Shown here: positions 1 through 64,000 of the stretch, piece after piece
Position numbering within the stretch: the first letter of the stretch is position 1
Layout of the letters: every line of letters begins with the position of its first letter
Sequence record: PX880100.1
DNA length: 64,000 nt
DNA from: a phage
Reading direction: 5' to 3' (one strand)
Notes under the pieces: generated by a model
The model's database searches: none
Told to the model about the DNA's origin: nothing
The model's input: the letters and a program-made list of their open reading frames with translations, nothing else
Translations under genes and position numbers: made by a program

Positions 1-438
1 ATGGCAAGCAATATAAAATATAAACGCGATGCTATATCCCTTATGAGAGACGGAATAAAAAGTCAATATAAAAAAGACTCTCAATGCGCTATCTGCGGTT
101 GTGCTGAAGAATTAGAGCTTCATCATTACCATACGGTGTCTCTACTAGTTAAAAAATTTGCTAAAGAACTCCAGTTGGATTTCACTGACGAAGAAACAGT
201 CCTTTCAAATAGGACGGCATTCTATGATCGATATAGGCATGAGCTAGTAGAAGACACTGTTACCCTTTGTGTACACCATCACCAACTATTACATAAGGTT
301 TACACGAAAGAACCTCCATTATTTTCTGCTAATAAACAGAAAGCATGGGTTCAAAAGCAGAAAGACAAATTACAGAATCCTCAAGAAAAGACACAAGTCA
401 AGACTGAAATAAAATCAGGATTCGCAAGGTTCTTATAA
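1..438 (+). CDS. HNH endonuclease (145 aa), immediately upstream of portal
   Basis: Cys/His-rich HNH-type motifs (CAICGC, ELHHYH, CVHHHQLLHK). ATG sits exactly at window position 1, so the 5' end may be truncated by the window. Stop overlaps the portal start (TAATG). Confidence 0.55.
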   Translation: MASNIKYKRDAISLMRDGIKSQYKKDSQCAICGCAEELELHHYHTVSLLVKKFAKELQLDFTDEETVLSNRTAFYDRYRHELVEDTVTLCVHHHQLLHKVYTKEPPLFSANKQKAWVQKQKDKLQNPQEKTQVKTEIKSGFARFL

Positions 439-1655
439 TGGGTTTAAAAAGCTGGATTACTGAAAAGTTAAATCCGGGTCAACGTATTATAAGAGACATG
501 GAACCAGTTAGTCATCGCACTAACCGTAAGCCTTTTACCACTGGACAAGCCTATAGCAAGATTGAGATTCTCAATCGAACTGCCAATATGGTTATAGATA
601 GTGCGGCTGAGTGTTCTTATACTGTCGGAGATAAATATAATATTGTTACATACGCTAATGGCGTCAAAACAAAGACTCTAGACACTCTCTTAAATGTACG
701 ACCTAATCCATTCATGGATATAAGCACATTCCGTAGACTTGTAGTCACTGACCTACTTTTTGAAGGTTGTGCATACATCTATTGGGATGGCACATCGCTT
801 TACCATGTCCCGGCTGCTCTTATGCAGGTCGAGGCAGATGCCAATAAGTTTATCAAAAAATTTATATTTAATAATCAGATAAACTATCGCGTAGATGAGA
901 TTATCTTTATAAAGGATAATAGTTACGTGTGCGGCACAAATTCTCAAATTTCTGGACAATCTCGTGTTGCTACTGTTATTGATTCTCTTGAGAAGCGTTC
1001 TAAGATGCTTAACTTTAAAGAGAAATTCCTCGATAACGGAACCGTGATTGGTCTTATTCTTGAGACGGATGAAATCCTGAACAAGAAATTGCGTGAGCGT
1101 AAACAAGAAGAATTACAACTCGATTATAATCCTAGTACGGGTCAGTCTTCTGTCCTGATTCTAGATGGTGGTATGAAAGCTAAACCGTACTCCCAAATAT
1201 CCTCTTTTAAAGATCTAGACTTTAAGGAAGACATCGAAGGATTTAATAAATCTATTTGTCTAGCCTTTGGAGTTCCGCAAGTACTGCTTGATGGTGGTAA
1301 TAATGCGAATATTCGACCAAACATCGAATTGTTCTATTATATGACTATCATTCCTATGCTGAACAAACTGACTAGTTCTCTTACTTTCTTTTTTGGTTAT
1401 AAGATTACTCCTAATACTAAGGAAGTAGCTGCATTAACACCAGATAAAGAAGCTGAGGCTAAACATTTAACCTCATTGGTTAATAATGGTATTATGACTG
1501 GTAACGAGGCTCGTTTAGAGCTGAACCTTGAACCTTTAGATGATGAGCAGATGGATAAGATTCGTATTCCTGCTAACGTTGCTGGTTCTGCAACAGGTGT
1601 ATCTGGTCAAGAAGGTGGTAGACCTCAAGGTTCCACCGAGGGAGATAAAGAATGA
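438..1655 (+). CDS. portal protein (T5 pb7-like, 405 aa)
   Basis: Length and position match the T5 portal (about 403 aa) at the head of a capsid module (portal, decoration protein, protease, major capsid protein); ATG at 438. Confidence 0.8.
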   Translation: MGLKSWITEKLNPGQRIIRDMEPVSHRTNRKPFTTGQAYSKIEILNRTANMVIDSAAECSYTVGDKYNIVTYANGVKTKTLDTLLNVRPNPFMDISTFRRLVVTDLLFEGCAYIYWDGTSLYHVPAALMQVEADANKFIKKFIFNNQINYRVDEIIFIKDNSYVCGTNSQISGQSRVATVIDSLEKRSKMLNFKEKFLDNGTVIGLILETDEILNKKLRERKQEELQLDYNPSTGQSSVLILDGGMKAKPYSQISSFKDLDFKEDIEGFNKSICLAFGVPQVLLDGGNNANIRPNIELFYYMTIIPMLNKLTSSLTFFFGYKITPNTKEVAALTPDKEAEAKHLTSLVNNGIMTGNEARLELNLEPLDDEQMDKIRIPANVAGSATGVSGQEGGRPQGSTEGDKE

Positions 1656-2146
1656 TTGATTATAATGGTCTAAAGACCATTTTTGGTGAAAACCTGCCAG
1701 AATCTCATATCTTCTTTGCTACGGTTGCTGCGCATAAATATGTTCCTAGCTATGCTTTTCTGCGTAGAGAACTAGGGCTTTCATCTGCGCATACTAACCG
1801 TAAAGTATGGAAGAAATTTGTAGAGGCTTATGGTAAAGCAGTTCCTCCTGCTCCACCGGCTCCACCATTAACTCTTTCTAAAGATTTAACTGCGAGCATG
1901 TCAGTTGAAGAGGGAGCAGCATTAACACTTTCTGTTACTGCAACTGGTGGTACTGGTCCATATACTTATGCATGGACTAAAGATGGTTCTCCTATTCCGG
2001 AAGCTTCAGGAGCTACCTATACTAAGCCTGCAGCAGCTACGGAGGATTCTGGAGCCTATAAAGTAACTGTAACAGATAGTAAGCAAGTAAGCAAGGACTC
2101 TACTACATGTGCTGTGACAGTTAATCCTACTGTTCCTGGAGGCTAA
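1652..2146 (+). CDS. capsid decoration protein with Ig-like domain (T5 pb10-like, 164 aa)
   Basis: PPAPPAPP linker followed by an Ig-like segment (TATGGTGPYTYAWTKDGSPI...YKVTVTD); same length as T5 pb10 and same position between portal and protease. Confidence 0.7.
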   Translation: MIDYNGLKTIFGENLPESHIFFATVAAHKYVPSYAFLRRELGLSSAHTNRKVWKKFVEAYGKAVPPAPPAPPLTLSKDLTASMSVEEGAALTLSVTATGGTGPYTYAWTKDGSPIPEASGATYTKPAAATEDSGAYKVTVTDSKQVSKDSTTCAVTVNPTVPGG

Positions 2147-2149
2147 TAA

Positions 2150-2782
2150 ATGACACAAGCTGCTATTGACTATAACAAGTTAAAATCAGCACCCGTTCAT
2201 TTAGATGCTTATATTAAATCTATTGATAGCGAATCCAAAGAGGGCGTTGTAAAAATCCGTGGATTCGCTAATACAATTAGTAAAGATCGCGCTGGTGATG
2301 TAATTCCGGCTTCTGCATGGAAAACATCTAATGCACTTACTAACTATATGAAAAACCCGATTATTCTTTTCGGACACGATCATCGTCGTCCAATCGGTAA
2401 GTGTATTGATCTTAACCCTACTGAAATGGGTCTTGAAATTGAATGTGAGATCTATGAAAGTTCTGACCCAGCTATCTTTTCACTAATTAAAAACGGTGTA
2501 CTGAAAACTTTTAGTATCGGATTCCGCTGCCTAGACGCAGAATGGGATGAAGCTACTGATATATTTATTATTAAAGATTTAGAACTATACGAAGTTTCGG
2601 TAGTTTCTGTACCTTGTAATCAGGACTCAACGTTCAATCTCGCTAAGAGCATGAATGGTCATGATTATACTGAATGGCGTAAATCTTTTACTGCAATAAG
2701 TTCTAAAGCTGTCCCAGCTCAAGAACGTAATCTTTCTGAACTAGAAAAACTTGCGATAGCTTTAGGCTACGTTAAAGAATAA
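2150..2782 (+). CDS. prohead maturation protease (T5 pb11-like, 210 aa)
   Basis: Directly upstream of the major capsid gene; same length as the T5 head protease; HK97-family-like GHDHRRPIGK segment. Confidence 0.75.
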   Translation: MTQAAIDYNKLKSAPVHLDAYIKSIDSESKEGVVKIRGFANTISKDRAGDVIPASAWKTSNALTNYMKNPIILFGHDHRRPIGKCIDLNPTEMGLEIECEIYESSDPAIFSLIKNGVLKTFSIGFRCLDAEWDEATDIFIIKDLELYEVSVVSVPCNQDSTFNLAKSMNGHDYTEWRKSFTAISSKAVPAQERNLSELEKLAIALGYVKE

Positions 2783-2799
2783 CGGAGAATTATTTAAAA

Positions 2800-4176
2800 A
2801 TGACTATTGATATTAATAAGCTGAAAGAAGAACTTGGTCTGGGTGATCTGGCTAAATCTCTGGAAGGTCTGACCGCTGCTCAGAAAGCTCAGGAAGCTGA
2901 ACGTATGCGTAAAGAGCAGGAAGAAAAAGAACTGGCTCGTATGAATGACCTGGTTTCTAAAGCTGTTGGTGAAGACCGTAAGCGTCTGGAAGAGGCTCTG
3001 GATCTGGTTAAGTCCCTGGATGAGAAATCTAAGAAGAGCGCAGAACTGTTTGCACAAACTGTAGAAAAACAACAGGAAACTATTGTTGGTCTTCAAGACG
3101 AAATCAAATCTCTGTTAACAGCTCGTGAAGGTCGTTCCTTCGTTGGTGATAGTGTTGCTAAAGCACTGTACGGTACTCAGGAAAACTTTGAAGACGAAGT
3201 AGAAAAACTGGTTCTGTTGTCTTACGTAATGGAAAAAGGTGTATTCGAAACCGAACACGGTCAAAAACACCTGAAAGCAGTGAATCAGTCTTCTTCTGTA
3301 GAAGTTTCTAGTGAAAGCTATGAAACTATTTTCTCTCAGCGTATTATCCGTGACCTGCAGAAAGAGCTGGTAGTTGGCGCACTGTTCGAAGAACTGCCGA
3401 TGTCCAGTAAGATTCTTACTATGCTGGTTGAACCGGATGCTGGTAAAGCTACTTGGGTTGCTGCTTCTACTTATGGTACTGATGCAACTACTGGTGATGA
3501 AGTTAAAGGTGCTCTTAAAGAAATCCACTTCAGTACTTACAAACTGGCTGCTAAGTCCTTCATTACTGATGAAACTGAAGAAGATGCAATCTTCTCCCTG
3601 CTGCCACTGCTTCGTAAGCGTCTAATTGAAGCACACGCTGTTTCTATCGAAGAAGCCTTCATGACTGGTGATGGTTCCGGTAAGCCGAAAGGTCTGCTGA
3701 CTCTTGCTAGTGAAGATAGTGCTAAAGTTATTACTGAAGCTAAAGCTGATGGTTCCGTACTGGTAACTGCTAAAACTATCTCTAAACTGCGTCGTAAACT
3801 GGGCCGTCATGGTCTGAAACTGTCCAAACTGGTACTGATCGTATCTATGGATGCTTACTACGATCTGCTGGAAGATGAAGAATGGCAGGATGTTGCCCAA
3901 GTTGGTAATGATGCTGTTAAACTGCAGGGTCAGGTTGGTCGTATTTATGGTCTGCCGGTTGTAGTTTCTGAATACTTCCCAGCTAAAGCTACTTCTGCAG
4001 AGTTCGCAGTTATTGTTTATAAAGATAACTTCGTAATGCCACGTCAGCGCGCTGTTACTGTTGAACGTGAGCGCCAAGCTGGTAAACAGCGTGACGCATA
4101 CTACGTTACTCAGCGTGTTAACCTGCAACGTTACTTTGCAAATGGCGTTGTATCTGGTGCTTACGCTGCATCTTAA
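2800..4176 (+). CDS. major capsid protein precursor (T5 pb8-like, 458 aa) with N-terminal coiled-coil scaffold-like domain
   Basis: 458 aa as in T5 pb8; charged coiled-coil N-terminal region (EELGLGDLAKSLEGLTAAQKAQEAERMRKEQEEKELAR) typical of a fused scaffolding domain; strongly host-optimised codons (ctg, cgt, ggt); followed by a strong terminator. Confidence 0.9.
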   Translation: MTIDINKLKEELGLGDLAKSLEGLTAAQKAQEAERMRKEQEEKELARMNDLVSKAVGEDRKRLEEALDLVKSLDEKSKKSAELFAQTVEKQQETIVGLQDEIKSLLTAREGRSFVGDSVAKALYGTQENFEDEVEKLVLLSYVMEKGVFETEHGQKHLKAVNQSSSVEVSSESYETIFSQRIIRDLQKELVVGALFEELPMSSKILTMLVEPDAGKATWVAASTYGTDATTGDEVKGALKEIHFSTYKLAAKSFITDETEEDAIFSLLPLLRKRLIEAHAVSIEEAFMTGDGSGKPKGLLTLASEDSAKVITEAKADGSVLVTAKTISKLRRKLGRHGLKLSKLVLIVSMDAYYDLLEDEEWQDVAQVGNDAVKLQGQVGRIYGLPVVVSEYFPAKATSAEFAVIVYKDNFVMPRQRAVTVERERQAGKQRDAYYVTQRVNLQRYFANGVVSGAYAAS

Positions 4177-4195
4177 TACAGGCTTTTCAGCCGAT

Positions 4196-4222
4196 AAGGA
4201 GAGCTTCGGCTCTCCTTTTTTA
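4196..4222 (+). terminator. rho-independent terminator after the major capsid gene
   Basis: 9-bp GC-rich stem AAGGAGAGC/GCTCTCCTT with TTCG loop followed by TTTTTTATT. Confidence 0.75.
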
Positions 4223-4235
4223 TTGGGAAAAATAA

Positions 4236-4748
4236 ATGCAAATAATCACAGCTGAAGACTATAGATTATACGGCGGGTTAAAACGACCTGAACTAGAATC
4301 TGGAGTAGAAATGATGATTACTGCTGCCAATGCGCTGATTACTAGCCTTTTAGGTATGGATGATGCTGATGCGGTAGACCAGTTAATCAATACAAAACCT
4401 ACTCGTAAAAAATACTTCTTAAGTTCTCCCTCGGCTACTTCAGTAACCAAAATGACTATTAATGATAAGGAGATAGATCCCGAACAGTATAAGTTATACT
4501 CTGATGGGGTTATACTTCTTAAATTTAGTCCTCCAGAAGGTTATATGGATGTAGAGTACACACAAGGTGGATTTAACCCAATTCCTGAAGATCTCAAACT
4601 TGCAGCATGTATGCTAGTAGATCATTGGCATAAACAGGATTACCGTCAAGCTAAAACAATTGGCGGAGAAACAGTTACTTTTAATAATACTAAGTCTGGT
4701 ATTCCAGAGCATATTCGTACTATTATTGAAGTTTACAGGAGAGTATAA
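4236..4748 (+). CDS. head completion / head-tail connector protein (170 aa, putative)
   Basis: Position between major capsid and tail tube genes; co-oriented and tightly packed (ATGA overlap with next ORF). No motif evidence. Confidence 0.4.
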   Translation: MQIITAEDYRLYGGLKRPELESGVEMMITAANALITSLLGMDDADAVDQLINTKPTRKKYFLSSPSATSVTKMTINDKEIDPEQYKLYSDGVILLKFSPPEGYMDVEYTQGGFNPIPEDLKLAACMLVDHWHKQDYRQAKTIGGETVTFNNTKSGIPEHIRTIIEVYRRV

Positions 4749-5515
4749 TGTCTCTTTCTGATTTAGCTACACAAATTATTAAGGAGCAACTAGATAATGT
4801 TGGGCGTTCCGAGAACAATAAGAATACTGTTGTATATTCTGTTGAAACAGGACTAAAAGATCCTACTAGGGATGGTACTGTTGCTCAAGTATCTTTCAAG
4901 TTCTCAAAACCTGTATCCCAAGATCTCCTTAATGTTAGGACCGCTTCTATTCTAAAAGCTGTATCTTCTAGCTTAGATCTAACAGGAGATTTAGGTGCTC
5001 TAGAGAATTTAATACAAGCAACCGCTGGTAAAAAATCTGCTGTAGGTAAAAAACGTTCCTCTGGTAGAGTTCAAGTAAACTTCGGGGATCCTAGAGACGT
5101 AGAGGATGGATACTCGGGTGCAATAACAGGTGCTTCCGGACGTTTTGTATCAAATAGCAACATGAAGGTTATATTAGAGATAGTTGCTAAAGAGTACTTA
5201 ATAAAGGATATGAAAAAGACAGGAGCGCCATTAAAATTTAGAACTGGCAGATTTGCAAATTCTCTGAAAATTAAGGATGTTATGCTTAGAGATGCAGAGA
5301 CTAGTAAAGGCGCTCCTGAACTAAACGTGACGTATAATTATATGGTACGTCCATATTCTGTATTTAATCCAGCAGTATCTACATATCGAAGATTATCTCT
5401 ACGACCTTACCCAGGCGCTAGAAACCCCCAAAAACTTATTGGTGAGGCTATAGCAAAAGCTGCAAGAGACCTGATTCACTCTAGATATAAAATCAAGGTT
5501 AATCAAGGAACCTAA
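4748..5515 (+). CDS. tail completion / head-tail joining protein (255 aa, putative, T5 p143-like)
   Basis: Gene order (capsid, joining proteins, tail tube); no diagnostic motif. Confidence 0.35.
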   Translation: MSLSDLATQIIKEQLDNVGRSENNKNTVVYSVETGLKDPTRDGTVAQVSFKFSKPVSQDLLNVRTASILKAVSSSLDLTGDLGALENLIQATAGKKSAVGKKRSSGRVQVNFGDPRDVEDGYSGAITGASGRFVSNSNMKVILEIVAKEYLIKDMKKTGAPLKFRTGRFANSLKIKDVMLRDAETSKGAPELNVTYNYMVRPYSVFNPAVSTYRRLSLRPYPGARNPQKLIGEAIAKAARDLIHSRYKIKVNQGT

Positions 5516-5518
5516 TAA

Positions 5519-6004
5519 ATGGATCATAGAACAAGTATTGCACAAGCTCTGGTTGACCGTATATCTAAACAGTTGGATGGTTCTCAACCTGACGAATATT
5601 TTAATAACCTATATGGAAACGTTTCTCGTCAAACTTATAAATTTGAGGAAATACGAGAGTTTCCTTATGTGGCAGTTCATATCGGAACTGAAACTGGGCA
5701 GTATCTTCCTTCGGGCCAACAGTGGATGTTTTTAGAACTTCCAATCCTGGTGTACGATAAAGAGAAAACAGACATTCAAGAGCAACTTGAAAAACTCGTA
5801 GCGGATATAAAAACCGTTATTGACACAGGTGGAAATTTAGAATATACTGTTAGTAAACCTAATGGATCGACCTTCCCATGTGAGGCAACTGATATGATCA
5901 TTACATCAGTTAGTACAGATGAGGGTCTACTGGCCCCATATGGTTTAGCAGAAATAAATGTAACAGTGAGGTATCAGCCTCCACGTAGGTCACTTCGCAG
6001 ATAA
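5519..6004 (+). CDS. tail terminator protein (161 aa, putative, T5 p142-like)
   Basis: Immediately upstream of the tail tube gene; length consistent with the T5 tail terminator as I recall it. Confidence 0.4.
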   Translation: MDHRTSIAQALVDRISKQLDGSQPDEYFNNLYGNVSRQTYKFEEIREFPYVAVHIGTETGQYLPSGQQWMFLELPILVYDKEKTDIQEQLEKLVADIKTVIDTGGNLEYTVSKPNGSTFPCEATDMIITSVSTDEGLLAPYGLAEINVTVRYQPPRRSLRR

Positions 6005-6030
6005 GTTACAGATTAGGAGAAAATAACTAA

Positions 6031-7437
6031 ATGTCTTTACAACTATTACGTAATACTCGAATCTTCGTGTCTACGGTTAAGACTGGTCATAATAAGACCA
6101 ACACGCAAGAGATTCTAGTTCAGGATGATATTTCTTGGGGTCAGGACAGTAACTCAACAGATATTACTGTTAATGAAGCTGGTCCGCGTCCAACTCGTGG
6201 CTCTAAACGTTTTAACGACTCTTTAAACGCGGCTGAGTGGAGTTTCTCTACTTATATCCTGCCATATAAAGATAAAACTACTAACAAACAGATTGTCCCT
6301 GACTATATGTTATGGCATGCTCTTTCTAGTGGTAAAGCTCTTAACCTAGAAGGCGATACAGGAGCACATAATAACGAAACCAATTTTATGGTTAACTTTA
6401 AAGATAACGCGTACCACGAACTAGCAATGCTGCATATCTACATCCTGACTGACAAAGCATGGAGTTACATCGACTCTTGCCAGATCAACCAGGCAGAAGT
6501 TAACGTTGATATTGAGGATATTGGTCGTGTAACTTGGTCAGGTAATGGTAACCAGCTTATTCCTTTGGATGAGCAACCATTTGACCCGGATACTGTAGGT
6601 ATTGATGATGAAACTTATATGACTATTCAGAGTTCTTATATCAAGAACAAATTGACTATCCTGAAAATTAAGGATATGGATTCTGATAAGGCATATGATA
6701 TCCCTATTACTGGGGGTACTTTCACCATTAATAACAATATTACGTACCTAACCCCCAATATTATGTCCCGTGTAAATATTCCGATCGGTTCATTTACTGG
6801 TGCGTTTGAACTAACTGGTTCACTAACTGCCTATCTAAATGATAAATCTCTTGGTTCTATGGAACTGTACAAAGATCTTATCAAAACCTTGAAGGTAGTT
6901 AACAAGTTTGAAATCGCACTTATCCTTGGTGGTGAGTATGATGATGAACGCCCAGCAGCTGTATTAGTTGCTAAACAGGCGCATGTTAACATTCCTACTA
7001 TTGAGACTGATGATGTACTTGGTACTTCAGTAGAGTTTAAAGCTATTCCTACAGATCTGGATACTGGTGATGAAGGTTATCTTGGTTTCTCTAACAAGTA
7101 TACTAAAACCACTGTGGCTAATCTGATTACTACAGGAGATGGCGCTAAAGCTCCACCAAAACTAGTTGAATCAATCACAGTTAAATCTGCTGGTAATGCT
7201 ACTTCAGTACAGAACAGTAATACTCTACAGATGTCTGTTGAAGTAACTCCGCCAGATGCTACTAATAGTGCTGTAACTTGGTCTATTTCTAGTGGTGATG
7301 CAGCTACAATTGATCCAGAATCTGGTTTATTAACTGCGGACACTACTAAGACAGGTTCTATTACTGTCAAAGCTGTAGCTAAAGACGGTTCTGGTGTAGA
7401 AGGTACTAAGAGCATTACAGTTACTGCTGGTGGCTAA
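6031..7437 (+). CDS. major tail tube protein with C-terminal Ig-like (Big_2-type) domain (T5 pb6-like, 468 aa)
   Basis: Length close to T5 pb6 (about 464 aa); C-terminal segment SITVKSAGNATSVQNSNTLQMSVEVTPPDATNSAVTWSISSGDAATIDPESGLLTA resembles a bacterial Ig-like domain; RBS AGGAGA upstream. Confidence 0.8.
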   Translation: MSLQLLRNTRIFVSTVKTGHNKTNTQEILVQDDISWGQDSNSTDITVNEAGPRPTRGSKRFNDSLNAAEWSFSTYILPYKDKTTNKQIVPDYMLWHALSSGKALNLEGDTGAHNNETNFMVNFKDNAYHELAMLHIYILTDKAWSYIDSCQINQAEVNVDIEDIGRVTWSGNGNQLIPLDEQPFDPDTVGIDDETYMTIQSSYIKNKLTILKIKDMDSDKAYDIPITGGTFTINNNITYLTPNIMSRVNIPIGSFTGAFELTGSLTAYLNDKSLGSMELYKDLIKTLKVVNKFEIALILGGEYDDERPAAVLVAKQAHVNIPTIETDDVLGTSVEFKAIPTDLDTGDEGYLGFSNKYTKTTVANLITTGDGAKAPPKLVESITVKSAGNATSVQNSNTLQMSVEVTPPDATNSAVTWSISSGDAATIDPESGLLTADTTKTGSITVKAVAKDGSGVEGTKSITVTAGG

Positions 7438-7441
7438 TTAA

Positions 7442-8341
7442 ATGTACTACTCTCTAATGAGAGAGTCAAAAGTTATAGTTGAGTATGATGGTAGGGCATT
7501 TCATTTTGATGCCCTATCAAACTATGATATACAGACTTCCTACGAGGAATTCAAGACTCTTCGTAGGACTGTTCATCGTAGAACTAACTATGCAGACTCT
7601 ATTATAAATGCTCAAACCCCCTCTTCTATCTCTCTAGCAGTAAATTTCAGTAATACTCTTACTGAGGCTAACTTCTTTGAATGGTTAGGTTTTGATAGAA
7701 AAGGTAATACTTTCTTACTCCCACTATATAGTAGTAATATTGAACCTATTATGTTCAATATCTATATAGTAAATAAAGATAATAACTGTGTATATTTTGA
7801 AAACTGTTATGTATCTACAGTAGATTTTTCTTTAGATAAGAACATACCAATTCTTAATGTTGGTATTGAATCGGGGAAATTTTCCGAAGTATCTACATAT
7901 AGAGAAGCAGGTTCTATTATACAGGGTGAAGTAATGTCTTATAGCCCAGTAATAGCTTCTACTAATGGTAGCGTCTTACCAGGTCTTATCTCTGCCTCTT
8001 TATCTTTCCAGCAGCAGTGCTCTTGGAGAGAAGATAAGAGTGTTTTTGATATAAATAAAATCTATAATAATAAAAGAGCTTATGTAAATGAAATGAATGC
8101 TTCGGCAACCATTTCTCTATATTACTTAAAACGTTTTGCAGGAGATATGGTTTACAATATCGAACCAGAGGTAGATGTACCTTTAAATATAAGAAATAAT
8201 AATATTTCTATAGATTTTCCTTCAGCACGTATTACAAAACGCCTAGATTTCTCAGATGTGTATAGAGTTGAGTGGGATATTATACCTACTGCTTCTTCAG
8301 ACCCAGTGAGAATAGATTTCTTTGGAGAAATTAAAAAATGA
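7442..8341 (+). CDS. hypothetical tail-module protein (299 aa)
   Basis: Co-oriented ORF between tail tube and chaperone genes; AT-rich, Asn/Ile/Tyr-rich; function unknown. Confidence 0.3.
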   Translation: MYYSLMRESKVIVEYDGRAFHFDALSNYDIQTSYEEFKTLRRTVHRRTNYADSIINAQTPSSISLAVNFSNTLTEANFFEWLGFDRKGNTFLLPLYSSNIEPIMFNIYIVNKDNNCVYFENCYVSTVDFSLDKNIPILNVGIESGKFSEVSTYREAGSIIQGEVMSYSPVIASTNGSVLPGLISASLSFQQQCSWREDKSVFDINKIYNNKRAYVNEMNASATISLYYLKRFAGDMVYNIEPEVDVPLNIRNNNISIDFPSARITKRLDFSDVYRVEWDIIPTASSDPVRIDFFGEIKK

Positions 8342-8742
8342 TTAATTTAAAAGATATTACTCTTGATACTCGTACTATTACTCTTTCCTACCCAGGTATG
8401 CCGAACTTTAAACTAGAACTTAACTATATGTCTCGCGCTACCTCTAAACGTGTTATTTCTTCTGCTAAACGTGACGAATGGGTTAATGGTACACTGATAC
8501 AAGTGCAGGATGATGATAAGTTTATTGAAGCCTTTGTTGACGCAGCTATTAAAGGCTGGACTGGCTTAACTGTTGGTGACGTTGAAAAACTGATGCTGAT
8601 TGAAACTGATGCTGATCCTACTACTGAAGTTCCTTTTAGTCGCGATAATGCTGTAATGCTTATGCAGAACTCTGCTGCATTTGATTCTTGGATCAACCAG
8701 ACAGTGTTCCACTTAGACACTTTTCGTAGCTCAAAAGCGTAA
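8338..8742 (+). CDS. tail assembly chaperone (134 aa, putative)
   Basis: Acidic small protein immediately upstream of the tape measure gene, the usual chaperone position. Confidence 0.4.
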   Translation: MINLKDITLDTRTITLSYPGMPNFKLELNYMSRATSKRVISSAKRDEWVNGTLIQVQDDDKFIEAFVDAAIKGWTGLTVGDVEKLMLIETDADPTTEVPFSRDNAVMLMQNSAAFDSWINQTVFHLDTFRSSKA

Positions 8743-8803
8743 AGAACTTCTAGATGCTGTTGCTGATTTTGCAGATAAATGTATTAAAAGCTCAGCATCT
8801 AAA

Positions 8804-9172
8804 ATGACCAAACAACAATATTTAATACTTTGCGAGTCAATGGGTATAGAACCTGATCCAAAGGCTATGCCCGTTGAACTCGAAGATTTTCCACCTATTG
8901 TATCTATTAGTATGAATATTTATAACAGTCTGATTGACTGTTTCATACCGGGTGACTTTCCTATTTTTATAGGTAAGGATAAGGCTGCACTAGGTGTTTT
9001 ATTTGATATTTATGGGATTACTGATCCTATAGAAAAAGAATTTGTTCTACACATTATCAATATATTTGATGCTAAAGCTGTAGACGCTGCACGTAAACGT
9101 GCTGAGAAGCATAAACCACAAAACGGAAGGATTCCTAACGTTAAGCCACATGCTAGATCTCGTGCACGATAA
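8804..9172 (+). CDS. tail assembly chaperone, second ORF (122 aa, putative)
   Basis: Second small ORF before the tape measure gene; its reading frame is open upstream back to 8717 and overlaps the end of the preceding ORF in the +1 frame. Confidence 0.35.
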   Translation: MTKQQYLILCESMGIEPDPKAMPVELEDFPPIVSISMNIYNSLIDCFIPGDFPIFIGKDKAALGVLFDIYGITDPIEKEFVLHIINIFDAKAVDAARKRAEKHKPQNGRIPNVKPHARSRAR

Positions 9173-9207
9173 AAGTTTCCTCCAATGGGCGTTCCACGAT
9201 GAGGCTT

Positions 9208-9238
9208 GGCTCTGGGTGATTTGCCCAGAGCCTTTTTT
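9208..9238 (+). terminator. rho-independent terminator-like hairpin upstream of the tape measure gene
   Basis: Stem GGCTCTGGG/CCCAGAGCC with 7-nt loop followed by TTTTTT. Confidence 0.6.
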
Positions 9239-9255
9239 ATTGGGAAAAATAAAAC

Positions 9256-12200
9256 ATGACTGATAAGCTAATACGAGAATTACTAATAGACGTTAAACAG
9301 AAGGGGGCAACTCGTACTGCAAAGTCTATTGAAAACGTATCTGATGCGTTGGAAAATGCTGCTGCTGCTTCCGAACTGACAAATGAGCAGTTAGGTAAAA
9401 TGCCCAAAACTCTTTATTCCATTGAGAGGGCAGCAGACAGAGCAGCGAAAAGTCTTACTAAAATGCAAGCTAGCAGAGGTATGCTTAGTGTTACTAAATC
9501 TATTAATGATATAGGGGCTAAGTTAGACGACCTCGCTATTACAATGATTGAAGTAGCAGATAAATTAGAAGTCGGATTTGATGGAGTTTCTAGATCTGTT
9601 AAAACAATGGGTAATGATGTTGCAGCTGCAACAGAAAAAGTCCAGGATAGATTATATGATACTAATAGAGCATTAGGGGGCACAGCTAGGGGTTTTAATG
9701 ACACTGCTGGTGCCGCTGGCAGAGCATCTAGAGCTATTGGTAATACTTCTGGTTCAGCACGTGGTGCAACTCGTGATTTTGCGGCAATGGCTAAGATCGG
9801 TGGTAGTCTACCTATTATGTACGCAGCTCTTGCTTCTAACATCTTCGTTTTGCAATCTGCATTTGAACAACTTAAACTAGGTGATCAGCTAAATCGTCTA
9901 GAAAAATTTGGTGTTATAGTAGGTACTCAGACAGGTACTCCTGTTCAGACCCTTGCTAGATCACTACAAGAAGCTGCTGGATATGCTATTTCTTTTGAGG
10001 AAGCAATGAGACAGGCATCTTCAGCATCTGCTTATGGATTTGATGCTGAACAACTTAATAAGTTTGGTTTAGTAGCTCGTCGTGCGGCTGCTGTTCTTGG
10101 CGTTGATATGACTGATGCACTTAACCGTGTAATTAAGGGCGTATCTAAACAAGAAATCGAACTTCTGGATGAACTTGGTGTCACCATCCGTCTTAATGAC
10201 GCATACGCTGATTATGTTAAACAGTTAAATGCTGCAAACACAGGTATAACATATAATGTTAATAGTCTTACCACTTTCCAGAAACAACAAGCATACGCTA
10301 ACGCGGTAATTGCTGAATCTACTAAGCGTTTTGGCTACCTAGATGAAGTACTACGTGCAACTCCATGGGAGCAGTTTGCTGCTAATGCAGATGCTGCACT
10401 AAGAAAAATACAACAAGCTGCTGCTAAGTACTTAGGACCAGTAATTGATGCTATCAACACAGTATTTTATACATCTCAGGCTTCTATATCTGCTGAGGCA
10501 GCTAGGGCCCAAGAAAAAACTAATAGACAGATAGACCCTACCAACGTTGGTGCTGTTGCTTTAAGTTTAGCTGCTTCTGAAGAAGGCTATAATAAAGCTC
10601 TAGATATGTATAAGGAATCTCTTGATAAGCGTAATAAGCTAAAATCTGAGTTCGATAAACGAATGGAACAAGCAGATTTCTATACAAAACTAGCTATACG
10701 TCAAGTTGGTGAAGGTATTCCTGTTGGTATTGCAGCCGCGGGCGCTTCCGAAGCTAATAAAAAGTTTGTAGAAGAAACCGCAGCTATGGGTCTACAAGTA
10801 ACTAGACTCGGTAAGGAAGTAGAGGATTCTACAGAGAACCTCAATGCTTGGAAATCAGCTTATCAGGCTGCTGGAGCTGCTGCTGCAAAAGCTAATCCAG
10901 AGTTTCAGAAACAGATTAATCTACAGAGAGATACTACTGATCCTGATGCTGTATACGATTTTAACTCTACTGTATTAAAAGGACTAACTGAACAACAAAA
11001 AGCATATAATCAGACTAAGAAAACTGCTAGTGACTTAGCTAATGATATACAGAACGTTGCTCAGAATACAGATACTGCTGCTAAGACTAGTGCTACTTTA
11101 GCAGATGCTATAAAAAATATAGAATCACTATCTCAAGGTACTGGTAAAAGTGCAGACGAGTATGTTAAAAATCTCAACCTAGGCTACAACACTCTGTCTG
11201 AAATGAAAACTGCGTCTCAGGCCTTATCTGAGTACGTTAAACTAACTGGTAATGAGACTAAGAACCAGCTAGCAGTTCAACAGAAGATAGCTGATGTATA
11301 TAACCAAACTAAGGATAAAGAAAAAGCACAGGAAGCCGGTAGACGTTTAGAACTCCAACAGTTAGAAGAACAAGAAGCTGCTTTACGCCGTGTTCTTCAA
11401 ACAAACCAGGGAAATAAAGCTGTTGAGAAAGAAATTGAAAAAATTCAGCTAGAGAAACTTAAACTTACCAACCAGGGTATGGAAGCTCAGAAGAAGGTTA
11501 AGGATTACACAGATAAAATTCTGGGTGTAGATCGTGAGATAGCCCTTCTAAACGACCGTACTATGACTGCTACTCAGTATAGGTTAGCTCAGTTAAAACT
11601 AGAACTAACTATAGAGAAGGAGAAATACGAGTGGTATTCAAGACAAACTGACAAACAGAAAGAGGCTGAACAGTCTAGACGTGCCCAAGCACAAATAAGT
11701 AGAGAACTGTGGGAAGCAGAGAAACAAGCTACTGCCTCACATGTATCAGCTCTCATGGATGCCTTAGAGGTTAGCCAAACGCAGAGAAATGTCACTGGTC
11801 AGTCCCAGATTCTCACTGAAAGGTTATCCATTCTGCAACAACAGCTGGAGCTGTCTAAGGGCAATACTGAGGAAGAAATTAAATATCGTAATGAGATTTA
11901 TAAAACTTCAGCAGCCTTAGAACAGCTTAGGAAACAGAGAGATAGCCAGATGCAGCAACAGGTAGGGTCTTCTGTAGGTGCTGTATATACTCCTACAACT
12001 GGACTATCTGGAGAAGATAAAGATTTTGCTGATATGCAAAATAGAATGGCTTCTTATGACCAGGCAATCTCTAAATTATCTGAGCTAAACTCTGAAGCAA
12101 CCGCTGTGGCTCAAAGTATGGGTAATCTAACTAATGCCATGATCCAGTTCTCCCAGGGATCTTTAGATACTACTTCCCTGATTGCTTCTGGTATGCAGAC

Positions 12201-12936
12201 TGTGGCCTCTATGATTCAATATAGTACTAGTCAACAGGTTAGTGCAATTGATCAGGCTATTGCAGCAGAGCAGAAACGTGATGGTAAATCAGAAGCATCT
12301 AAAGCTAAGTTGAAGAAGTTGGAAGCTGAAAAGCTGAAAATTCAACAGGACGCAGCTAAGAAGCAGATTATCATCCAAACTGCAGTAGCAGTAATGCAAG
12401 CGGCAACAGCTGTTCCATACCCATTCTCTATTCCACTAATGGTGGCAGCAGGTTTGGCTGGTGCCTTAGCTCTTGCTCAAGCATCCTCTGCATCGAGTAT
12501 GTCGAGTATTGCTGATTCTGGAGCGGATACAACTAGTTACCTAACCTTAGGAGAGCGTCAGAAGAATATAGATGTGTCTATGTCTGCTAATGCTGGTGAA
12601 TTATCTTATATCCGTGGAGATAAAGGCATAGGCGGTGCTAACTCTTTCGTTCCTCGTGCTGAGGGTGGTAATATGTATCCAGGAGTTAGCTATCAGATGG
12701 GTGAGCATGGTACAGAAGTAGTTACCCCTATGGTTCCTATGAGAGCTACGCCTAATGATGAACTTAAAAACTCATCTAACTCAACTTCAGGAAGACCTAT
12801 CATCCTGAATATTAGTGCTATGGATGCTGCAAGTTTTAGAGAGTTTGCTTCTAGTAATAGTAGTGCTCTAAGAGACGCAGTGGAATTAGCTCTGAACGAG
12901 AATGGTGCAAGCCTGAAAACATTAGGAAATTCTTAA
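9256..12936 (+). CDS. tape measure protein (T5 pb2-like, 1226 aa)
   Basis: Largest ORF of the tail module; long alpha-helical, Ala/Gln/Lys-rich sequence; hydrophobic segment (VPYPFSIPLMVAAGLAGALALAQA) near the C-terminus; T5 pb2 is about 1219 aa. Confidence 0.9.
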   Translation: MTDKLIRELLIDVKQKGATRTAKSIENVSDALENAAAASELTNEQLGKMPKTLYSIERAADRAAKSLTKMQASRGMLSVTKSINDIGAKLDDLAITMIEVADKLEVGFDGVSRSVKTMGNDVAAATEKVQDRLYDTNRALGGTARGFNDTAGAAGRASRAIGNTSGSARGATRDFAAMAKIGGSLPIMYAALASNIFVLQSAFEQLKLGDQLNRLEKFGVIVGTQTGTPVQTLARSLQEAAGYAISFEEAMRQASSASAYGFDAEQLNKFGLVARRAAAVLGVDMTDALNRVIKGVSKQEIELLDELGVTIRLNDAYADYVKQLNAANTGITYNVNSLTTFQKQQAYANAVIAESTKRFGYLDEVLRATPWEQFAANADAALRKIQQAAAKYLGPVIDAINTVFYTSQASISAEAARAQEKTNRQIDPTNVGAVALSLAASEEGYNKALDMYKESLDKRNKLKSEFDKRMEQADFYTKLAIRQVGEGIPVGIAAAGASEANKKFVEETAAMGLQVTRLGKEVEDSTENLNAWKSAYQAAGAAAAKANPEFQKQINLQRDTTDPDAVYDFNSTVLKGLTEQQKAYNQTKKTASDLANDIQNVAQNTDTAAKTSATLADAIKNIESLSQGTGKSADEYVKNLNLGYNTLSEMKTASQALSEYVKLTGNETKNQLAVQQKIADVYNQTKDKEKAQEAGRRLELQQLEEQEAALRRVLQTNQGNKAVEKEIEKIQLEKLKLTNQGMEAQKKVKDYTDKILGVDREIALLNDRTMTATQYRLAQLKLELTIEKEKYEWYSRQTDKQKEAEQSRRAQAQISRELWEAEKQATASHVSALMDALEVSQTQRNVTGQSQILTERLSILQQQLELSKGNTEEEIKYRNEIYKTSAALEQLRKQRDSQMQQQVGSSVGAVYTPTTGLSGEDKDFADMQNRMASYDQAISKLSELNSEATAVAQSMGNLTNAMIQFSQGSLDTTSLIASGMQTVASMIQYSTSQQVSAIDQAIAAEQKRDGKSEASKAKLKKLEAEKLKIQQDAAKKQIIIQTAVAVMQAATAVPYPFSIPLMVAAGLAGALALAQASSASSMSSIADSGADTTSYLTLGERQKNIDVSMSANAGELSYIRGDKGIGGANSFVPRAEGGNMYPGVSYQMGEHGTEVVTPMVPMRATPNDELKNSSNSTSGRPIILNISAMDAASFREFASSNSSALRDAVELALNENGASLKTLGNS

Positions 12937-12943
12937 AACTGGA

Positions 12944-12970
12944 GGAGGACTTTGAGTCCTCCTTTTCTTT
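12944..12970 (+). terminator. rho-independent terminator after the tape measure gene
   Basis: 8-bp stem GGAGGACT/AGTCCTCC with 3-nt loop followed by TTTTCTTT. Confidence 0.7.
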
Positions 12971-12989
12971 ATGGAAAAATAAAAATTTC

Positions 12990-13018
12990 TTGATAAAATT
13001 TTCTAATACTATTATAAT
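12990..13018 (+). promoter_or_regulatory. sigma70-type promoter upstream of the distal tail protein gene
   Basis: TTGATA (12990-12995), 17-bp spacer, TATAAT (13013-13018); downstream RBS AAAGAGGAGAAATTAACT then ATG at 13046. Confidence 0.6.
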
Positions 13019-13045
13019 ATTGTTATTAAAGAGGAGAAATTAACT

Positions 13046-13660
13046 ATGAGATTACCAGACCCATACACGAATCCAGAACTTTCAGGCTTAGGATTCGAAA
13101 GTGTTAACCTGATTGATAATGACCCAGTAATTCGTGATGAGTTACCAAATGGTAAAGTTAACGAAGTTAAAGTATCTGCTCAATACTGGGGTATAAATAT
13201 TTCTTACCCAGAACTGTTTCCAGATGAGTATAGTGTTCTAGATTCTTTTATTTTAGAGTACAAAAGAACTGGGGGCTACATAGATGTCATATTACCACAA
13301 TATGAGGCTTTTAGGGTTAGAGGTAACACTGGCTTAGTAAATATACCTGCTGGACAGAAGGGTTCTAATATAACTATGGATACAAAAGGGCTTCTTACAG
13401 GTACCCCAAAACCGGGGGATCTATTTAAGCTGTCTAACCACCCAAAAGTATATAAAATAACATCATTTAACAAATCAGGTAATACATGGTCTATAAACTT
13501 ATACCCTGATTTATTTATAACTACTACTGGAGCGGAGAAGCCAGTATTTAATGGAATACTATTTAGAACAAAACTCATGAATGGTGATGCTTTTGGATCT
13601 ACACTAAATAATAACGGAACATACTCCAACATCTCATTAAATTTACGGGAAAGTCTATGA
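13046..13660 (+). CDS. distal tail protein (T5 pb9-like, 204 aa)
   Basis: Same length as T5 pb9 and same position directly after the tape measure and before the baseplate hub. Confidence 0.8.
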   Translation: MRLPDPYTNPELSGLGFESVNLIDNDPVIRDELPNGKVNEVKVSAQYWGINISYPELFPDEYSVLDSFILEYKRTGGYIDVILPQYEAFRVRGNTGLVNIPAGQKGSNITMDTKGLLTGTPKPGDLFKLSNHPKVYKITSFNKSGNTWSINLYPDLFITTTGAEKPVFNGILFRTKLMNGDAFGSTLNNNGTYSNISLNLRESL

Positions 13661-16506
13661 AAAAAATATTAGATAGTGCTAGAAACTACTTAAAAAATAA
13701 TAGCAGAATAAAAACTGCTAGTCTAATTTCTCTAGAATTACCCGGCTCTACTGGTACTAGTACTGCTTTTATTTACTTAACTGACTATTTTAGAGATGTA
13801 CTATATAATGGTATTTTGTACCAGGCCGGTAAAGTTAAGTCTATTAGCACACATAAACAAAATAGAGATTTATCTATTGGCAGCCTATCTTTTACTATTA
13901 CAGGTACAGCACAGGATGAAGTACTGAAATTAGTGCAGAATGGTGTATCCTTTTTAGATAGACTAGTATCAATCCACCAAGCAATTATTACAGAGAATGG
14001 TTCTATTTTACCTGTAGACCCAGACACAAATGGCCCTTTATTATACTTTAGAGGGAGAATTACTGGTGGAGGTATTAAGGACAATATCAATACTTCTGGG
14101 GTTGGAACCTCCACAATTACTTGGAATTGTTCTAACCAATTCTATGATTTTGATAGGGTTAATGGTAGATTTACTGATGATGCTTCTCATAGAGGGCTTG
14201 AGGTTGTAGCAGGACAATTAGTTCCCTCTAATGGGGCTAAAAGACTTGAGTACCAGGAAGATTATGGGTTCTTTCATGCCAATAAAAGTATCTCTATTTT
14301 AGCAAAATATCAGGTACAGGAAGAAAGATATAAGCTAAAGTCTAAGAAAAAACTATTTGGTCTATCTAGAAGCTATAGTCTTAAAAAGTACTATGAGACT
14401 GTTACTAAAGAAGTAGATATAGATTTTAACCTTGCTGCTAAGTATATACCAGTAGTTTATGGTGTACAGAAAATACCGGGAATACCTATTTTTGCGGATA
14501 CGGAATTACACAATCCTAATATAGTTTATGTAGTATATGCTTTTGCTGAAGGAGAGATAGACGGTTTTCTTGACTTTTCCTTTGGGGATAATCCCATGAT
14601 TTGTATGGACTCTAATGATAGTTCTGCTAGAACCTGTTTCGGTGTTAAAAAAGTAGCCGGAGACACCATGCAAAGAATAGCATCAGGAATATCTTCTAGT
14701 AGTCCTTCTGTGCACGGTCAGGAATATAAATATAATGATGGTAATGGTGATATAAGGATTTGGACTTATCATGGAAAAGCTGATCAAACGGCTTCTGAAG
14801 TATTAGTAAATATAGCGAAGGAACGTGGGTTCTATCTCCAAAATATGAACGGTAATGGGCCTGAGTACTGGGATGCTAGATATAAACTATTAGATACTGC
14901 ATACGCGGTAGTACGCTTTACTATTAATGAAAATAGAACTGAGATCCCAGAAGTTAGTGCTGAGATTCAGGGTAAGAAGATAAAAATCTATCATTCTGAT
15001 GGTAGAGTAACTGCTAATAGCACTAGTTTAAATGGTATCTGGCAAACACTTGACTACTTAACTTCAGATAGGTATGGCGCAAATATTACTATTGATCAGT
15101 TTCCTCTCCAACAATTAGTACAAGAAGCTGCTATCTTAGATATTATAGATGAATCTTACCAAGTATCCTGGCAGCCATACTGGAGATATGTTGGGTGGAC
15201 TGATCCATTAGCAGAAAATAGACAAATAGTACAAATGAATACTATTCTAGATACATCTGAATCAGTATTTAAAAACGTGCAGGGTTTGCTAGAGTCCTAC
15301 GGTGGGGCTATTAACAACTTATCTGGTCAATATAGGATTACTGTAGAAAAATATTCTAATACTCCATTAGAGATTAATTTTCTGGATACTTATGGTGATT
15401 TAGAGCTATCAGATACTACTGGTAGAAATAAATTCAACTCAGTTCAAGCATCCATAGTAGACCCAGCTCTTAGCTGGAAAACTAACTCTATTACCTTTTA
15501 TAACTCTAAATATAAAGAGCAAGATAAAAATTTAGATAAAAAATTACAATTATCTTTTGCAAATATAACTAACTACTATACTGCTAGAAGTTTTGCAGAC
15601 AGAGAACTTAAGAAATCTAGGTATTCTAGAACCCTCTCATTTTCTTTACCATATCAATTCATTGGTATTGAGCCTAACGATGCTATTGCATTTACATACG
15701 ACCGTTACGGATGGGATAAGAAGTACTTTTTAGTAGATGAAGTCGAAAACTCTAGGGAAGGAAAGATAAATGTTACTCTACAGGAGTATGGGGAAGATGT
15801 ATTTATCAACTCTGATCAAGTAGATAATAGTGGTAATGATATACCAGATATTAGTAACAACGTTCTTCCTCCTAGAGATTTTAAATATACTCCTACACCC
15901 GGTGGTTTAGTTGGTTCTATAGGAAAAAATGGTGAGCTATCTTGGCTTCCAAGCTTAACTAATAACGTAGTTTATTATTCTATCGTGCATTCCGGTCATG
16001 CTGAGCCTTATATTGTGCAGCAACTAGAAACAAATCCCAATGAACGCATGATCCAAGAGATAATTGGAGAGCCAGCAGGTTTAGCAATATTTGAAATAAG
16101 GGCTGTGGATATAAACGGTAGAAGAAGTTCTCCAGTAACATTATCTATAGAACTTAATTCTGCTAAAAACCTAAGCGTAGTATCTAATTTTAGGGTAACT
16201 AATACGGCTTCTGGGGATGTAACTGAGTTTGTAGGCCCAGATGTAAAACTAGCTTGGGATAGGATACCAGAAGAAGATATAATAGAAAGTATATTCTATA
16301 CTCTGGAAATCTATGATTCTCAGAATAGAATGCTAAGAAGTGTACGTATTGAAAATCAGTATACTTATGACTATTTATTAATATATAATAAGGCAGATTT
16401 TGCTCTCCATAACAGCGGTGCTCTAGGGATCAATAGAAAACTATATTTTCGTATTAGAGCAGAAGGAGATGATGGAGAACAGTCTGTGGAGTGGGCATCC
16501 ATTTAA
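13657..16506 (+). CDS. baseplate hub / tail tip protein (T5 pb3-like, 949 aa)
   Basis: Same length as T5 pb3 and conserved gene order (distal tail protein, hub, pb4). Confidence 0.8.
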   Translation: MKKILDSARNYLKNNSRIKTASLISLELPGSTGTSTAFIYLTDYFRDVLYNGILYQAGKVKSISTHKQNRDLSIGSLSFTITGTAQDEVLKLVQNGVSFLDRLVSIHQAIITENGSILPVDPDTNGPLLYFRGRITGGGIKDNINTSGVGTSTITWNCSNQFYDFDRVNGRFTDDASHRGLEVVAGQLVPSNGAKRLEYQEDYGFFHANKSISILAKYQVQEERYKLKSKKKLFGLSRSYSLKKYYETVTKEVDIDFNLAAKYIPVVYGVQKIPGIPIFADTELHNPNIVYVVYAFAEGEIDGFLDFSFGDNPMICMDSNDSSARTCFGVKKVAGDTMQRIASGISSSSPSVHGQEYKYNDGNGDIRIWTYHGKADQTASEVLVNIAKERGFYLQNMNGNGPEYWDARYKLLDTAYAVVRFTINENRTEIPEVSAEIQGKKIKIYHSDGRVTANSTSLNGIWQTLDYLTSDRYGANITIDQFPLQQLVQEAAILDIIDESYQVSWQPYWRYVGWTDPLAENRQIVQMNTILDTSESVFKNVQGLLESYGGAINNLSGQYRITVEKYSNTPLEINFLDTYGDLELSDTTGRNKFNSVQASIVDPALSWKTNSITFYNSKYKEQDKNLDKKLQLSFANITNYYTARSFADRELKKSRYSRTLSFSLPYQFIGIEPNDAIAFTYDRYGWDKKYFLVDEVENSREGKINVTLQEYGEDVFINSDQVDNSGNDIPDISNNVLPPRDFKYTPTPGGLVGSIGKNGELSWLPSLTNNVVYYSIVHSGHAEPYIVQQLETNPNERMIQEIIGEPAGLAIFEIRAVDINGRRSSPVTLSIELNSAKNLSVVSNFRVTNTASGDVTEFVGPDVKLAWDRIPEEDIIESIFYTLEIYDSQNRMLRSVRIENQYTYDYLLIYNKADFALHNSGALGINRKLYFRIRAEGDDGEQSVEWASI

Positions 16507-18563
16507 TGATTTCGAATAATGCACCAGCCAAAATGGTCTTAAATAGTATAATGACTGGATATACAATGGCATATGTCCAGCACTCTATATATACTGACTA
16601 TGACGTTATTGGTAGATCTTTTTGGTTAAAGATAGGAGAAAGTATAGATAGACGTGATTATACCGGTATAGATACTTTCTTCGTAATGATTAATAACCTG
16701 ACCCCTTCAACCTCTTACGAGATTCAGGGGGCTTTCTACGATTCTATTATAGACTCTGAACTATTAGAGGCTAAAATTGGTATCAATCTATCTAATGAAA
16801 CCAACTTTAAGACAAAAGAGAAGCCCACAATTGTTGCAGCAAGATCTGAATCAGAACCTGTGGATGTTGGGGTAGGTGCACCGATAGTTGTCGTAGAAAC
16901 AACTGGTGAAGCAAGCTATTGTACTATTGAATTAAAAAGTACAGCTACTGAAGACAGTCCTTGGACTAAGTATTACATTGGGGCTTTAGGTTCTACTATT
17001 AAATTTGGTGGAGTTCCTATCGGAGATTATAAGATCAGAATATCCGGTCAAGTAACTATGCCCGATGGTGTTACAGTCGATTCTTCTGGGTATTATGAAT
17101 TCCCTAATATTTTAACTGTAGCGTATAATTTTATTCCTCCTACCGCACCTATCAATATTGTTTTTAAAGCTGCACGAATTGCTGATGGTAAAGAACGCTA
17201 TGATGTTAGAATTGAGTGGGATTGGGAACGCGGTGGTGGTGCTAATGTTCGTGAGTTCTTGGTTACATATATAAATTCTGAAGAATACGCTAAGACTGGC
17301 TGGGCTAAAGCTCAAAAGATAAACGTTGGTGCTGCCAGAGCTGCAACAATTATATCGTTCCCCTGGAAAGTTGAACATACCTTTAAGGTTTCGTCAATTG
17401 CCTGGGGACCAAATAAACAAGATATAACAGAATCAGCTCCTGTAACATTTATATTGAATGAAGATACCCCTCTAGACAACAGCTTTGTCAATGAGACTGG
17501 TATTGATGTTAACTATGCCTTTATTAAGGGCAGCATGAAAGATGGAGAAATCTGGAGACAGACATTCTTAATCGATGCAGCTACTGGTGCTATTAACATT
17601 GGTCTGCTAGATGAAGAGGGAAAAGCACCTATTTCTTTTGATCCTATAAACCGTGTTGTTAACGTTGATGGTAAAGTAATTACTAGAGATATTAATGCTG
17701 CGAACTTTATCATGACTAACTTATCCGGTAAGGATAATCCAGCAATTTACACTCAAGGTAAATCTTGGGGTGATAATAACTCAGGTATTTGGATGGGGAT
17801 GGATAATACCTCTGCTAAAGCTAAATTAGACATTGGTAACGCTACACAATGGATTCGTTATGATGGTGATACTCTTCGTATATCTAGTGGAGTTGTTATT
17901 GGAACTCCTAATGGTGACGTAGATATTGGTACTGGGATGCAGGGTAAACAAACAGTATTTGTTTATAAGTTAGCAACATCTCTACCCGCTAAACCACTAG
18001 AACAAGATTATCCGCCTCCTGGTTGGTCAAAAACTCCACCTAATCGTACAGATATGACACAAAATATCTATGCGACTACTGGTACACTTGATCCAGTTAC
18101 TAATAGGTTATTAGAGGGTACTAGCTGGTCTGATGTAGTTCAGTGGAGTGGTACTGAAGGTACTATAGGACATGATGGACAACGTGGTCCTGGGATGTAC
18201 TCCTTAGGTATTCCTGGTCTTGGAGGCTGGGATGATGGACAAGCTAATGCCTTCTTCCAGAATAACTTTGGTAGTCCTCCTGTTAGATATGATGTATTAA
18301 CCGAATTTAATAGTAATGCTCCACAATCAGCATTTACCAGACAATGGAATGGATCTGGGTGGGTTAACCCTGCAATGGTTCTTCACGGGAACATGATTGT
18401 TAATGGAACAGTGACGGCAGATAAAATTGTAGCAGGAAATGCTTTCTTGTCTCAAATTGGTGTTAATATCATTTATGATAGAAATGCTGCGTTATCCGGG
18501 AATCCTGAGGCATACTACAAGATGAAGATAGACCTAAATAGTGGGTATATCCATATAAGGTAA
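16491..18563 (+). CDS. tail tip central fibre protein (T5 pb4-like, 690 aa)
   Basis: Length close to T5 pb4 (about 688 aa) and position after the hub gene. Confidence 0.75.
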   Translation: MGIHLMISNNAPAKMVLNSIMTGYTMAYVQHSIYTDYDVIGRSFWLKIGESIDRRDYTGIDTFFVMINNLTPSTSYEIQGAFYDSIIDSELLEAKIGINLSNETNFKTKEKPTIVAARSESEPVDVGVGAPIVVVETTGEASYCTIELKSTATEDSPWTKYYIGALGSTIKFGGVPIGDYKIRISGQVTMPDGVTVDSSGYYEFPNILTVAYNFIPPTAPINIVFKAARIADGKERYDVRIEWDWERGGGANVREFLVTYINSEEYAKTGWAKAQKINVGAARAATIISFPWKVEHTFKVSSIAWGPNKQDITESAPVTFILNEDTPLDNSFVNETGIDVNYAFIKGSMKDGEIWRQTFLIDAATGAINIGLLDEEGKAPISFDPINRVVNVDGKVITRDINAANFIMTNLSGKDNPAIYTQGKSWGDNNSGIWMGMDNTSAKAKLDIGNATQWIRYDGDTLRISSGVVIGTPNGDVDIGTGMQGKQTVFVYKLATSLPAKPLEQDYPPPGWSKTPPNRTDMTQNIYATTGTLDPVTNRLLEGTSWSDVVQWSGTEGTIGHDGQRGPGMYSLGIPGLGGWDDGQANAFFQNNFGSPPVRYDVLTEFNSNAPQSAFTRQWNGSGWVNPAMVLHGNMIVNGTVTADKIVAGNAFLSQIGVNIIYDRNAALSGNPEAYYKMKIDLNSGYIHIR

Positions 18564-18569
18564 TAAATA

Positions 18570-18992
18570 ATGAGTACAGAAAATAGAGTAATTGATATTG
18601 TTGTTGATGAGAAAGTGCCTTATGGTCTTATCATGCAGTTTATGGATGTTGATGATAGTGTATACCCTCCTTCTGAAATACCTGTTAATCTAACAGGTTA
18701 TTCACTTCGTGGAACAATTAAAGCAAGTCTTGACGAGGATGCGGAAACTTTAGCTACTTTTAAAACTCGTATAATCGATGCGGCTCAAGGAGCTGCTGCT
18801 ATTAGCCTTAGTGTTGGAGATGTTAATAATATCGGTATTAAGGCATCCAAAGAGCGTGATAAATATAATCCAAGACAACGTTTCGCAGGTTATTACGATA
18901 TTCTAATGACTCGCGATGTTATTGGTTCAGAAGTCAGTTCTTTCCGTATTATGGAAGGAAAGGTTTATGTGAGTGACGGGGTAACTCAATAA
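18570..18992 (+). CDS. collar protein (T5 p132-like, 140 aa)
   Basis: 140 aa ORF between pb4 and the L-shaped tail fibre gene, matching the T5 p132 position and size as I recall them. Confidence 0.5.
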
Positions 18993-21900
18993 TGGCACTT
19001 AAAACTAAAATTATTGTACAGCAGATCCTGAACATAGATGACACTACAACTACTGCTAGTAAGTATCCTAAATATACAGTAGTTTTAGGAAGTTCTATTA
19101 GCTCTATTACTGCTGGTGAATTAACTGCTGCTGTAGAAGCCACCGCTGCTTCTGCGGCAGCAGCAAAAGATTCTGAAATTGCTGCTAAAGATTCTGAGAA
19201 TAAAGCAAAAGATTCAGAAAACATGGCTGGTATCTATGCTACTTCCTCTGAAACATCTGCAACCCAATCAGCGGCATCTGCGGCCGAGGCTAAAAAACAA
19301 GCTAGTTTATCTCAGAAGAGTGCTGAAGCATCTGCTACATCGGCGGAAGAGTCTAAAGGATTTAGAGATTCTGCTGAATTAGCTGCTCAAAATGCTGAAA
19401 CTAGTCGTAGGCTTGCAGAACAAGCTAAAACAGCTGCGCAACAAGCTCAAACAGCTGCAGAAGCTGCTAAGACTGGTGCTGAAACAGCTAAAGATGGAGC
19501 TGATGCTGCTGCTACCACTGCTGGCGAACATGCTGCTGCTGCAAAGCAATCAGAACTAAACGCTAAGATTTCTGAAACTAATGCTGCTGGTTCTGCTACT
19601 GAAGCCGGTGATAAAGCTAATGATGCTACTACTGAGGCAGATCGTGCTAAAGCTGAGGCAGATCGTGCAACTCAGATTGTTGATAGTAAACTTGATAAAG
19701 TAGATATTTCTGGTTTTATCAAAGTTTATAAGACTAAAGCAGAAGCTGATGCTGATGTTGGAAGTCGTGTACTAGGGGAGAAGATCCTAGTATGGAATCA
19801 AACTGATTCAAAATATGGGTGGTATAAGGTCGCTGGTACTGCCGAGGCTCCTGTTCTAGAATTAGCAGAAATAGAGCAAAAGCTAGTTTCTATTAATAAC
19901 GTTCGTGCAGACGATGCAGGTAACGTACAGATCACGCTTCCCGGTGGTAACCCTTCTTTATGGCTGGGTGAAGTTACTTGGTTCCCCTATGATAAAGATT
20001 CAGGTGTTGGTTACCCTGGTGTTCTACCTGCTGATGGCCGTGAAGTTCTTCGTGTAGACTATCCAGATACTTGGGAGGCTATTGAGGCTGGCTTAATCCC
20101 CTCTGTTACGGAAGAACAATGGCAGGCTGGTGCAACACTCTACTTCTCCACTGGTGATGGTTCCACAACCTTTCGTTTACCAGATATGATGCAAGGACAG
20201 GCATTCCGTGCACCAACTAAAGGTGAAGAAGATGCTGGTGCTATCAAAGAACAAATCCCTTATATCACTACTGTGAATGGGATTGGTCCTGCTGACGATA
20301 CTGGAGCTATTAAGCTACCTTACGTGGCTATGGTTAACGGAGCTATTATACCAGATGAGAATGGTAACCTAACACTAGGTAACGTTGTTACTAAGAATGT
20401 TTGGAATGGTACTGATGGAGAAGTTCTACTTCGCGGTGCTTTTGGTTTAGGTGGTGCTGGTATTGCGTTAAATGAGCCAGATCTAGTATCCTTTTTTAAA
20501 GCTATGAGAGCTTTTGGTTCTGGGTATTATCGCAATGATACTGGATTTGATGGCTTGCCTGCATACGCTGCAGGTTTCTACTCCAGGGTAGCAGATACTA
20601 ACTCATTTATATGCCCAGCGTATGGTAGTGCTTCAGTATTTGTAGCTGCAATCAATGATGCTGGTTTAGATAGTGAAAACCCTATTGTTCATACTAATAT
20701 TCTTTATGGTACTGTTAATAAGCCAGATCTAAATGGTGATACTAATGGAGTTCTTAGTGTTGGTAAAGGAGGTACTGGAGCTACCACAGTTAATGCTGCT
20801 AAGAAAGCTTTAGAAGTTGGTGGAGTTTTCTGTAATGATAGCCCAGCTGATGCTGCTTTCAACTCTCTCCAGAGCCCTGCTGGTATTCATGAGTTTAGAC
20901 TAACTAATGATGGGTTATGGGGTGTATGGAAGAAGGAGGAAGAAACGGTAGCTGCGTTGCCTATAGGCTCTGGAGGTACAGGAGCTACTGATAAAGTTGC
21001 TGCACGTGACAACTTTGGATTGGGGTATCATAATACTCCTAGATTTACTGGGGTAGATCTATCTAACCCCGAAAGTATACCCAATAGTGGTATCCTTAAC
21101 CTAAACAGGCTAAAGGAATCTGATCAAAATGTTATTACTCAGGGTAGAATCTATCATGAGATGCAATCAGGCTTGGCTAAAATTACCCTTCATATTAACA
21201 ATACTTTAAATAGTGCAAACCGTTACATACAGTTTGTAGAAAATGGTGATTTAACTGGGCTACAGGATGTACATGCTGCTAACTACCTTGCAAGTGCTGG
21301 TGTTATATCCCAGGGGTGGATTAAAGGCGGAGAAAAAATCTTCATACAGCAAACAGGCGGGGGCAACAGGGAAATTAGTATGGTTGTACCTACTCCTAAT
21401 AATGACCCTGGTGCTGGTTCTTGGGTTAACTTACTACAGGGTAACTGGTATAACGGTTACTGGCAAGTAGGTGGTATCCGTGGTAGTGGACCGGACTTAG
21501 ACTGCTTACGTATTGGAGTTAACAACGCTGGTACAGATTGGAAAGAGTTTAACTTCTATAACTCTTCCGGTGGGCACATAACTGCTCAAAGAGGTTTTCG
21601 TGGTCAGTGTATCCAAGGATTTTGGGGCTTAGAGTGGAATTACATGGGTGCCCCGTTTCATGCAGAGTCTGTAATAAATAATGATGGTGGTTGGTCTCCA
21701 TTTGTTTCTGGTGGTACTGTATCTACAGGAGGCTACTCACTACGTGTTGGGCTTGGATGTATTTCTAATGGTAACGCTGCATGGCCTGATGCTGCTCTTA
21801 AGTTAAATGGGGATGGCCAGTTCCACCGTTCATTCACCTTTAGAACAAATGGTAGCATATATACTTGGGGTAATGATCCTTGGGGAGGTAATTATGACAT

Positions 21901-22342
21901 TGCTATGAACCCTTCTTCAGATAGAGATATCAAAAGAGATATTAATTATGATGATGGGTTAGCCTCCTATGAGAATATAAAGCAATTTAAACCTACCACA
22001 TTTATCTATAAACTAGATAAGTATAATCGTGTACGCCGTGGTGTTATTGCTCAAGATCTTTATAAAATTGACCCTGAGTACGTAAAACTGGTTCCTGGTT
22101 CTCCTATCATAGAAACTCCAGAACATCATTGCTGTGACGAAGAAACTGAAAACGTAGAAGGTAAGATCATTGATTACAATGATGATACTCTAGCCTTAGA
22201 TATCAACCCAATTGCTATTGATACAGCTTTAGCAGTTCGTTACTTATCTCTAAAGTTCGAAGAGTCCCAGGAAGAACTGAAATCCGTTAAGGCAGAGCTG
22301 GCAGAGTTAAAAGCTCTAGTGGCTACTCTGGTAAATAAGTAA
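18992..22342 (+). CDS. L-shaped tail fibre protein A with C-terminal intramolecular chaperone (autoproteolytic) domain (1116 aa)
   Basis: N-terminal Ala/Glu/Lys-rich coiled coil with AAKDSE repeats; C-terminal segment NPSSDRDIKRDINYDDGLASYENIKQFKPTTFIYKLDKYNRVRRGVIAQDLYKIDPEYVK matches the S-D-x-x-x-K self-cleaving chaperone domain of phage fibres/tailspikes. Confidence 0.85.
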   Translation: MALKTKIIVQQILNIDDTTTTASKYPKYTVVLGSSISSITAGELTAAVEATAASAAAAKDSEIAAKDSENKAKDSENMAGIYATSSETSATQSAASAAEAKKQASLSQKSAEASATSAEESKGFRDSAELAAQNAETSRRLAEQAKTAAQQAQTAAEAAKTGAETAKDGADAAATTAGEHAAAAKQSELNAKISETNAAGSATEAGDKANDATTEADRAKAEADRATQIVDSKLDKVDISGFIKVYKTKAEADADVGSRVLGEKILVWNQTDSKYGWYKVAGTAEAPVLELAEIEQKLVSINNVRADDAGNVQITLPGGNPSLWLGEVTWFPYDKDSGVGYPGVLPADGREVLRVDYPDTWEAIEAGLIPSVTEEQWQAGATLYFSTGDGSTTFRLPDMMQGQAFRAPTKGEEDAGAIKEQIPYITTVNGIGPADDTGAIKLPYVAMVNGAIIPDENGNLTLGNVVTKNVWNGTDGEVLLRGAFGLGGAGIALNEPDLVSFFKAMRAFGSGYYRNDTGFDGLPAYAAGFYSRVADTNSFICPAYGSASVFVAAINDAGLDSENPIVHTNILYGTVNKPDLNGDTNGVLSVGKGGTGATTVNAAKKALEVGGVFCNDSPADAAFNSLQSPAGIHEFRLTNDGLWGVWKKEEETVAALPIGSGGTGATDKVAARDNFGLGYHNTPRFTGVDLSNPESIPNSGILNLNRLKESDQNVITQGRIYHEMQSGLAKITLHINNTLNSANRYIQFVENGDLTGLQDVHAANYLASAGVISQGWIKGGEKIFIQQTGGGNREISMVVPTPNNDPGAGSWVNLLQGNWYNGYWQVGGIRGSGPDLDCLRIGVNNAGTDWKEFNFYNSSGGHITAQRGFRGQCIQGFWGLEWNYMGAPFHAESVINNDGGWSPFVSGGTVSTGGYSLRVGLGCISNGNAAWPDAALKLNGDGQFHRSFTFRTNGSIYTWGNDPWGGNYDIAMNPSSDRDIKRDINYDDGLASYENIKQFKPTTFIYKLDKYNRVRRGVIAQDLYKIDPEYVKLVPGSPIIETPEHHCCDEETENVEGKIIDYNDDTLALDINPIAIDTALAVRYLSLKFEESQEELKSVKAELAELKALVATLVNK

Positions 22343-22347
22343 GAGTA

Positions 22348-22372
22348 TAGGGGAGTAATTCTCCCCTATTTA
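22348..22372 (+). terminator. hairpin between the two tail-fibre genes (weak terminator or attenuator)
   Basis: 8-bp stem TAGGGGAG/CTCCCCTA with 5-nt loop followed by TTTACT; a short, interrupted T-run. Confidence 0.35.
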
Positions 22373-22385
22373 CTAAGGAAATACT

Positions 22386-24473
22386 ATGTCACGTAATTTA
22401 ATGCCTAAATCTGGCGCAATGGCGCCTTACGTAGTAGTTAACAGAGACGCTGCAGTTGCTGGTGTTTTCTCTGTCGATGGAGAGGCTGGTGCTGTTGTAC
22501 TAACTTCCAAATATCTACAAATTTCTAAATATACTACTGATAAAGCTGCTACTGATGCATCTATTAATAGTATTAATGAATCAATTGGTAATATTAATAC
22601 TGCATTAGGTGGTATTAATACTACTTTAGGTACTAAAGCTGCTAAAGGTGCTAATAACGATATTACAGAATTAAATGCACTGACTAAAGCTATTACACTT
22701 ACCCAGGGTGGTACTGGTGCCACTACGTTAGAGGGTGCTAGGAAAGCATTACAAGTTGAACGCCTACAACAGCGAGATAATGGAACTTTTGTTACCTCTA
22801 CAAATGGTAAGTATTCTTTATTTATATATGATAGTGGGGATTTTGGTCTAATTGACAGTTCTACGACAGCGGTACAAGCATTAAAAGTTGCATTTGGTGG
22901 TACTGGAGGAACTACTCCAAAAGTAGCAAGAAAAAATCTTAATGTTCCGGTTGGTGCCTTAGCTGAAAAAATAGCTGATGGAGAAAATGTTCTAAACCAT
23001 GTTGCAGTTGCAGGTCAAAGCGGGTATTATTCATCTGGTGAATTAGTAGTTAACGGGCCTCCTAAGCAAGAAGGTTGGTGGACATATAACTTCCACTGTC
23101 ATGGTGTGGATATTAACGGAGCTGCTCAATACGGGGTACTACATGCGGTTGGCTCATCTGGTAGTTCCTGGGTTAACGTTCTAGATGGTACTGGGAACTG
23201 GAGAGGATGGCAAGAGCAATTTAACGCCCAGTCTACCATACAGTTTTCGAATGGGGGTACTGGTGCAAATTCCAAAGATGGTGCCAGAACTAACCTAGAT
23301 ATTGACAGATTCAAACAAAGTGCTACTGAGACTATGATGTATGCTCCAGGGTCTGGATTCAGAATCACTGCTAGGCCTAATGGGGAATGGGGTAGCTGGA
23401 AAGAGGATACTGATACTTGGGTTCCTTTGGCTATTGCAGCTGGGGGTACGGGGGCTAATTCTGCCGACCAAGCTAGAAAAAATCTAGAATTAACAGAGTG
23501 GAACCTCTTGTCTTCTATGGATGGTAAATACCCAAATGGGTTTAATTTTGACACTCTTGCTGTAAATAGTAAGTTTACTGTTCCACCTACTGGAGGAAAT
23601 ATTGTTGGTACCCGACCACACCAACAAATAAACGGGTTGGAAGACGCTTGGTTTTTCCTAGAGACTCTAGTACACCCAGATCCTAACTATAGAATGCAAA
23701 GAGCCACCATGTTTACAGGAACTTGGAAAGGTTCAGTAAGCGTACGTATTATGGAGAATGGTACTTGGGGTGTATGGCAACAAGCTCATGGGGCTTTGGG
23801 GCAATTAGTTAACGCAATTTCTAATCGAGGGGCCATTAGAGTACAGGGGGCTGCAAGTGGGGAATCTGGATCACTAATAAGCGGTGCTATTAGTGGTGGT
23901 TCATTTACTGATTGGAGATCAAGACCTACAGGAATGCTAGTAGAACATACTGGATTGGATGCTGCATCTTCTGTATTTAAAAGCGTAATGTGGGGTGTAG
24001 ACTGGTTAGCCGGTATGGATGTAGTAGGCTGGAGTGCCGGCAGTGCACAGTTAAACATGTATTGCAGGGGGGCTGAGTTTCGTTTTGATAGCGCTGGTAA
24101 TGCTGTTGGTGGTAACTGGGTAAGCAGTTCTGATATTCGCATGAAAGCTAACCTCAAGGAGATTGAGAATGCCCGTGATAAGGTTAAGTCTCTAGTAGGC
24201 TATACATACTACAAGAGAAATACTCTAGCAGAAGAAAGAGATACCGTGTACAGTACTGAGGCTGGTGTTATCGCTCAAGATGTGCAATCTGTTCTCCCAG
24301 AAGCAGTGTACAAGATTGAGCCACAAAAAGAAGACAGTATGCTTGGTGTCTCCCATGCAGGTGTCAATGCTCTTCTAGTTAATGCTTTTAATGAACTTAA
24401 CGAAGTTGTTGAAAAGCAGCAACAAGAGATTGATGAGCTTAAGAAACTGGTAAAACAGTTACTTGATAAATAA
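22386..24473 (+). CDS. second tail fibre protein (LtfB-like, 695 aa) with C-terminal intramolecular chaperone domain
   Basis: C-terminal segment SSSDIRMKANLKEIENARDKVKSLVGYTYYKRNTLAEERDTVYSTEAGVIAQDVQSVLPEAVYKIEP is a second copy of the autoproteolytic chaperone module; repeated GGTGATT/GGTGAN motifs shared with fibre A. Confidence 0.8.
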   Translation: MSRNLMPKSGAMAPYVVVNRDAAVAGVFSVDGEAGAVVLTSKYLQISKYTTDKAATDASINSINESIGNINTALGGINTTLGTKAAKGANNDITELNALTKAITLTQGGTGATTLEGARKALQVERLQQRDNGTFVTSTNGKYSLFIYDSGDFGLIDSSTTAVQALKVAFGGTGGTTPKVARKNLNVPVGALAEKIADGENVLNHVAVAGQSGYYSSGELVVNGPPKQEGWWTYNFHCHGVDINGAAQYGVLHAVGSSGSSWVNVLDGTGNWRGWQEQFNAQSTIQFSNGGTGANSKDGARTNLDIDRFKQSATETMMYAPGSGFRITARPNGEWGSWKEDTDTWVPLAIAAGGTGANSADQARKNLELTEWNLLSSMDGKYPNGFNFDTLAVNSKFTVPPTGGNIVGTRPHQQINGLEDAWFFLETLVHPDPNYRMQRATMFTGTWKGSVSVRIMENGTWGVWQQAHGALGQLVNAISNRGAIRVQGAASGESGSLISGAISGGSFTDWRSRPTGMLVEHTGLDAASSVFKSVMWGVDWLAGMDVVGWSAGSAQLNMYCRGAEFRFDSAGNAVGGNWVSSSDIRMKANLKEIENARDKVKSLVGYTYYKRNTLAEERDTVYSTEAGVIAQDVQSVLPEAVYKIEPQKEDSMLGVSHAGVNALLVNAFNELNEVVEKQQQEIDELKKLVKQLLDK

Positions 24474-24477
24474 AAGA

Positions 24478-24510
24478 AAACCCCAGTGGATTGCCCACTG
24501 GGGTTTATTA
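24478..24510. terminator. bidirectional rho-independent terminator at the late/early module boundary
   Basis: 12-bp stem AAACCCCAGTGG/CCACTGGGGTTT flanked by A-run upstream and T-run downstream, placed between convergent genes ending at 24473 (+) and 24511 (-). Confidence 0.75.
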
Positions 24511-24780
24511 TTATCTGTTTCCAGCAATAATACCTAAGTTAAATACTGCTAACATAGCTCTAAGCGTAGGATCTTGAGACTTGCTACATAGCTCAACAAA
24601 AGCTTCTTCATTCCAATGGATTACATTGCCTTCATTATCTACTTTCAGAACTATATTATTTAGGTTAGGTTCAGCAACCGCAACGTGATAGTTCTTTGAG
24701 TGCTCAAAGTTAGCTACCATCTTAGGGTCTGAATATTCGTACTTATTTATTTCCTGAACTTCCAAATCCGCCTTCTCCAC
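24511..24780 (-). CDS. hypothetical protein (89 aa)
   Basis: Minus-strand ORF downstream of dUTPase; track start is a GTG codon and overlaps the dUTPase 3' end, so the start is uncertain. Confidence 0.3.
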   Translation of the reverse strand: MEKADLEVQEINKYEYSDPKMVANFEHSKNYHVAVAEPNLNNIVLKVDNEGNVIHWNEEAFVELCSKSQDPTLRAMLAVFNLGIIAGNR

Positions 24781-25189
24781 GATTAGTCTCTCCTAGTTCG
24801 TCAACGATTTCAAAATTATGAGTTGAGTAGTGTGGTACTACTACTAGCTGACAAAGTCTTTCAAAATTCTCCAGAGTTTGAATTTCAGAACCGTAGTTGA
24901 ACAGGTTCATCTTAATAGTCCCACGATAGTCTGAGTCGATCACCCCTGCGGTATTTGCAATCATCAGATGGCGTTTACCTAAAGAACTACGTGGAACTAC
25001 CAAACCGAACCAGCCTCGCGGAATTTCCACCGCGACACCTGTGTCAATCATTAAGGATTTGCCTGGTGCAATAGCACGTAAATCTGCAGCAGGGTTAGTA
25101 CCAAAGAATGCTCGCAGATCCATACCTGCGGCATCTTCGGAACCGATCTTAGGCATACAATCTGGATGAGTTAATTTAATTTTAATCAT
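24743..25189 (-). CDS. dut: dUTP diphosphatase (148 aa)
   Basis: dUTPase motifs: AGMDLRA, VPRSSLGKRHLMIANTAGVIDSDYRGTIK, C-terminal RGEGGFGSSG. Confidence 0.8.
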   Translation of the reverse strand: MIKIKLTHPDCMPKIGSEDAAGMDLRAFFGTNPAADLRAIAPGKSLMIDTGVAVEIPRGWFGLVVPRSSLGKRHLMIANTAGVIDSDYRGTIKMNLFNYGSEIQTLENFERLCQLVVVPHYSTHNFEIVDELGETNRGEGGFGSSGNK

Positions 25190-26061
25190 TGTTCTGCAAT
25201 CTCCAAAATATCTTTTGTAAACTTATCTAATACGTCTTGACCTACAGCAGCAATAGCATCCACACAGTAGGTAGGTAAATCAACCAGAATTAGGTTTCGA
25301 TAAAGCAATTCTTCCGAAGCATTTAAATTCTGTATATATTTCTGTTTTCCAGGCAGTGGAAGCTGATCAATAATATCTAGAACGTTACCAAATTCACGAA
25401 TAATATTATATCCGCGTTTTGCCCCAATACCTTCAACACCACGGATATTATCCCCTAAATCACCCATAATTGCTTTCAGAGAGATAAACTGCTCTACATC
25501 GTCAACATTATGATGCTCGTACATATCACGAAGATGATATTCACGACGTGTTGTGAAAGAGAAGCGTGAAACTTTATCAGTTAATAAGGTATCCCAGTCA
25601 CCGTCAGTAGAAATCAACCAAACGTGATCATATAGATGCCCAATGAGCTTAACAATATAAGCTGCCATATCATCTGCTTCTACGCCACGAATAGTGAAAG
25701 TTGGGAATGTAGTTTCACATAATTCGAAAGCATCTTTCAAATACTCGAAGAACTGCTCATCTAACGCTTTCTCCTCTTCCGTACGCTGCGAGTATTTCTC
25801 ATCTCGGTTCCCTTTATACTCGGGGAGATGTTCTAAGCGGAATGCAGACTTCCCTTTATCTCCTAAAACTATTGTAGTTCTAGCAGAATAAGATTTTGCT
25901 AGAGACTGAATAGTGGAAACATAACTTGAGGCAAATGGTTTTTTACTATTGTTGTGTTTGAAGCGAAAGCCTAAGTTAGTTCCATCGACAATCATTAGGT
26001 TACGACGGGAAGCCATTTCAGCTTCCTCTTCTTCAATAAATTTTCCCCAGGATTTACTCAT
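25186..26061 (-). CDS. 5'-3' exonuclease / flap endonuclease (T5 D15-like, 291 aa)
   Basis: Same length as the T5 flap endonuclease; N-terminus MSKSWGKFIEEEEAEMASRRNLMIVDGTNLGFRF with acidic catalytic clusters typical of the FEN family. Confidence 0.85.
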   Translation of the reverse strand: MSKSWGKFIEEEEAEMASRRNLMIVDGTNLGFRFKHNNSKKPFASSYVSTIQSLAKSYSARTTIVLGDKGKSAFRLEHLPEYKGNRDEKYSQRTEEEKALDEQFFEYLKDAFELCETTFPTFTIRGVEADDMAAYIVKLIGHLYDHVWLISTDGDWDTLLTDKVSRFSFTTRREYHLRDMYEHHNVDDVEQFISLKAIMGDLGDNIRGVEGIGAKRGYNIIREFGNVLDIIDQLPLPGKQKYIQNLNASEELLYRNLILVDLPTYCVDAIAAVGQDVLDKFTKDILEIAEQ

Positions 26062-26543
26062 TATTTAATTAAGTCCTCAACAGATGCATGATGTAGCCAC
26101 GGCTCAAATAAACCAATTACGATTTCCATATCTTTCTTATTTAACACCATATGGGTACGACTCATTAAGTTGTCAACCATCGGGTCTGAGCTATCCAAAG
26201 CTATTAACCACTGTCCTCTGTCTTTTTTGAATATTAATGCAGGCTTGGAGTTCATCTGCTCACCTTCACGTGAGCACTGCTGCCACCACTTCTCTAGAGT
26301 GGATTCACCAACATTAAATAAATTACTTGATATATTATCATCTTTATACCACTTAACCTCGAAGCAGTATTTACTAATGTGTCCGCTTTGTGGTGGAAGG
26401 TAGATGTCACCCTTCAGTCCATGGCTCTGACCAAAAGCACCAGAGCCAGGAACACGTTCCCACTCAAGACCTGTACGTTCACGTAAAATATCTCTTACTT
26501 GATACTCACCACGTTTACCTTTCTCTCTACTATCTACGGCCAT
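26061..26543 (-). CDS. putative PD-(D/E)XK-type nuclease (160 aa, T5 D14 position)
   Basis: Candidate D...E-x-K arrangement (GDIYLP ... CFEVKW) after a basic N-terminus; positioned between the flap endonuclease and SbcCD-like genes. Weak motif evidence. Confidence 0.35.
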   Translation of the reverse strand: MAVDSREKGKRGEYQVRDILRERTGLEWERVPGSGAFGQSHGLKGDIYLPPQSGHISKYCFEVKWYKDDNISSNLFNVGESTLEKWWQQCSREGEQMNSKPALIFKKDRGQWLIALDSSDPMVDNLMSRTHMVLNKKDMEIVIGLFEPWLHHASVEDLIK

Positions 26544-26546
26544 GTT

Positions 26547-28385
26547 TTATTCTAAGTAGGAAAATCCTTCTGCATCTTTTTTGACAGTAATCTTATGGGC
26601 TAATGGATGCGTATGCCCATGAGAAACAATGATAGAGTTTAGACTTTCTTCCTCATTTAATAGTTCAACAAGGGTGTCAAGTCCTTTAGTATCAATAAAG
26701 CTAATTACTTCATCAAGGAATAGAAGATTAATATTAACTTTACTAATAGATGTTAGTAGCATTCGAATAGCTAACAGGGTTGCTAGGTTGATTCGACTTT
26801 GCTGACCAGTAGAGCAGTTCTCCATACTGGTACGGTTTCCATCATTGAAGATTACTACCTGTAATTTCGTTTCATCAAGCTCAAATCCAAGTGCGAACTT
26901 ACCACCAGTCATAATAGAAAGGTATTTATTAATTAGCTCTTCAAATACTTTCACACTATGCTCTAGTTTATATCCTACTAGATTCTTTAATGCAGCAATC
27001 AGAATATCGAGATCAGCAACAGCTTCGGATACTCCATCCAGTTTGGAAGTAATCTCGGACATTTCTGCTTCAGCTTTCTCAATCTGCTCTAGTTTCGCTT
27101 TATATTTTGCATTGGCTAACTCAACATTTGCATTATGTTCTTTAGCAATTGCAACCTTAGAACGTCCATCAGCGATTTCCTGTTCTAATTGTCGGATTTG
27201 CACCTGTAGGATTTGCACATTGAGTTCTTCAAAAGAAGCATCACTCATTGAATTTTTGAACTCGTCTCTAGCTACCACTGCTTTATCCAAAGCATCCTTT
27301 GCTCTAGTATACGCAACATACTCAAGTTGTTCTTTCTTCAACTGTTCTAGCTTAGCTTCAAGAGATTGCTTCTCTTTGAACAGAGGATCATATTCTGTTC
27401 TAGCCATATCCATTGCTTTTTGAGCAGCAGTTGTATCTAGATGAGTACCACAGGTAGGGCATTCAGTATTTGAAGCCTCTTGCTTGAACTTCTGATAACG
27501 TTTCTTAACTTCGCCCGCACGTGAGGTCACAATCGTTAGGTCACGCGTAACACTCGAGATCTCTTCATTTTGGTCAGTGGGCGCGGGTAAATTTTTGAAA
27601 GGCTCGAAAGATTGTTCGGCAACTTGTACAGCTTTGTCCAAATTACGCAACTTAGTAATATTAGCCTCTTGAGACTTGGCTAATGCCGCCTTAATTTTCG
27701 ATTCAGTAAGTTCTTGAGCTAATGGTTCTTCATCAAATTCTGGTACTTCTACAGGTTCCTGCAAAGTCCCCAGATTATTCTTTCCATTAAGGATTTTCGT
27801 AATTACAGCCATTTGGCCCTGCAAATTATTTAAGGTATTTGCTATTTCTTTACGGTCAGCCTTAATAGTTTCCGACATTTCTTTATACTGTTCTTGATTG
27901 AACAAGTTAACAAGAAAAGCCTTACGTGTCGCATCTGTTGCTTTTAGAAAGTCTAGATTTGAACCCACTGATTGATAGATTAGTTTAGTGAATGTTTGGA
28001 AGTCACCGCCCATAATCTCTTCAATCATCTTGTATGTTTGGGTTGCCGTATGCCCACTAATATCTTCTCCATTCTTAATAAGAGTTACTTTAGCAGTTGA
28101 TTTAACTACTTTATGCAGTTCGTACTCATCTTCATCTTTCGAGAAGTAAGCGTGCATATCGTATTCTTTTTTCGGAGAAGACCAGGAGAACAGAGCATCC
28201 TTCTTAATACCGCGTGAGTTCTTATTATAAAACAATTCCTCGATAACCGTGGCGATGGTGGATTTCCCTAGTCCATTGCCACCAATTAATTGAGTAACTG
28301 GGTTCTTATCGAAATGAATTACGATGTCCTTACCGTAAGACATAACGTTACTAAATTTTAGTGTCTTAATTGTAATCTTTGACAT
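26547..28385 (-). CDS. SbcC/Rad50-like recombination ATPase (T5 D13-like)
   Basis: Walker A GGNGLGKST near the N-terminus, long coiled-coil middle with a CPTCG zinc hook, C-terminal signature and Walker B (LLFLDEVISFID). Start moved to ATG 28385 (MSKITIKTLKF). Confidence 0.8.
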   Translation of the reverse strand: MSKITIKTLKFSNVMSYGKDIVIHFDKNPVTQLIGGNGLGKSTIATVIEELFYNKNSRGIKKDALFSWSSPKKEYDMHAYFSKDEDEYELHKVVKSTAKVTLIKNGEDISGHTATQTYKMIEEIMGGDFQTFTKLIYQSVGSNLDFLKATDATRKAFLVNLFNQEQYKEMSETIKADRKEIANTLNNLQGQMAVITKILNGKNNLGTLQEPVEVPEFDEEPLAQELTESKIKAALAKSQEANITKLRNLDKAVQVAEQSFEPFKNLPAPTDQNEEISSVTRDLTIVTSRAGEVKKRYQKFKQEASNTECPTCGTHLDTTAAQKAMDMARTEYDPLFKEKQSLEAKLEQLKKEQLEYVAYTRAKDALDKAVVARDEFKNSMSDASFEELNVQILQVQIRQLEQEIADGRSKVAIAKEHNANVELANAKYKAKLEQIEKAEAEMSEITSKLDGVSEAVADLDILIAALKNLVGYKLEHSVKVFEELINKYLSIMTGGKFALGFELDETKLQVVIFNDGNRTSMENCSTGQQSRINLATLLAIRMLLTSISKVNINLLFLDEVISFIDTKGLDTLVELLNEEESLNSIIVSHGHTHPLAHKITVKKDAEGFSYLE

Positions 28386-29343
28386 ATTTCGCAGCTCTAG
28401 CCAAGATTCTATCAATGTCGCCTTGAGATAGCTTCTCGACTTCACGGAAGTAAAGTTCAAGTTCGCCCAGCATATCAAGATCAACAAGATTTAACTTAGC
28501 ATCTTTAGTAACTCGATGGTTAATCTTCTTATCTAATAAATCAGAGTCTTTGATAGACTTTAGTTGAACAACGTCACCAGTAACTTCATAGACTACACGA
28601 TCATAATCACTAGGTTCCATCTCTTCACCAGCTCCGATTGTTTTACGAATCAGTTGTGGTAAATCCCCTAGTTCAATCCATTCTACTTTTAATGTGTCGG
28701 TATCAATGATAAAGCAACCATTTGTACCTTTTGTGCGTTCTCTATGGAACGATGTAGTTAATGGAGAGCCTGGATAGAGGAGTCTAGTAGATCCGATAGT
28801 CTGGCTATTAGTATAAGAATGTAAATCGCCAGCAATTACAGTATTATAACAGTTGTACTTAGTTAGATCAATTTCTGGTTTTACATGTGGAGGGATTTCA
28901 CCACGAACATGCGTGAAACATAGTTTTGATTCAGATGGTTTCCACTTAGACTTATGGATCTCATCATACGGAACAATATCAAATTCAGGGGAACGATATG
29001 GTTTGGTAATTACTTCCCACTTCCCACTAGTTACTTTATTAATAACTCCTGCATAGTGATATAGACATGAAATGGTTTTAGTTAGCATTTCATGATTTCC
29101 AGTAAAGATTTTGCCTGGATGGTCAAGTCTTGACATGAACTGTTCAAGAAGTTCTATTTCTTCTGACGACGGGTCGGCAACATCAAGTATATCACCACCA
29201 GCAATATGAAGATCACAGTTATGATTATGGAATATATCATTTAACCGTTCTCCTAGCATCAGGAAGCGACGCTTCTGCCATTCTTTGGGTATCTTATCTT
29301 GGCCCAGCTTAATATGATGATCAGCACTAAATAGTATTTTCAC
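28366..29343 (-). CDS. SbcD/Mre11-like nuclease (T5 D12-like, 325 aa)
   Basis: Calcineurin-like phosphoesterase motifs (SADHH, GDILD, GNHE, GDLH); upstream of and overlapping the SbcC-like gene. Track start is GTG. Confidence 0.8.
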   Translation of the reverse strand: MKILFSADHHIKLGQDKIPKEWQKRRFLMLGERLNDIFHNHNCDLHIAGGDILDVADPSSEEIELLEQFMSRLDHPGKIFTGNHEMLTKTISCLYHYAGVINKVTSGKWEVITKPYRSPEFDIVPYDEIHKSKWKPSESKLCFTHVRGEIPPHVKPEIDLTKYNCYNTVIAGDLHSYTNSQTIGSTRLLYPGSPLTTSFHRERTKGTNGCFIIDTDTLKVEWIELGDLPQLIRKTIGAGEEMEPSDYDRVVYEVTGDVVQLKSIKDSDLLDKKINHRVTKDAKLNLVDLDMLGELELYFREVEKLSQGDIDRILARAAKYVKDYN

Positions 29344-29803
29344 TTAATAGACTATCATATACTGCATTTGCTACAGTCTCTGCTTCATGTATGGAATCTG
29401 TATATCCATAATGCTTACCTTTAATTTGAACAAAATATCTACCAGTTGAATGTTTTAAGAAAACACCTTTTGGTAATTCTTTATTACCATTCTTGTTTCT
29501 ATTCAACTGATTGCGTGACTTAGAAGAGTCTAGTAAATTATCTATGGCATTATTTAATGGATTCCTATCCTTATGGTCAATTTCTTCTGGAGTATATCCA
29601 TACACATATAAGAAAGCTAGCTGATGTGCTTTATACCTTTTACCATCAATTCGGATTTCCAATCTGATATAGTTATCAGATACCCATACTTCCGTCCCTG
29701 CTATGGAGCCTTTTGATACTCTTCCCCTTGAGACTTTCCATCTAAATATACCCGTTAGAGGATCATAGTCCAATAGCTCTTTAAGTCTATCTTGTGTAAT
29801 CAT
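29327..29803 (-). CDS. HNH homing endonuclease (158 aa)
   Basis: HNH motif YKAHQLAFLYVYGYTPEEIDHKDRNPLNNAIDNL; paralogue of the ORF at 55767-56249; inserted between the SSB-like and SbcD-like genes. Confidence 0.7.
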   Translation of the reverse strand: MITQDRLKELLDYDPLTGIFRWKVSRGRVSKGSIAGTEVWVSDNYIRLEIRIDGKRYKAHQLAFLYVYGYTPEEIDHKDRNPLNNAIDNLLDSSKSRNQLNRNKNGNKELPKGVFLKHSTGRYFVQIKGKHYGYTDSIHEAETVANAVYDSLLSENTI

Positions 29804-29810
29804 AAAGATA

Positions 29811-29834
29811 TAAGAAAAGGGGCCGAAGCCCCTC
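29811..29834 (-). terminator. rho-independent terminator after the SSB-like gene
   Basis: On the minus strand, stem AGGGGC/GCCCCT with TTCG loop followed by TTTTCTT. Confidence 0.55.
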
Positions 29835-29840
29835 TATTTA

Positions 29841-30614
29841 TTAGTCGTCCAGATCGCTTGCAGCTTCTGTGTCAATACCTTTCTGGGAGCCTGCATTGCT
29901 ATTACCAGATTTGGCATCATCATCTTTATTCTCACGACCCTCCATGAAGGCTTGAATTGCTTCTTTCTGCTCTTCATAGGTAGGAACCGGATAGGTTTGT
30001 TCCAGAGAAGGAACTTTTTCGAACTTAATGATGTCGCCATCTTCATCACACATAGCTTCACCGATCAGATCTACGTCTGCAGCATATTGCTTAGATTCTG
30101 CACTGTTAGGATCTTGCAGCTTAATCTGGAACTGCATAGCAGCAATCTGCTGTACATCATACTCAGTATCGAAACCTTTACCTTTTTTCTCGATAGAAAT
30201 ATCAATATCAAACGGAGTTGCCAGATTCAACTGCTTCATGATAGACTGGATGCCTTTCAGAATCGTAGCCTTGACTTCCATTACTTTCAGTTTGTTATCA
30301 GAACGGTCGATAACAAAAGCGATATAGTTTTTCTTCGGTTTCAGCGGAACACGATTACCATCTTTATCCAGCTCTTTCTCGAAGAAGCCCATCTCATGAA
30401 CCGGATCAGCTTTACCACGAACAAAGCTCTCTTTGTCACGGTTAAAACGGAGACATTCGAAAGGAGCTACATTACCTTCTTTATTAGTCAGCCAATAGAC
30501 ATAACGTGGAAGAACACCAGAAACGATACGAACACGGGTGATACCGTTGTTGAACTTCAGGAATTCGATTTTATCGTTAGAACCGCCAGTAGTTTCGCCC
30601 CAAGACTTAGCCAT
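29841..30614 (-). CDS. putative single-stranded DNA-binding protein (257 aa)
   Basis: Sits in the replication gene cluster; acidic C-terminal tail (DTEAASDLDD) as in phage and bacterial SSBs. No fold-level confirmation. Confidence 0.4.
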   Translation of the reverse strand: MAKSWGETTGGSNDKIEFLKFNNGITRVRIVSGVLPRYVYWLTNKEGNVAPFECLRFNRDKESFVRGKADPVHEMGFFEKELDKDGNRVPLKPKKNYIAFVIDRSDNKLKVMEVKATILKGIQSIMKQLNLATPFDIDISIEKKGKGFDTEYDVQQIAAMQFQIKLQDPNSAESKQYAADVDLIGEAMCDEDGDIIKFEKVPSLEQTYPVPTYEEQKEAIQAFMEGRENKDDDAKSGNSNAGSQKGIDTEAASDLDD

Positions 30615-30891
30615 ATTTTATTTCCTCTTTAAAGATTAATTTCGATTTGTTAATTGCGATTAGTGGGTTAGTGTCGATTACTAAACGTGGTATCCATACT
30701 GGAACATATTGTATGTCCAAACTAGGATCGTTTGTAAACTTGTATTCGGCATAATTTCGTAGACTTAAAATTCCTAGATATTCTGCCAGTTGTCTATTAG
30801 ACAATTTATTTGGATTATCAACTATTGTTGATTCATTCAAAATGAATGAAGAACCGACCAATAATTGGTGAGCATCAGGCTCTGTAAGCAT
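30607..30891 (-). CDS. hypothetical protein (94 aa)
   Basis: First ORF downstream of the tandem promoters at 30999-31128; ATG at 30891. Confidence 0.3.
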   Translation of the reverse strand: MLTEPDAHQLLVGSSFILNESTIVDNPNKLSNRQLAEYLGILSLRNYAEYKFTNDPSLDIQYVPVWIPRLVIDTNPLIAINKSKLIFKEEIKYG

Positions 30892-30998
30892 TCTTTTGAA
30901 TAGCTTAATAATTAGGTCGGAATTTCCTCTAGCTAGTAAGTATAGCTTTTCATAATCGAAGAATTTAATTTTTGTTTTCTCCTCGAATTTATGTATAT

Positions 30999-31028
30999 AT
31001 TATACTAGATTTCGAGAGAATTTAGCAA
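30999..31028 (-). promoter_or_regulatory. sigma70-type promoter (copy 2 of a tandem pair)
   Basis: Minus strand: TTGCTA, 18-bp spacer, TATAAT, then leader ATATACATAAATTCGAGGAG. Confidence 0.55.
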
Positions 31029-31099
31029 CTAAAATTTTTATTTTTCTGCTTCGGACTTTCTTATCAATCCGAAACTTTCTCTCTCAAATTTATGTATAT

Positions 31100-31128
31100 A
31101 TTATACATCATTTATGAGCTGTTGCCAA
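31100..31128 (-). promoter_or_regulatory. sigma70-type promoter (copy 1 of a tandem pair)
   Basis: Minus strand: TTGGCA, 17-bp spacer, TATAAT, then leader ATATACATAAATTTGAGAGAG; the -35 lies in the last codons of the helicase gene. Confidence 0.5.
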
Positions 31129-32464
31129 ATGCAATTTTAGCTAATTGAACTGCTTTCTCCGGAGTCATAGTAATAGTTTTCCACCCGTTATTACGATATA
31201 CTGCCATACGTCCAGAAGCCTGTCTTAGTCCAGTGCCACCTTTCATAATTAGATCTACAACAATAGGGTCGAGTTTACCATCGACAATACGTTGAACACG
31301 TCCTGCAAGCTGTTCAATGAGAGATTCATTATTAATGAGACTTCCCATTATTAAACAAGACAGCTCATTAAGGGAAATACCTTCAGAGAAGATACTTTGA
31401 GCTGCTGCAAGTACACAAGGGCCACCTTTTGCTATATCTTCCTGAATTTTTAATCGGTCATCCAAGTGGGTTGCCCCTATAATTTCATATGTTGTAACAC
31501 CACGCTGTGCAAGAGCTTCTAGTACTGTTTGGATTAACTCTGTTCTATCACTTACAATGAGTACTTTATGCCCCATATTCACGTATAAATGTGCTAGATT
31601 TATAATAGTCTCTCGATATTCAGGATGGTTGTACACATCATTAGCACGTAATGCCCATGGTACGTTTTGGTTTCCTGATAGCTCAACAGGTACTGAGTAC
31701 CTATGGATTGTAGGTGCAATAGTATTATTAACAGGTGGGCTAAAGATCTTATATCCAAAGAAATCTTTGAACATGACTTGTAGACCATCTTTCCGTTTTA
31801 ATGTTCCAGATAGTCCAATCTTATAGCGAGCACATGATATTTCTAGGAAGTTAGTGAAAGTTGTAGCCACACAATGGTGAACTTCATCAACTATAACAGT
31901 ACCGAATACTTTAGAAAGATTATTCGCATGTTTATTTACTGTTTGAATATTACTGACCACAATTGGTGGATCAATATTATATTTCCCAGAACCTATGATA
32001 CCTGGCTCAAACCCAAACCATTTACGAACTTCTGCAGCCCACATTTCACGAATAGATGTATTCGTACAGATTACCAAAGTTTTCTGGCCAAATTTATACG
32101 CAAGCGCAAGGGCTAGGATAGTTTTACCAAATCCAGGCTTACCATTAATAATACAGGTATCATCGCATTCTTCGTATATTGGAAGCTGATCTTCTTCACG
32201 CAGCTTGAACTTAGGTTCTGGTATATCTACCGGAGCTAATGTGCGTTTATCAACTAATTCGTATTTTACTCCTTTAGCATCTAATAAATCCAGACGCGTG
32301 ATAGGAATCCACTTAATCTCTTTAGCAACAACACCACTATTCTTATACATAATAGGGTATTTACTAGTCATTGTCTCTATGTGATAAGTGGTTTGCTTAC
32401 TACAATAATCCCAAAGTTCATCATCGGGCTTGAAATAGGCTTTATTAGATATAACAACCTTCAT
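31112..32464 (-). CDS. SF2 DNA helicase (T5 D10-like, 450 aa)
   Basis: Walker A GKPGFGKT, DEVH box (VIVDEVHH), C-terminal helicase motifs (QLAGRVQR). Confidence 0.8.
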   Translation of the reverse strand: MKVVISNKAYFKPDDELWDYCSKQTTYHIETMTSKYPIMYKNSGVVAKEIKWIPITRLDLLDAKGVKYELVDKRTLAPVDIPEPKFKLREEDQLPIYEECDDTCIINGKPGFGKTILALALAYKFGQKTLVICTNTSIREMWAAEVRKWFGFEPGIIGSGKYNIDPPIVVSNIQTVNKHANNLSKVFGTVIVDEVHHCVATTFTNFLEISCARYKIGLSGTLKRKDGLQVMFKDFFGYKIFSPPVNNTIAPTIHRYSVPVELSGNQNVPWALRANDVYNHPEYRETIINLAHLYVNMGHKVLIVSDRTELIQTVLEALAQRGVTTYEIIGATHLDDRLKIQEDIAKGGPCVLAAAQSIFSEGISLNELSCLIMGSLINNESLIEQLAGRVQRIVDGKLDPIVVDLIMKGGTGLRQASGRMAVYRNNGWKTITMTPEKAVQLAKIAFGNSS

Positions 32465-32958
32465 AATTTTATTCTAAGTCTAGGAATTTCAGGCTCCTCT
32501 TGATGGACTTGATAAATAACAGGGCTATTATTTACCAGAATATAGCTTATATAAGCTGGAACATAGGATAATACAAATGGATATGGAACTTTAGCTACAT
32601 AGCATTGGTATTTTCCGTTATAAATTCTAGCTGAATGCAAAACTTTAGAGGTGACAACATCATAGAACGTAGTTTTCTTCCAGTTAATAAGATTTCCATC
32701 AGAATCTATAAATTGGCTACGCTTTGACCCAACTAATTGAGACAACATTGATATTCTACCTCTAATAGGATAGAGCTTGTATGGTAATTCTTTCCGTTTC
32801 TCAAATAGAATAAGCCTACGTTGAGAAAAAGTGCCAGGCAACTTCCTGTTATCTAGCACATATTTATTATACCTTGTTGTAATTACGGAATAATCACCTT
32901 CTTGTTCAATTGATACAAATGCCCGTAAAGCATATACGGGCAATTTGAAATCAAGCAC
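32461..32958 (-). CDS. hypothetical protein (165 aa)
   Basis: ORF between the polymerase and helicase genes on the same strand; track start is GTG and overlaps the polymerase stop. Confidence 0.3.
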   Translation of the reverse strand: MLDFKLPVYALRAFVSIEQEGDYSVITTRYNKYVLDNRKLPGTFSQRRLILFEKRKELPYKLYPIRGRISMLSQLVGSKRSQFIDSDGNLINWKKTTFYDVVTSKVLHSARIYNGKYQCYVAKVPYPFVLSYVPAYISYILVNNSPVIYQVHQEEPEIPRLRIKL

Positions 32959-35518
32959 CGAGAATCCTTCTCACGTTATCCAAATCTTTACATACAGCAA
33001 TAAACTTATCATCCTTGTATTTGCTATGATCTGGATGCTCTTTATCCATTGCAGCTAGTTTCTTATACTCGAACTCTGCATCAAGTAATACACCCTTGAC
33101 ATAACGAGTATATTCATCATCATCAATACAAGCGATTGATGGGTGCTGTTTCTTCATCTTACCACAAGAATAGTCACGAGAACCTCCAGCTTCAGAATCT
33201 GAGTCAATACCAATCGGACAACCAGGAATACTGATACCACGGTCTTTCTGAATATTACGAATCAGGATTTCATTGTATTGGTCGATCAAATCCTCACGAA
33301 CAATAGCAACTACGGAGTCGTGAACCAGCATAACAATCTTCATCTCTTGTTCTAGGCCAAGAGAAATGATCTCATTATCTGCATCTACAGCACCTAAAAG
33401 GAGACTATCAGAAGAAGCAGACTGAATGATTGCGTTAAATCCAGAACGGATTTCTTCACCCTGAACACCACGGTCTTCGGAATGGATATTATGCAGACGA
33501 CGTTTACGCCCAAAGTGACTATAGATAAATCCATGATTCTTGATCTGGTCGTGACATTTATCAATCCAACGCTTAAGCTGCGGGAACTGACCGAAGTAAG
33601 TTTCGATATAGTCCTTCGCATCCGCAACAGTACACTCTACAAACGGTTCTCCTGTCTTAGCAGCCTGTTCCAAAAGAGCTTCGTTAACAGAATGAGCTAC
33701 CTTAGCCGGGCCAGAACCATACAAAATACCAAAGGTGATTGCTTTAGCTGCTTGACGCAGAGCTGGGAATAACTTTTTAACATCACGAGGCTCGCATTGG
33801 AGCTTAAATACCATGTGTGCGATGTTAGAGTGGAAGTCAGGGTATTTATCTGGTTCATTTCTCATGTTGATAAATACTTGTTGCATATTTCTATCACCAG
33901 ATAGAACAGCAGCATAATAAACTTCCGCAGTTGTTAAGTCCCATGCAATTACACGATACCCGGGAGGGGCTACTACACAACCCTTGATAATAGATTCATC
34001 ACGAGGTAACTGTTGCAGATTCAGTTTACCAGAAGAACTCAGACGACCAGAAGTAGTCATATGTTCATGGAAGCCAGTACGAATGCAACCATCAGCATCA
34101 ATGCTCAGAAGAATCTTCTCAACGTAAGTAGAGATCAGCTTAGTCAGCTTACGAATCTCTAGTAGGGTCTTAGCAATTGGATGCTGCGTAGACAATTCGT
34201 TCAGAGCTTCTGCATCTGTAGAGTCTGCTCCAGTATCCGTCAATTTACCTGTTGGAGTTAAGCCAACATAATCAAACAGAAGAACACGGAGTTGTTTAAC
34301 AGAGTTTGGGTTAAACGCTTCGTTCTGATCTTTCTCTAGCTGAACGACTTCTGGATAAGTATACAGCTTTTCACGAGCTTTATTCAGATTATGAGTTAAC
34401 TGGTACTGTGCTTCTTTCAAGCGATCAATAGAAATTGGTACACCACGATCTTCAACACGCTGGAGAAATACGCAACCAGGCATTAGAACATCATAATACA
34501 GACTGCAAAGTTTTTCATTCTTCTCAATTTTTGGTAAGAAGAAATTGTGCAAACGTAGGGTGGCATCGGTATCTTTTGCAGCGTAAGGCCACATAATATC
34601 AAACGGAATTAAATCATAGGTGAAATCTTCTTTCTTGATCTTATGTGCTTTGCAGTAATCATCCTTGAACTTATCTAGTTCAAAGTCATAGTCACCCATA
34701 TCGGTATACTTCATTGCTAGAGATTTCAAGCCATGAGTACCACGACGTTCATCTAGAACATAATGCTGCAACATAGTATCATGGAGCCTGCGTTCTTTAT
34801 GCGCTTTATCAAAAGTAAGTCCCAGATGGTACTTATAAAAGTGCATATCAAACTTCAAGTTGTGAAAAACAATAGTGTGGTTTTCACTATCCAGAATTTT
34901 CTGGAGATAATATACTGCAACCTCTGTGAGACAATCAGAATCGATATATACACCCTGATATTCTTGGTGAGACATAGAAACACCAAGCAGATAACCATCT
35001 CGACAGTATAGTGCTGAGGTTTCGGAGTCGAATGCGACAGGTCCGATAACCATATTATACACCATCTTGATATATTCTTCCGCCTCGTCAGGGTCAGTAA
35101 TAGGACGGTAATCACCAGCTTTTGCAATCTTCTCACGACCATTGATAATATCGTGGATATTTTCTACTGTTGCATCGAAAACTGGTTTCATTTCAGGCTT
35201 AAAGTGTAACTGGGCTGGGCTGATACTCGCAATCCAGTTAGCATATCCATTATACTCTACACGTTTACCAGTATAGTCACCAATGCCTTTCTTACCTGCG
35301 AAATACAGGAAAGGTTCAGCACCTACCAGTATAACAAAATCATAATCATTCGGGTCAAATGGGTTTTCCGGAGTCCCAATAGTAATATGCTTTTTGAGCA
35401 AACGACCGGATAACTTCTCGTTACACATATGGAATACATCAACTTCCTCGCCGTATAGCTGGAAATGTTTATCGTAACGAGTGTTATTTAGAGCTTTATC
35501 AACTACTGCGATTTTCAA
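32951..35518 (-). CDS. family A DNA polymerase with 3'-5' exonuclease domain (T5 DNA polymerase-like, 855 aa)
   Basis: Same length as T5 DNA polymerase; Pol I-type motifs (RRLHDTML..., KxxxFGxxYG-like AKAITFGILYGSG, VHDS); TTG start preceded by RBS AGAGGAG. Confidence 0.9.
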   Translation of the reverse strand: MKIAVVDKALNNTRYDKHFQLYGEEVDVFHMCNEKLSGRLLKKHITIGTPENPFDPNDYDFVILVGAEPFLYFAGKKGIGDYTGKRVEYNGYANWIASISPAQLHFKPEMKPVFDATVENIHDIINGREKIAKAGDYRPITDPDEAEEYIKMVYNMVIGPVAFDSETSALYCRDGYLLGVSMSHQEYQGVYIDSDCLTEVAVYYLQKILDSENHTIVFHNLKFDMHFYKYHLGLTFDKAHKERRLHDTMLQHYVLDERRGTHGLKSLAMKYTDMGDYDFELDKFKDDYCKAHKIKKEDFTYDLIPFDIMWPYAAKDTDATLRLHNFFLPKIEKNEKLCSLYYDVLMPGCVFLQRVEDRGVPISIDRLKEAQYQLTHNLNKAREKLYTYPEVVQLEKDQNEAFNPNSVKQLRVLLFDYVGLTPTGKLTDTGADSTDAEALNELSTQHPIAKTLLEIRKLTKLISTYVEKILLSIDADGCIRTGFHEHMTTSGRLSSSGKLNLQQLPRDESIIKGCVVAPPGYRVIAWDLTTAEVYYAAVLSGDRNMQQVFINMRNEPDKYPDFHSNIAHMVFKLQCEPRDVKKLFPALRQAAKAITFGILYGSGPAKVAHSVNEALLEQAAKTGEPFVECTVADAKDYIETYFGQFPQLKRWIDKCHDQIKNHGFIYSHFGRKRRLHNIHSEDRGVQGEEIRSGFNAIIQSASSDSLLLGAVDADNEIISLGLEQEMKIVMLVHDSVVAIVREDLIDQYNEILIRNIQKDRGISIPGCPIGIDSDSEAGGSRDYSCGKMKKQHPSIACIDDDEYTRYVKGVLLDAEFEYKKLAAMDKEHPDHSKYKDDKFIAVCKDLDNVRRILGA

Positions 35519-35579
35519 ATTTAATCTCCTCTTGGTAAGTAAGTATAACTTCAGTGTTTCTTCTCTAACTTACCAATAT

Positions 35580-35609
35580 ATTATACCAAATCTTTAAGCG
35601 ATTCAGCAA
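35580..35609 (-). promoter_or_regulatory. sigma70-type promoter for the DNA polymerase gene
   Basis: Minus strand: TTGCTG, 18-bp spacer, TATAAT; the -10 overlaps the primase stop codon. Confidence 0.5.
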
Positions 35610-36471
35610 CTAAAATTTCAATACGTTTTGCTAACATATCAATTTCATCTTTGTTTAAGTCACCTGGATCTTTGCCTTCTGGTAGAAGAAAGTTAGCAAC
35701 TACAGGTGTTAAACGCGTTTTTGTACGAATTAGCTTAGCCAATGCTTGTGCAGCCTTATTACCAGAAGCATCATTATCTAATAAGATAACAACAACTTTA
35801 ACACCAGCAATAATATAAGGACTGAACTTATCTGCAATGTTATCCGAGGTAAACTGATGTGTACCAAAGCAGCAAGAAGCATAGTCTATACCATTATCCT
35901 CTAGGTTCAGCATATCAAAGATACCTTCAACTAGAATAAGAACTGGAGTATTATATCGTACAGGGAAAATCGGTGGTGAAACTTGTTTTGGTTTTACTAA
36001 GTATTTAGGAGGGGCAGAACTGTTTATAGAACGACCCAAAAATAGGATATTGCGTCCAACAGCATCTGTGATTGGGAATACAATTCTGCCTTCCCAGTCT
36101 GCTTGGTGTTGGAAAGCAAAATATTTCTTCAAGGTCTTAGAACTTATACCTCGGAAATCACCTTCGAAAAGGTAAGCAGATTCAGGAATTGCAAGATTTG
36201 TAGATCCATTCCTAATCTCTGAAATCTTTTTACGTACCTGCGATAGTCTTGGGGACTGTCGGTACTGAGTCTCATTAAAATAATGGTAAATGCTCGGTAT
36301 ACCTTTACCGAAGCCACAACTCAAGCAGTGCATAATACCTGTTTCAGGATCAATACGCAAACTTGGGTGTTTATCGTCATGATCTGGATTGAGACAACAG
36401 ATGAGGATGTCCCCACCTGTGTCTTTATATTCAATGCCTTTCAGATCAAGTAGTTCTGTTATTCTACTCAT
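35581..36471 (-). CDS. DnaG-like DNA primase (296 aa)
   Basis: N-terminal zinc ribbon (CCLNPDHDDKHPSLRID...HCLSCG) and Toprim motifs (LVEGIFDML, LLDNDASG). Confidence 0.75.
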   Translation of the reverse strand: MSRITELLDLKGIEYKDTGGDILICCLNPDHDDKHPSLRIDPETGIMHCLSCGFGKGIPSIYHYFNETQYRQSPRLSQVRKKISEIRNGSTNLAIPESAYLFEGDFRGISSKTLKKYFAFQHQADWEGRIVFPITDAVGRNILFLGRSINSSAPPKYLVKPKQVSPPIFPVRYNTPVLILVEGIFDMLNLEDNGIDYASCCFGTHQFTSDNIADKFSPYIIAGVKVVVILLDNDASGNKAAQALAKLIRTKTRLTPVVANFLLPEGKDPGDLNKDEIDMLAKRIEILVAESLKDLV

Positions 36472-37991
36472 ATATCGCTGGCCTGTTCACCTGTTGAATT
36501 TTCAGTTTTGTCTTTCTTAGCACGTTTAGGTTGAGCCGGCTTATCCTTCTCAATAGGGATAACGAACTCAGCTTCCATTTGAGATATATCTTCCATTGCT
36601 AGGTTGGTAGTGTTATCCATTCGCAGAGTTTCCCAGTTCATTTTAGGCATAAACTTCACGCTATCAGAAGAACGAGTCTTAACGAAGTCAAACATAATAG
36701 CACCTTGACCATTATCAGCTTTTGCAGCGTTAAGATTAGCAGCCATGTCGGCGGAATCAAGAATCCCCTTTGACATACGTGTTCTACCATCTTGATCAAT
36801 CTGGTAAGGAGCTACACCAGCCACGTTATGTTTCTGGCAGATAGATTTGAAAGACGAGCTAACAACCATCTGTTCTTTCCAGTCATACATATCAATGGTT
36901 TTAGAGTCTGGAAGTCGGGTTTGGTTAATATAGTCCAGTAAAGCTACTGTAACTTTATCTCCATATCTAGCAACTAATTTATTTAATTCTACGTCAACTG
37001 TTGTAATAGATAGCTCAGGGTCATAAACAATAATCATAGGAGTATGTAGCTCATACCCTTCTATTAGCTTACTTTCCATATCGTAGAAATCACTCATCTT
37101 AGCCATTGTGTACTGTTTAACGAAGTTATCGAAAAGCTCTTCACCCCCATTAAACATTCTAGCTCTAGTTCTGGCTAATCTCAATAGAGCTGCACCTTCT
37201 AGAGTATTATTACGCATTGCTAATGCTGATACACCAGCTAACATGGCTAGATTACGTCTAAATACTTCATGTTCTTTCATCTCAATTGAGAAGTATGGAG
37301 CAATATCTCCATTCAAATATTGCTGAACCTGTATGTTTGAACAGATAATGGATTTACCAGTACCACGCCAACCACCAAGCAGTAACGTTTCTGTGCGAGC
37401 TAAACCAATTTGAGCGTCGAACTCATTACAAATACCAAGAGCGATTAAGTTCAGTTTGGTATCTTCTTCTCTCTGGAAAATACGCATGTTATCTGCGTTG
37501 AATACTTTTCCAGTATTCGTTACTTTCTCTTCTAATTTTAAGTGAAGGGAGGCAACTCGGTTGAGAATTTCTCCCTGATCCAGCATTGTTAAATCTTGAA
37601 GCACGTCTGTTTCTAGAAGCTTCAGGAATAAATCTTGTGTATATTCGGCTTCTAGGACTTCAAGTGCCTGTTCCATGCTCACTTCTGGAATTTGAGTGTT
37701 AGCTAAGACGACTAGAGCTTGAGAAAGGCGGGCGTTCCTATTAGCTTCAAGCATAAGTGCGTCAATGGACGGCATTGTGTTATATTTTTTATAATAATTC
37801 TGGACGGCTTGGTAAATTGAGGAGAAAGCGTCATTAAAATGATCTTTATGCAGTTTTGAGAATGTTTCCAATGCTATTTGCTTCTGTTCGGAAGCTAGAA
37901 GCATCTTCAACACTACAGCTTGCACGTTAAACAAGGTCATTCTCCTTTGCACGCTTTCGTGCCTTCTAAATGCAAAAAGGGGAAGGAGCAT
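36468..37991 (-). CDS. DnaB-like replicative helicase (507 aa)
   Basis: RecA-fold P-loop GGWRGTGKS in the C-terminal half with an N-terminal helical domain; overlaps the primase gene start. N-terminus uncertain (alternative ATG at 37940). Confidence 0.6.
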   Translation of the reverse strand: MLLPLFAFRRHESVQRRMTLFNVQAVVLKMLLASEQKQIALETFSKLHKDHFNDAFSSIYQAVQNYYKKYNTMPSIDALMLEANRNARLSQALVVLANTQIPEVSMEQALEVLEAEYTQDLFLKLLETDVLQDLTMLDQGEILNRVASLHLKLEEKVTNTGKVFNADNMRIFQREEDTKLNLIALGICNEFDAQIGLARTETLLLGGWRGTGKSIICSNIQVQQYLNGDIAPYFSIEMKEHEVFRRNLAMLAGVSALAMRNNTLEGAALLRLARTRARMFNGGEELFDNFVKQYTMAKMSDFYDMESKLIEGYELHTPMIIVYDPELSITTVDVELNKLVARYGDKVTVALLDYINQTRLPDSKTIDMYDWKEQMVVSSSFKSICQKHNVAGVAPYQIDQDGRTRMSKGILDSADMAANLNAAKADNGQGAIMFDFVKTRSSDSVKFMPKMNWETLRMDNTTNLAMEDISQMEAEFVIPIEKDKPAQPKRAKKDKTENSTGEQASDI

Positions 37992-38022
37992 AGCCCCCTC
38001 CCCTTAGGTTTAATTTACCAGA

Positions 38023-38790
38023 TTATTCAGCAGCCGCAGCTTTTGCATCCAGTTTAGCACGCTTAGCGGCACCATCATAGTCCTTAGCAACCAGACCGCG
38101 ACGAGACAGCATAGATTTAACACCGCGCTCAGACTTACCAGTTTTCTCAGCGATCTCAGCAACAGTCATGTTAACCAGATCCAGACCTTCTAACAGATCT
38201 TCACGAGTTTTAGCACTTGAAGTTTCCTGTACCGGCATAGCAGCGATACGACCTTCACGAAGTAGGCTCAGAGCTTTACCACGGATCTGCTTGATATTAC
38301 GACCGAAGTGAGCAGCGATAGCTTCAATAGTAGCACCAGCAACAACCTGATTAACAAAATCAGTTTCTTCATCCGGAGTGAAGGAACGAACAGCAGCAGC
38401 TTTTTCAGTTGGCTTAACAGAAGCGGTCATTTCCAGACTCAGGATCTTACCCTGTACCTGTTTAGCACCGAACTGACCACCAGCTACAGCAGCAGCGATT
38501 TCAGCATAGGTATACTGACCAGCATGAGCGTTCAGGAAATCAACCAGTTCAGCTTCCTGCTCAGGAGTCCACGGGGATTTCTGCACTTCGTTAGCTTTTT
38601 GTACTTCAAAACCTTCTTTACGCAGTTTAGAGCCAACAGAGCGAGCAGTAACATCTTTGCCAGTTTCAGCAGCCAGTTCAGCAGCAATAGCAGCTACTTG
38701 TTCTTGAGAGATTACAGAAACACCCAGAGCAGTGGCTTTTGCTTTCAGAGACTCGGTTACACCTTCTACGTTCCAGTTCAGTTTAGACAT
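38023..38790 (-). CDS. putative DNA-binding protein with repeated helix-rich modules (255 aa, T5 D5 position)
   Basis: Three to four repeats of a ~30 aa Ala/Lys-rich module (e.g. MTVAEIAEKTGKSERGVKSMLSRRGL); host-optimised codon usage; a related module occurs in ORF 41699-42109. Confidence 0.4.
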   Translation of the reverse strand: MSKLNWNVEGVTESLKAKATALGVSVISQEQVAAIAAELAAETGKDVTARSVGSKLRKEGFEVQKANEVQKSPWTPEQEAELVDFLNAHAGQYTYAEIAAAVAGGQFGAKQVQGKILSLEMTASVKPTEKAAAVRSFTPDEETDFVNQVVAGATIEAIAAHFGRNIKQIRGKALSLLREGRIAAMPVQETSSAKTREDLLEGLDLVNMTVAEIAEKTGKSERGVKSMLSRRGLVAKDYDGAAKRAKLDAKAAAAE

Positions 38791-39553
38791 TATTATTTTT
38801 CTCCAATAGTTCTTTAATCGACAGGATTTCTATCCCATTCGTTTCGGCTTTCTTATAAGATGAGGAAGAACGTTTTGATTCATCCTCACAGATTAGGTAT
38901 TTGACGTCTTTGGTAACGGATTTCTTAACCGTATATCCTAGACCTTCTAAATAGTTTGTTGCATCCGTTCGATTTGCAAAATCTTGCAAAGATCCGGTAA
39001 TACATACCGCGATTCCATTTGGCTGGGCAACTAAATCATCAGTAACGACGGTTTTAGCTTTAGCACCAGTTGAGAATTTCCACGGTAGTTCGATAACATC
39101 CTTGCCTTGTGGGGAATTTAGCCAGGCTTTATAATTTTCTCCAGCCTTGCCGTCAGCCTTCACATCGTGGAAGCTAGTGCAATTTTGGGATAATTTCTTT
39201 GCTGCAACCTCTCCAATTAGAGGGATTCCTAAAGAACCGAGAACTGAACCAAAGTCAATGTCTCCGCGAACTTTAGTATTTAATTCGCTAATTAACTTAG
39301 CGGCAACCTTGCTACCCACGGCTCTAACCAAATCTTCTTCGGTTAGGTAAAATAGTTCTGAAATCTTCGTCAGCTCCAGCTTCTCAATAGTTTTCGGGCC
39401 AAAGCCCTTTAACTTCATTTTTGTACAGAAGTTCTCAATTAACTTACTTGATTGCGCTGAACAGTTGGACTTATTACGACAGAATAATTGTCCGTTGACA
39501 AGATCTAGCTTAGAACCACAAGAGGGACATTGTGTTGGAATTTCGATTTTCAT
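38783..39553 (-). CDS. ligB: NAD-dependent DNA ligase, C-terminal subunit (Zn finger, HhH, BRCT-like)
   Basis: CPSCGSKLDLVNGQLFCRN zinc-finger motif followed by helix-hairpin-helix-like region; start moved to ATG 39553 with RBS AAGGAAG. Confidence 0.75.
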   Translation of the reverse strand: MKIEIPTQCPSCGSKLDLVNGQLFCRNKSNCSAQSSKLIENFCTKMKLKGFGPKTIEKLELTKISELFYLTEEDLVRAVGSKVAAKLISELNTKVRGDIDFGSVLGSLGIPLIGEVAAKKLSQNCTSFHDVKADGKAGENYKAWLNSPQGKDVIELPWKFSTGAKAKTVVTDDLVAQPNGIAVCITGSLQDFANRTDATNYLEGLGYTVKKSVTKDVKYLICEDESKRSSSSYKKAETNGIEILSIKELLEKNNNV

Positions 39554-39583
39554 CAAATTTCTTCCTTATCAATTTATATAGAT

Positions 39584-39612
39584 ATTATAGCAAGTATTTA
39601 AGCATTTAGCAA
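39584..39612 (-). promoter_or_regulatory. sigma70-type promoter between the two ligase genes
   Basis: Minus strand: TTGCTA, 17-bp spacer, TATAAT. Confidence 0.55.
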
Positions 39613-39676
39613 CTACAATTTTAACTAACTTTGCTTACCCTCGCCATAACTTTCTATCCCTCAACTGAATGATAAT

Positions 39677-39705
39677 AGTATATACCTAAGCGGCGAAAAT
39701 GTCAA
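39677..39705 (-). promoter_or_regulatory. second promoter between the two ligase genes
   Basis: Minus strand: TTGACA, 17-bp spacer, TATACT. Confidence 0.45.
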
Positions 39706-39755
39706 TAACCACTTTATAATTCCGATATGGTAGATGGGTAGCAAAGGGTTATGTA

Positions 39756-40730
39756 TTAATCGTATACTCGTTCTACTATGCATGGGATTACACCACCAGC
39801 ACGAATCACTCGAATCTGGCAACCGATCTCTAGATCAAGAGAGTTAATATAATCAACGTTATTAAGAGTCGCTTTAACAATTGTAGCATCATCAATAATT
39901 ACTGGTTCAAAATAACCTACTGGAGTTACTTTACCAGAAGCCCCTACCTGCCATTCAACTTTAGTAAGAGTTGTAATCTCGCCTTCTTCATCCTCTTTAA
40001 TGGCGAATGCTCCACGAGGGAATTTATTAGTCCAGCCTTCACGGAAGAATTTGTTGTTGTCATTAATACGAACAACTTTACCGTCCGTCGGAATCCATTT
40101 AAAAAAGGAACGCACATTAACAACTGTTAAGAAGTTCTCATTCTCTAGCCAAAGCATATCTTTTAAATATGCTTCTGTAATACCTACAGATTCAGCAGAA
40201 CACTGGATACCGTATGCAACGAAGATTAAGCCACCTTCCCCGATACGTTGTACGAAATCATCGCTATCTTTGAGGTTAATAGCACCAGAGGCAAAGTTAC
40301 GTTTATTTTCTACTTCTTTTGTAATTAGAACTTCACCAGTGATTTGAGTAGGTACTTTTTGGGAAATCTTTTTAGGGATGTTCAGCAATCTTACGTTGCT
40401 TGTGACATCATTTCCCAGAATACCGTTACCACGAGTTAATGCTTGAACAAATTCACCGTTAATATATAATAGAGAAATTGCACAACCATCTAACTTATCT
40501 GTTTCTACCTGACCTAAAGGATTAAATGGTGGTTTATCCCCACGATTATAATAAACTTTCTGTAAAGAATACATACGGTACAGATGTGGAATATCACCCT
40601 TAGGCCCGATCTCTTCTTCTAATGGGAAGCGTTTTACCAGGCAATCATACTCCTCATCAGAGATTAAAGACATGCCTTGATAATATGCTTCTTGACAACG
40701 CTTAATAAAGCCTTTTACATTATTCATCAT
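39756..40730 (-). CDS. ligA: NAD-dependent DNA ligase, N-terminal adenylation subunit (324 aa)
   Basis: KxDG adenylation motif (ETDKLDGCAISLLY) and OB-fold region; separate ORF from the C-terminal subunit, with about 200 bp of promoter-containing spacer between them. Confidence 0.8.
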   Translation of the reverse strand: MMNNVKGFIKRCQEAYYQGMSLISDEEYDCLVKRFPLEEEIGPKGDIPHLYRMYSLQKVYYNRGDKPPFNPLGQVETDKLDGCAISLLYINGEFVQALTRGNGILGNDVTSNVRLLNIPKKISQKVPTQITGEVLITKEVENKRNFASGAINLKDSDDFVQRIGEGGLIFVAYGIQCSAESVGITEAYLKDMLWLENENFLTVVNVRSFFKWIPTDGKVVRINDNNKFFREGWTNKFPRGAFAIKEDEEGEITTLTKVEWQVGASGKVTPVGYFEPVIIDDATIVKATLNNVDYINSLDLEIGCQIRVIRAGGVIPCIVERVYD

Positions 40731-40920
40731 CGGCGATTTCCATCTTGAGTTCTTTATTATATTGTGTAACCATATCCATCAAATCAGCAGATTCTTTCAG
40801 AAACGAATCTTTGTACGCCTTTTGATTTACTGTGCCTATGCTATCTTGATAATTAATACGTGCTGTGGAAAGTAGATTAAGTTTTGCTTGAATCTTGGGA
40901 AGTGTTACTGTCATAGCCAT
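40720..40920 (-). CDS. hypothetical protein (66 aa)
   Basis: ATG at 40920 preceded by RBS GAGAGGA and the promoter at 40950-40978; overlaps the ligA start. Confidence 0.35.
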   Translation of the reverse strand: MAMTVTLPKIQAKLNLLSTARINYQDSIGTVNQKAYKDSFLKESADLMDMVTQYNKELKMEIADDE

Positions 40921-40949
40921 GATTGATCCTCTCATTAATTTATATAAAT

Positions 40950-40978
40950 ATTATATAACAAAACTGAGTTGAAAGCAA
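40950..40978 (-). promoter_or_regulatory. sigma70-type promoter
   Basis: Minus strand: TTGCTT, 17-bp spacer, TATAAT, then leader ATTTATATAAATTAATGAGAGGA. Confidence 0.6.
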
Positions 40979-40987
40979 ATACATTTA

Positions 40988-41021
40988 TAAAGAAAAAGCC
41001 AAGAACTAGGCATTCTTGGCT
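40988..41021 (-). terminator. rho-independent terminator at the 3' end of the PC4-like gene
   Basis: 9-bp stem AGCCAAGAA/TTCTTGGCT overlapping the stop codon, followed on the minus strand by TTTTTCTTT. Confidence 0.6.
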
Positions 41022-41314
41022 TTTAGTTCTTCAGCTCGTTTCTGTACTTCATGTAAAACCTCAGATTCACTAAGAATCTGTGTAAACGCATAGAAAAGCT
41101 GTGATGTTGTTTCTAGGGTGTAAGGAAAAGAGAAGCCAGATTTCGTTGGAAACCATTCATCATTAATATCAAGAAGCCAGTAACGAATACCCATGTATAG
41201 ATTCCCACGAAATTCAGATACTGTTAATCTTACTTGTTCCCCCTCCTTCTCCCAAAGTATGATGGACTGGTCATCAACGTGTCCTTCATAGTTTTGATTT
41301 ACCTGTTCGCTCAT
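41006..41314 (-). CDS. PC4/Sub1-like ssDNA-binding protein (102 aa)
   Basis: Central segment ILWEKEGEQVRLTVSEFRGNLYMGIRYWLLDINDEWFPTKSGFSFP resembles the PC4 coactivator ssDNA-binding fold; a PC4-like protein has been described in phage T5. Confidence 0.5.
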   Translation of the reverse strand: MSEQVNQNYEGHVDDQSIILWEKEGEQVRLTVSEFRGNLYMGIRYWLLDINDEWFPTKSGFSFPYTLETTSQLFYAFTQILSESEVLHEVQKRAEELKAKNA

Positions 41315-41364
41315 TTACATATCCCAAATACACAAAAAGCCCCATATAGGGGCTAATTGTTTTC

Positions 41365-41661
41365 TTATCGGCCTACTGGAGAAGCACGATCTAACTCTGA
41401 TTGGAGGCTAGTCACACGACGGACTTTCTCGACAGGAATAAAACGGAAGCTATCATTAGTACGAGAGAAGACAAGGATTTCATCATCTTTCGCTTTACGG
41501 ATACGTTCGCGTTTAATACGCTCAGCCAGATATTTATCTTGGGCCGGATCAAATTCCATTGTACCCTGAAGGTACGTGGTTCCTTTCTGACGAAGTTTCT
41601 CGTAATGAAGATAAAACTCACCAAATTTTTCGCACTGTGCAATAATTTCAGCTTTAGTCAT
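41365..41661 (-). CDS. hypothetical protein (98 aa)
   Basis: ATG at 41661; followed by a hairpin (AGCCCC/GGGGCT) plus T-run terminator at about 41322-41345. Confidence 0.35.
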   Translation of the reverse strand: MTKAEIIAQCEKFGEFYLHYEKLRQKGTTYLQGTMEFDPAQDKYLAERIKRERIRKAKDDEILVFSRTNDSFRFIPVEKVRRVTSLQSELDRASPVGR

Positions 41662-41698
41662 AGCTATAGTTCCTTTTGTTGGTGGATTTATCTAAATA

Positions 41699-42109
41699 TT
41701 ACTTAGTGATAGCTCGGATTGCTTCTGCCAGATGAGCAGCCGCTTTACCGGTCAGTTTGTCGATAATTGCATCATCCAGAAAATCTGGTGCTAGGCCAGC
41801 ATCAGAGAATGCTGAACGAAGGTCGGCATGAGCTTGGGCTTTGGAAGTACGAGAACCGCCAGAAGCTTTTTCTCCAGTAGATGCGCTAGATTTAGAAGCA
41901 GAGCCAGCAGCTTTCTTGATATACAAACCTGCTTTAGTCAGCTTCATACGAAAACCGTTCGGAGTTACACCATTTTCCTGGGCAATTTCGCTAACAATTT
42001 CCATGCTAACACCCGGACGTTCATCCTCTGGGAATTGCTCCATACGAGCAACGTATTCGGAAGACATTTTTTCGAACAGTTCATCAGTCCACTGAGTTGG
42101 AGTAGTCAT
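41699..42109 (-). CDS. putative DNA-binding protein (136 aa) sharing a module with ORF 38023-38790
   Basis: Segments VSMEIVSEIAQENGVTPNGFRMKLTKAGL and DAIIDKLTGKAAAHLAEAIRAI resemble the repeated module of the 255 aa protein; first gene after the promoter at 42167-42195. Confidence 0.35.
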   Translation of the reverse strand: MTTPTQWTDELFEKMSSEYVARMEQFPEDERPGVSMEIVSEIAQENGVTPNGFRMKLTKAGLYIKKAAGSASKSSASTGEKASGGSRTSKAQAHADLRSAFSDAGLAPDFLDDAIIDKLTGKAAAHLAEAIRAITK

Positions 42110-42166
42110 ATTTTATATTTCCTTAATTAAGAATTAAACAGAATAGTTCTTTCAAACTATGAGAAT

Positions 42167-42195
42167 ATTATATCAAGAATTATAGGATTAAGCAA
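42167..42195 (-). promoter_or_regulatory. sigma70-type promoter
   Basis: Minus strand: TTGCTT, 17-bp spacer, TATAAT. Confidence 0.6.
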
Positions 42196-42212
42196 CTGAA
42201 ATTTTTCAGTAG

Positions 42213-42488
42213 TTACTCCACCAGGCCAACAGCGAGCATATCATCAATGCTGGCAATCTCCCAATCGTCGGCAATAGCTTCGCATACTGTTAATGTAACA
42301 ATCTCACTATAGGGATAATTACCAGCTACCCAGGTATGTTGGGTAACTACATCCGAATCAGTATCCAAAGTTAATAATACTAAACCGTTATTATCGTTAT
42401 TCCAACTTTTACGATACACGGTTTTTGTTTCACCATCTTTGAGCAAATCTGTTAGTTTACTCACGGCGTTTTCCTTTTTCTTTATCAA
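42213..42488 (-). CDS. hypothetical protein (83-91 aa)
   Basis: Track start is TTG; an in-frame GTG at 42464 with RBS AAGGAAA looks more plausible. Confidence 0.3.
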   Translation of the reverse strand: MIKKKENAVSKLTDLLKDGETKTVYRKSWNNDNNGLVLLTLDTDSDVVTQHTWVAGNYPYSEIVTLTVCEAIADDWEIASIDDMLAVGLVE

Positions 42489-43161
42489 GTTTCAGGGCAG
42501 CCTTAACAGCTTCGTTAATCAACGTAATAATTTCTTCACGAGTCCATTTATACCCCAGAGACTTTACATCAACCCCTAGCTTTTCCAGATGTTTAACAGA
42601 GGCCAACTCGTAATTCATATAATGAACGTTCTGTTGTTTGCCTTCTGATAAAAGCCATACACGGTAGCAACCAACAGGATTATCCATTGCTTTTTTGATT
42701 TCACCGATACACTGGTATCCAGGAACCCAAACAAGCTCACCAACTGCAAATTCTTCTGCTACAGCATCATCAGGAATAATCGGAGGATTCAATGGATCTA
42801 CAATATCATTCAAACGAAGTAGAGCACCGTAGCGTTCCAGAACAGATTTAACCATTGCTACAGAGCGATAATTACGATCGGCAATTTCTTCAAAAGAATC
42901 ACCAGATAAATACTGCTCAATAACGTTGGCTAACTCGATGCCTTCAATAAGTGTGCCACGTTTCTTTTTCTTCATTTCGGCAACTTGAATCTGGCGGTCT
43001 TGCCATTCTTCAATCATCCTTTCCATAGTTGGATTGGATGATACGCCGAGCATTTCACATGCTGCTTTCTTAGTACCACCGTTCTCCAGATGCTCTATAA
43101 CCTTTTTAAAGACTTCATCCGGAATTTCATGGATATGTTTCTTTCTACGAGAACCAGCCAT
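42457..43161 (-). CDS. putative HTH transcriptional regulator (234 aa)
   Basis: Two helix-turn-helix-like segments (TKKAACEMLGVSSNPTMERM; SFEEIADRNYRSVAMVKSVLERYG); ATG at 43161 preceded by RBS GAGAGGAG and the PN25-like promoter. Confidence 0.4.
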   Translation of the reverse strand: MAGSRRKKHIHEIPDEVFKKVIEHLENGGTKKAACEMLGVSSNPTMERMIEEWQDRQIQVAEMKKKKRGTLIEGIELANVIEQYLSGDSFEEIADRNYRSVAMVKSVLERYGALLRLNDIVDPLNPPIIPDDAVAEEFAVGELVWVPGYQCIGEIKKAMDNPVGCYRVWLLSEGKQQNVHYMNYELASVKHLEKLGVDVKSLGYKWTREEIITLINEAVKAALKLDKEKGKRRE

Positions 43162-43192
43162 ATTTAAACTCCTCTCTCAAATTTATGAATCT

Positions 43193-43221
43193 ATTATACA
43201 GAAATTTTTTGCACTATGCAA
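43193..43221 (-). promoter_or_regulatory. strong sigma70 promoter closely resembling the phage T5 PN25 promoter
   Basis: Minus strand reads AAAAATTTATTTGCATAGTGCAAAAAATTTCTGTATAATAGATTCATAAATTTGAGAGAGGAG: TTGCAT, 17-bp spacer, TATAAT, with the PN25-type AT-rich upstream block and CATAAATTTGAGAGAGGAG leader. Confidence 0.7.
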
Positions 43222-43229
43222 ATAAATTT

Positions 43230-43496
43230 TTACGATTCCTTGAGTAAAGAAGCAAGTTCAGCATAGACTTTATCTAACTCAAAGCCGATGCGAAGAGACA
43301 CGTTTGTTTTCCGTTGTTTAAGTAACCACTCGGATATGTTAGGGATGCCAGCTAATCTATGCGGTACCACCCTACATAGCTTTTCCGAAGTGTCGTAAAC
43401 AGGAACTTTACGTTCCTTTACTGGGAACTTCCTTGTTTCCCATTTTTTATTCTTCACTGTCATTTCTAGCACCCAGCTCTGCCATTGCTTCATCAT
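43230..43496 (-). CDS. hypothetical protein (88 aa)
   Basis: Start moved to ATG 43496 (MMKQWQ...) with GGAGA upstream; overlaps the 3' end of the large helicase gene. Confidence 0.3.
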   Translation of the reverse strand: MMKQWQSWVLEMTVKNKKWETRKFPVKERKVPVYDTSEKLCRVVPHRLAGIPNISEWLLKQRKTNVSLRIGFELDKVYAELASLLKES

Positions 43497-46236
43497 GCAT
43501 ATGTTTCTCCTCATCAGTCATAAACTTATACGGGATTGGCATACACTCGATTTTACAATAGGTTCTGTACCAGTCTACAATATTCTCCGTGTTCATATCC
43601 TTACCAATACCCATCATACCAAGATACATTCTTGCATATTTTGGGTTAGCACTCTGACCTGTTTTAAGGAAGAAATCTTTCTTCTTACCTTTCAGAGCTT
43701 CTATGAATGGTTTGATAGTGACATTTGAACACTTCTTAATATCTTCCCAGAACATCTCGTGCATCTTATGGAAGAATGCAGCTCGATCATTCGGTTTATC
43801 CTTGATATATTGTTCAACATGCTCAACTGTTACATCTTTAATAGACTCAAGATGATAGTAGCGAACAAGAAGTAGTTTAGCTTCATACGCATCTGCATGG
43901 CGTGGAGCACAATAATCAGGAGTTGAATACAAAATAGCTTTGATTCGCTCTTCCGTATATTCCTTCCCAGCACCTTCGATAGTTCCCCAGCTTTCACTGA
44001 AAATATCAATAGTTGCACCCTGATCAAGCAAGTAATAACGTAAAGTACTAGTATAATTCCTAGACTCCAGCTCCCTGCGACGTGCGTATAATTGCTGTGC
44101 TAACTCCAGCCAACCTTCATCAATGTTATATTGCTCAGAACCTGCGGAGAATCCACTCGTAGATTTATCAATAAAATAATAAATGTTCTGAGCGCCACGG
44201 TCGCGCCTGATTGCTTGGAAACGCATGTTTGGCGCTTGGTTGCTGGTTCTAGTAATAACGAATACGTTATCAAAATAGTTGAAATCAACACCACTAGTTA
44301 CGGATGGGCTACATAATAAGCAATCAATTTGTTGGTCAATTAGCTCATTAGTTGTGTAATCCAGAATACGTCGAATATCCACATCAGATGTGGAGTTTGA
44401 GTGGATTTCCTTAACTAACGCACCCGTATTACGACGCAGCGCCATGCCCTTCTCATTCAGTTCATCAGGACCACAATCAGATACCAGAATAGATTTCTCA
44501 CCCATTTCTAGAGAAGTCTGAAGTGCAACCCAAATACTGGATTCATCCGGGAACTCATAAGCATGAGCTTTTGACAGCATCTTACGGTGATGATTATAAA
44601 ATGCTACTGGTTTATCAAACTCAATCAAAGAGCCATATGCTTCAATTGTTTCTGCACTAATATCCCCATCAGATAATATAATAATTTTTGCAGTTGCAAG
44701 AATGTCCCGAAGAACCTGAATACATTCACGACGTTGTTTAACAACCGGGGCGAATAATAGGTCATTCATTACAGCATCACATTCATCGATAAAGATTGCA
44801 TCAATTTGACCAATAAAACTCTTGAACTTATGCAAAGAGTGAATAGTTGTGGACATACGGTCAATAGCACCACGCTTAAAATTAAGCATATCTACAGACT
44901 TATCATATTGTCCTGCACTGAATTTCTTAGCATTTGAAGACACCAGCGCTCTAGTATTGGTAATTGCTAAGAAATTACCTTTAATAACTCCCGAATCTAA
45001 CCAACGCACAACCGCCGTAGTTTTACCTGTACCTAGACTTGCTTTTACAAAAGTCATATAACCTTCTGGTGGCACAGTATTTAATTTCAAGAAGTTATCA
45101 GTTTCTAGAGAATTAGTTTCTAGCTTTTTAAGTGGAATACCTTTTAAAACATCTGGTATATCACGTTTAGAATTATTAACAAATGCTTTCAGAGCCTGTT
45201 TACGACCATTATTAAAGTAATCTTGAATATTGCGACTATTATCTTTAGTTGCAATATATTCTGATAAGGCTGGACGAATTTCTTTTTCTAGCCATGCAAA
45301 ATCAACACCATCCTCCAAAGCTCTATGATAGAGTTTAGGGATAATACGTAGATACACCCCATCCTCAGCTTCTTCTAGTTCGCTGATAGTTTCCTCTACT
45401 TTATCAGAGGCAGCTTTTTTACCTTTAATTTGATCGAGTAAAGAGTAAAACTCCTCCTTAAACTCACCTCTAGTTGTTTCATAGTCAACCAGATTATTGG
45501 GTAAATTTACTTTAGAACCCTTAACAAATACCAGACGTGAAGCACCCTCCGCTTTAAACGGATCTACTATACCATCAATAAATAACGGATCTGCAAAATA
45601 ATGGAGCTGTACGGAAGAGTAATAAGCTAAGTCGGCAATATCAAAGCCATACTTTTGTCTACTACTTTCGTTGATAGATGTAAATAAGAATTTGATTTGA
45701 CCCTGAGTTACTTTAACATTAGATTCTAGTATTAAGTGCATTCGGATACCTGGTTTTAGCCCAGCCGAAGACGATGCATGAGCAATAAACCCTGCATCAA
45801 GAGGAAACATATCCTCACTAATACTATTTAACATTCTAATAATATGTCGAGCCATGCCAACAAGATCAAACTTGTTACAACCACCTGTATCTACAATACC
45901 ATCCACGTCCATTGCAATTATATGACTTGGGTTAGATACATTAAAGTTGCCCTTCTTACGTCGCACATTATTTTTAGGTGCAAGACATCGACCTCGTACC
46001 GCAACGATATGAGGGTCAGACGTTAAACGTCTCATAAGAGGAAGCATTTCTACTAGGGTTTGAGGATCAACTTCATCAATTACATCAAACTTGAAGGGCA
46101 TTGAAGCTGGTTTACCTTCAGGATGCTTTGAGGAAAATCTTTTAGCAAAAAGATAGTCTTCTGCTTTAACTTCTCGCCAATTGCCTGTGGCTAAATCGCG
46201 ATGAAATCCTGCATGACCTTGTAGGATTGAGAACAC
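43447..46236 (-). CDS. large P-loop NTPase / putative replication-initiation helicase (929 aa from GTG 46236; track ORF 955 aa from TTG 46314)
   Basis: Walker A FVKASLGTGKTT and Walker B/DExx AIFIDECD in the middle of the protein; N-terminal ~400 aa carries acidic clusters (IIAMDVDGIVDTGG) that could be a primase-polymerase-type domain. GTG 46236 is preceded by AGGAG at a 7-nt spacing. Confidence 0.55.
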   Translation of the reverse strand: MFSILQGHAGFHRDLATGNWREVKAEDYLFAKRFSSKHPEGKPASMPFKFDVIDEVDPQTLVEMLPLMRRLTSDPHIVAVRGRCLAPKNNVRRKKGNFNVSNPSHIIAMDVDGIVDTGGCNKFDLVGMARHIIRMLNSISEDMFPLDAGFIAHASSSAGLKPGIRMHLILESNVKVTQGQIKFLFTSINESSRQKYGFDIADLAYYSSVQLHYFADPLFIDGIVDPFKAEGASRLVFVKGSKVNLPNNLVDYETTRGEFKEEFYSLLDQIKGKKAASDKVEETISELEEAEDGVYLRIIPKLYHRALEDGVDFAWLEKEIRPALSEYIATKDNSRNIQDYFNNGRKQALKAFVNNSKRDIPDVLKGIPLKKLETNSLETDNFLKLNTVPPEGYMTFVKASLGTGKTTAVVRWLDSGVIKGNFLAITNTRALVSSNAKKFSAGQYDKSVDMLNFKRGAIDRMSTTIHSLHKFKSFIGQIDAIFIDECDAVMNDLLFAPVVKQRRECIQVLRDILATAKIIILSDGDISAETIEAYGSLIEFDKPVAFYNHHRKMLSKAHAYEFPDESSIWVALQTSLEMGEKSILVSDCGPDELNEKGMALRRNTGALVKEIHSNSTSDVDIRRILDYTTNELIDQQIDCLLCSPSVTSGVDFNYFDNVFVITRTSNQAPNMRFQAIRRDRGAQNIYYFIDKSTSGFSAGSEQYNIDEGWLELAQQLYARRRELESRNYTSTLRYYLLDQGATIDIFSESWGTIEGAGKEYTEERIKAILYSTPDYCAPRHADAYEAKLLLVRYYHLESIKDVTVEHVEQYIKDKPNDRAAFFHKMHEMFWEDIKKCSNVTIKPFIEALKGKKKDFFLKTGQSANPKYARMYLGMMGIGKDMNTENIVDWYRTYCKIECMPIPYKFMTDEEKHMHDEAMAELGARNDSEE

Positions 46237-46735
46237 AACAATACTCCTGTGTTGGAAATGAAATAAGTTTTCTTTAGGACTATTCAGAAAGAATAGAACA
46301 ACTGTTACTGTCAATTTCTCAACAAATTAATTGCAAATACTGAAGTGGGGTGGCAACTTCCACTTTCACGCTACACTGCCGCTTCACTATACCGCACAAA
46401 TCCTTGAGGATGGCCGCTAAGCCAGATTTGCTCACCTAATGCTTCATGTACTAGCTCATACTAGATGTAGTATACCTTACGTCATCACTTCTCAGAGTTT
46501 TTCACTCTTCCCGTCTCACTTCACAACCACCTCACACTAGGTTGCTTCGAGGCCTTACCAGGGTTCCTACGGGATGTAGATCGCTAAGTATTCTATTAAT
46601 TATTTGTTTAAAAACCAACACGTAACAGTTAAAACAACCCTTAATGGGGCAGCCTAACTGTTCCGTATCGCGGATTGTAAACAAGAAAAATTAGCAAAAT
46701 CAATTTTTACTAATGTCTCTCGATTCAATATAAAT
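46237..46735 (-). other. long ORF-free 5' leader / intergenic region upstream of the large helicase gene
   Basis: About 500 nt between the promoter at 46736-46764 and the helicase start contain only 2-3 codon ORFs and are GC-richer than flanking DNA, with purine-rich GTGA/AGTGA repeats on the transcribed strand. Confidence 0.5.
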
Positions 46736-46764
46736 ATTATATCAAGATTTTGGGCATCCTGCAA
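46736..46764 (-). promoter_or_regulatory. sigma70-type promoter
   Basis: Minus strand: TTGCAG, 17-bp spacer, TATAAT, with AAAATTTT upstream. Confidence 0.5.
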
Positions 46765-46803
46765 GTAAAATTTTCCGGATGGTGCTATCATTGGTCTTGA
46801 GTA

Positions 46804-46831
46804 CGAGTAAAACCGAGCCAAAATGACTCGG
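46804..46831 (-). terminator. terminator-like hairpin after the Sir2/HAD operon
   Basis: Minus strand: stem CCGAG/CTCGG with 9-nt loop followed by TTTTACTCG; short stem, weak. Confidence 0.35.
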
Positions 46832-46840
46832 TTATGTAGA

Positions 46841-47038
46841 TTAGACACTTAAAATACTTCTAATCTCTTCTATATACTTATCTACTTTTTTAGCATCTAC
46901 TTTACTTAGTTTTCCTATGTCAAAATCAGGATCAGTAAACATTCTAGCTATCTCTATCTCTAGAGACTTACTAATTTTCCCTGTAGTATTCCACTTAGAA
47001 ATCTTACCTTTTATCTTCCAAAATTCCTTATTCATCAT
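46841..47038 (-). CDS. hypothetical protein (65 aa)
   Basis: Last ORF of the operon; Lys-rich; ATGATG start at 47038 overlaps the end of the frameshifted paralogue. Confidence 0.35.
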   Translation of the reverse strand: MMNKEFWKIKGKISKWNTTGKISKSLEIEIARMFTDPDFDIGKLSKVDAKKVDKYIEEIRSILSV

Positions 47039-47421
47039 TTAACCCCGGAACATATATCCCAACACGGTTTAATTGTTCTTTAGCTTCTTTGAGAATATCT
47101 GGAGTGTACTCCCAAATATCATCTTCCACCTGTAAAAAAATGGGGCGAACAACCATCATCCGGCACACGACATATGGCCAAACAACGTGGATGGAACAAA
47201 GAGAAATTTAGGGCAACAATTAAACCCATAGCAGACAATTCATTCCAATCCAATTCCCATTCCCCGGCGTATCCAGACAGGAAAACGCCAATGCATGGAT
47301 CATCTATTTGCTGCTCAGGAAAAGTGAAAGAGACTTGTCTTACCCCCAACCAACGTTGTAGCAGCTTCTCCGCACGTTTCACCAAACTAGGATCAATCTG
47401 ACGCCAATATACTTGTTCCAT
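47028..47421 (-). pseudogene. frameshifted paralogue of ORF 47431-47859 (frame change at an A7/T7 run at 47134-47140)
   Basis: Track ORF 47119-47421 aligns with the neighbouring paralogue only up to SPHFF, then stops; the homologous C-terminus (LQVEDDIWEYTPDILKEAKEQLNRVGIYVPGLNDE vs FQVNERYGWSYSPEEVNDGIQKLRRFGYMIPGLTA) continues in another frame from the homopolymer run to 47028. Confidence 0.55.
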
Positions 47422-47430
47422 TCTGCCTCC

Positions 47431-47859
47431 TTAAGCAGTTAAACCTGGGATCATATACCCGAAACGGCGAAGTTTTTGGATACCATCATTCACTTCTTCT
47501 GGTGAGTAAGACCAACCATAACGTTCATTAACCTGAAAACCAGGAGATTCACTAGTTTTATAGTTAACAACGAGGCGATGCTTAGCAGACATAAACAGCT
47601 TATAGTTTAACGCAAAAACTAAGCCCATTTCATCTAACTCTTTCCAGCCGACAATCTCTTCAAGGCCCTCTTCTACCTGAACAATTAAACCAATACAGGG
47701 GGCCTCATCAATATCATCTTTAAAAGCAAAGGAGATTTCGTTATTCTCACACCATATTTTCAAGGAGTTAATAGCCTCATTATACAGGCTAGCCGGGAGA
47801 GTACGCCAAAAGTTAACCAAAATTGGGTTAGCTTCTTTAGAGAAGACATTATTAAACAT
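47431..47859 (-). CDS. hypothetical protein (142 aa), intact paralogue
   Basis: Shares the central motif PCIG(L/V).....(V/S)GWKELDEMGL(V/I)(F/V)ALN with the frameshifted neighbour. Confidence 0.45.
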   Translation of the reverse strand: MFNNVFSKEANPILVNFWRTLPASLYNEAINSLKIWCENNEISFAFKDDIDEAPCIGLIVQVEEGLEEIVGWKELDEMGLVFALNYKLFMSAKHRLVVNYKTSESPGFQVNERYGWSYSPEEVNDGIQKLRRFGYMIPGLTA

Positions 47860-47861
47860 AT

Positions 47862-48374
47862 TTACACCTTAAATTGTTGTAGGGCTTTACACATTTCAAG
47901 ATCTGGACTAAATTCTAACATATAGCTAACAGCTTTTAAATCCTGAAGATTTATCCCGGTCCTACCGTTGACTATAACCGTTGGATACTGATACATCATA
48001 GCACCCCCATCATCAAGCACACACCAATGTTTGAGCTTATGCTTTTCAACGAAGCGAAGAACAGAATTACCCCTAGATAATCCACCCCCAGTAAAATCCG
48101 TTGTACCAAGAAAACGATCGATAAGACCTAATCCGGTCATAATCTGAACGTTCTCCATCTCATTTCTGACAGAGAACCAAGATGATACTCCAACAATCAT
48201 TATCGGAGAAGGACGAATAAAGTCCTGAAAAGCCTTGAGAAGCGGTTTGAAAACCCAGTCACTTCCAAAGAAAATCTTTTCATCATCAGGTGCATGATGG
48301 TGGGAGATGCTTGAATTGAGCACCCCATCAATGTCCAGAAAAATAATTGGAGTATTACTTATTTCCTGACACAT
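47862..48374 (-). CDS. HAD-superfamily phosphatase-like protein (170 aa)
   Basis: HAD motif I FLDIDGVLN near the N-terminus and motif IV-like CVLDDGG; substrate not inferable. Confidence 0.5.
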   Translation of the reverse strand: MCQEISNTPIIFLDIDGVLNSSISHHHAPDDEKIFFGSDWVFKPLLKAFQDFIRPSPIMIVGVSSWFSVRNEMENVQIMTGLGLIDRFLGTTDFTGGGLSRGNSVLRFVEKHKLKHWCVLDDGGAMMYQYPTVIVNGRTGINLQDLKAVSYMLEFSPDLEMCKALQQFKV

Positions 48375-49170
48375 GAGGTCTACCCCCTAAATGAGCTTCT
48401 ACACGAGCAATAAAATCAGGATCACTGAAAGCATCTACCGCACCTTTACTCCAGTAAGGGATACCGCGTTCTTCCAGCTGGTACATCTCACTACGAGTCA
48501 TACCTTGATAGCCAGGTTCCGCCGCTAGGGCACTATCATAGTAGTTAACAACCATTAGCTTGGCAGCAGTCAAATTAAGAACAGGAAATAGTTCCCAGTA
48601 GAAGTTAATTACTTGGTTAGAGCAACCAACCACAATGATCATATCTTGACTGGTAATACCATCAAAAACATTGTACATTTCCGCATATGCTGGAGCATGC
48701 TCTCCAAAGAAGATTACATTAGGTTTAACCCATTTATAATCATCTGGATCAATAGAATTGTATCCTACATCAATAATCCGTTTATTGCTACTATTGTAGC
48801 TATCAGCTACAACAACCTCTTTTAAATATCCGTGAATGTGCAGAATGTCACTATGTGGAACGCCAGCACGCTCAATAAGGTCATCAACGTTGGTAGTCAA
48901 GTTTACTACTTGACCTGGATATTGTTTATACCATTCACCAATACGCAAATGCGCAAGATTGGGTTCAACAGTTTTTAGCTCTTCACGACGCCTGTTGTAA
49001 AACATATGGGTTTTATGATAAAAATTACCACGAAAGGCATGAATATTGCATACCTCTTCTAAGTCATAATCATCCCACAATGCTTTACCACTAGCAGTAT
49101 CAGTACGGAAGGCTCGTACACCGCTTTCAACACTCAAACCTGCACCGCTAATAACAATTAATCTACGCAT
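48355..49170 (-). CDS. Sir2 (sirtuin)-family NAD-dependent protein, Zn-ribbon-less (271 aa)
   Basis: Sirtuin signature blocks: GAGLSVESGVRAFR (GAGIS-ESGIP-FR), TTNVDDLIERAG (TQNID-LH-RAG), catalytic HIHG, VKPNVIFFGE, IVVGCS; no CxxC...CxxC zinc module. Confidence 0.65.
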   Translation of the reverse strand: MRRLIVISGAGLSVESGVRAFRTDTASGKALWDDYDLEEVCNIHAFRGNFYHKTHMFYNRRREELKTVEPNLAHLRIGEWYKQYPGQVVNLTTNVDDLIERAGVPHSDILHIHGYLKEVVVADSYNSSNKRIIDVGYNSIDPDDYKWVKPNVIFFGEHAPAYAEMYNVFDGITSQDMIIVVGCSNQVINFYWELFPVLNLTAAKLMVVNYYDSALAAEPGYQGMTRSEMYQLEERGIPYWSKGAVDAFSDPDFIARVEAHLGGRPHVSGNK

Positions 49171-49384
49171 TTTTCACCTGTTCTCTGAAGTTTTGCCCAA
49201 TACTGTCTAATAGCTCAGCTAATTCTTTATTGCCTTTCTCCATTAAGGTATTAGCAATAACTTCTAGCATAGTAGCGCAGGATTCAATACCATCCTTATA
49301 GCCAGTTTCCCAGTGCTGCATTAATGCGTTTTCCAAAGCGGCGTTTAAACCCTTATCTGGTAGCATCGGCTTCGAGAATGCCAT
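49163..49384 (-). CDS. hypothetical protein (73 aa)
   Basis: Co-oriented small ORF in the operon, ATG at 49384. Confidence 0.3.
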   Translation of the reverse strand: MAFSKPMLPDKGLNAALENALMQHWETGYKDGIESCATMLEVIANTLMEKGNKELAELLDSIGQNFREQVKNA

Positions 49385-49559
49385 AAAGTTTCTCCTCTAG
49401 TTCCATAACACGATTTTCATAAGAGGCACGCAACTTTTCAATTGCCAGCGCACGCACTGTAACCTCATTAGAATTAATAGCTAACTGGGCCAGATCTTCT
49501 GTTTCCATACGTCCGTTGTAAATTAAGCGATATTTAAGGTGCTTCACATTCTTAGTCAT
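49353..49559 (-). CDS. hypothetical protein (68 aa)
   Basis: Start moved to ATG 49559 (MTKNVKHLKY) with GGAG 7 nt upstream; track start is TTG. Confidence 0.3.
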   Translation of the reverse strand: MTKNVKHLKYRLIYNGRMETEDLAQLAINSNEVTVRALAIEKLRASYENRVMELEEKLYGILEADATR

Positions 49560-49932
49560 TATTAAACTCCACTGCAACTGTTTCTAGGTCTTCATCAGAA
49601 AAACTAGAGTATATATCTTTAAGATACTGTTTAATACTCCAAGTAATATCTTCATACCCATTGGGGCTACGTTGGTATACTTTTAACACTCTATTATACA
49701 CAAATTCAAGATTACATTTTACTTCATCTCTGTCTTCATCAAACAAGCAATATGGGTTATAAGGCGATACATCTAGATTTGTTCCTACCCAATCGCCAAT
49801 AATGGTAGGGTATGCAACACCCTCTATACGCGAGTAATCACCTGTGGCAGCAAAGACAGCCTCCGCAATATCATCCACACCCAGATGGAAACTACCACAT
49901 GTAGATTCAACTATATAAGGCTTTAATTTCAT
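49552..49932 (-). CDS. hypothetical protein (126 aa), first gene of the Sir2/HAD operon
   Basis: ATG at 49932 preceded by RBS GAGAGGAG and the PN25-type promoter at 49961-49989. Confidence 0.4.
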   Translation of the reverse strand: MKLKPYIVESTCGSFHLGVDDIAEAVFAATGDYSRIEGVAYPTIIGDWVGTNLDVSPYNPYCLFDEDRDEVKCNLEFVYNRVLKVYQRSPNGYEDITWSIKQYLKDIYSSFSDEDLETVAVEFNND

Positions 49933-49960
49933 ATTTTTCTCCTCTCAAATTTATAAATCT

Positions 49961-49989
49961 ATTATATATAAATTTTTGGCTGAAAGCAA
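49961..49989 (-). promoter_or_regulatory. strong sigma70 promoter (PN25-type)
   Basis: Minus strand: TTGCTT, 17-bp spacer, TATAAT, then AGATTTATAAATTTGAGAGGAG leader. Confidence 0.65.
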
Positions 49990-50024
49990 ATAAAATAAAA
50001 GCCAGGTCGACTAGCAACCCGGCT
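49990..50024 (-). terminator. terminator-like hairpin after nrdD
   Basis: Minus strand: imperfect 7-bp stem AGCCGGG/CCTGGCT followed by TTTTATTTTATTT. Confidence 0.45.
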
Positions 50025-50031
50025 GATTAGC

Positions 50032-51906
50032 TTATTTAGCTCGAATATCCTGATGTTTCACCCTGCCCATAACCTCGTGCTGTTTGCCGGGGTTAAATGG
50101 ACGAGCACCCGGATTTCCAAGATACCCACAAACTCGACGAGTTACTTCAAGAGTTTCGGGGTCATGATTACCACAGATAGGGCACTTAAATCCATCTTCG
50201 GATGCTATTGTTTCACCTAAGAATCCACATTTACCACAAGAATCCACTGGAGTATTAATACCGAAGTAATGAACCTTACTAGCCGCATAATTAATAACCC
50301 ATTCCAGTGCATCTGGGAATCGTTTCATATCCGGTAGTTCTACATAGGAAATGCACCCACCAGAAGCAATCGGAGTAAAGTTAGACTCATAATCAAATTT
50401 CACGTTAGGAGCAACTTTACGTTCCACATCAAGGTGGTGAGAGTTAGTGTAGTATCCTTTGGACAGAATATCTTCATGCTCCGGGAAATATTCACGGTCT
50501 AGACGACAAAAACGGTCGCATAGGGATTCTGATGGTGTAGCATACAGACTATAACCTAGTTTAGTTTCTTCCTTCTTCTGATCGACTCTATCCCGCATGT
50601 ACTGCAATACACGCTGAACAAACTTGATGCAGGTCTCGGACATTGTGTCTACATCTTTGCCAAACATGAACTGTAGCATTTCATGGCAGCCAATATACCC
50701 TAGAGATACAGAAGCACGGTTATAGAAATGATCGAATACATATTCCTCAGGCCCCAAGCGTAACCCAAAGGCTCCTGACATATAGAGGATGGGTGCAGCT
50801 TTAGCTTGAATGTATTTTAAGCGATCAACTCTCCACTCCAACGCTTTTAATGCTGTATCCACACGTAGCTCAAGCAAATCAAAGAATAGGTCAATATTTC
50901 CCTCAGCTTCGATAGCAATTCTAGGCAAGTTTACAGAAACAACACCTAAGTTATTACGACCGGCAGTTTCACCATCTTCTGTAGCAGCTAGGAATGAACG
51001 ACAGCCCATAGAAACTTTGTAGTCCCCAGTAACTTCCACAACCTTATCATAGCTGATATAATCTGGATACATACGTTCAGCAGTACATTTCATAGCTAAC
51101 TTCTTGATGTCATAATTAACATCTCCTGGTTTCATGTTAACACCATCACGAAGTACAAATACCAGTTTCGGGAAGATAGCTGTACGTTTATTGATACCTA
51201 AACCATCCATGCGTACTTTCAGTATTGCTTTCTGTACTAGACGTGCTTCCCAAGAAGTTCCTAGACCAAAACCAAAGGTAATAAATGGACTCTGACCGTT
51301 AGAGTTGAACATTGTATTGATTTCATACTCTAGACCCTGACAGGCATCATAGACTTCCTTTTCAGTCATCTCCGTAGCCATTACTGATGCTTTGGCTTCA
51401 TCCTTAGTCCAACGTTTTGCAAACGCATGATTTTTGTCATAGGATTTACGAACATAAGGGGCTAATACTTCATCAAGGCGATCTACAGAAGTACCACCAT
51501 ACTGATGGGAGCTAACCTGAGTGATAATCTGAGCAGTAATAGCCGCCGCAGTAGTAATAGAGTTTGGAGTGCTAATTTCAGCATTACCAACCTTCATACC
51601 ATTCTTCAACATATCTTCCAGAGCTACCAGACAACAGTTAGTCATGCCTAATGCAGCATAATCAGCATCATGGAAATGAATATCCCCAATCATATGAGCA
51701 TTTCGAATCTGAATTGGCATTTCTTCTAGAATCAGATACTTACTCAATTCACCTGCAAGCATATCCCTTTGTGTAGGGAAACGTTCTGAGGGTTTATTAG
51801 CATTATTAAACAGCAGCTCTTCATCTGCTGACCCTTCGATAATCTCTTTGCAGTTTCTAATTAACGCCTGCATTTCTTTATACTTTAGTTCTTCATTGCG
51901 ATTCAT
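50032..51906 (-). CDS. nrdD: anaerobic ribonucleoside-triphosphate reductase (624 aa)
   Basis: C-terminal glycyl-radical motif RVCGYLG and Zn-binding CxxC pairs (CGKCGF...CPICG). Confidence 0.85.
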   Translation of the reverse strand: MNRNEELKYKEMQALIRNCKEIIEGSADEELLFNNANKPSERFPTQRDMLAGELSKYLILEEMPIQIRNAHMIGDIHFHDADYAALGMTNCCLVALEDMLKNGMKVGNAEISTPNSITTAAAITAQIITQVSSHQYGGTSVDRLDEVLAPYVRKSYDKNHAFAKRWTKDEAKASVMATEMTEKEVYDACQGLEYEINTMFNSNGQSPFITFGFGLGTSWEARLVQKAILKVRMDGLGINKRTAIFPKLVFVLRDGVNMKPGDVNYDIKKLAMKCTAERMYPDYISYDKVVEVTGDYKVSMGCRSFLAATEDGETAGRNNLGVVSVNLPRIAIEAEGNIDLFFDLLELRVDTALKALEWRVDRLKYIQAKAAPILYMSGAFGLRLGPEEYVFDHFYNRASVSLGYIGCHEMLQFMFGKDVDTMSETCIKFVQRVLQYMRDRVDQKKEETKLGYSLYATPSESLCDRFCRLDREYFPEHEDILSKGYYTNSHHLDVERKVAPNVKFDYESNFTPIASGGCISYVELPDMKRFPDALEWVINYAASKVHYFGINTPVDSCGKCGFLGETIASEDGFKCPICGNHDPETLEVTRRVCGYLGNPGARPFNPGKQHEVMGRVKHQDIRAK

Positions 51907-51935
51907 TATACTCTCCTTCTCTAACTAAGACTACT

Positions 51936-51964
51936 ATTATAACTCATTCGAGGGCGGATGTCAA
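51936..51964 (-). promoter_or_regulatory. perfect-consensus sigma70 promoter for nrdD
   Basis: Minus strand: TTGACA, 17-bp spacer, TATAAT, then RBS GAGAAGGAGAG and ATG at 51906. Confidence 0.65.
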
Positions 51965-52015
51965 CAATATTTTACTATAAAGTTCTGTAACATGATCTGA
52001 GTCAAAAAATTTTAT

Positions 52016-52044
52016 TTGCCAATCTCTATTAAAAATTGTATAAT
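52016..52044 (+). promoter_or_regulatory. sigma70-type promoter (upstream copy of a tandem pair before phoH)
   Basis: TTGCCA, 17-bp spacer, extended -10 TGTATAAT. Confidence 0.45.
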
Positions 52045-52156
52045 CACGCACTCGTGCACGCGATATAAAATGATTATCTAGTATCACACATCTCACGTTA
52101 AAAGCAAGCAAATTTTTTATTTAAATGCAATATCATAGGCTTATTTAAAATTGTAG

Positions 52157-52185
52157 TTGCTTTTTACTGTATATATTGGTATAAT
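52157..52185 (+). promoter_or_regulatory. sigma70-type promoter for phoH
   Basis: TTGCTT, 17-bp spacer, TATAAT; RBS TAGGAG 8 nt before ATG 52259. Confidence 0.6.
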
Positions 52186-52258
52186 ATATTTGTAAGTTGA
52201 TAAACAAGATCTTTTTGTTGATCCTCTGTTAGCGAAGTACACTATAGGAGTGTTATTT

Positions 52259-53011
52259 ATGGGAAAAGCACGTCAAAAAAGAGAGAACCGCAATGGTTCA
52301 AGAAAGCGTGGCAACAAGTATGAGAATAACGTAATTCAGGCTGATTTTTCTAATGATTACGCTAACCCAGTTGCTAAATCCCTAGTAGGTAAAAACCGCG
52401 AGCAAAAATCATATATCAATATGATCAAGAACAACACAGTGACTGTGGGTATTGGTGAGCCAGGTACAGGTAAAACCTTTATTCCGTCTGTTCTTGCAGC
52501 TCAGGAACTTGTAGACATTCACTCAGATATTGAGCAAGTGATCCTCGTACGTCCTAATGAACCTCTAGGTAAGTCTCTTGGTATGCTTCCTGGTGATCTA
52601 GCGGAAAAGCTAGAGCCTTGGTTGGAGCCAATAGCTGATGGTATGAAATGGGCCATCGGCGATCATGCATATAAAGGATATGTCGAACGTCAGAAAATTA
52701 AATTTTTGGCTATCGAACATGCTCGTGGCAGAACTTTCAACAACTCCTATGTAATTGTCGACGAAGCTCAGAATATTTCCGTTGAGGCAATGATTTGTCT
52801 CCTAACTCGTGTAGGGCAAGACTGCCGTTTAATTATCTGCGGAGATATAGCTCAGAAAGACATTAAAGGTGACTCAGGTCTAGCACTCCTTATGGAAGTC
52901 TATGAGAAATACGAAAATGCCCCCTTCTCAATGATCGAATTGATTGATAACGTTCGTTCTGTTGAGTCTAAAGCATTCTATGATATTTTTAAAGACATGG
53001 GGAAGGTGTAA
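52259..53011 (+). CDS. phoH: PhoH-like ATPase (250 aa)
   Basis: Walker A GEPGTGKTF and Walker B YVIVDEAQN; start moved from track GTG 52250 to ATG 52259. Confidence 0.8.
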   Translation: MGKARQKRENRNGSRKRGNKYENNVIQADFSNDYANPVAKSLVGKNREQKSYINMIKNNTVTVGIGEPGTGKTFIPSVLAAQELVDIHSDIEQVILVRPNEPLGKSLGMLPGDLAEKLEPWLEPIADGMKWAIGDHAYKGYVERQKIKFLAIEHARGRTFNNSYVIVDEAQNISVEAMICLLTRVGQDCRLIICGDIAQKDIKGDSGLALLMEVYEKYENAPFSMIELIDNVRSVESKAFYDIFKDMGKV

Positions 53012-53012
53012 T

Positions 53013-53255
53013 ATGGGAAACGTCGTTCATCTGAGCCGTAAAACTAAAATACATCGTACTTCACTGAGTGCTGCTAATATGATTACACGTAAGGAAGGGG
53101 AAGAAAGTCCTAAGACAACCCTAGCGTGGAAAATTGTAACCTCAAATCCAAATAAACCATTCAATTATAACGAGCTAAGCACCTCTATAGATATTCTATT
53201 AAAAGAAGTAGCTAGAGCTAAAGTAATTGAACAAGCTAAAAAGCTAGACTGGTAA
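53013..53255 (+). CDS. hypothetical protein (80 aa)
   Basis: ATG at 53013 directly after the phoH stop with GGGGAAGG upstream; the longer track ORF (from 52944) overlaps phoH in another frame. Confidence 0.3.
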   Translation: MGNVVHLSRKTKIHRTSLSAANMITRKEGEESPKTTLAWKIVTSNPNKPFNYNELSTSIDILLKEVARAKVIEQAKKLDW

Positions 53256-53376
53256 TATACAGGGCCTGGGTATGAAAATACTCGGGCCTTTTCTATCAGA
53301 AAATTTTATTTGCCTAATGACCGATAATAAAGTAGAATATTCCTTAAATCCTGATAACTATAAAAAGGAAAGCCAA

Positions 53377-55707
53377 ATGAGCCATCGCATTGAAAAAGTA
53401 ATTAAACGTGACGGTACTGTAGAAGACTTTGCTCCTGAAAAACTCAATGGTTGGGCAGAGTATGGTTGCAAAACAGTTGATGTAAGTTGGTCAGCCATTA
53501 CTATGGCTGCTCAAAAAACTCTACCTAAAGGGGTTGTAGATTCCGATACTCTGATGGACGCATTAATTAAGGCTGCCGAAAGTCTTATCAAAGATAACCC
53601 AGCATATGATGTGCCCGCAAAGGAATTACGTCTTGCGCAAATGCGTAAACGTCTTTATGACTCTTTCGAACCGCCTTCTCTGCGCTTCTTCCACGACCAT
53701 ATGGTTAGCGTAGGTGCATGGGAAGACATGAGTGCATGGATTACCGATGAGCAATTTGAAGCTCTGAATCAGGTTATCGACCATGATCGTGACCGTCTTT
53801 TTACTAGTGGTGGACTGAAGCAGTTCTTTGATAAGTATTCCCGGCGTAACATAGCCACTGGTGAAATTTATGAAACTCCGCAGTTTGCCTACATGGGTAT
53901 GGCAATGGCGATGCTATCTCAACCTAACTGGACAATTCTAGATGCAATCGACCTCTACAACGCAATGTCACTCCACAAAATCAACGTTCCTACGCCGCCA
54001 CTGGTTGGTCTGCGCTCTAGTGACCGTGGATTTGCTAGTTGCTGCCTCGTGGATTCCACTGACACGTTGGATTCAATCGACACCGCCGAGCACATCGTCT
54101 TCAAAATGGTCGCAGCCAGAGCGGGAATCGGGTATCATCTTGAAAGCCGATCAATTGCTGATCCGGTGCGAAATGGGGCATTCCCGCATTCCGGAAAACT
54201 GCCATATTATCGACACATTGACCGCTCAGTAAAGGCTAATACTCAGCAAACTCGTGGTGGTTCTGCTACAGTGTCTTATCCATACTTCGATCCTGAAATC
54301 ATTCAATTGATGCAGGTTAAGCAACAACGTGCTACAGATGAGAATAAAATCGATAAGATGGATTATTCTCTGAGCTTCAACAATCTTTTGTTAAAACGTT
54401 ATCTGAAAAATGAAGATATTACGCTAATGTCATACTTCTATGCTCCAGAAGTTCATGAAGCGTTTTATAGTGATGACGAGGCTAAATTTGAAGAAATCTA
54501 CGTGGCAGCGGAGAAACGTGTGGCATCTCTTACAAAGATCGACCACGAAGGAAAAACAGTTCCAGCAGCTCCTAAAGTCTGTGCAAAAGAAATCCTAGAT
54601 ACTTGGCTACGTATCCGAATGGAAACAGGACGTATGTATGCTCATCACATCGGGGAATCTAATCGTCACGGTAACTTCCTTGATCCGATCCGTATGACAA
54701 ACCTTTGTGTTGAAATTACTCAGCCTACACGCCCGTTCCATCATATCACAGAGCTGTATAAGACAAAAGAGCAGCTTGATCAAATGAAGCCGGAGGATAT
54801 TGGTGAAGTATCTCTGTGTAACTTAGGTGGTGTTGTACTTGGACGCATGGAATCTCTGGCTGAGTGGGAAAAAACTTGCTACATCCTTCTGAAATTCGTT
54901 GATACAATTATTGAAATTCAGGATTATCCATTCCCAACTATGGAATATACGGCTAAGAAACGTCGTAATGTTGGTATTGGCCTGATGAACGCAGCAGGTG
55001 CAATGGCAGCAGAAGGTCTGGCTTATGAAGGTATTGAAGCCCGTAACTGGATTCACCGTGAGGCTGAAAAACTGTCTTACTTTCTGCATAAAGCCTCTGT
55101 ACGCCTAGCTAAAGAACAGGGTGCATGTGAGTGGTTTGATCGTACTAAACCATCTAAAGGAATTCTGGTAATCGACACTTACAAGAAAACTGTTGATGAA
55201 CTGGTATCCGTAGGTCTAGAAATGGATTGGGAGTCTCTGCGTGCAGATATTCTGAAATATGGTATGCGTAACTCTGTTCTGACTGCTCAGATGCCGGGAG
55301 AAAGTTCTTCTGTTCTGTTAGGTGTTACTAACTCTATTGAACCGCCTCGTAAGATTGTATCTATCAAAGGTAGTGCAGTGAATAAAGTAATTGCAATTGC
55401 TCCGGGTGCAACCGATTGGGAAACGTTAATGAGCTATAAACTGGCTTATGATGTAGATCGTATTGAGTGGATCAAATGGGTAGCAACTATGCAGAAATTC
55501 TTCAGTCAGTCTATCAGTACGAATATGTACTATGACTACACCAAGTTTGAGAATGAAATCATTCCTGGCCCAGTAGTAGTTCGTGATTTCATGACTGCTG
55601 TTAAGTATGGTTGGAAGACTTTCTATTACGCAAACTTCAACACCGCTAATGGTGGTGGTGCAGGAGAAGAATCCGCAGGCTGCGCTTCTGGTGGTTGTAC
55701 CATCTAA
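53377..55707 (+). CDS. nrdA: ribonucleoside-diphosphate reductase large subunit (776 aa)
   Basis: N-terminal ATP-cone (MSHRIEKVIKRDGTVEDF), class I active-site blocks (CNLGGV-like SLCNLGGVVL) and C-terminal redox Cys pair (CASGGC); start moved to ATG 53377 with RBS AAAAAGGAAAG. Confidence 0.9.
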   Translation: MSHRIEKVIKRDGTVEDFAPEKLNGWAEYGCKTVDVSWSAITMAAQKTLPKGVVDSDTLMDALIKAAESLIKDNPAYDVPAKELRLAQMRKRLYDSFEPPSLRFFHDHMVSVGAWEDMSAWITDEQFEALNQVIDHDRDRLFTSGGLKQFFDKYSRRNIATGEIYETPQFAYMGMAMAMLSQPNWTILDAIDLYNAMSLHKINVPTPPLVGLRSSDRGFASCCLVDSTDTLDSIDTAEHIVFKMVAARAGIGYHLESRSIADPVRNGAFPHSGKLPYYRHIDRSVKANTQQTRGGSATVSYPYFDPEIIQLMQVKQQRATDENKIDKMDYSLSFNNLLLKRYLKNEDITLMSYFYAPEVHEAFYSDDEAKFEEIYVAAEKRVASLTKIDHEGKTVPAAPKVCAKEILDTWLRIRMETGRMYAHHIGESNRHGNFLDPIRMTNLCVEITQPTRPFHHITELYKTKEQLDQMKPEDIGEVSLCNLGGVVLGRMESLAEWEKTCYILLKFVDTIIEIQDYPFPTMEYTAKKRRNVGIGLMNAAGAMAAEGLAYEGIEARNWIHREAEKLSYFLHKASVRLAKEQGACEWFDRTKPSKGILVIDTYKKTVDELVSVGLEMDWESLRADILKYGMRNSVLTAQMPGESSSVLLGVTNSIEPPRKIVSIKGSAVNKVIAIAPGATDWETLMSYKLAYDVDRIEWIKWVATMQKFFSQSISTNMYYDYTKFENEIIPGPVVVRDFMTAVKYGWKTFYYANFNTANGGGAGEESAGCASGGCTI

Positions 55708-55715
55708 TATTAACA

Positions 55716-55738
55716 AGGGGACGTATGTCCCCTTTATT
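55716..55738 (+). terminator. rho-independent terminator after nrdA
   Basis: 7-bp stem AGGGGAC/GTCCCCT with GTAT loop followed by TTATT. Confidence 0.6.
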
Positions 55739-55766
55739 AGGCCTTTTATGGCTGTAATTTTAAATT

Positions 55767-56249
55767 ATGGAAGAAAAATACAAAGAAATAGCGGGGTTAT
55801 TTGATTATAATCCAGAAACAGGGATATTTACCCATAAAGCTAGAGAAGATAAATCCTTCAATACTAGATTTGCTGGCAAAGAGGCTGGTTCTCTAGAAAA
55901 ATGCTCTGGATATATTGTAATGCAAGTAAAAGGCACTAAGTATTACGCGCATATCCTAGCATTCCTTATCGTTAATGGGTATATTCCAAAAGAAGTAGAT
56001 CACGATAATAGAATACGGCATGATAACCGAGCTATTAATTTAAAGGCCTCTGACAGACACAGTAATGGTAAAAATGTCGGGGCGCACAAAGATAATAAAT
56101 TAGGTATTAAAAATATTCACCAAAAAGCTAGTGGATCTTACCAGGTACAGATAGCCCGTAAAGGTGTAAAATATACTAAAACATTCAAAGAACTTGAGGA
56201 TGCTATAGAGTGGCGCGATATGAAACTATTGGAGCTTGATAGTTTATAA
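55767..56249 (+). CDS. HNH homing endonuclease (160 aa), free-standing between nrdA and nrdB
   Basis: HNH motif YAHILAFLIVNGYIPKEVDHDNRIRHDNRAINL; N-terminus (DYNPETGIFTHK) parallels the paralogue at 29327-29803 (DYDPLTGIFRWK). Confidence 0.7.
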   Translation: MEEKYKEIAGLFDYNPETGIFTHKAREDKSFNTRFAGKEAGSLEKCSGYIVMQVKGTKYYAHILAFLIVNGYIPKEVDHDNRIRHDNRAINLKASDRHSNGKNVGAHKDNKLGIKNIHQKASGSYQVQIARKGVKYTKTFKELEDAIEWRDMKLLELDSL

Positions 56250-56255
56250 TTTTAC

Positions 56256-56284
56256 TTGCTAATCGCTACCTGATTTGCTATAAT
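56256..56284 (+). promoter_or_regulatory. sigma70-type promoter for nrdB
   Basis: TTGCTA, 17-bp spacer, TATAAT; RBS GAGAAAGAGGAAAA before ATG 56316; the -35 lies just downstream of the HNH stop. Confidence 0.6.
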
Positions 56285-56315
56285 ATTCCTGAAATAGTGA
56301 GAAAGAGGAAAATCA

Positions 56316-57461
56316 ATGACTACTTTACTAAACCTGAATTGGGATCATACTAACGCTGATCTTTTCCTGGGCGATTCTCTAGGTATCGCAGATTATGTAC
56401 GTGTAGCACATCCAGAACTAGAACGTCTGGCACTTCTGCAACGCTCTCAATTTTGGACTGAAACTGAAATCAGTCTGGAAGCAGATAAGAAACAATGGCC
56501 CAATCTCCCACGTGAAATCCAGGAAATCACACTCCTGAACTTAGCATGGCAGACTCAAACAGATTCCTTTATCAGTCGTGCTCCTGAAGCAGCTATTATG
56601 CCGCTTGTAAGCCGTCCAGAATTGGAAGGTATGCTCAAGCAGTGGAGCTATTTTGAAGACCTGCATAGTCGTGCTTATAGTAATATTATTCGTAATGTGC
56701 TGACTGATCCAGCAGAATTTATTGATTCTGTAACCAAAAACCAAGAAGCATTCGCACGTATCGCTGATTCTGTTGAGCTGTTCGATGAACTGTACCAGTT
56801 AGGTCAGTATTTCATCGCGGTACGTGATCATCGTGGTGACAATACATATCCAGAAACTGAGTTCCCTGAAGTTAAGCGTGAAACTCAGGCTAAACTGTTA
56901 GATGCTTATTTTGCAATCTACGGTCTGGAAGCAATGCAGTTCTACGCATCCTTTGCATGTACTTTTGCTCTAGCAGAGAACGATATTCTGCAAGGTATTG
57001 CTAAAAATCTGCAATTAATCGCTAAAGATGAGGCTCTGCACACCCAGATGTCTAAAACAATCATCCAGATTATGTTCCAGCAGTTTGACAAAGATCTGGT
57101 AGATGAAGCAGTGGCTAAAGCACCAGCACAGCTCCTGAAAACTCTAAAAACTGAGATTGAATGGGGTCATTTCATTTTCAAAGGTCGTAGTCTGATTGGT
57201 TTGAATGCAGAACTTCTAGAAGAATACTTGTACTTTGTGGGGCGTAATGCATTTATGCACATTGGTGTAGAATGGCCTAGTCACTTACCAGTAATCACTA
57301 AAAACCCTATTCCGTGGATCATGAACTGGTTGGATACTACTTCTCTACAGCCTGCTCCACAAGAAATCCAGATTGGTGCAGCCTACCGTGTAGGTCAGGT
57401 AACTGAGACCTCTACTGATACTCTGGAAGATCTGGGCAATGAATTTGGAGATTTCCTATGA
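56316..57461 (+). CDS. nrdB: ribonucleoside-diphosphate reductase small subunit (381 aa)
   Basis: Di-iron/tyrosyl radical subunit blocks (FEDLHSRAYSNII; EALHTQM) and correct position after nrdA. Confidence 0.85.
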   Translation: MTTLLNLNWDHTNADLFLGDSLGIADYVRVAHPELERLALLQRSQFWTETEISLEADKKQWPNLPREIQEITLLNLAWQTQTDSFISRAPEAAIMPLVSRPELEGMLKQWSYFEDLHSRAYSNIIRNVLTDPAEFIDSVTKNQEAFARIADSVELFDELYQLGQYFIAVRDHRGDNTYPETEFPEVKRETQAKLLDAYFAIYGLEAMQFYASFACTFALAENDILQGIAKNLQLIAKDEALHTQMSKTIIQIMFQQFDKDLVDEAVAKAPAQLLKTLKTEIEWGHFIFKGRSLIGLNAELLEEYLYFVGRNAFMHIGVEWPSHLPVITKNPIPWIMNWLDTTSLQPAPQEIQIGAAYRVGQVTETSTDTLEDLGNEFGDFL

Positions 57462-57991
57462 TTACAGCAATGTATGCAGTTGGGCCGAATGGGGAGTTCG
57501 GCCTCCGAGGTAAGCTTCCCTGGGGTTCTTTTAAAGAAGAACTAGATGCTTTTTATTCACAATTAGATGTACTAAATCCTGATAATATTATTATTGGGGC
57601 AGGTACTTATTTAGCTCTTCCATATGCCGTTAGGGAACGTATGATTGGAGCTTCTGACCTATTTATTCGTGCTGATCGTCCACTGCCAGATGATATTACA
57701 CATGATATTTACACTCCCATATCAATGATAGGTGATACATTACCTACTTTTCTAAAAGATCAGCAAACAGTAGTTCTAGGTGGAGCTAATCTTCTTCTAG
57801 AAATGTATCAACATGGGCATATTGAAAGTGCTTTTGTATCTACAATCTTTAGTGAACAGAAGCTAGAGGCAGATACACACCTAGATAGTATGATACTGGA
57901 TTATAACTATGAATCCACTCGATTAGTCTATGCAGTTGGCGCAAACAGTGATAACAGCCTGCGATTTGTACAGGAATTGGTTACTTATTAA
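57458..57991 (+). CDS. dihydrofolate reductase (177 aa)
   Basis: DHFR-like blocks: N-terminal ...GKLPW, IIIGAGTY, VVLGGANLL, DTHL; sits between nrdB and thyA. Confidence 0.6.
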   Translation: MITAMYAVGPNGEFGLRGKLPWGSFKEELDAFYSQLDVLNPDNIIIGAGTYLALPYAVRERMIGASDLFIRADRPLPDDITHDIYTPISMIGDTLPTFLKDQQTVVLGGANLLLEMYQHGHIESAFVSTIFSEQKLEADTHLDSMILDYNYESTRLVYAVGANSDNSLRFVQELVTY

Positions 57992-58830
57992 TGCAACAAT
58001 ACTTAAAAATTTTGACAGATGTAATTTTACTAGGTGAACCCCGTAATGACCGTACAGGAACAGGCACAGTTTCAATTTTTGATTCCTATGCTAAGTTTGA
58101 CCTACGTGAAGGGTTCCCGGCTGTAACTACTAAACGCCTGGCCTGGAAATCAGTAGTAGGAGAACTCTTATGGTTCCTATCTGGGTCTACAAATCTCCAT
58201 GATCTGCGTGTATTCACATTTGGTCGTGACGAAGGACAGTGGACTATCTGGACCCCAAATTATGAAGACCAAGCTATAAGTATGGGGTATGATAAGGGTA
58301 ACCTAGGACCAGTATATGGTAAACAGTGGCGTAACTTTGGTGGGCGAGATCAGATTCTAGAACTTATTGAAGGACTCAAGAATAATCCTCATGGCCGCAG
58401 ACATCTAGTTTCTGCATGGAACGTAGCTGAACTAGACAAAATGGCGTTACCACCATGTCACTACGGCTTCCAGTGTTATGTAAGTAACGATGGATACCTA
58501 GATCTTAAATGGACACAACGTTCTGTAGATTGTTTCCTCGGTTTACCTTTCAATATTGCTAGTTATGCTTTATTAACGCATATATTAGCAAAACTGACAG
58601 GATTAAAACCTCGTTATCTTATCTTTAGTGGCGGTGATACTCATATCTATAATGACCACATGGAACAGGTAGAAGAACAGGTAAAACGTAAACCTCGTGC
58701 TTTACCTACTCTAGTAATGCCAGAGTTTGTAGATCTTTACGATTTATTAGAAAATAATACGGCAGCTTGGTCATTCCATTTAGAGGGGTATGATCCTCAC
58801 CCAGCTCTTAAAGCTAAGATGTCTTCTTAA
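57991..58830 (+). CDS. thyA: thymidylate synthase (279 aa)
   Basis: Active-site region MALPPCHYGFQCYV with catalytic Cys, plus other ThyA blocks (GDTHIYNDH). Confidence 0.9.
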   Translation: MQQYLKILTDVILLGEPRNDRTGTGTVSIFDSYAKFDLREGFPAVTTKRLAWKSVVGELLWFLSGSTNLHDLRVFTFGRDEGQWTIWTPNYEDQAISMGYDKGNLGPVYGKQWRNFGGRDQILELIEGLKNNPHGRRHLVSAWNVAELDKMALPPCHYGFQCYVSNDGYLDLKWTQRSVDCFLGLPFNIASYALLTHILAKLTGLKPRYLIFSGGDTHIYNDHMEQVEEQVKRKPRALPTLVMPEFVDLYDLLENNTAAWSFHLEGYDPHPALKAKMSS

Positions 58831-58835
58831 CTCAA

Positions 58836-58860
58836 ATAGCCCTTCGGGGCTATTATATTT
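58836..58860 (+). terminator. rho-independent terminator after thyA
   Basis: 7-bp stem ATAGCCC/GGGCTAT with TTCG loop followed by TATATTT. Confidence 0.6.
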
Positions 58861-58868
58861 AAATTTCA

Positions 58869-58898
58869 TTTGCTTACTGAGTGAAATTTAGATATAAT
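58869..58898 (+). promoter_or_regulatory. sigma70-type promoter
   Basis: TTGCTT, 18-bp spacer, TATAAT. Confidence 0.55.
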
Positions 58899-58922
58899 AT
58901 ATTTTATAAATCGGAGACAACT

Positions 58923-59177
58923 ATGGGACTCTTTAAAAAGAAAGTTTATTTAACACAAAGTCAAGAACGTAGGTTCTTAGCTCTGTCTCAATATTATCAC
59001 TTACCTTTCGATCATTTTGTAGAACGGGCGTTAGAACAATTCCTAGAAAAGGAATTAAAGGCAATTAGACCTGAACCGCCAAGAGTACCAAATGATGCAC
59101 AGAGAGGTCATCCATGTATTCCTCCTATGCCGCCAATTCCTCCAGCGACTAGGGTAATTATAGAAGGCGAAAACTAA
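58923..59177 (+). CDS. hypothetical protein, possible ribbon-helix-helix DNA-binding fold (84 aa)
   Basis: ATG at 58923 with RBS GGAG; beta-strand-like KKVYLTQSQ followed by two predicted helices; Pro-rich C-terminus. The track ORF starts at a GTG inside the promoter. Confidence 0.3.
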   Translation: MGLFKKKVYLTQSQERRFLALSQYYHLPFDHFVERALEQFLEKELKAIRPEPPRVPNDAQRGHPCIPPMPPIPPATRVIIEGEN

Positions 59178-59446
59178 TGTCTATTCTTTTATCTGCTTTA
59201 GAAGCAAAACAAAATACTATTGCTGTTATTAAACAGGAAGTACTTAATCTAGAGTCACTTATTGCCGTAGAGATTGATAAAGCAATCAAAGAAAAAGAAT
59301 TTAACTGCCATATTCAGGGATTAACTGAATATTCAGAAAACGCCAGAAACAGCGTTATGCAACGACTCACTAAACTAGGCTATGTCGTAGAAGCTAAGTA
59401 TGAGCAGCGTGAAGGTTTTTGGCTTGAAATTGACTGGAGCAAATAA
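59177..59446 (+). CDS. hypothetical protein (89 aa)
   Basis: TAATG-coupled to the flanking genes. Confidence 0.3.
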   Translation: MSILLSALEAKQNTIAVIKQEVLNLESLIAVEIDKAIKEKEFNCHIQGLTEYSENARNSVMQRLTKLGYVVEAKYEQREGFWLEIDWSK

Positions 59447-59922
59447 TGTCGGTTTTCCACATTTACACAGATGGTGCTTGTAAGTCTAACCCAGGTCCAG
59501 GTGCTTGGGGTTTTATTGTCTATGATGATAACGACGATCGTTTAGGTTCTAAATCTGGTTATAATCCTAAAACTACAAATAATGAGATGGAACTCACAGC
59601 TATTGTAGAAGCTCTACGTTGGTCTGTTAAAAAAGATAATAGACCAATTGCTATCTATACTGACTCTGCTTATTGCAAAAATGGCATGGAAAGTTGGATG
59701 TTTTCTTGGCAAAAGAAAGGCTGGAAGAAAGCAGATGGTGAAGTTCCTCTTAATCTAGAACTTTGGCAGGAAGCATTTAAATTAACACAGCAGTATATCA
59801 ACTTTCATAATACTAATCCTACCTTTATTAAGGTTAAAGGGCATTCTGGTATTAGTGGTAATGAAGCTGTAGATGCATTGTGTAATACAGTTATTACCGA
59901 GCAAGAACTTGCCGATATGTAA
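59446..59922 (+). CDS. rnhA: ribonuclease H (158 aa)
   Basis: RNase HI blocks: IYTDGACKSNPGPGAWGF, TNNEMELTAIVEAL, IYTDSAY, VKGHSGISGNEAVDAL. Confidence 0.85.
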   Translation: MSVFHIYTDGACKSNPGPGAWGFIVYDDNDDRLGSKSGYNPKTTNNEMELTAIVEALRWSVKKDNRPIAIYTDSAYCKNGMESWMFSWQKKGWKKADGEVPLNLELWQEAFKLTQQYINFHNTNPTFIKVKGHSGISGNEAVDALCNTVITEQELADM

Positions 59923-59943
59923 TAAATAAATTAAAAATTTTCT

Positions 59944-59971
59944 TGCTTAAAGCCCTCTAATTTAGTATAAT
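59944..59971 (+). promoter_or_regulatory. sigma70-type promoter
   Basis: TTGCTT, 16-bp spacer, TATAAT; RBS GTGAGGAGGG before ATG 59999. Confidence 0.5.
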
Positions 59972-59998
59972 ATTCGTATTGAAAGTGAGGAGGGCTTT

Positions 59999-60277
59999 AT
60001 GCGAATTTATAACTCAAATTCACTAGGATTTAAACCATTGAGAAAACGTGCACAATCACCTCGTCAAATAAGAAAGGCTAATATTGGTGAGCCAGAAACA
60101 CGTCTTCCACCCCCTCCAGAACAACGTTTAGTTTATCTGGACGAAGAATTAGCTAAACGCGAAAGAAAAGCTCAAGAAGAGATTGAGCGTAAGAAAATGT
60201 GTACTGCTCCGGCGTATAATAAAGGAGCGTATCAATATGTCTCAGATGCTGAACAAGCTAAGATGGTTGGTAGATAA
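59999..60277 (+). CDS. hypothetical protein (92 aa)
   Basis: Monocistronic unit with its own promoter and RBS. Confidence 0.35.
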   Translation: MRIYNSNSLGFKPLRKRAQSPRQIRKANIGEPETRLPPPPEQRLVYLDEELAKRERKAQEEIERKKMCTAPAYNKGAYQYVSDAEQAKMVGR

Positions 60278-60293
60278 TTTTTAAAAAATTCAT

Positions 60294-60322
60294 TTGCTAA
60301 ACGCTTCAAATTCTCGTATAAT
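60294..60322 (+). promoter_or_regulatory. sigma70-type promoter with conserved leader
   Basis: TTGCTA, 17-bp spacer, TATAAT, leader TTCATAAATTGATAAACAAAAAGGAAAACAAATA before ATG 60361. Confidence 0.6.
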
Positions 60323-60360
60323 ATACTTCATAAATTGATAAACAAAAAGGAAAACAAATA

Positions 60361-60876
60361 ATGGCTAAGCAGAAAAACGCAAAAACTCAAGCAGCTCCGG
60401 CAGTTAAAACTTTCCCGCAGACTGAGGCTAATCGCAAAGCTCGTCTGGAACGTCACCTGCGTAAGCATCCTACCGATGCTCAGGCTGCTCAAGCACTGAA
60501 TAATCCGGCTCCGATTCGTCAGAAGCCTAAAGCTAAAAATGCCACCCGTAAATCCTACAAAATGGTTATGTATGTAGAAAATTACGGACACAAATCTGTC
60601 CCAGTTTCCCTGAGCTTCAACGCTGGGGCTGAATTGTTCTCTCGTAATGGTATGTCTATGAAAGACTATGAGAAGGCAGTTAACCAGAAACGTAAACCAA
60701 CAGCAGATGTATTGCGTGATACTCGTGGACAGTTTGGTTCTGTTAAGCCAAATATCTTTGGCGTAGAGTATAGTAAAGATAATGTTCGTGCTCTGTGTTA
60801 CGGTGTAGGCATTAAGTTCACGGGTGATTCTGCTCGTAAATCTGCTAAACCAGCTCGCAAGCGTAAAGCGAAGTAA
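60361..60876 (+). CDS. highly basic protein (171 aa) with host-optimised codon usage
   Basis: Lys/Arg-rich termini (AKQKNAKTQAAPAVK...; ...SARKSAKPARKRKAK); codon usage dominated by cgt/ctg/aaa. Confidence 0.45.
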   Translation: MAKQKNAKTQAAPAVKTFPQTEANRKARLERHLRKHPTDAQAAQALNNPAPIRQKPKAKNATRKSYKMVMYVENYGHKSVPVSLSFNAGAELFSRNGMSMKDYEKAVNQKRKPTADVLRDTRGQFGSVKPNIFGVEYSKDNVRALCYGVGIKFTGDSARKSAKPARKRKAK

Positions 60877-60939
60877 TAGATAAATAGGGGCAGAAGCCCC
60901 TACAATCTACTAATTCTCTAACTAATCAAGGATATTTTT

Positions 60940-61155
60940 ATGTTCTCTAAGAAACCACGCTCCGTTACTGAAATCGTTGCTTCCTTTACCACTATCACTG
61001 ATGAGCTTCAAGCTCGTATTGAGGCTGATCAAAAAATTGCTGCGGATATTCAGAAACAGCAGGAAGAACTCGCTTTAAAGTTGGCTGAAACCAACAAGAG
61101 TGAAAAATCTGCCCAAACTATTATGGAAAATATCCTTAAACTGCTGGGCAAGTGA
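60940..61155 (+). CDS. hypothetical protein (71 aa)
   Basis: Small helical ORF; followed by the hairpin at 61164-61187. Confidence 0.3.
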   Translation: MFSKKPRSVTEIVASFTTITDELQARIEADQKIAADIQKQQEELALKLAETNKSEKSAQTIMENILKLLGK

Positions 61156-61163
61156 TTTAAATC

Positions 61164-61187
61164 AGGGGGCGAAAGCCCCTCTTATTT
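61164..61187 (+). terminator. terminator-like hairpin
   Basis: Stem GGGGC/GCCCC with GAAA loop followed by CTTATTT. Confidence 0.45.
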
Positions 61188-61196
61188 GGAGAAACT

Positions 61197-61433
61197 ATGC
61201 GTAATTTTGTAGCAAAGAATGATTTTAACCGTGCTAGCACTCATAAGTCCGCTAGAGATTATACACGACTTTCTAGTCATGAGGTAATGGATACCTGTTA
61301 TGAAGAGCTGGAAGGTAGCTGGAATGAGTGGCCCGACTTCTCTATGGAAGAGAACTGGGATGTCAGTGAGGATATGCTTCCTGGTTTTAAAGACCCCAAG
61401 AAGTGGGAGTCTATTAAAGAGACAGCTCTTTAA
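61197..61433 (+). CDS. hypothetical protein (78 aa)
   Basis: ATG 61197 with GGAGAAA upstream. Confidence 0.3.
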   Translation: MRNFVAKNDFNRASTHKSARDYTRLSSHEVMDTCYEELEGSWNEWPDFSMEENWDVSEDMLPGFKDPKKWESIKETAL

Positions 61434-61461
61434 TAGTTTTCTACACAATAAAGGATAAGTT

Positions 61462-62163
61462 ATGAAAGTAAAACCATTTGGTATGCTAGATATTGAATCT
61501 CTGGGAACTCCAGGAGATTGTGGTACTACTCATATCGCAATGCCTTCTTTCGCTTTTGTGGCTATGCATGGAATTGATAAAGACCCTGATCTAATATTTG
61601 TTACTTTGGATGTACAAGATCAGCTTAATTCTGGTGCCAAAGTTACAGCATCTACTCTAGCATTCTGGATGGATCAAGCTAAAAATAGCCCGTCTGCTAT
61701 CCACATTATGGAAGCTATGAAGGAACGTAATCCAAAACTGATTGCCTTCCAAAATGGTAAACATCATTGCACTAATAAACTCGGCTCTAACTATGCTGCC
61801 TACTCTATGGCTAAAAATATTATGGAGTTGGCTTTAGGCGAAAATGCTTTGTATTATGGCAACGGTCCAGAGTTTGATATGACTATCTACTCTGCAAACA
61901 CGTTCCATGCTGGAACCAATGAAGAGGTAGTTCCGTGGAAATTCTGGAATTTGGGTAATGTTCGATCTCTTCGTAACCTCTGGATGCAAGCTGGATACAG
62001 TTATAAAGCTCTAGAGACCGAAGGTATTAGCTGGGCAATAGCTAAAATGGAGAAGATGGACACCATTCGTTATGGGATCTATCCGGTTAAGCACGACCCA
62101 GCATTTGATGCCTTAGTTGAAAGCTATTGTGTTGCAGCTATGATCGAAAAAATGAAAATTTGA
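61462..62163 (+). CDS. putative DEDDh-type 3'-5' exonuclease (233 aa)
   Basis: N-terminal Exo I-like MLDIESLGT and C-terminal Exo III-like H-x4-D (VKHDPAFDALVESY); the middle motif was not identified. Confidence 0.4.
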   Translation: MKVKPFGMLDIESLGTPGDCGTTHIAMPSFAFVAMHGIDKDPDLIFVTLDVQDQLNSGAKVTASTLAFWMDQAKNSPSAIHIMEAMKERNPKLIAFQNGKHHCTNKLGSNYAAYSMAKNIMELALGENALYYGNGPEFDMTIYSANTFHAGTNEEVVPWKFWNLGNVRSLRNLWMQAGYSYKALETEGISWAIAKMEKMDTIRYGIYPVKHDPAFDALVESYCVAAMIEKMKI

Positions 62164-62164
62164 T

Positions 62165-62193
62165 TTGCTTCCGGCCCCAAAATTCTGTATAAT
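62165..62193 (+). promoter_or_regulatory. sigma70-type promoter with conserved leader
   Basis: TTGCTT, 17-bp spacer, extended -10 TGTATAAT, leader TTCATAAATTTGAGAAAACAACAAAAGGAAAACAAAT before ATG 62234. Confidence 0.6.
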
Positions 62194-62233
62194 ATATTCA
62201 TAAATTTGAGAAAACAACAAAAGGAAAACAAAT

Positions 62234-62416
62234 ATGCCAGTATCTAAAAATGTTCGTAAAAATGGTAAGAAAGCTACTCGTAATCTGGGTATCCGTCGTA
62301 TGGCTGAACGTCAATCAGGTGTCCAGAAAATCTTTGATCTGCTAAATCGTGCTAATCCTAAAATTGATAACAGTAAAGATACTGTTCTGCGTACCTTACT
62401 GGCAATGGGTCTGTAA
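62234..62416 (+). CDS. small basic protein (60 aa)
   Basis: Lys/Arg-rich N-terminus; host-optimised codons; own promoter. Confidence 0.35.
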   Translation: MPVSKNVRKNGKKATRNLGIRRMAERQSGVQKIFDLLNRANPKIDNSKDTVLRTLLAMGL

Positions 62417-62468
62417 TAGACCAACTTTAAACAAATTCAAATCTTAAACTTCATATAAGGAAGAAACA

Positions 62469-63107
62469 ATGACCACTCGTATTTCTAAAACTCGTGCTCT
62501 GGCAACCATCAAATCTCTGGAAGCTAAAATCCGTAAAGCTACTGAACAACAGCTTCTGATCGCTGTTGGTGAAGGTAAGGATAAAAACCAGGTTGTAGTT
62601 GGCGCTGCAATCGAAGTAGCTGATCTGTCTACTCGTATTAAGACTGATTTCCAGTCTCTGCTGGATATGATGTCCCAGCGCGATCGTATCAAAGCTGCTC
62701 TGATTAAAAGCAATGCGGAAACAATCGTTGAGATTGGCTCTCGTAAGATGACTGTTGCGGAAGCAATTGAAGCTAAGCGTTCTATGGAACTTAAAGCTCA
62801 ACTGCTGGCTAACATGCGTAAGCAGTTCCATGCCGCTACAGTTAAGTTTAATGCGCAGAAAGCACAGTTTGATGCTAAATATGAGCGTTTGCAGGATAGC
62901 ATGGCTACCCGCGATAAGAAAACTTCCGAAGATGAAGTTAAAATGCAGCTCAACCTGCTGGAACTCAAGAATACTCCATTCTTGATTGATCCGCTGGAAC
63001 TGGAGAAGCTGATTAAGCAGCATGACGAGGAATACCAGGACTTTGCAACAAATGTTGACTTTGTTCTGTCCGAGTCTAACGCCTCTACCTTCATTGAAGT
63101 AGAGTAA
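62469..63107 (+). CDS. hypothetical alpha-helical protein (212 aa) with host-optimised codon usage
   Basis: RBS AAGGAAGAAAC before ATG 62469; helix-rich sequence; cgt/ctg-dominated codons. Confidence 0.45.
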   Translation: MTTRISKTRALATIKSLEAKIRKATEQQLLIAVGEGKDKNQVVVGAAIEVADLSTRIKTDFQSLLDMMSQRDRIKAALIKSNAETIVEIGSRKMTVAEAIEAKRSMELKAQLLANMRKQFHAATVKFNAQKAQFDAKYERLQDSMATRDKKTSEDEVKMQLNLLELKNTPFLIDPLELEKLIKQHDEEYQDFATNVDFVLSESNASTFIEVE

Positions 63108-63490
63108 TAATTTAAAAGCTAGTAAATCGGTAGACGAAAGCCCAAGCATCTTACCTCGCAGCAGCGGTTGAAATACGAGGTTAAATAAGACCGCTGACCA
63201 TACTATAAAGTATAATCTATTGGAGATTATGTTTATTACACCAGCCTTTTAAGCTGACACGTAAGAACAAAGCGTCGTTGATATTACCGACACAACTTCA
63301 AAGATCAACATTTAAGTATGAAAGCTGAAAAGTTTAAAGAACTCAAACTTCTAAACTTCTAAAGCTAAAAGATGCAAAGTATTCGTTGATGATTCAAACC
63401 CTAGATCAAAGGTACATGGCTCATAAGATATGGCCTGTGGCGCCTCTAGGCTGTTTATCGGTTTACTAGTTTCACAATTTAAAAATGTAT

Positions 63491-63519
63491 TTGCTAATTT
63501 ATTAAGTTATCTGTATAAT
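63491..63519 (+). promoter_or_regulatory. sigma70-type promoter
   Basis: TTGCTA, 17-bp spacer, extended -10 TGTATAAT; RBS-like GAGG before ATG 63550. Confidence 0.6.
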
Positions 63520-63549
63520 ATATTTTTAAATTGATGAAACGAGGCTATT

Positions 63550-63867
63550 ATGACTTTTCATATTTTGATTGATGATGTGCGTAATCTTCACGGAATGGAC
63601 ATTATCATTCGAACCCCAGAAGCCGCTGTAGAGTTTCTGAATAAAACTGATACCACCGGCCATTTCGTTTATATGGATAATGACTTGGCTGTAGATGGTA
63701 TGGAAGGTTATCAAATTCTTCGTTTACTCTTAGAATTTGGGCAGAGACCAAAGAAAGTGGTACTAGTAACCTCGAACCCAGTAGCTAAGCAAAATATGCG
63801 TAATGATTTGCTTGACTTAGGGTATAAAGAAAATCCCAATCGTGTTGAATATGATTGGCAGGAGTAA
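63550..63867 (+). CDS. hypothetical protein (105 aa), possible receiver (CheY-like) fold
   Basis: Spacing of ILIDDV (acidic pair), FVYMDNDLAVDGMEGYQIL (candidate phospho-acceptor Asp) and KVVLVTSNP (Thr/Ser) mimics a response-regulator receiver domain; no output domain. Confidence 0.3.
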   Translation: MTFHILIDDVRNLHGMDIIIRTPEAAVEFLNKTDTTGHFVYMDNDLAVDGMEGYQILRLLLEFGQRPKKVVLVTSNPVAKQNMRNDLLDLGYKENPNRVEYDWQE

Positions 63868-63872
63868 AAAGA

Positions 63873-64000
63873 ATGAAGGCAGCTTTGCTTTTAGTAGCTG
63901 CCCTTACCTTCAGCTTTAGTAGTCAGGCATCGCACGATGCAAAAGAAATAGATTGCATTGCTAAAAATATCTATTTCGAAAGTCGTGGTGAGGGCATAAA
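63873..64000 (+). CDS. secreted cell-wall hydrolase-like protein, 3'-truncated by the window
   Basis: Signal-peptide-like N-terminus (MKAALLLVAALTFSFSSQAS) followed by CIAKNIYFESRGEG, which resembles the start of SleB-type hydrolase domains; only 42 codons are visible. Confidence 0.35.
   Translation, partial: MKAALLLVAALTFSFSSQASHDAKEIDCIAKNIYFESRGEGI

Follow-up and report, generated by a model that had tools for sequence, protein, structure and literature searches.

The site at 43165-43235 on the minus strand of sequence record PX880100.1 is, judged from its sequence and from the gene that follows it, the positional orthologue of the T5 promoter P-N25, upstream of gene D2. We put at roughly three in four the probability of the following reading: that a T5-like phage has its orthologue of PN25 here, and that its tight-binding sigma70 promoters carry an A/T- and purine-rich initial transcribed sequence (ITS) that aids promoter escape. 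Throughout, the window is the whole stretch of 64,000 nucleotides that was analysed.

The window is collinear with T5 (AY587007) from 42.5 to 105.9 kb, in reverse orientation and with a mean identity of 90.6%. The 2-kb stretch around the PN25 site is matched by 471 phage records (best identity, 97.6%), nearly all of them T5-like phages of Salmonella, Escherichia or Klebsiella. A 70-nt PN25 sequence matches T5 at 100%, on the feature annotated as "promoter P-N 25" directly upstream of D2 (AY543070, 63043-63117; in AY587007 also "putative early promoter T5P33"). Because the ORF at 42457-43161 is the D2 orthologue, the adjacent promoter is the orthologue of PN25. The preliminary description had called the copy at 43193-43221 nearly identical to PN25, and with good reason: there is no difference from T5 between about -17 and the ATG, through +1, the ITS and the Shine-Dalgarno sequence (SD), and the eight substitutions and one indel that separate the two all lie between -50 and -18. 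The two copies have in common the position upstream of D2, the A-tract, the 17-bp spacer and TATAAT; they differ in the -35 hexamer (TTGCAT here, TTGCTT in T5) and in the spacer (agtgcaaaaaatttc here, tcaggaaaatttttc in T5). The HNH homing endonuclease gene hegI, which in T5 lies upstream of PN25, between it and the origin-binding-protein gene, is missing from the window (43447-43514 here, corresponding to T5 62391-62886).

The orthology extends to the sibling promoters. For nine of ten promoters, the closest T5 copy is the positional orthologue, and over 30 nt six of the ten are identical and two are one position off. All coordinates given in the preliminary description, with their -35/-10 pairs, held on direct inspection of the window, and alignment with T5 identifies the named sites as orthologues of annotated T5 promoters, several with historical names (P-N25, P31A/B and P-H207). 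Promoters 40955, 49966, 62188 and 63514 are orthologues of annotated T5 promoters without names. The promoters 60317 and 62188, on the plus strand, have their -35 hexamers at 60294 and 62165. Besides corresponding by position to T5 promoters that are mapped or annotated, the window promoters fit the T5 early class in having a -35 TTGCT(T/A), a -10 TATAAT, 17 (rarely 18) bp spacing, an A-tract or A+T block around -43, an A/T-rich discriminator, and ATAAATT(T)GA from +1. The discriminator of the N25 copy is AGATT, the same as in T5. The discriminator consensus ATATT is common to all known T5 early promoters, and transcription from early promoters by the host RNA polymerase early in infection is known for T5 only (PMC7472727).

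Read on the minus strand from 43231 to 43159, the PN25 orthologue runs AAAAATTTAT-TTGCAT-(17 bp)-TATAAT-AGATTC-ATAAATTTGAGAGAGGAGTTTAAAT-ATG; its parts and the sibling promoters are listed in Table 1. We placed +1 at the A at 43186, following PMC7472727, where TATAATAGATTCAT covers -12 to +2 of N25. An extended -10 (TGn) was considered and rejected: the TG at -14/-13 adjoins TATAAT, one base out of register with -15/-14, and the promoter scan reported no TG before the second hexamer.

Table 1. Parts of the PN25 orthologue and its sibling promoters in the window
Feature	Position	Strand	Remarks
A/T block, -45 to -36, AAAAATTTAT	43222-43231	-	Overlaps TAA stop of upstream 94-aa ORF
-35 hexamer TTGCAT (T5: TTGCTT)	43216-43221	-	Window sequence compared with T5
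17-bp spacer	43199-43215	-	Variable between relatives, at least 3 haplotypes; nucleotide diversity 0.234
-10 hexamer TATAAT	43193-43198	-	Invariant in 31 sequences
A/T-rich discriminator AGATTC, -6 to -1	43187-43192	-	19/20 window promoters have A at -6, 16/20 have T at -5
ITS +1 to +20, ATAAATTTGAGAGAGGAGTT ("downstream region", DSR)	43167-43186	-	Same as T5 N25; diversity at +1 to +10, 0.019
Shine-Dalgarno GAGGAG, within ITS	43169-43174	-	Start codon at 43159-43161
D2 orthologue, 234 aa, assigned to PN25 promoter	42457-43161	-	Orthology; weak HTH_28 match below Pfam cut-off
"repeat c copy 5" orthologue, upstream of T5.100	49942-49989	-	ITS ATAAATTTGAGAGGAG; start codon +23
-35/-10 of 49966 promoter	49989-49984/49966-49961	-	
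P-N26 orthologue (-10 at 42172)	42148-42195	-	Variant ITS ATAGTTTGAAAG; start codon +52
"repeat b copy 4" orthologue (ligA promoter)	40931-40978	-	ITS ATAAATTAATGAGAGGA
-35/-10 of ligA promoter	40978-40973/40955-40950	-	
P-K28a orthologue (39589; "repeat b copy 5", upstream of ligB)	39565-39612	-	ITS ATAAATTGATAAGGAAG; absent from the preliminary description
P31A orthologue ("repeat c copy 7")	31081-31128	-	ITS ATAAATTTGAGAGAGAAAG; no nearby start codon
-35/-10 of P31A orthologue	31128-31123/31105-31100	-	
P31B orthologue	30980-31028	-	18-bp spacer; ITS ATAAATTCGAGGAG; orphan SD-like run (GAGGAG)
-35/-10 of P31B orthologue	31028-31023/31004-30999	-	
P-H207 orthologue (60317)	60294-60342	+	7-nt discriminator, then ATAAATTGATAAAC; SD only at +19
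"repeat c copy 4" orthologue (62188), upstream of T5.086	62165-62212	+	ITS ATAAATTTGAGAAAAC; SD only at +22
T5P23 orthologue (63514)	63491-63538	+	ITS variant TTAAATTGATG; absent from the preliminary description

About ten window promoters have TATAAT, an A/T-rich discriminator and then ATAAATT(T)GA from +1. A search of the window for TATAATNNNTNCATAAATT with up to two mismatches gave eight matches against 0.73 expected, and none of 100 shuffles reached eight, which bears out the proposal that early promoters share the -10 and a block downstream of it. What they share, however, is a variant block anchored to the -10; the literal 21-mer, TTCATAAATTTGAGAGAGGAG, has only two copies at up to three mismatches. 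The copies vary by substitutions and in the length of the GA run, so there is no single fixed 21-mer. The window has 29 ATAAATT heptamers and 99 TATAAT hexamers, and eight of the heptamers stand 6-7 nt past one of the hexamers; by chance we would expect about 0.07, on our own estimate. When repeats were sought de novo, the search recovered the promoter family as the largest repeat sets of the window (D1-D3, D5, I1-I6). The short leader alone, with mismatches allowed, is not enriched in the window (11 found, 11.9 expected); as the block is enriched when tied to the -10, the signal is linkage to the -10. A generic sigma70 consensus scan proved uninformative in so A/T-rich a window (58 sites, 58.6 expected).

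Position by position, the family can be followed in an alignment of 20 window promoters, taken from a -35/-10 scan on hexamer scores and inspection of the upstream A/T block; a rule-based upstream definition alone recovers 17 of the 20. Upstream, 16-19 of the 20 have A at the positions from -45 to -42 and 19 have T at -40; the stretch from -45 to -40 reads A4-5T in 16-19 of them. Past the -10, the counts out of 20 are 19 for A at -6, 16 for T at -5, 16 for T at +2, 13 for A at +3, 16 for A at +4, 15 for T at +7, 13 for G at +9, 14 for A at +12 and 13 for A at +13.

Could the block simply be the ribosome-binding site (RBS) consensus? This was one of the two conditions under which the proposal would have failed, and the layout of the copies excludes it. 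ATAAATT(T)GA always begins at +1, 6-7 nt from the -10, and the SD lies anywhere from +7 to +37; the block is therefore not just an RBS consensus, and it has conserved positions beyond one. Start codons lie at +19 to +52 or are absent, with four promoters in the set having none nearby. Only some copies of the block continue into an RBS: those of N25, 49966, 40955 and 39589 lead straight into the SD, and at 62188 and 60317 the SD lies more than 10 nt past the block. The conserved block is thus more than an RBS consensus, and its anchor is the -10 and not the RBS.

The same stretch evolves slowly. From 46 loci with D2 relatives taken from IMG/VR, the closest 30 were aligned for the PN25, PN26 and K28a promoters; the ligA promoter, which is not followed by the same gene in every genome, was for that reason kept out of the diversity test. 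Polymorphic columns made up 2/30 of the ITS from +1 to +10, 7/36 of positions -12 to -1, 33/51 of the spacer and 231/300 of the third-codon positions of the downstream genes (Fisher tests: ITS against spacer, p=1.4e-7; ITS against third-codon positions, p=1.5e-14). For PN25 itself, nucleotide diversity at +1 to +10 was 0.019; the spacer reached 0.234 and third-codon positions 0.233. In these orthologous comparisons, the +1 to +10 block is under purifying selection. Differences specific to individual paralogues are maintained between the window phage and T5, and since the nearest T5 copy is the orthologue in nine of ten cases, the copies have been kept individually and not homogenised by gene conversion.

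The motif also reaches beyond close relatives. Klebsiella phage vB_Kpn_IME260 (ATAAATTCGAGAGAGGA; D2 protein 67% identical to that of the window) and Pectobacterium phage DU_PP_V (ATAAATTGAATAAGGA; 73% identical) have kept it at their D2 promoters, and neighbouring promoters in both loci carry it too. Loci with a D2 homologue of just 30-41% identity still have the A-tract, the -35 hexamer, TATAAT and an "ATA" discriminator, and have mostly lost the ITS motif. This fading of the motif while the rest of the promoter design persists counts against the escape reading.

The promoter family and its conserved leader are already known and annotated, and knowledge and tests of them go back to the 1980s. 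PN25 is among the most-used promoters in biotechnology and is a standard model for promoter escape; homology around +7 was reportedly described by Gentz & Bujard in 1985. In AY587007 they are entered under the names "repeat c copy 1-7" and "repeat b copy 1-5", whose extracted sequences are exactly the -10-to-+16 blocks. The T5 repeats c and b are TGTATAATA[TG]AT[TA][CT]ATAAATTTGAGAGAG and TATAATATTTATATAAATT[AG]ATGAG, on -14 to +16 of early promoters, and the T5 record gives them as repeats without a function. Window copies correspond one-to-one with T5 repeats c4, c5, c6, c7, b4 and b5, whereas the orthologues of P-H207 and P31B, both motif-bearing in the window, are absent from the T5 repeat lists. 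The find is therefore of little importance as a discovery, given that PN25 is well known and its repeat family is already in the T5 GenBank record. It is modestly useful to see, copy by copy and across about 30 relatives, that positions +1 to +10 change no faster than the -10 hexamer, without concerted evolution.

For the escape reading, the experimental ground is PN25. Open complexes at N25 are very stable, and escape is the rate-limiting step (PMC12464699). That source relates that replacement of +3 to +20 (antiDSR; Kammerer 1986) cut full-length RNA to about one-tenth and raised abortive products, and that 43 ITS variants of N25 (Hsu 2006) spanned an up to 25-fold range of productive efficiency. 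The leader swap that the preliminary description had proposed as a check has thus already been made for PN25, with the predicted outcome, output falling about ten-fold. The window ITS is, base for base, the N25 ITS of the Bujard/Hsu DSR/antiDSR system; those experiments concern PN25 only, whereas the window siblings carry variants such as ATAAATTGAT... and ATAGTTTGA...

Put together, the early region of the window would hold about 20 predicted promoters dependent on host sigma70, around ten of them built to one extended plan: an A-tract near -43, a -35 TTGCT(T/A), a 17-bp spacer, TATAAT, an A/T-rich discriminator, and then, in the transcribed part, ATAAATT(T)GA and a purine run. Because such promoters would bind RNA polymerase very tightly, initiation would be limited at promoter escape. 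The A/T- and purine-rich first 10-20 bp would act at the level of the DNA and nascent RNA, keeping abortive cycling low and letting the polymerase clear the promoter, and the purine run would serve also as the Shine-Dalgarno sequence in some copies. Promoter identity, orthology, position-specific conservation and purifying selection come from the present analysis; the role in escape comes from the literature on PN25, and we would extend it to the siblings by analogy. Changes that preserve composition (A to T or A to G, and the reverse) are nearly absent from +1 to +10 among the aligned relatives, so escape efficiency alone may not explain the exact sequence, and the pattern suggests that the ITS is under more sequence-specific constraint than A/T and purine composition would impose. 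Why the exact sequence is kept, when published ITS-swap data tie escape to general A/T- and purine-richness, is a modestly useful question. Also on the contrary side, a T-G step is conserved in the ITS, at +7/+8 or +8/+9; it resembles a motif that slows escape in other promoters when it lies at +5 to +7 (PMC5961368).

The block might instead act mainly in the RNA, as an unstructured A/U-rich 5' end (AUAAAUUUGA...) that aids ribosome or S1 loading or sets the lifetime of early mRNA. Folding of the first 60 nt of the transcripts is consistent with this, as they are mostly unstructured, with a pairing probability of at most 0.25 at +1 to +10 in most motif-bearing copies and leader folding z-scores around 0 or positive (the exceptions are the transcripts of P31A and of the 46741 promoter, which have strong hairpins), and the four promoters that run directly into an SD fit it as well. 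However, the block is kept at P31A, which has no translation start, at P31B, where the SD is an orphan and coordinate arithmetic puts the start of the next ORF (30607-30891) at about +102, and at 62188 and 60317, where the SD is at least 10 nt further on. In T5, the block of "repeat c copy 3" precedes a tRNA cluster; ARAGORN found no tRNAs in the window. The leaders have no common fold, and no Rfam covariance model matched anywhere in the 64 kb at the gathering score. PMC12464699 also has the antiDSR effect present in purified in vitro transcription. We consider an action mainly in the RNA unlikely. Of the two roles that the preliminary description had offered for the leader, selection on promoter escape is supported, selection from our comparisons and escape from the PN25 literature; the shared mRNA 5' element, for which neither a common fold nor an Rfam hit turned up, gains no support but may still exist.

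A different proposal is that the block and its A/T discriminator tag the early class, being read by a phage factor (e.g., gpT5.026 or D5) or producing an initial or sigma70-dependent pause, with a part in early shut-off. The mechanism by which early genes are shut off in T5-like phages is described as unknown; it is chiefly the discriminator that sets early promoters apart from late ones, and at N25 the binding of RNA polymerase to -5/+2 is weakened by gpT5.026, a protein with no strong effect in vitro (PMC7472727). In T5, TATAAT-N6/7-ATAAATT with up to one mismatch is found in 20 of 34 annotated early promoters but in none of the five pre-early and three late ones (p=0.004, on a comparison set of only eight non-early promoters), and 14 of the 34 early promoters are without it, a point that weighs against the escape reading. 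The invariance of the sequence also exceeds what composition alone requires. As for a pause, TAAATT at +2 to +7 agrees with TATAAT at four of six positions, including A at position 2 and T at position 6, and in this it resembles the sigma70-dependent promoter-proximal pause elements of lambda PR' and lacUV5, a -10-like hexamer in the early transcribed region; that likeness is one of sequence only. Against the tag, our literature search found no pausing data and no report of a sigma-dependent pause at N25, and an operator-like dyad was rejected, as by eye there are only the 3-bp arms TCA...TGA. An early-class tag of this kind seems to us quite improbable, and we give as little credit to the narrower version in which exact ATAAATT(T)GA is an early-class signal, through a phage factor or a pause built from TAAATT and the T-G step, that times early shut-off. 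Least of all do we expect that the leader is under no selection and that the likeness is due to recent duplication or gene conversion of promoter cassettes. AY587007 does annotate the copies simply as dispersed repeats, and mosaic breakpoints adjoin promoters. Yet nearest neighbours are orthologues, not paralogues, at nine of ten promoters, with no concerted evolution; in the cassettes themselves, divergence affects the spacer and the upstream flank and spares +1 to +10; and the motif persists down to 67-73% protein identity of the neighbouring gene. Duplication as the sole source of leader similarity was already disfavoured on these grounds, and escape remains our preferred reading of the block.

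Several smaller observations on the PN25 locus may help those annotating related genomes. The -35/spacer haplotype of the window holds a 5-bp inverted repeat at 43209-43221 (minus strand), TTGCA-TAG-TGCAA, which may be chance or operator-like; T5 reads TTGCTTTCAGGAA there, locus L027 has the same arms around another loop (TTGCA-TCC-TGCAA), and one arm is broken in L020 and L021. The GA run of the PN25 ITS differs in length among relatives (GAGAGAGAGGAG or GAGAGAGGAG; L004 and L007, about 5975-5990), and the change moves the SD by 2 nt relative to +1.

Early promoters of T4-type phages occur as repeated cassettes at module boundaries. The window is similar in having dispersed near-identical early promoters where gene content differs between relatives, but its copies have no associated stem-loop in common. 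At the ligA promoter, which in T5 stands directly before ligA, the window has an extra small ORF (40720-40935, minus strand), of 71 aa from the first ATG and more likely of 66 aa from the ATG at 40920; the 71-aa ORF had no Pfam match. The window and T5 sequences diverge right past the ITS and SD of this promoter, which thus marks a mosaic junction. At PN25, three relatives (L014, L019 and L027, around 5890-5960; window 43232-43260) have an unrelated upstream flank from near -46, at the edge of the A-tract, and this replacement is a second sign of promoters at module boundaries. Directly upstream of the 49966 and 40955 promoters are terminator-like hairpins (50000-50024 and 40994-41024, minus strand) whose T-run doubles as the upstream A/T block; the one at 50000-50024 corresponds to "repeat a" of the T5 record.

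Two transcripts begin with marked structure. Between P31A and P31B, at 31048-31075 (minus strand), the P31A transcript has a strong hairpin at +19 to +46 (GUUUCGGAUU...AGUCCGAAGC), and its first 60 nt have a minimum free energy of -14.0 and a z-score of -7.2. A canonical terminator was rejected for this hairpin, which has no U-run after it and no ORF nearby. Between the 46741 promoter, orthologue of T5P32, and the origin-binding-protein gene lie about 430 nt in which no ORF is convincing (46314-46741, minus strand). The first 56 nt of the transcript from this promoter fold into a long hairpin (z-score, -3.4), and the stretch may serve as a long structured leader, encode a small RNA or be related to an origin.

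In the late region, the promoter at 12990-13040 (plus strand) is the orthologue of the T5 "putative late promoter T5P39". Its ITS is without the early ATAAATT block, and its leader is ATTAAAGAGGAGAAATTAACTATGAGA, which we take to be the "RBSII" leader and first two codons of the pQE/pDS expression vectors. The sequence CCTTTT(T/C)T(T)ATTGGGAAAAATAAA occurs there in three copies (4214-4236, 9231-9253 and 12961-12983, plus strand), each after a G+C-rich hairpin; in two of the three an ATG follows at once, and the third continues into the late promoter at 13013. These copies look like terminator-plus-restart cassettes of late operons.

Two places in T5 itself should also be kept in mind. The pre-early terminal repeat of AY587007 has TATAAT-N6-ATAAATT at 5999-6034 (L050), with no promoter annotated in the record. 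At 41470-41508 (L003 13470-13508, minus strand), "repeat c copy 3" upstream of the tRNA genes has the ITS ATAAATTAGAGAG followed by its near-perfect complement, TCTCTAATTTAT, so that the transcript would start with a 5'-terminal hairpin.

Follow-up and report, generated by a model that had tools for sequence, protein, structure and literature searches.

The window analysed here, 64,000 nucleotides of sequence record PX880100.1, comes from a T5-like phage (Tequintavirus). Its minus strand, which carries all the features of the gene described below, contains an open reading frame whose longest form (43447..46314) starts at a TTG and encodes 955 amino acids; an in-frame GTG at 46236 gives a product of 929 amino acids. 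The true start is this GTG, and the coding sequence of the 929-aa protein, probably a primase-helicase of the D2 type, runs over 43447..46236 (GTG 46236-46234, stop codon 43449-43447). The initial annotation had pointed to the GTG for its proper AGGAG. This choice is borne out by the annotations of T5 (AY692264) and of phage Lindwurm, which give the same gene boundaries and the same GTG, and by the N-termini of all homologues, which begin at the GTG column of the alignment with M-[FLI]-[TS]-[IVF]-[LI]; Vibrio phage Ceto has an ATG at this column. The Shine-Dalgarno AGGAG (46244..46248), 7 nt upstream of the GTG, is identical in T5 and Lindwurm, and in Lindwurm an RBS feature is annotated at this motif ahead of the D2-type gene. 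Moreover, the T5 ORF expressed from the same GTG by Wong et al. yielded an active enzyme (PMC3632103). The TTG at 46314 was rejected as a start: the equivalent stretch of T5 is interrupted by an in-frame TAA and lacks any alternative start codon. The longer ORF is therefore an artefact, and its 26 additional codons (46237..46314) are a spurious, non-coding extension, as the homologue starts also indicate.

The gene product is the orthologue of the T5-family D2 helicase. Aligned over 926 aa, it shows 92% identity with T5 D2 (T5p106, AAU05245.1), and it matches PHROG 3712 over its full length (E=0; residues 1-926 against profile positions 1-927 of 927). The two proteins have identical Walker A, Walker B, V and VI motifs, their genes share the GTG start, the RBS and the genomic position, and we found no functionally relevant difference between them. 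The gene is present in about 900 phage genomes; this spread and the full-length PHROG match place the ORF beyond chance. A homologue search, run first with one sequence and later with a profile, yielded nothing but pieces of this gene in bacterial assemblies, and the useful distant relatives came from an exhaustive search of representative proteins.

The gene lies in the early replication cluster, whose position is conserved: the same neighbours are found in Lindwurm, T5 and Vibrio phage Ceto, and the synteny OBP-D2/D3-ligase-D5-DnaB-DnaG-PolA is kept as far as Ceto. As reported by the initial annotation, the phage also encodes a DnaG-like primase (35581..36471), with a Zn-ribbon and a Toprim domain, and a DnaB-like helicase with a DnaB_C domain (36468..37991). 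The D2 gene and the DnaG/DnaB-type genes occur together in all the Demerecviridae examined. For a phage that already has a DnaG-type primase, the need for a second one is not obvious.

Residues 393-700 (44137..45060) form an SF2 helicase core made of two RecA-like lobes, assigned by profiles and by Foldseek to the UL9/CyRepA/telomere-phage RepA type. The invariance of its motifs was counted over 30 full-length orthologues. The Walker A motif, A399-SLGTGKT-406 (45019..45042), has G402, G404, K405 and T406 invariant; in the Walker B motif, F482-IDECD-487 (DExD; 44776..44793), F482, D484 and E485 are invariant; and in motif VI, R672-FQAIRRDR-680 (44197..44223), which holds the arginine finger, the invariant residues are R672, Q674, A675, R678 and R680. 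The GTGKT (402-406) and the DExx-type Walker B (482-487) are those that had been noticed in the middle of the protein, and motif VI falls within the residues 668-682 assigned to it by Wong et al. (PMC3632103). Biochemical work on T5 D2 showed an ATPase that is stimulated by DNA and a bipolar, ATP-dependent SF2 helicase (Wong, Sayers & Sanders 2013, PMC3632103), and the K405E substitution abolishes both its ATPase and its helicase activity (PMC3632103). In that work residues 1-388 were left uncharacterised, save for a predicted HTH (308-329) and coiled coils, and a primase domain was not recognised (PMC3632103). The description of the N-terminal part as uncharacterised thus stands for the first ~390 residues, which are unstudied, but not for the whole protein, which is the orthologue of a characterised helicase (PMC3632103).

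The SF2 core is shared with HSV-1 UL9 (PF02399; PDB 9hgj/9hgi), the sole PDB sequence match of D2. With the full-length model, UL9 was also the top Foldseek match (9hgj, 7e-16), with 557-596 aligned columns. The likeness in sequence does not extend beyond the first RecA lobe (residues 391-544): Pfam Herpes_ori_bp (PF02399) matched residues 394-533 at 3e-7, with 29.2 bits for a cut-off of 20, and covered only positions 51-197 of the 820 of the profile. UL9 has no primase domain. Its C-terminal DNA-binding domain carries an RVKNL motif (PMC12543377); in D2 there is no sequence match to UL9 beyond residue 544 and no RVKNL-like motif. Judged by these sequence comparisons, similarity to the first helicase lobe of UL9 is the only basis of the database label “replication origin binding protein”, and the present assignment corrects it. 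In some GenBank records the gene is labelled “DNA primase” or “DNA primase C”.

The N-terminal 390 amino acids matched no curated AEP (archaeo-eukaryotic primase) sequence model of Pfam or NCBIfam at E<=10, and had no relevant match in the PDB, either by phmmer or by hmmsearch with a 28-sequence profile. Weak matches to DUF445, MobA and RNase were discarded as noise. In the structure prediction that had been proposed as a check, the AlphaFold model of residues 1-250 (45487..46236) is confident (pLDDT 89), and Foldseek with this model matched only AEP structures, although distant ones (10-14% identity). It has the AEP catalytic fold, with an N-terminal alpha-beta module and an RRM-like module. 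Among the structures that D2 matches are pRN1 ORF904, the AEP domains of E5/D5 and the helix bundle of pRN1.

Conservation in the orthologues and in 40 distant homologues of residues ~30-250 points the same way. Residues 106-119 (IIAMDVDGIVDTGG) contain the acidic cluster that had been picked out as DxD-like, and this cluster corresponds to AEP motif I: D110-V-D112 in IIAMDVDG (45901..45909), predicted metal ligands at the end of a modelled beta-strand (104-114). Both aspartates are invariant in the 30 full-length orthologues and at least 90% conserved in the 40 distant homologues. The motif II region, of the sxH type, is S155-SSAGLKPGIRM-H167 (45736..45774), whose histidine opens a modelled beta-strand (164-176); this assignment was made by position rather than by superposition. 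Neither S155 nor H167 varies among the 30 orthologues, and S157 and G159 are at least 90% conserved. The motif II histidine is replaced in some distant homologues (by R in P0040), as reported for other AEP families. Motif III (hD) is the aspartate D202 (45631..45633), invariant in the 28-, 30- and 40-sequence alignments. Finally R234 (45535..45537), at least 90% conserved and followed by a hydrophobic beta-strand (235-238), is by its position a candidate for the “Rh” motif IV of PrimPol-PV1/PriS-type AEPs, as defined in PMC5862659. These residues are kept although the AEP domains of the 30 orthologues average 31% identity and orthologues share as little as about 25%.

The fold, the invariant residues and the architectures of the homologues (see below) support residues 1-250 as an AEP primase-polymerase type domain with an intact catalytic triad (D110xD112, H167, D202). 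Of the two possibilities raised by the initial annotation for the N-terminal third, the primase-polymerase is thereby supported, and the origin-binding domain found no support; none of our results points to sequence-specific binding of an origin by any part of D2. Because the AEP-like fold has all its catalytic residues, a second primase, so far overlooked, is probably present in the phage. Our literature search found no description of an AEP domain in T5 D2; an earlier mention is possible in Iyer et al. 2005 or in the supplement of Kazlauskas 2016.

The domain could nevertheless be derived from an AEP and no longer prime. It would then serve the helicase by binding DNA, recognising the origin or promoting oligomerisation, and the DnaG-like protein would do all the priming. 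There are analogies for such a change of role: an inactivated nuclease gave rise to the origin-binding domains of SV40 T-antigen and papillomavirus E1. Many AEP primases need a Zn finger or a PriCT domain to initiate; no Zn finger was found in D2, no PriCT domain was recognisable, and there are no reports of primase activity. The DnaG/DnaB pair of the phage is complete, and viruses almost always have one primase type only (Kazlauskas et al. 2016, PMC4889955). But inactivated domains normally lose their catalytic residues, whereas D110, D112, H167 and D202 are invariant, and these residues are also conserved in related primase-helicases that have no other candidate for the primase. We therefore regard a non-priming domain as improbable.

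Downstream of the D2-type domain the 40 distant homologues carry VapE (9), DUF5906/SF3 helicase (9), PriCT_2 (4), and D5_N or Pox_D5. A reciprocal search started from one distant homologue returned the N-termini of T5-like D2 proteins (~1e-12) and the “DNA primase” of Xylella phage Xfas53, which consists of an AEP-like N-terminus followed by D5_N, DUF5906 and Pox_D5. The D2 AEP domain is thus detectably homologous in sequence to the N-terminus of D5_N/DUF5906/Pox_D5 proteins (for example Xfas53 and P0044), and it also stands N-terminal to PriCT-2, D5_N/SF3-helicase and VapE modules in primase-helicases of mobile elements. It defines an AEP family that has no Pfam model and that extends to the D5/VapE-type primase-helicases of bacterial mobile elements. 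The order of the parts is the same in D2, in pRN1 ORF904, in the poxvirus D5/E5-type primase-helicases and in Xfas53: an N-terminal AEP, a helical domain, a helicase and a C-terminal domain. The motors differ, being a hexameric SF3 helicase in the D5/pRN1 type and a monomeric or dimeric SF2 helicase in D2. The SF3 module (D5_N/DUF5906/Pox_D5) is absent from D2, which has the SF2 core, so that only the AEP domain is common to both; profile comparison detected neither D5_N nor PriCT_2 in D2.

For the helicase module the closest proteins by sequence are CyRepA1/2, initiators of cyanobacterial plasmids, and the telomere-phage RepA (N15/PY54/phiHAP-1); as replication initiators these relatives have experimental support or are annotated as such. 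The origin used by N15 RepA lies within repA itself. NCBIfam CyRepA1 (NF042913) matched residues 393-722 at 4.7e-35, over its helicase half only and with 121.6 bits, below the 200-bit cut-off; phrog_4913 matched at 2e-23, and phiHAP-1 RepA was matched by tblastn. CyRepA/RepA likewise join a primase-type N-terminus to a UL9-like SF2 helicase, and their role in replication has been demonstrated (PMC10079941, PMC4889955). Their N-terminal domain is Toprim/DnaG-like (DUF3854, according to PMC10079941), whereas that of D2 has the unrelated AEP fold and gave no Pfam match to Toprim or DUF3854. Thus one primase type has been exchanged for the other. Fusions of an AEP to an SF2 helicase have already been catalogued, namely the All3500-family AEPs with a UL9-like (pVOG9714) helicase and gp68 of phage PAU (PMC5862659, PMC4889955). 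By their published description these have the same general architecture as D2; T5 is not named in the two surveys.

Between the two modules residues 260-356 (45169..45459) form a four-helix bundle, a possible counterpart of the pRN1 helix-bundle or PriCT domain; the “HTH” that Wong et al. predicted at 308-329 lies within it. The C-terminal domain, residues 701-929 (43450..44136), is all-helical (model pLDDT about 90) and had no match in the Pfam search; it is a candidate DNA-binding or dimerisation domain. E724 is invariant in it, and conservation reaches at least 90% at R720, G740 and G876.

An AEP domain, a helical bundle, a UL9/CyRepA-like SF2 helicase and a helical C-terminus together give the layout of a primase-helicase initiator. 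D2 is therefore probably a single-chain primase-helicase that initiates replication, of a type found in plasmids and viruses, with the AEP at residues 1-250, the bundle at 260-356, the SF2 motor at 393-700 and the helical C-terminus at 701-929. The primase activity, the role of the bundle, any specificity for an origin and the division of labour with DnaG/DnaB are inferred. The AEP module was found in 906 phage records and the helicase module in 907, and the two co-occur.

A function in repair or restart was also considered. As a PrimPol-like enzyme, D2 would remodel stalled or broken forks with its helicase, and its AEP would re-prime or extend across gaps. T5 virion DNA, with its site-specific nicks in one strand, offers a possible target. 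However, both modules of D2 have their closest sequence relatives among proteins that replicate plasmids and phages (CyRepA1, telomere-phage RepA and D5/VapE-type primase-helicases), the gene belongs to the conserved early replication cluster, and the AEP structural neighbours, at 10-14% identity, are too distant for a function to be transferred from them. Such a function is in our view unlikely.

The initial annotation had seen in D2 a second initiation system. This was an overstatement, as the DnaG/DnaB-type proteins are components of the fork, acting in elongation, and no initiator other than D2 is evident in the phage. In a stricter form, D2 would be a self-contained initiation and priming system, redundant with the DnaG-like primase and the DnaB-like helicase and independent of them. 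The conservation of both gene sets together in all the Demerecviridae examined is compatible with this, but when it is as strict as here, across ~900 genomes, it argues for complementary, non-redundant roles; in addition, proteins of the DnaB/DnaG type cannot recognise or open an origin on their own. We hold a redundant system to be very improbable. More plausibly, D2 is an initiator acting upstream of DnaG/DnaB.

As such an initiator, D2 would bind and open duplex DNA early after infection through its ATP-driven motor, and its AEP domain would lay the first primer or primers on the exposed single strand. Like the pRN1 helix-bundle or PriCT domains, the helical bundle (260-356) may hold the template and the initiating nucleotide. 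The primers could then be extended by the T5 DNA polymerase, and the forks would subsequently be run by the separate DnaB-like helicase and DnaG-like primase. More tentatively, and with somewhat less than even confidence, we propose that the Demerecviridae, a large group open to experiment, use two unrelated primases, the AEP of D2 to initiate at internal origins and the DnaG-like protein to serve the lagging strand.

If this is true, D2 would be the long-missing replication initiator of T5, a classical model phage, and the UL9/CyRepA/N15-RepA helicase scaffold would have been combined interchangeably with primases of the Toprim or the AEP type. No other T5 protein has been proposed as initiator, and D2 has so far been studied only as a helicase; a primase-helicase would give a context to its unusual helicase behaviour. 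In the 2016 survey phage RM378 alone has both AEP and DnaG primases (PMC4889955). About 900 sequenced phages would join this very short list of viruses with both types, and the rule that viruses have either an AEP or a DnaG would be overturned.

In the region upstream of the gene no iterons or origin were found, but only short two-copy repeats. A probable promoter lies at 46736..46764 on the minus strand (TTGCAG, 17 nt, TGaTATAAT with an extended -10). It would give a leader of ~500 nt, which has no Rfam match and no AT-rich or skew anomaly; the RNA fold z-score of this leader is -2.5. The promoter was not among the calls of a consensus promoter scan. It is however 100% conserved in T5 and Lindwurm, and it coincides with a “putative promoter” feature of AY692264.

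The phage is T5-like (genus Tequintavirus). In the 2.87-kb region of the helicase gene, identity to Escherichia phages YJin-2024a and Lindwurm is 98%, and the database search gave matches in 507 phage records. On the minus strand the long ORF (43447..46314) begins with TTG and would encode 955 aa; a GTG at 46236, in frame with it and preceded 7 nt 5' by AGGAG, opens an ORF of 929 aa. In this product Walker A (GTGKT) lies at residues 402-406, Walker B (FIDECD) at 482-487 and the acidic cluster IIAMDVDGIVDTGG at 106-119, all as the initial annotation had placed them. The true start is GTG 46236, as that annotation's remark on the AGGAG anticipated. The same GTG is annotated in T5 and in Lindwurm, whose record includes an RBS feature. 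The T5 equivalent of the TTG-GTG stretch holds an in-frame TAA and no start codon; thus the extension is not conserved and TTG 46314 is ruled out. At the aligned position the codon of Vibrio phage Ceto is ATG, and this column is where all homologues start, reading M-[FLI]-[TS]-[IVF]-[LI]. Finally, the T5 ORF expressed from this codon by Wong et al. gave an active enzyme (PMC3632103).

The 929-aa product is D2. PHROG 3712 ('replication origin binding') matches it over its full length (E=0), and over 926 residues it shares 92% identity with T5p106 ('D2') of T5. The T5 protein has ATPase activity stimulated by ssDNA and bipolar helicase activity (3'-5' > 5'-3'); the Walker A change K405E inactivates it, and a role in replication initiation was proposed for it (Wong, Sayers and Sanders, NAR 2013, PMC3632103). 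As a whole the protein is thus not uncharacterised, but the N-terminal third remained unstudied: outside the helicase core (389-690) the same paper reports nothing beyond an HTH prediction (308-329) and coiled coils, with neither truncations nor primase assays.

Residues 1-390 gave zero matches in sequence and profile searches of Pfam, NCBIfam and the PDB. Among 1.84 billion representative proteins, searched exhaustively with HMMER, there were 77 relatives. About 35 share the full architecture of D2 (~900-1000 aa); in about 40 the match is limited to residues ~30-250, within other architectures. A Pfam scan of these 40 detected VapE-like domains in 9, DUF5906 (i.e. the D5-type SF3 helicase P-loop) in 9 and PriCT_2 in 4, and also D5_N, Pox_D5 and a DnaG zinc ribbon. 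The homologous protein P0044 is laid out as [D2-N-like 4-263]-PriCT_2-D5_N-DUF5906-Pox_D5. This order puts its D2-N-like domain in exactly the position that the AEP (archaeo-eukaryotic primase) domain takes in D5/P4-type primase-helicases. A reciprocal search with the P0044 N-terminus recovered T5-like D2 proteins at ~1e-12; its top match was the 'DNA primase' of Xylella phage Xfas53 (843 aa), where a D2-N-like domain also precedes D5_N, DUF5906 and Pox_D5.

The initial annotation had suggested a possible primase-polymerase or origin-binding domain in this region, to be checked by structure prediction. The AlphaFold model, with a 28-sequence alignment as input, is confident (pLDDT 89.4), and its best 50 Foldseek matches in the PDB are AEP-superfamily enzymes only: the LigD polymerase domain (probability 0.99), African swine fever virus PrimPol, RepB', Prim-PolC, the AEP domains of vaccinia D5 and mpox E5, cyanophage S-2L PrimPol, HP0184 and herpes primase. 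The domain therefore has the AEP fold, and it carries the conserved AEP triad. In 30 full-length orthologues, with a mean identity to the window protein of 31% in this domain, the N-terminal invariant positions are D110, D112, S155, H167, Q180, D202 and P217; the helicase motifs are also invariant. Motif I (D110xD112) ends beta-strand 104-114, motif II (S155...H167) opens strand 164-176 and motif III (D202) follows helix 178-196, each where expected in the model. R234 stands before a hydrophobic strand, matching the pattern of the 'Rh' motif IV of AEPs (Kazlauskas et al. 2018, PMC5862659), for which it is a candidate. An AEP-derived domain that had become inactive and merely binds DNA is disfavoured by the invariant triad, since an inactivated domain is not expected to retain the set D110/D112/S155/H167/D202. 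D2 has no zinc finger, and comparing the helical bundle (260-356) with PriCT_2 by profile gave a negative result.

In the helicase module, Pfam Herpes_ori_bp matches residues 394-533 only (E 3e-7), and HSV-1 UL9, the sole match in PDB sequence searches, covers residues 388-544 only. NCBIfam CyRepA1, a cyanobacterial plasmid initiator, matches residues 393-722 at E 4.7e-35, below the family cut-off, and phrog_4913 'replication' matches at 2e-23. By sequence these two and RepA of the telomere phage phiHAP-1, also related, are nearer relatives than UL9. CyRepA proteins have a Toprim-related DUF3854 domain N-terminal to a helicase of this type (PMC10079941), and N15/PY54 RepA a DnaG-type primase domain (PMC4889955). 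For the full-length model (pLDDT 88.4), the best PDB match is UL9 (9hgj, E 7e-16), ahead of other SF2 helicases by six orders of magnitude. UL9 is defined by the domain at its C-terminus that binds DNA and has an RVKNL motif (PMC12543377). D2 shares its first RecA lobe, but the motif is absent and the domain undetectable by sequence; residues 701-929 form a confidently modelled all-helical domain. Support for the common label 'origin binding protein' is thus confined to the first RecA lobe. Either D5 (255 aa; 38023-38790, minus), with a number of weak matches to HTH and sigma-70 region 4, or the 234-aa protein adjoining the helicase gene (42457-43161, minus), with a weak HTH_28 match, could be the sequence-specific DNA-binding partner apparently missing from the helicase.

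The DnaG-like primase and DnaB-like helicase noted initially are indeed present: a DnaG-type primase with Zn ribbon and Toprim (35581..36471) and a DnaB_C helicase (36468..37991), beside a family A polymerase (32951..35518). Gene order is kept as far as Ceto: OBP/D2, HTH proteins, ligase A/B, D5, DnaB-like, DnaG-like, PolA. The AEP domain occurs in 906 phage records and the helicase module in 907, in essentially identical genome sets; thus the fusion is ancestral to Demerecviridae. The best reading of D2 is a primase-helicase initiator composed of AEP primase, helical bundle, SF2 motor and C-terminal domain, which would open the DNA and make the first primers before the DnaB/DnaG pair runs the forks; primase activity, origin specificity and this division of labour are predictions. 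Initiators of the primase-helicase kind are well known. D2 might instead be a restart or repair enzyme resembling PrimPol, but its sequence relatives and gene neighbourhood are replicative. The 'second initiation system' of the initial annotation, read as redundant, is disfavoured by the strict co-conservation of D2 with the DnaB/DnaG set.

AEP-SF2 helicase fusions are known in phage PAU gp68 (PMC4889955) and in All3500-family AEPs with UL9-like helicase domains (PMC5862659). Among the papers searched, none recognises an AEP domain in T5 D2, yet its gene carries the name 'DNA primase' or 'DNA primase C' in some GenBank records. The reading can be put to a direct test in T5, a classical model phage.

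Names conflict. In AY692264 and Wong et al. 'D2' is the helicase (43447-46236) and 'D3' the next HTH protein; in Lindwurm and Ceto 'D2 protein' is the 234-aa HTH protein and the helicase is 'replication origin binding protein'. These discrepancies (entries L003, L001, L002) risk errors in literature transfer. Elsewhere the gene is a 'putative tail protein' or 'U3 snoRNA-associated protein 25' (match records H124, H92). Pieces of it appear as 'hypothetical protein, partial' in Salmonella enterica and Enterococcus faecalis (P0001, P0082), and the 8.8-kb 'Listeria phage LM 4-14-1' record (H102) has a 100% identical helicase core; contamination by a T5-like phage, or mislabelling, is the probable cause in all three. 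In Salmonella phage GE_vB_N5 (MG969412.1, 148.7 kb, ~58452-58700; H95) only residues ~125-199 match the heterologous P0044 query, and fragmentation or a frameshift may affect the gene in this record. Another homologue, P0005, is a 114-aa ORF 96% identical to residues 128-232.

Upstream, a probable promoter, strong and perfectly conserved (TTGCAG-17-TGaTATAAT, 46764-46736, minus), is followed by an unusually long non-coding leader of ~500 nt (46237-46735, minus). Its initial ~135 nt and final ~70 nt are identical in the window, T5 and Lindwurm; in the central ~280 nt (especially ~46310-46590) T5 is unrelated to the other two, apart from the island GGCTTAGCGGCC. An Rfam search of the leader gave no match, and the z-score of its RNA fold is -2.5. 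The stretch may represent a swapped cassette, serve as a regulatory leader or be origin-related DNA. Downstream, a free-standing HNH endonuclease gene adjoins the helicase gene's 3' end in T5 and Lindwurm and is absent from the window, where, within 43230-43514 (minus), a T5p108 homologue (77 aa, 96% identical) follows directly. Its probable start is 43463, giving an overlap of ~17 nt with the helicase stop; the 94-aa version in the mechanical ORF list is an over-extension.

Follow-up and report, generated by a model that had tools for sequence, protein, structure and literature searches.

Comparative sequence analysis indicates that the 5' leader of the early D2 transcript of the phage studied here (accession PX880100.1; the window is the whole stretch of 64,000 nucleotides that was analyzed) is a previously uncatalogued structured RNA which is found Demerecviridae-wide. 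The predicted leader corresponds exactly to positions 46237-46735, is ~494 nt long, and runs on the minus strand from the promoter to the D2 start codon with a transcript start predicted near 46729; these limits follow from the placement of a terminator, a promoter, and the helicase GTG. The pattern of base changes indicates that the element acts as RNA on the sense strand and not as double-stranded DNA. The role that we infer for it, and hold to be the most likely one if by no means certain, is that of a processed leader with an RNase III-type stem which would mature or control the D2 mRNA.

Locus and transcription unit

The minus strand carries the genes of this region, in the order terminator, promoter, leader, and D2, and the stop of the upstream gene lies at 46841. 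The features of the locus are the following.

46805..46833, minus strand: intrinsic terminator hairpin with U run, closing the upstream transcription unit (inverted repeat I11, 46811-46820 / 46824-46833)
46736..46764, minus strand: predicted strong early sigma-70 promoter (-35 TTGCAG 46764-46759, 17-nt spacer, -10 TATAAT 46741-46736, A/T-rich tract upstream)
46234..46248, minus strand: Shine-Dalgarno AGGAG (46248-46244) and D2 GTG start (46236-46234), in an arrangement identical in T5
43447..46236, minus strand: D2 helicase gene with GTG start, 929 aa, "replication origin binding protein", homologous to T5.108

The -10 TATAAT is followed by ATTTATATTG, which includes ATATT, and the combination of hexamers, 17-nt spacing, and ATATT places the promoter in the T5 early class, for which ATATT has been reported as typical (PMC7472727). 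Terminators are annotated at the homologous site in the T5 and HASG4 records and a promoter at the homologous place in those of T5 and S114; taken together, the T5, HASG4, and S114 records thus hold promoter and terminator annotation homologous to this locus. The promoter-to-start distance is 521-529 nt in sequence types A and B of the leader, except in variants with an insertion of ~97 nt. In all lineages examined the D2/UL9-like gene directly follows the element, a synteny that holds throughout the Demerecviridae, and in T5 the element is located at about 59.0-59.5 kb of 121.75 kb, near the middle of the genome. No terminator was called between the core of the element and D2 in this phage, and in six of the eight types element and gene follow each other without a separating terminator. 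In a Vibrio phage and an Aeromonas phage, too, the helicase gene is preceded by a strong promoter and a long stretch, of 1.1-1.6 kb, that is poor in ORFs. Type E has a second promoter between the element and D2, and in Aeromonas phage TS3, whose homology is tentative, the ORF-free stretch seems by eye to have its own terminator before the helicase gene; both arrangements fit poorly with a purely cis-regulatory role.

Structural parts of the leader RNA

The predicted parts of the RNA, in transcript order, are listed below.

46683..46721, minus strand: HP1, long hairpin at the 5' end of the transcript (RNAalifold on seven types: 18 pairs, 11 compensatory)
46644..46669, minus strand: CS1, conserved 26-nt segment GAUACGGAACAGUUAGGCUGCCCCAU with a small hairpin (CAG/CUG, which is CGG/CCG in type F)
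46595..46631, minus strand: 5' arm of P1, the long-range closing stem (32 pairs)
46368..46584, minus strand: P3-enclosed core of 217 nt comprising P3, P4, P6, P7, P10, P11, P8, and P8a (covariance model R1)
46523..46545, minus strand: P6 hairpin; its loop UAG...UGAGG and the P8 bulge are complementary (candidate kissing loop or pseudoknot)
46486..46508, minus strand: P7 hairpin followed by conserved GAGAAGUG (AGAGU/ACUCU to GGAGU/ACUCC within type A)
46396..46431, minus strand: P8 module, a covarying stem with the invariant hairpin GGCU[UAGC]GGCC (46412-46423) and a 3' bulge of 7-10 nt
46343..46365, minus strand: P9 hairpin with conserved loop GUUGCCA(CC) (AAGUGG/CCACUU to AAGGGG/CCCCUU within type A)
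46299..46331, minus strand: 3' arm of P1 (same basis as the 5' arm, plus inverted repeats I3, I7, and I8)
46280..46296, minus strand: small hairpin just 3' of P1, invariant in type A and without a U tract after it

The long-range stem P1 (~32 bp) encloses the roughly 260 nt of the multi-helix core (P2 to P11). Its sequence is different in every type while the stem is kept, with 32 pairs here, 34 in T5, and 36 in type F, and the one-sided changes seen within type A all retain pairing via G.U. A duplex of this length formed by flanking sequences lies above the about 20 bp expected of RNase III stems. The P8 module is present in eight types, and in the R1 alignment all eight P8 pairs are compensatory; in types A and B the spacing between its motif and the start codon is constant (186-189 nt). 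Types C, F, G, and H have hairpins equivalent to P9, and ones analogous to 46280..46296 were recognized by eye in types C, F, and G. The few invariant nucleotides of the fold are CUUAGCGG, GAGAAGUG, and CS1. Of these, GAGAAGUG is common to types A, F, G, and H and has the counterpart AAGAAGUG in type C; CS1 hardly varies among types A, B, G, and H and can still be recognized in C, F, and E, and phage TS3 carries a CS1-like ACGGAAC...GUUAGGCUCC.

A complex conserved fold with few invariant nucleotides, placed in a 5' leader, is typical of ligand- or protein-binding RNAs, and the element could be a sensor which binds a metabolite, D2, or another protein and switches D2 translation or mRNA decay in the manner of a riboswitch or an autoregulatory operator. 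A possible switch is offered by CS1, for which types A and B allow pairing with the 5' arm of P1 as a substitute for P1 itself (12 nt, 92%); types C, F, G, and H lack this alternative. An expression platform was not seen, there being no terminator and, by eye across the eight types, neither a conserved helix sequestering the ribosome-binding site nor conserved Shine-Dalgarno pairing. The core is moreover far larger than known riboswitch aptamers and has no Rfam match, and we regard a sensor leader as decidedly unlikely. The P8 bulge was also considered as an anti-Shine-Dalgarno and rejected, its complementarity to AGGAG being present in types A, G, and H and absent in C, D, and E.

Covariation and conservation

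Evidence for the fold comes from two levels of divergence. Within type A (16 sequences, 97% identical) the model has 130 pairs, of which 99.2% are paired, and seven pairs show compensatory changes (33 cells) as against 0-1 pairs in slid controls. A covariance model, R1, built from type A only then scored type F at 126 bits, G at 85, H at 36, B including T5 at 21-27, and C at 24-26, in every case on the sense strand and at the expected position. Across the R1-aligned types (about 21 distinct rows of related sequences, with type C misaligned in its 5' half) 34 of the 43 modelled pairs were compensatory and the covariation score was 0.50, compared to 0.06-0.11 for slid partners; 94.6% of cells were paired versus 36-45% in slid controls, a percentage which is inflated by the alignment having been fitted to the model. 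The covariance model was used because MAFFT across types misplaced type B and shifted type F by a single base. For types D and E the match was limited to the P8 module (by eye, and with 7-9 bits), and R1 did not detect these two types or the Vibrio and Aeromonas phages as whole elements. The inner core measures 216-224 nt in six types, so that its length is kept within about 8 nt despite near-random sequence identity.

Many of the pairs are G.U (26 of 163 in this phage), which makes the fold specific to the transcribed strand, and none of the 21 sequences departs from the U.G pair that closes the UAGC loop. The predicted folding energy corresponds to z = -2.8. Stability of the minimum free energy structure and the energy gap between sense and antisense strands were discarded as evidence, as 20 coding windows of this phage span the same range; the case for the structure is thus comparative and not thermodynamic. 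Across the Demerecviridae, at least eight sequence types that differ greatly from one another share the architecture. An earlier reading of the sequence alone had noted local hairpins and proposed a structured regulatory RNA or ncRNA, naming conservation among related phages as a test. The hairpins are borne out by covariation, the fold is retained in at least eight sequence types, and the proposal as a whole is strongly supported by the element's own promoter and by compensatory changes both inside a 97%-identical lineage and between eight diverged types.

The comparative data also point to a contact between the P6 loop and the P8 bulge. Complementarity between the two is 4-6 nt in cognate combinations and, with G and H excluded, 2-5 nt (mostly 2-4) in non-cognate ones; examples of cognate complementarity are UGAGG/CCUCA in type A, UAGAG/CUCUA in F, UUAAGG/CCUUAA in G, and CAUGU/ACAUG in C. 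Individual P values are 0.03-0.2, and the Fisher combination of five independent ones gives P about 0.006. We therefore consider this a candidate pseudoknot with moderate support, for which an intramolecular or an intermolecular contact would both fit. The latter has a parallel in phi29 pRNA, which forms intermolecular loop complementarity, and it would suit an independent trans-acting ncRNA or ribonucleoprotein in which the folded core is the product and the D2 leader merely gives early expression. Such a product might work together with D2, serve as a decoy for a host defence, or be a scaffold or multimer held together by intermolecular kissing contacts between P6 loop and P8 bulge. Most large RNAs with many helices and conserved loops are themselves the functional product, P1 resembles an excision stem, and both the separate downstream promoter of type E and the apparent terminator of TS3 would agree with a product independent of D2. 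The continuity of element and D2 in six of eight types and the tentative homology of TS3 speak against it, as does a D2 N-terminal domain without a recognizable fold; we see the trans-acting product as distinctly on the unlikely side.

Coding content and known RNA families

The segment had been described as free of ORFs, and this holds in that only short GTG or TTG ORFs are present. Those with 20 aa or more vary between the eight leader types in where they lie, how long they are, and which start codon they use, none is conserved among the types, and some type A variants carry a 1-nt indel within one of the ORFs. Some GenBank records annotate ORFs of 38-50 aa in the leader. D2 has homologues in about 900 deposited genomes of the Demerecviridae type, and in those examined the leader stretch is either unannotated or filled with spurious small ORFs.

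Of the checks that had been suggested, the covariation analysis against T5-like relatives gave strong support and the Rfam scan was without a match. Rfam 15 at gathering score (including GOLLD, ROOL, riboswitches, RNase P, and 6S) found nothing in the window or in 12 related loci, and at E-value thresholds only chance-level snoRNA and miRNA matches appeared, together with one match of 28.7 bits against a gathering score of 100. ARAGORN found no tRNA or tmRNA in the window or in seven related loci, and literature searches found no description of the D2 leader. Similar DNA was absent from 5,426 E. coli genomes and from PLSDB plasmids, and a pattern scan of IMG/VR (GATCT..AGAAGTG..CTTAGCGG) returned T5-like contigs as its only true matches, six other contigs having failed the model.

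DNA-level features

Two features that had drawn attention to the segment are its composition and its repeated words. The claim that it is GC-richer stands for the core (about 0.48-0.54 per 50-nt block) and not for the leader overall, whose GC content is 39%; the covariance-model hit has 47% GC, and three AT-rich blocks of 0.20-0.28 lie at the two ends of the leader (50 nt each) and in the P1 5' arm. The first 50 nt (20% GC, longest A/T run 12 nt), considered as an AT-rich unwinding element, are the same stretch which folds into the covarying HP1. The repeated GTGA words are real, with eight copies in the leader versus 3.0 expected from dinucleotide shuffles (P about 0.001) and a density of 16 per kb versus 2.6 per kb in the window. 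They are located in loops and junctions of the RNA fold and are not kept as an array in T5, and an interpretation as iterons was rejected when a direct-repeat search gave no arrays.

A replication origin had also been suggested for this site. At the DNA level no positive support was obtained: iteron arrays are absent from the leader, where the only direct repeats are two short ones with two copies each, the DnaA box TTWTNCACA is found on neither strand of the leader, and no repeated word is conserved between leader types. GC skew shows no special strand asymmetry of the leader relative to neighbouring genes, and a search for antisense promoters found no promoter-like site on the plus strand within 46237-46735. 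The position immediately 5' of the helicase gene, which is correct, is all that remains for an origin at this level. The long inverted repeat represented by P1 is present, but it is imperfect as DNA because its G.U pairs become A.C mismatches on the other strand.

The GTGA enrichment and the inverted repeat would nevertheless be expected of a DNA-level element, such as an iteron-type origin, a cruciform, or a protein-binding array, and the annotated 38-50 aa ORFs and the swapping of a central segment, which is typical of phage mosaicism, of a spacer or mosaic junction in which small ORFs arise spuriously. Either is highly improbable. Compensatory changes that preserve RNA pairing, G.U included, make no sense for duplex DNA or a spacer, the length of the core is held nearly constant while its sequence is not, and the words and ORFs show no such conservation, the former lacking direct-repeat arrays and array conservation in T5 and the latter being frameshifted in one case in some variants.

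The D2 gene and cassette-like divergence

D2 contains Pfam Herpes_ori_bp at residues 394-533, belongs to PHROG 3712, and matches PDB chains of UL9; in T5 it has been characterized as a bipolar helicase (PMC3632103). The match to UL9 is confined to the helicase region, D2 being without a recognizable UL9 origin-binding domain, and the T5 name "origin binding protein" rests only on the similarity to herpesvirus UL9. The N-terminal 390 aa gave no Pfam or PDB profile match, and a single-sequence AlphaFold model was uninformative (pLDDT 34). The core and the first ~1.7 kb of D2 form a divergent block in which four-fold sites are 58-76% identical, versus about 80% in the last 900 nt of the gene. The T5 core is more diverged from that of this phage than are synonymous sites of the adjacent gene, while more distant phages have a more similar core. 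Evolution of the core is discordant and cassette-like, and the core behaves as an exchangeable allele. Divergence of the T5 allele beyond synonymous sites would also fit an arms race, as might be expected of the trans-acting RNA considered above.

To our knowledge neither the mode of replication start nor the sequence-level origin has been defined for T5, a classical model phage. The leader RNA could be an origin transcript, that is, an activator or primer of T5 replication in the manner of ColE1 RNA II or of the T7 and T4 origins that depend on a promoter, with a fold which would help an RNA-DNA hybrid to persist or would bring in D2 to load there; the type-specific core together with the co-diverged N-terminal half of D2 would then give each lineage its own replicon specificity. 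The element does adjoin the only UL9-like, initiator-type helicase gene, with conserved synteny and, in T5, a mid-genome position, and the divergent block spans both partners. Discordant cassette-like evolution is likewise shown by plasmid incompatibility determinants. The lack of an antisense promoter for a counter-transcript, the absence of iterons and DnaA boxes, and the ordinary GC skew all weigh on the other side, and we know of no need for an elaborate conserved tertiary fold in the origin transcripts of T4 and T7. An origin transcript seems to us a minority possibility. Somewhat more doubtful still is a bolder version, in which the RNA would be a type-specific component of replication initiation, possibly multimerizing, that is recognized by the D2 N-terminal domain to license or prime origin firing, so that cassettes of RNA plus D2 N-terminus would define replicon specificity between co-infecting T5-like phages. 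If true, a D2-recognized RNA would mean an RNA-guided or RNA-scaffolded origin in a classical double-stranded DNA phage.

Proposed processing of the leader

For the processed leader, which we prefer, the following sequence of events may be envisaged. Transcription would start from the element's own sigma-70 early promoter, and HP1 would shield the primary transcript. The P1 duplex would be an RNase III-type substrate similar to the stems flanking rRNA, and cleavage at P1 would free the folded core as a discrete stable RNA. The D2 mRNA would be left with a short leader of about 65 nt starting near the small hairpin at 46280..46296, and the element could thereby set the amount and the timing of the replication helicase. 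This more ordinary reading too has practical consequences for the annotation of Demerecviridae-type genomes, and the element merits an Rfam covariance model. It is readily testable, as the phage is tractable, the promoter defined, and the helices clear, and type A and type B provide natural alleles to swap.

Comparison with known systems

The leader resembles ColE1-type RNA II and other plasmid control leaders in being a long untranslated folded RNA of ~500 nt behind a strong promoter, adjoining replication functions, and in combining a conserved fold with a sequence that changes rapidly from one related replicon to the next. Unlike RNA II, it has no antisense promoter of the RNA I type, runs into the helicase ORF, and has no similarity in Rfam. 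In herpesviruses the parallel is with UL9 and oriS/oriL, the gene downstream of our element encoding a UL9-like SF2 helicase; the herpesvirus origins, in contrast, are short DNA palindromes with UL9 boxes which do not adjoin UL9, whereas here it is an RNA fold that is conserved.

Large multi-helix RNAs with strong covariation are rare in bacteria and phages and have repeatedly proved functionally sophisticated. With GOLLD, ROOL, and other large ncRNAs the leader shares a phage-borne location, a length of several hundred nucleotides, a multi-helix architecture with a probable pseudoknot, and support by covariation; it differs from them in size and motifs, in matching no Rfam model, and in lying in a helicase leader and not near tRNA clusters. 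The pRNA of the phi29 family is likewise phage-specific, with a sequence that differs strongly between relatives, a structure that is kept, and covarying complementarity between two loops, the last being a candidate feature in the leader, but the core described here is two to three times larger, belongs to the replication-gene block and not to packaging, and shows no homology to it.

The processed-leader reading draws on the RNase III stems of rRNA precursors, the lambda N leader, and T7 early mRNAs. The RNA enclosed here is not rRNA, the T7 sites are local hairpins and not long-range stems, and cleavage of P1 is a prediction. The likeness lies in a duplex of ~32 bp formed by sequences 260-300 nt apart, which encloses a compact folded RNA and is followed by a small hairpin that would head the downstream mRNA.

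The D2 leader and its transcription unit

The stretch between a predicted sigma-70 promoter and the UL9-like helicase gene D2 is very probably a functional structured RNA: comparison among relatives has shown a conserved, complex and strand-specific predicted fold, placed between a promoter of its own and D2. The phage is T5-like (genus Tequintavirus, with 99% identity to E. coli phage KS_S14 across this stretch), and the genes around the leader are carried on the minus strand, with the following layout:

46841-47038, minus strand: 65-aa ORF (PHROG 29527), stop at 46841, flanked by the T5.107 homologue and the terminator
~46833-46805, minus strand: putative terminator hairpin and U run, read from the sequence, directly after the 65-aa ORF
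46764-46759 and 46741-46736, minus strand: putative sigma-70 promoter, read from the sequence (-35 TTGCAG, 17-nt spacer, -10 TATAAT)
46237-46735, minus strand: leader, ~494 nt between promoter and D2 start, with no credible ORF
46248-46244, minus strand: Shine-Dalgarno AGGAG at the leader 3' end
46236, minus strand: GTG start of D2 (929-aa protein, T5.108 homologue)

An A/T-rich tract lies upstream of the promoter, and downstream of the -10 box is ATATT, a motif typical of T5 early promoters (PMC7472727). In the T5 reference record the terminator and promoter are annotated at the homologous sites and the stretch from promoter to T5.108 is left empty; given this annotation and the layout of promoter and D2, 46237-46735 coincides exactly with the 5' leader predicted for the D2 transcript. 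Neither a terminator between D2 and the core (the part enclosed by helix P3) nor an antisense promoter in the leader was found. D2 itself matches Pfam Herpes_ori_bp (residues 394-533 only), PHROG 3712 and solved UL9 chains, and D2 of T5 is a bipolar SF2 helicase and a proposed replication initiation protein (PMC3632103).

The 65-aa ORF is found in the studied phage and HASG4, while T5 is without it at the homologous position. Inside the 5' leader, ~60 nt past the main promoter, is a second promoter-like site (TTGATT-18-TACAAT, 46703-46674, minus strand); if active, its transcripts would start just before the conserved segment CS1 and without the 5' hairpin HP1. The promoter segment 46714-46774 alone has two matches per genome in Klebsiella T5-like phages (84-94% identity), which suggests a shared early-promoter module reused at several genes. 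Other stretches without an ORF of at least 40 aa on both strands are 63150-63525 (376 nt) and 30892-31111 (220 nt), the latter at the switch of gene orientation from plus to minus strand.

Composition and excluded identities

The sequence-only reading had described the leader as ORF-free, GC-richer and repeat-bearing, and as a candidate ncRNA or origin. Short GTG/TTG ORFs vary in place and length across all eight leader types, and one of them contains a 1-nt indel in several of the close relatives; a protein-coding gene was rejected on these differences. The higher GC content holds for the core (0.48-0.54 per 50-nt block; 47% in the covariance-model hit) but not for the leader as a whole, which has just 39% GC and includes three AT-rich blocks (0.20-0.28 per 50 nt). 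GTGA words are indeed enriched: 8 occur where 3.0 are expected (P ~0.001), a density of 16 per kb compared with 2.6 in the window. An iteron- or DnaA-type origin was rejected, the leader containing neither iteron arrays, from GTGA words or otherwise, nor DnaA boxes. As to function, structured RNA is strongly supported by covariation, whereas an origin is unsupported at the DNA level.

No leader type matched any Rfam 15 family, and no tRNA or tmRNA was found in the leader or the related loci searched. Similar DNA was absent from complete E. coli genomes and plasmids, a motif scan of IMG/VR placed the element in T5-like contigs only, and a full-text literature search found no description of it.

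Leader types and distant relatives

Regions upstream of D2 homologues were gathered from IMG/VR, metagenomes and GenBank phages, and at least eight sequence types can be told apart among their leaders: A (the studied phage), B (T5 and Epseptimavirus phages), C (a lineage with D2 73% identical, as in Klebsiella phages), D (the lineage of Providencia phage PSTCR5), E (two IMG/VR viral genomes with D2 63-64% identical), F (one metagenome contig), G (Pectobacterium phage DU_PP_V) and H (Pectobacterium phage My1). The studied phage and T5 share 82-100% identity over the first ~100 nt and last ~60 nt of the leader and ~32-38% over the central ~300 nt, except for one 50-nt block of 62% which holds a conserved motif. 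Lengths are preserved in spite of this divergence: the promoter-to-start distance in types A and B is 521-529 nt (save in variants with a ~97-nt insertion), the motif GGCTTAGCGGCC keeps a constant distance of 186-189 nt to the start codon in the same types, and the P3-bounded inner core measures 216-224 nt in six types. The insertion occurs in three loci (L013, L033, L026) right after HP1, at a position homologous to ~46683, and also in GenBank records with two-piece matches; it carries a duplicated TTTTTCTT on both flanks, resembling a very small inserted element that has duplicated its target site.

Among distant Demerecviridae, Vibrio phage JSF10 (L040, 437-1528) and Aeromonas phage TS3 (L043, 165-1530) have ORF-free stretches of 1.1-1.3 kb upstream of the helicase gene and behind strong promoters. 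The 1.3-kb TS3 stretch contains two CUUAGCGG hairpins and a CS1-like ACGGAAC...GUUAGGCUCC, and expanded homologues of the leader RNA may be present in both stretches. Type E (L034 and L035, 700-1500) has a 764-nt leader, with ~225 nt extra after P1, a second GCCUUAGCCG motif at -86, and a second consensus promoter of the TTGACA type at -66, directly before D2. That this promoter separates the element from D2, and that the TS3 stretch seems by eye to close with its own terminator ahead of the helicase gene, would suit an independent trans-acting RNA or ribonucleoprotein, which we consider unlikely.

Architecture and covariation of the RNA

One architecture is common to all leader types, types D and E being matched at the P8 module only.

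Predicted elements of the leader RNA
HP1: long hairpin at the 5' end of the transcript
CS1: sequence-conserved segment, (G)AUACRGAACRGU..GGCYG...
P1: long-range stem of 25-36 bp, different in sequence in each type
P2 and P3: P3 is GCG-AU-CUACAU paired with GUGUAG-CGU
P4: encloses hairpin P6, whose loop starts UAG
P7: followed by GAGAAGUG
P10 and P11: helices of the shared architecture
P8: encloses the invariant hairpin NNCU[UAGC]GGNN, then a 7-10-nt bulge on the 3' side
P9: loop GUUGCCA

Support is weak for P5, for P11 and for the inner hairpins located between P10 and P8. In types A and B, CS1 ACGGAACAGUUA (46655-46666) can pair with the P1 5' arm UAACUGUUACGU (46620-46631); this 12-nt, 92% inverted repeat (I5) is an alternative to P1 that types C, F, G and H do not conserve, and it could serve to switch the fold.

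Folding energy (z = -2.8 against shuffles, the sense strand being lower than the antisense) was rejected as evidence of structure, as was the strand bias, because 20 coding windows of the same phage span the same range; thermodynamics alone proves nothing here. The comparison with T5-like relatives that the sequence-only reading had proposed is what carries the fold. Within type A the 16 distinct sequences are 97% identical and their alignment is therefore unambiguous: 99.2% of cells in 130 pairs are paired, and both-sided changes occur in 7 pairs (33 cells), compared with 0-1 pairs in controls whose partners are shifted by 1-3 columns. Such changes are seen in P3 (CUACA/UGUAG to CUGCG/CGCAG), P4 (CCCGU/ACGGG to CCCAU/AUGGG), P7 (AGAGU/ACUCU to GGAGU/ACUCC) and P9 (AAGUGG/CCACUU to AAGGGG/CCCCUU), and all eight of eight one-sided changes in P1 retain pairing via G.U.

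Seeded from type A alone, with eight comparatively supported helices (43 pairs), a covariance model of the 219-nt core scored 126 bits for F, 85 for G, 36 for H and 24-26 for C; all type B leaders, T5 included, were recovered at full length with 21-27 bits (E ~1e-5 to 1e-3), and every hit lay where expected, in sense orientation. In the cross-type alignment, which is fitted to a model that favours pairing and has the type C 5' half misaligned, 94.6% of cells are paired and 34 of the 43 pairs show compensatory changes. Covariation scores 0.50 here, compared with 0.06-0.11 for slid partners, and none of 500 shuffles matched any observed measure; the margin is large despite the model-fitted alignment, in a comparison of ~21 distinct, phylogenetically related core sequences. 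HP1, folded separately from seven types, has compensatory changes in 11 of its 18 pairs. That the element acts as DNA, as a spacer or through small ORFs is contradicted by the covariation and is highly improbable.

G.U pairs make up 26 of 163 in the studied phage and, within P1, 7 of 34 in T5 and 11 of 36 in type F, while the U.G closing the UAGC loop is invariant (21/21 sequences); as each of these would turn into an A.C mismatch in the opposite strand or a DNA cruciform, the fold is specific to the transcribed strand. A tertiary contact between the P6 loop and the P8 bulge is likely, the complementarity being type-specific: UGAGG/CCUCA in A, UAGAG/CUCUA in F, CAUGU/ACAUG in C, UUAAGG/CCUUAA in G, UUAAGG/CCUUAG in H and only UAGG/CCUA in B. 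Cognate matches are 4-6 nt against 2-5 (mostly 2-4) for non-cognate ones, the near-identical G and H combinations omitted, and five independent P values combine by Fisher's method to ~0.006.

Divergence of the core together with D2

Identity to the studied phage
Type B (T5): D2 first 300 aa 91%; four-fold sites 64%; core 58% over the 166/219 positions that align
Type F: D2 first 300 aa 70%; four-fold sites 48%; core 69%, 216 positions
Type G: D2 first 300 aa 67%; four-fold sites 52%; core 64%, 214 positions

Core identity in F and G set against four-fold sites argues for purifying selection on the core between distant lineages. By the same measure the T5 allele, which by plain alignment has 32-38% identity over most of the core, has diverged no less than synonymous sites, and probably further. 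The divergent block extends across the first ~1.7 kb of D2, and types A and B coexist within the genus Tequintavirus; this looks like exchange of, or diversifying selection on, a cassette of RNA core plus D2 N-terminal half. D2 residues 1-390 (45067-46236, minus strand) have no Pfam, PDB or profile match and offer no structural clue, and by these comparisons the N-terminal ~390 aa are an orphan domain co-diverging with the core.

Possible functions

The cassette-like specificity, the initiator-like neighbour D2 and the mid-genome place in T5 (59 kb of 121.75 kb) would fit an origin transcript of the ColE1, T7 or T4 kind; DNA-level support is absent, and we regard such a role as a minor possibility, conceivable as an RNA-mediated function. 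A ligand or protein sensor, for which no expression platform was found in the leader, is less probable still. The leader represents a new structured-RNA family in a classical model phage, and its function is readily testable.

Our preferred reading is a processed leader through which the D2 mRNA is matured and tuned, because the layout of HP1 and P1 fits such processing, and we hold this specific mechanism of processing and cis-control only tentatively. HP1, at the extreme 5' end, would protect the transcript, and cleavage of P1 would free the core as a discrete ~300-nt RNA, which may have a further role; the remaining D2 mRNA would have a ~65-nt leader starting near a small hairpin (46296-46280). 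P1, a ~32-bp duplex of sequences ~260 nt apart, is a candidate target of RNase III, the enzyme that cuts duplexes of this kind in rRNA precursors.
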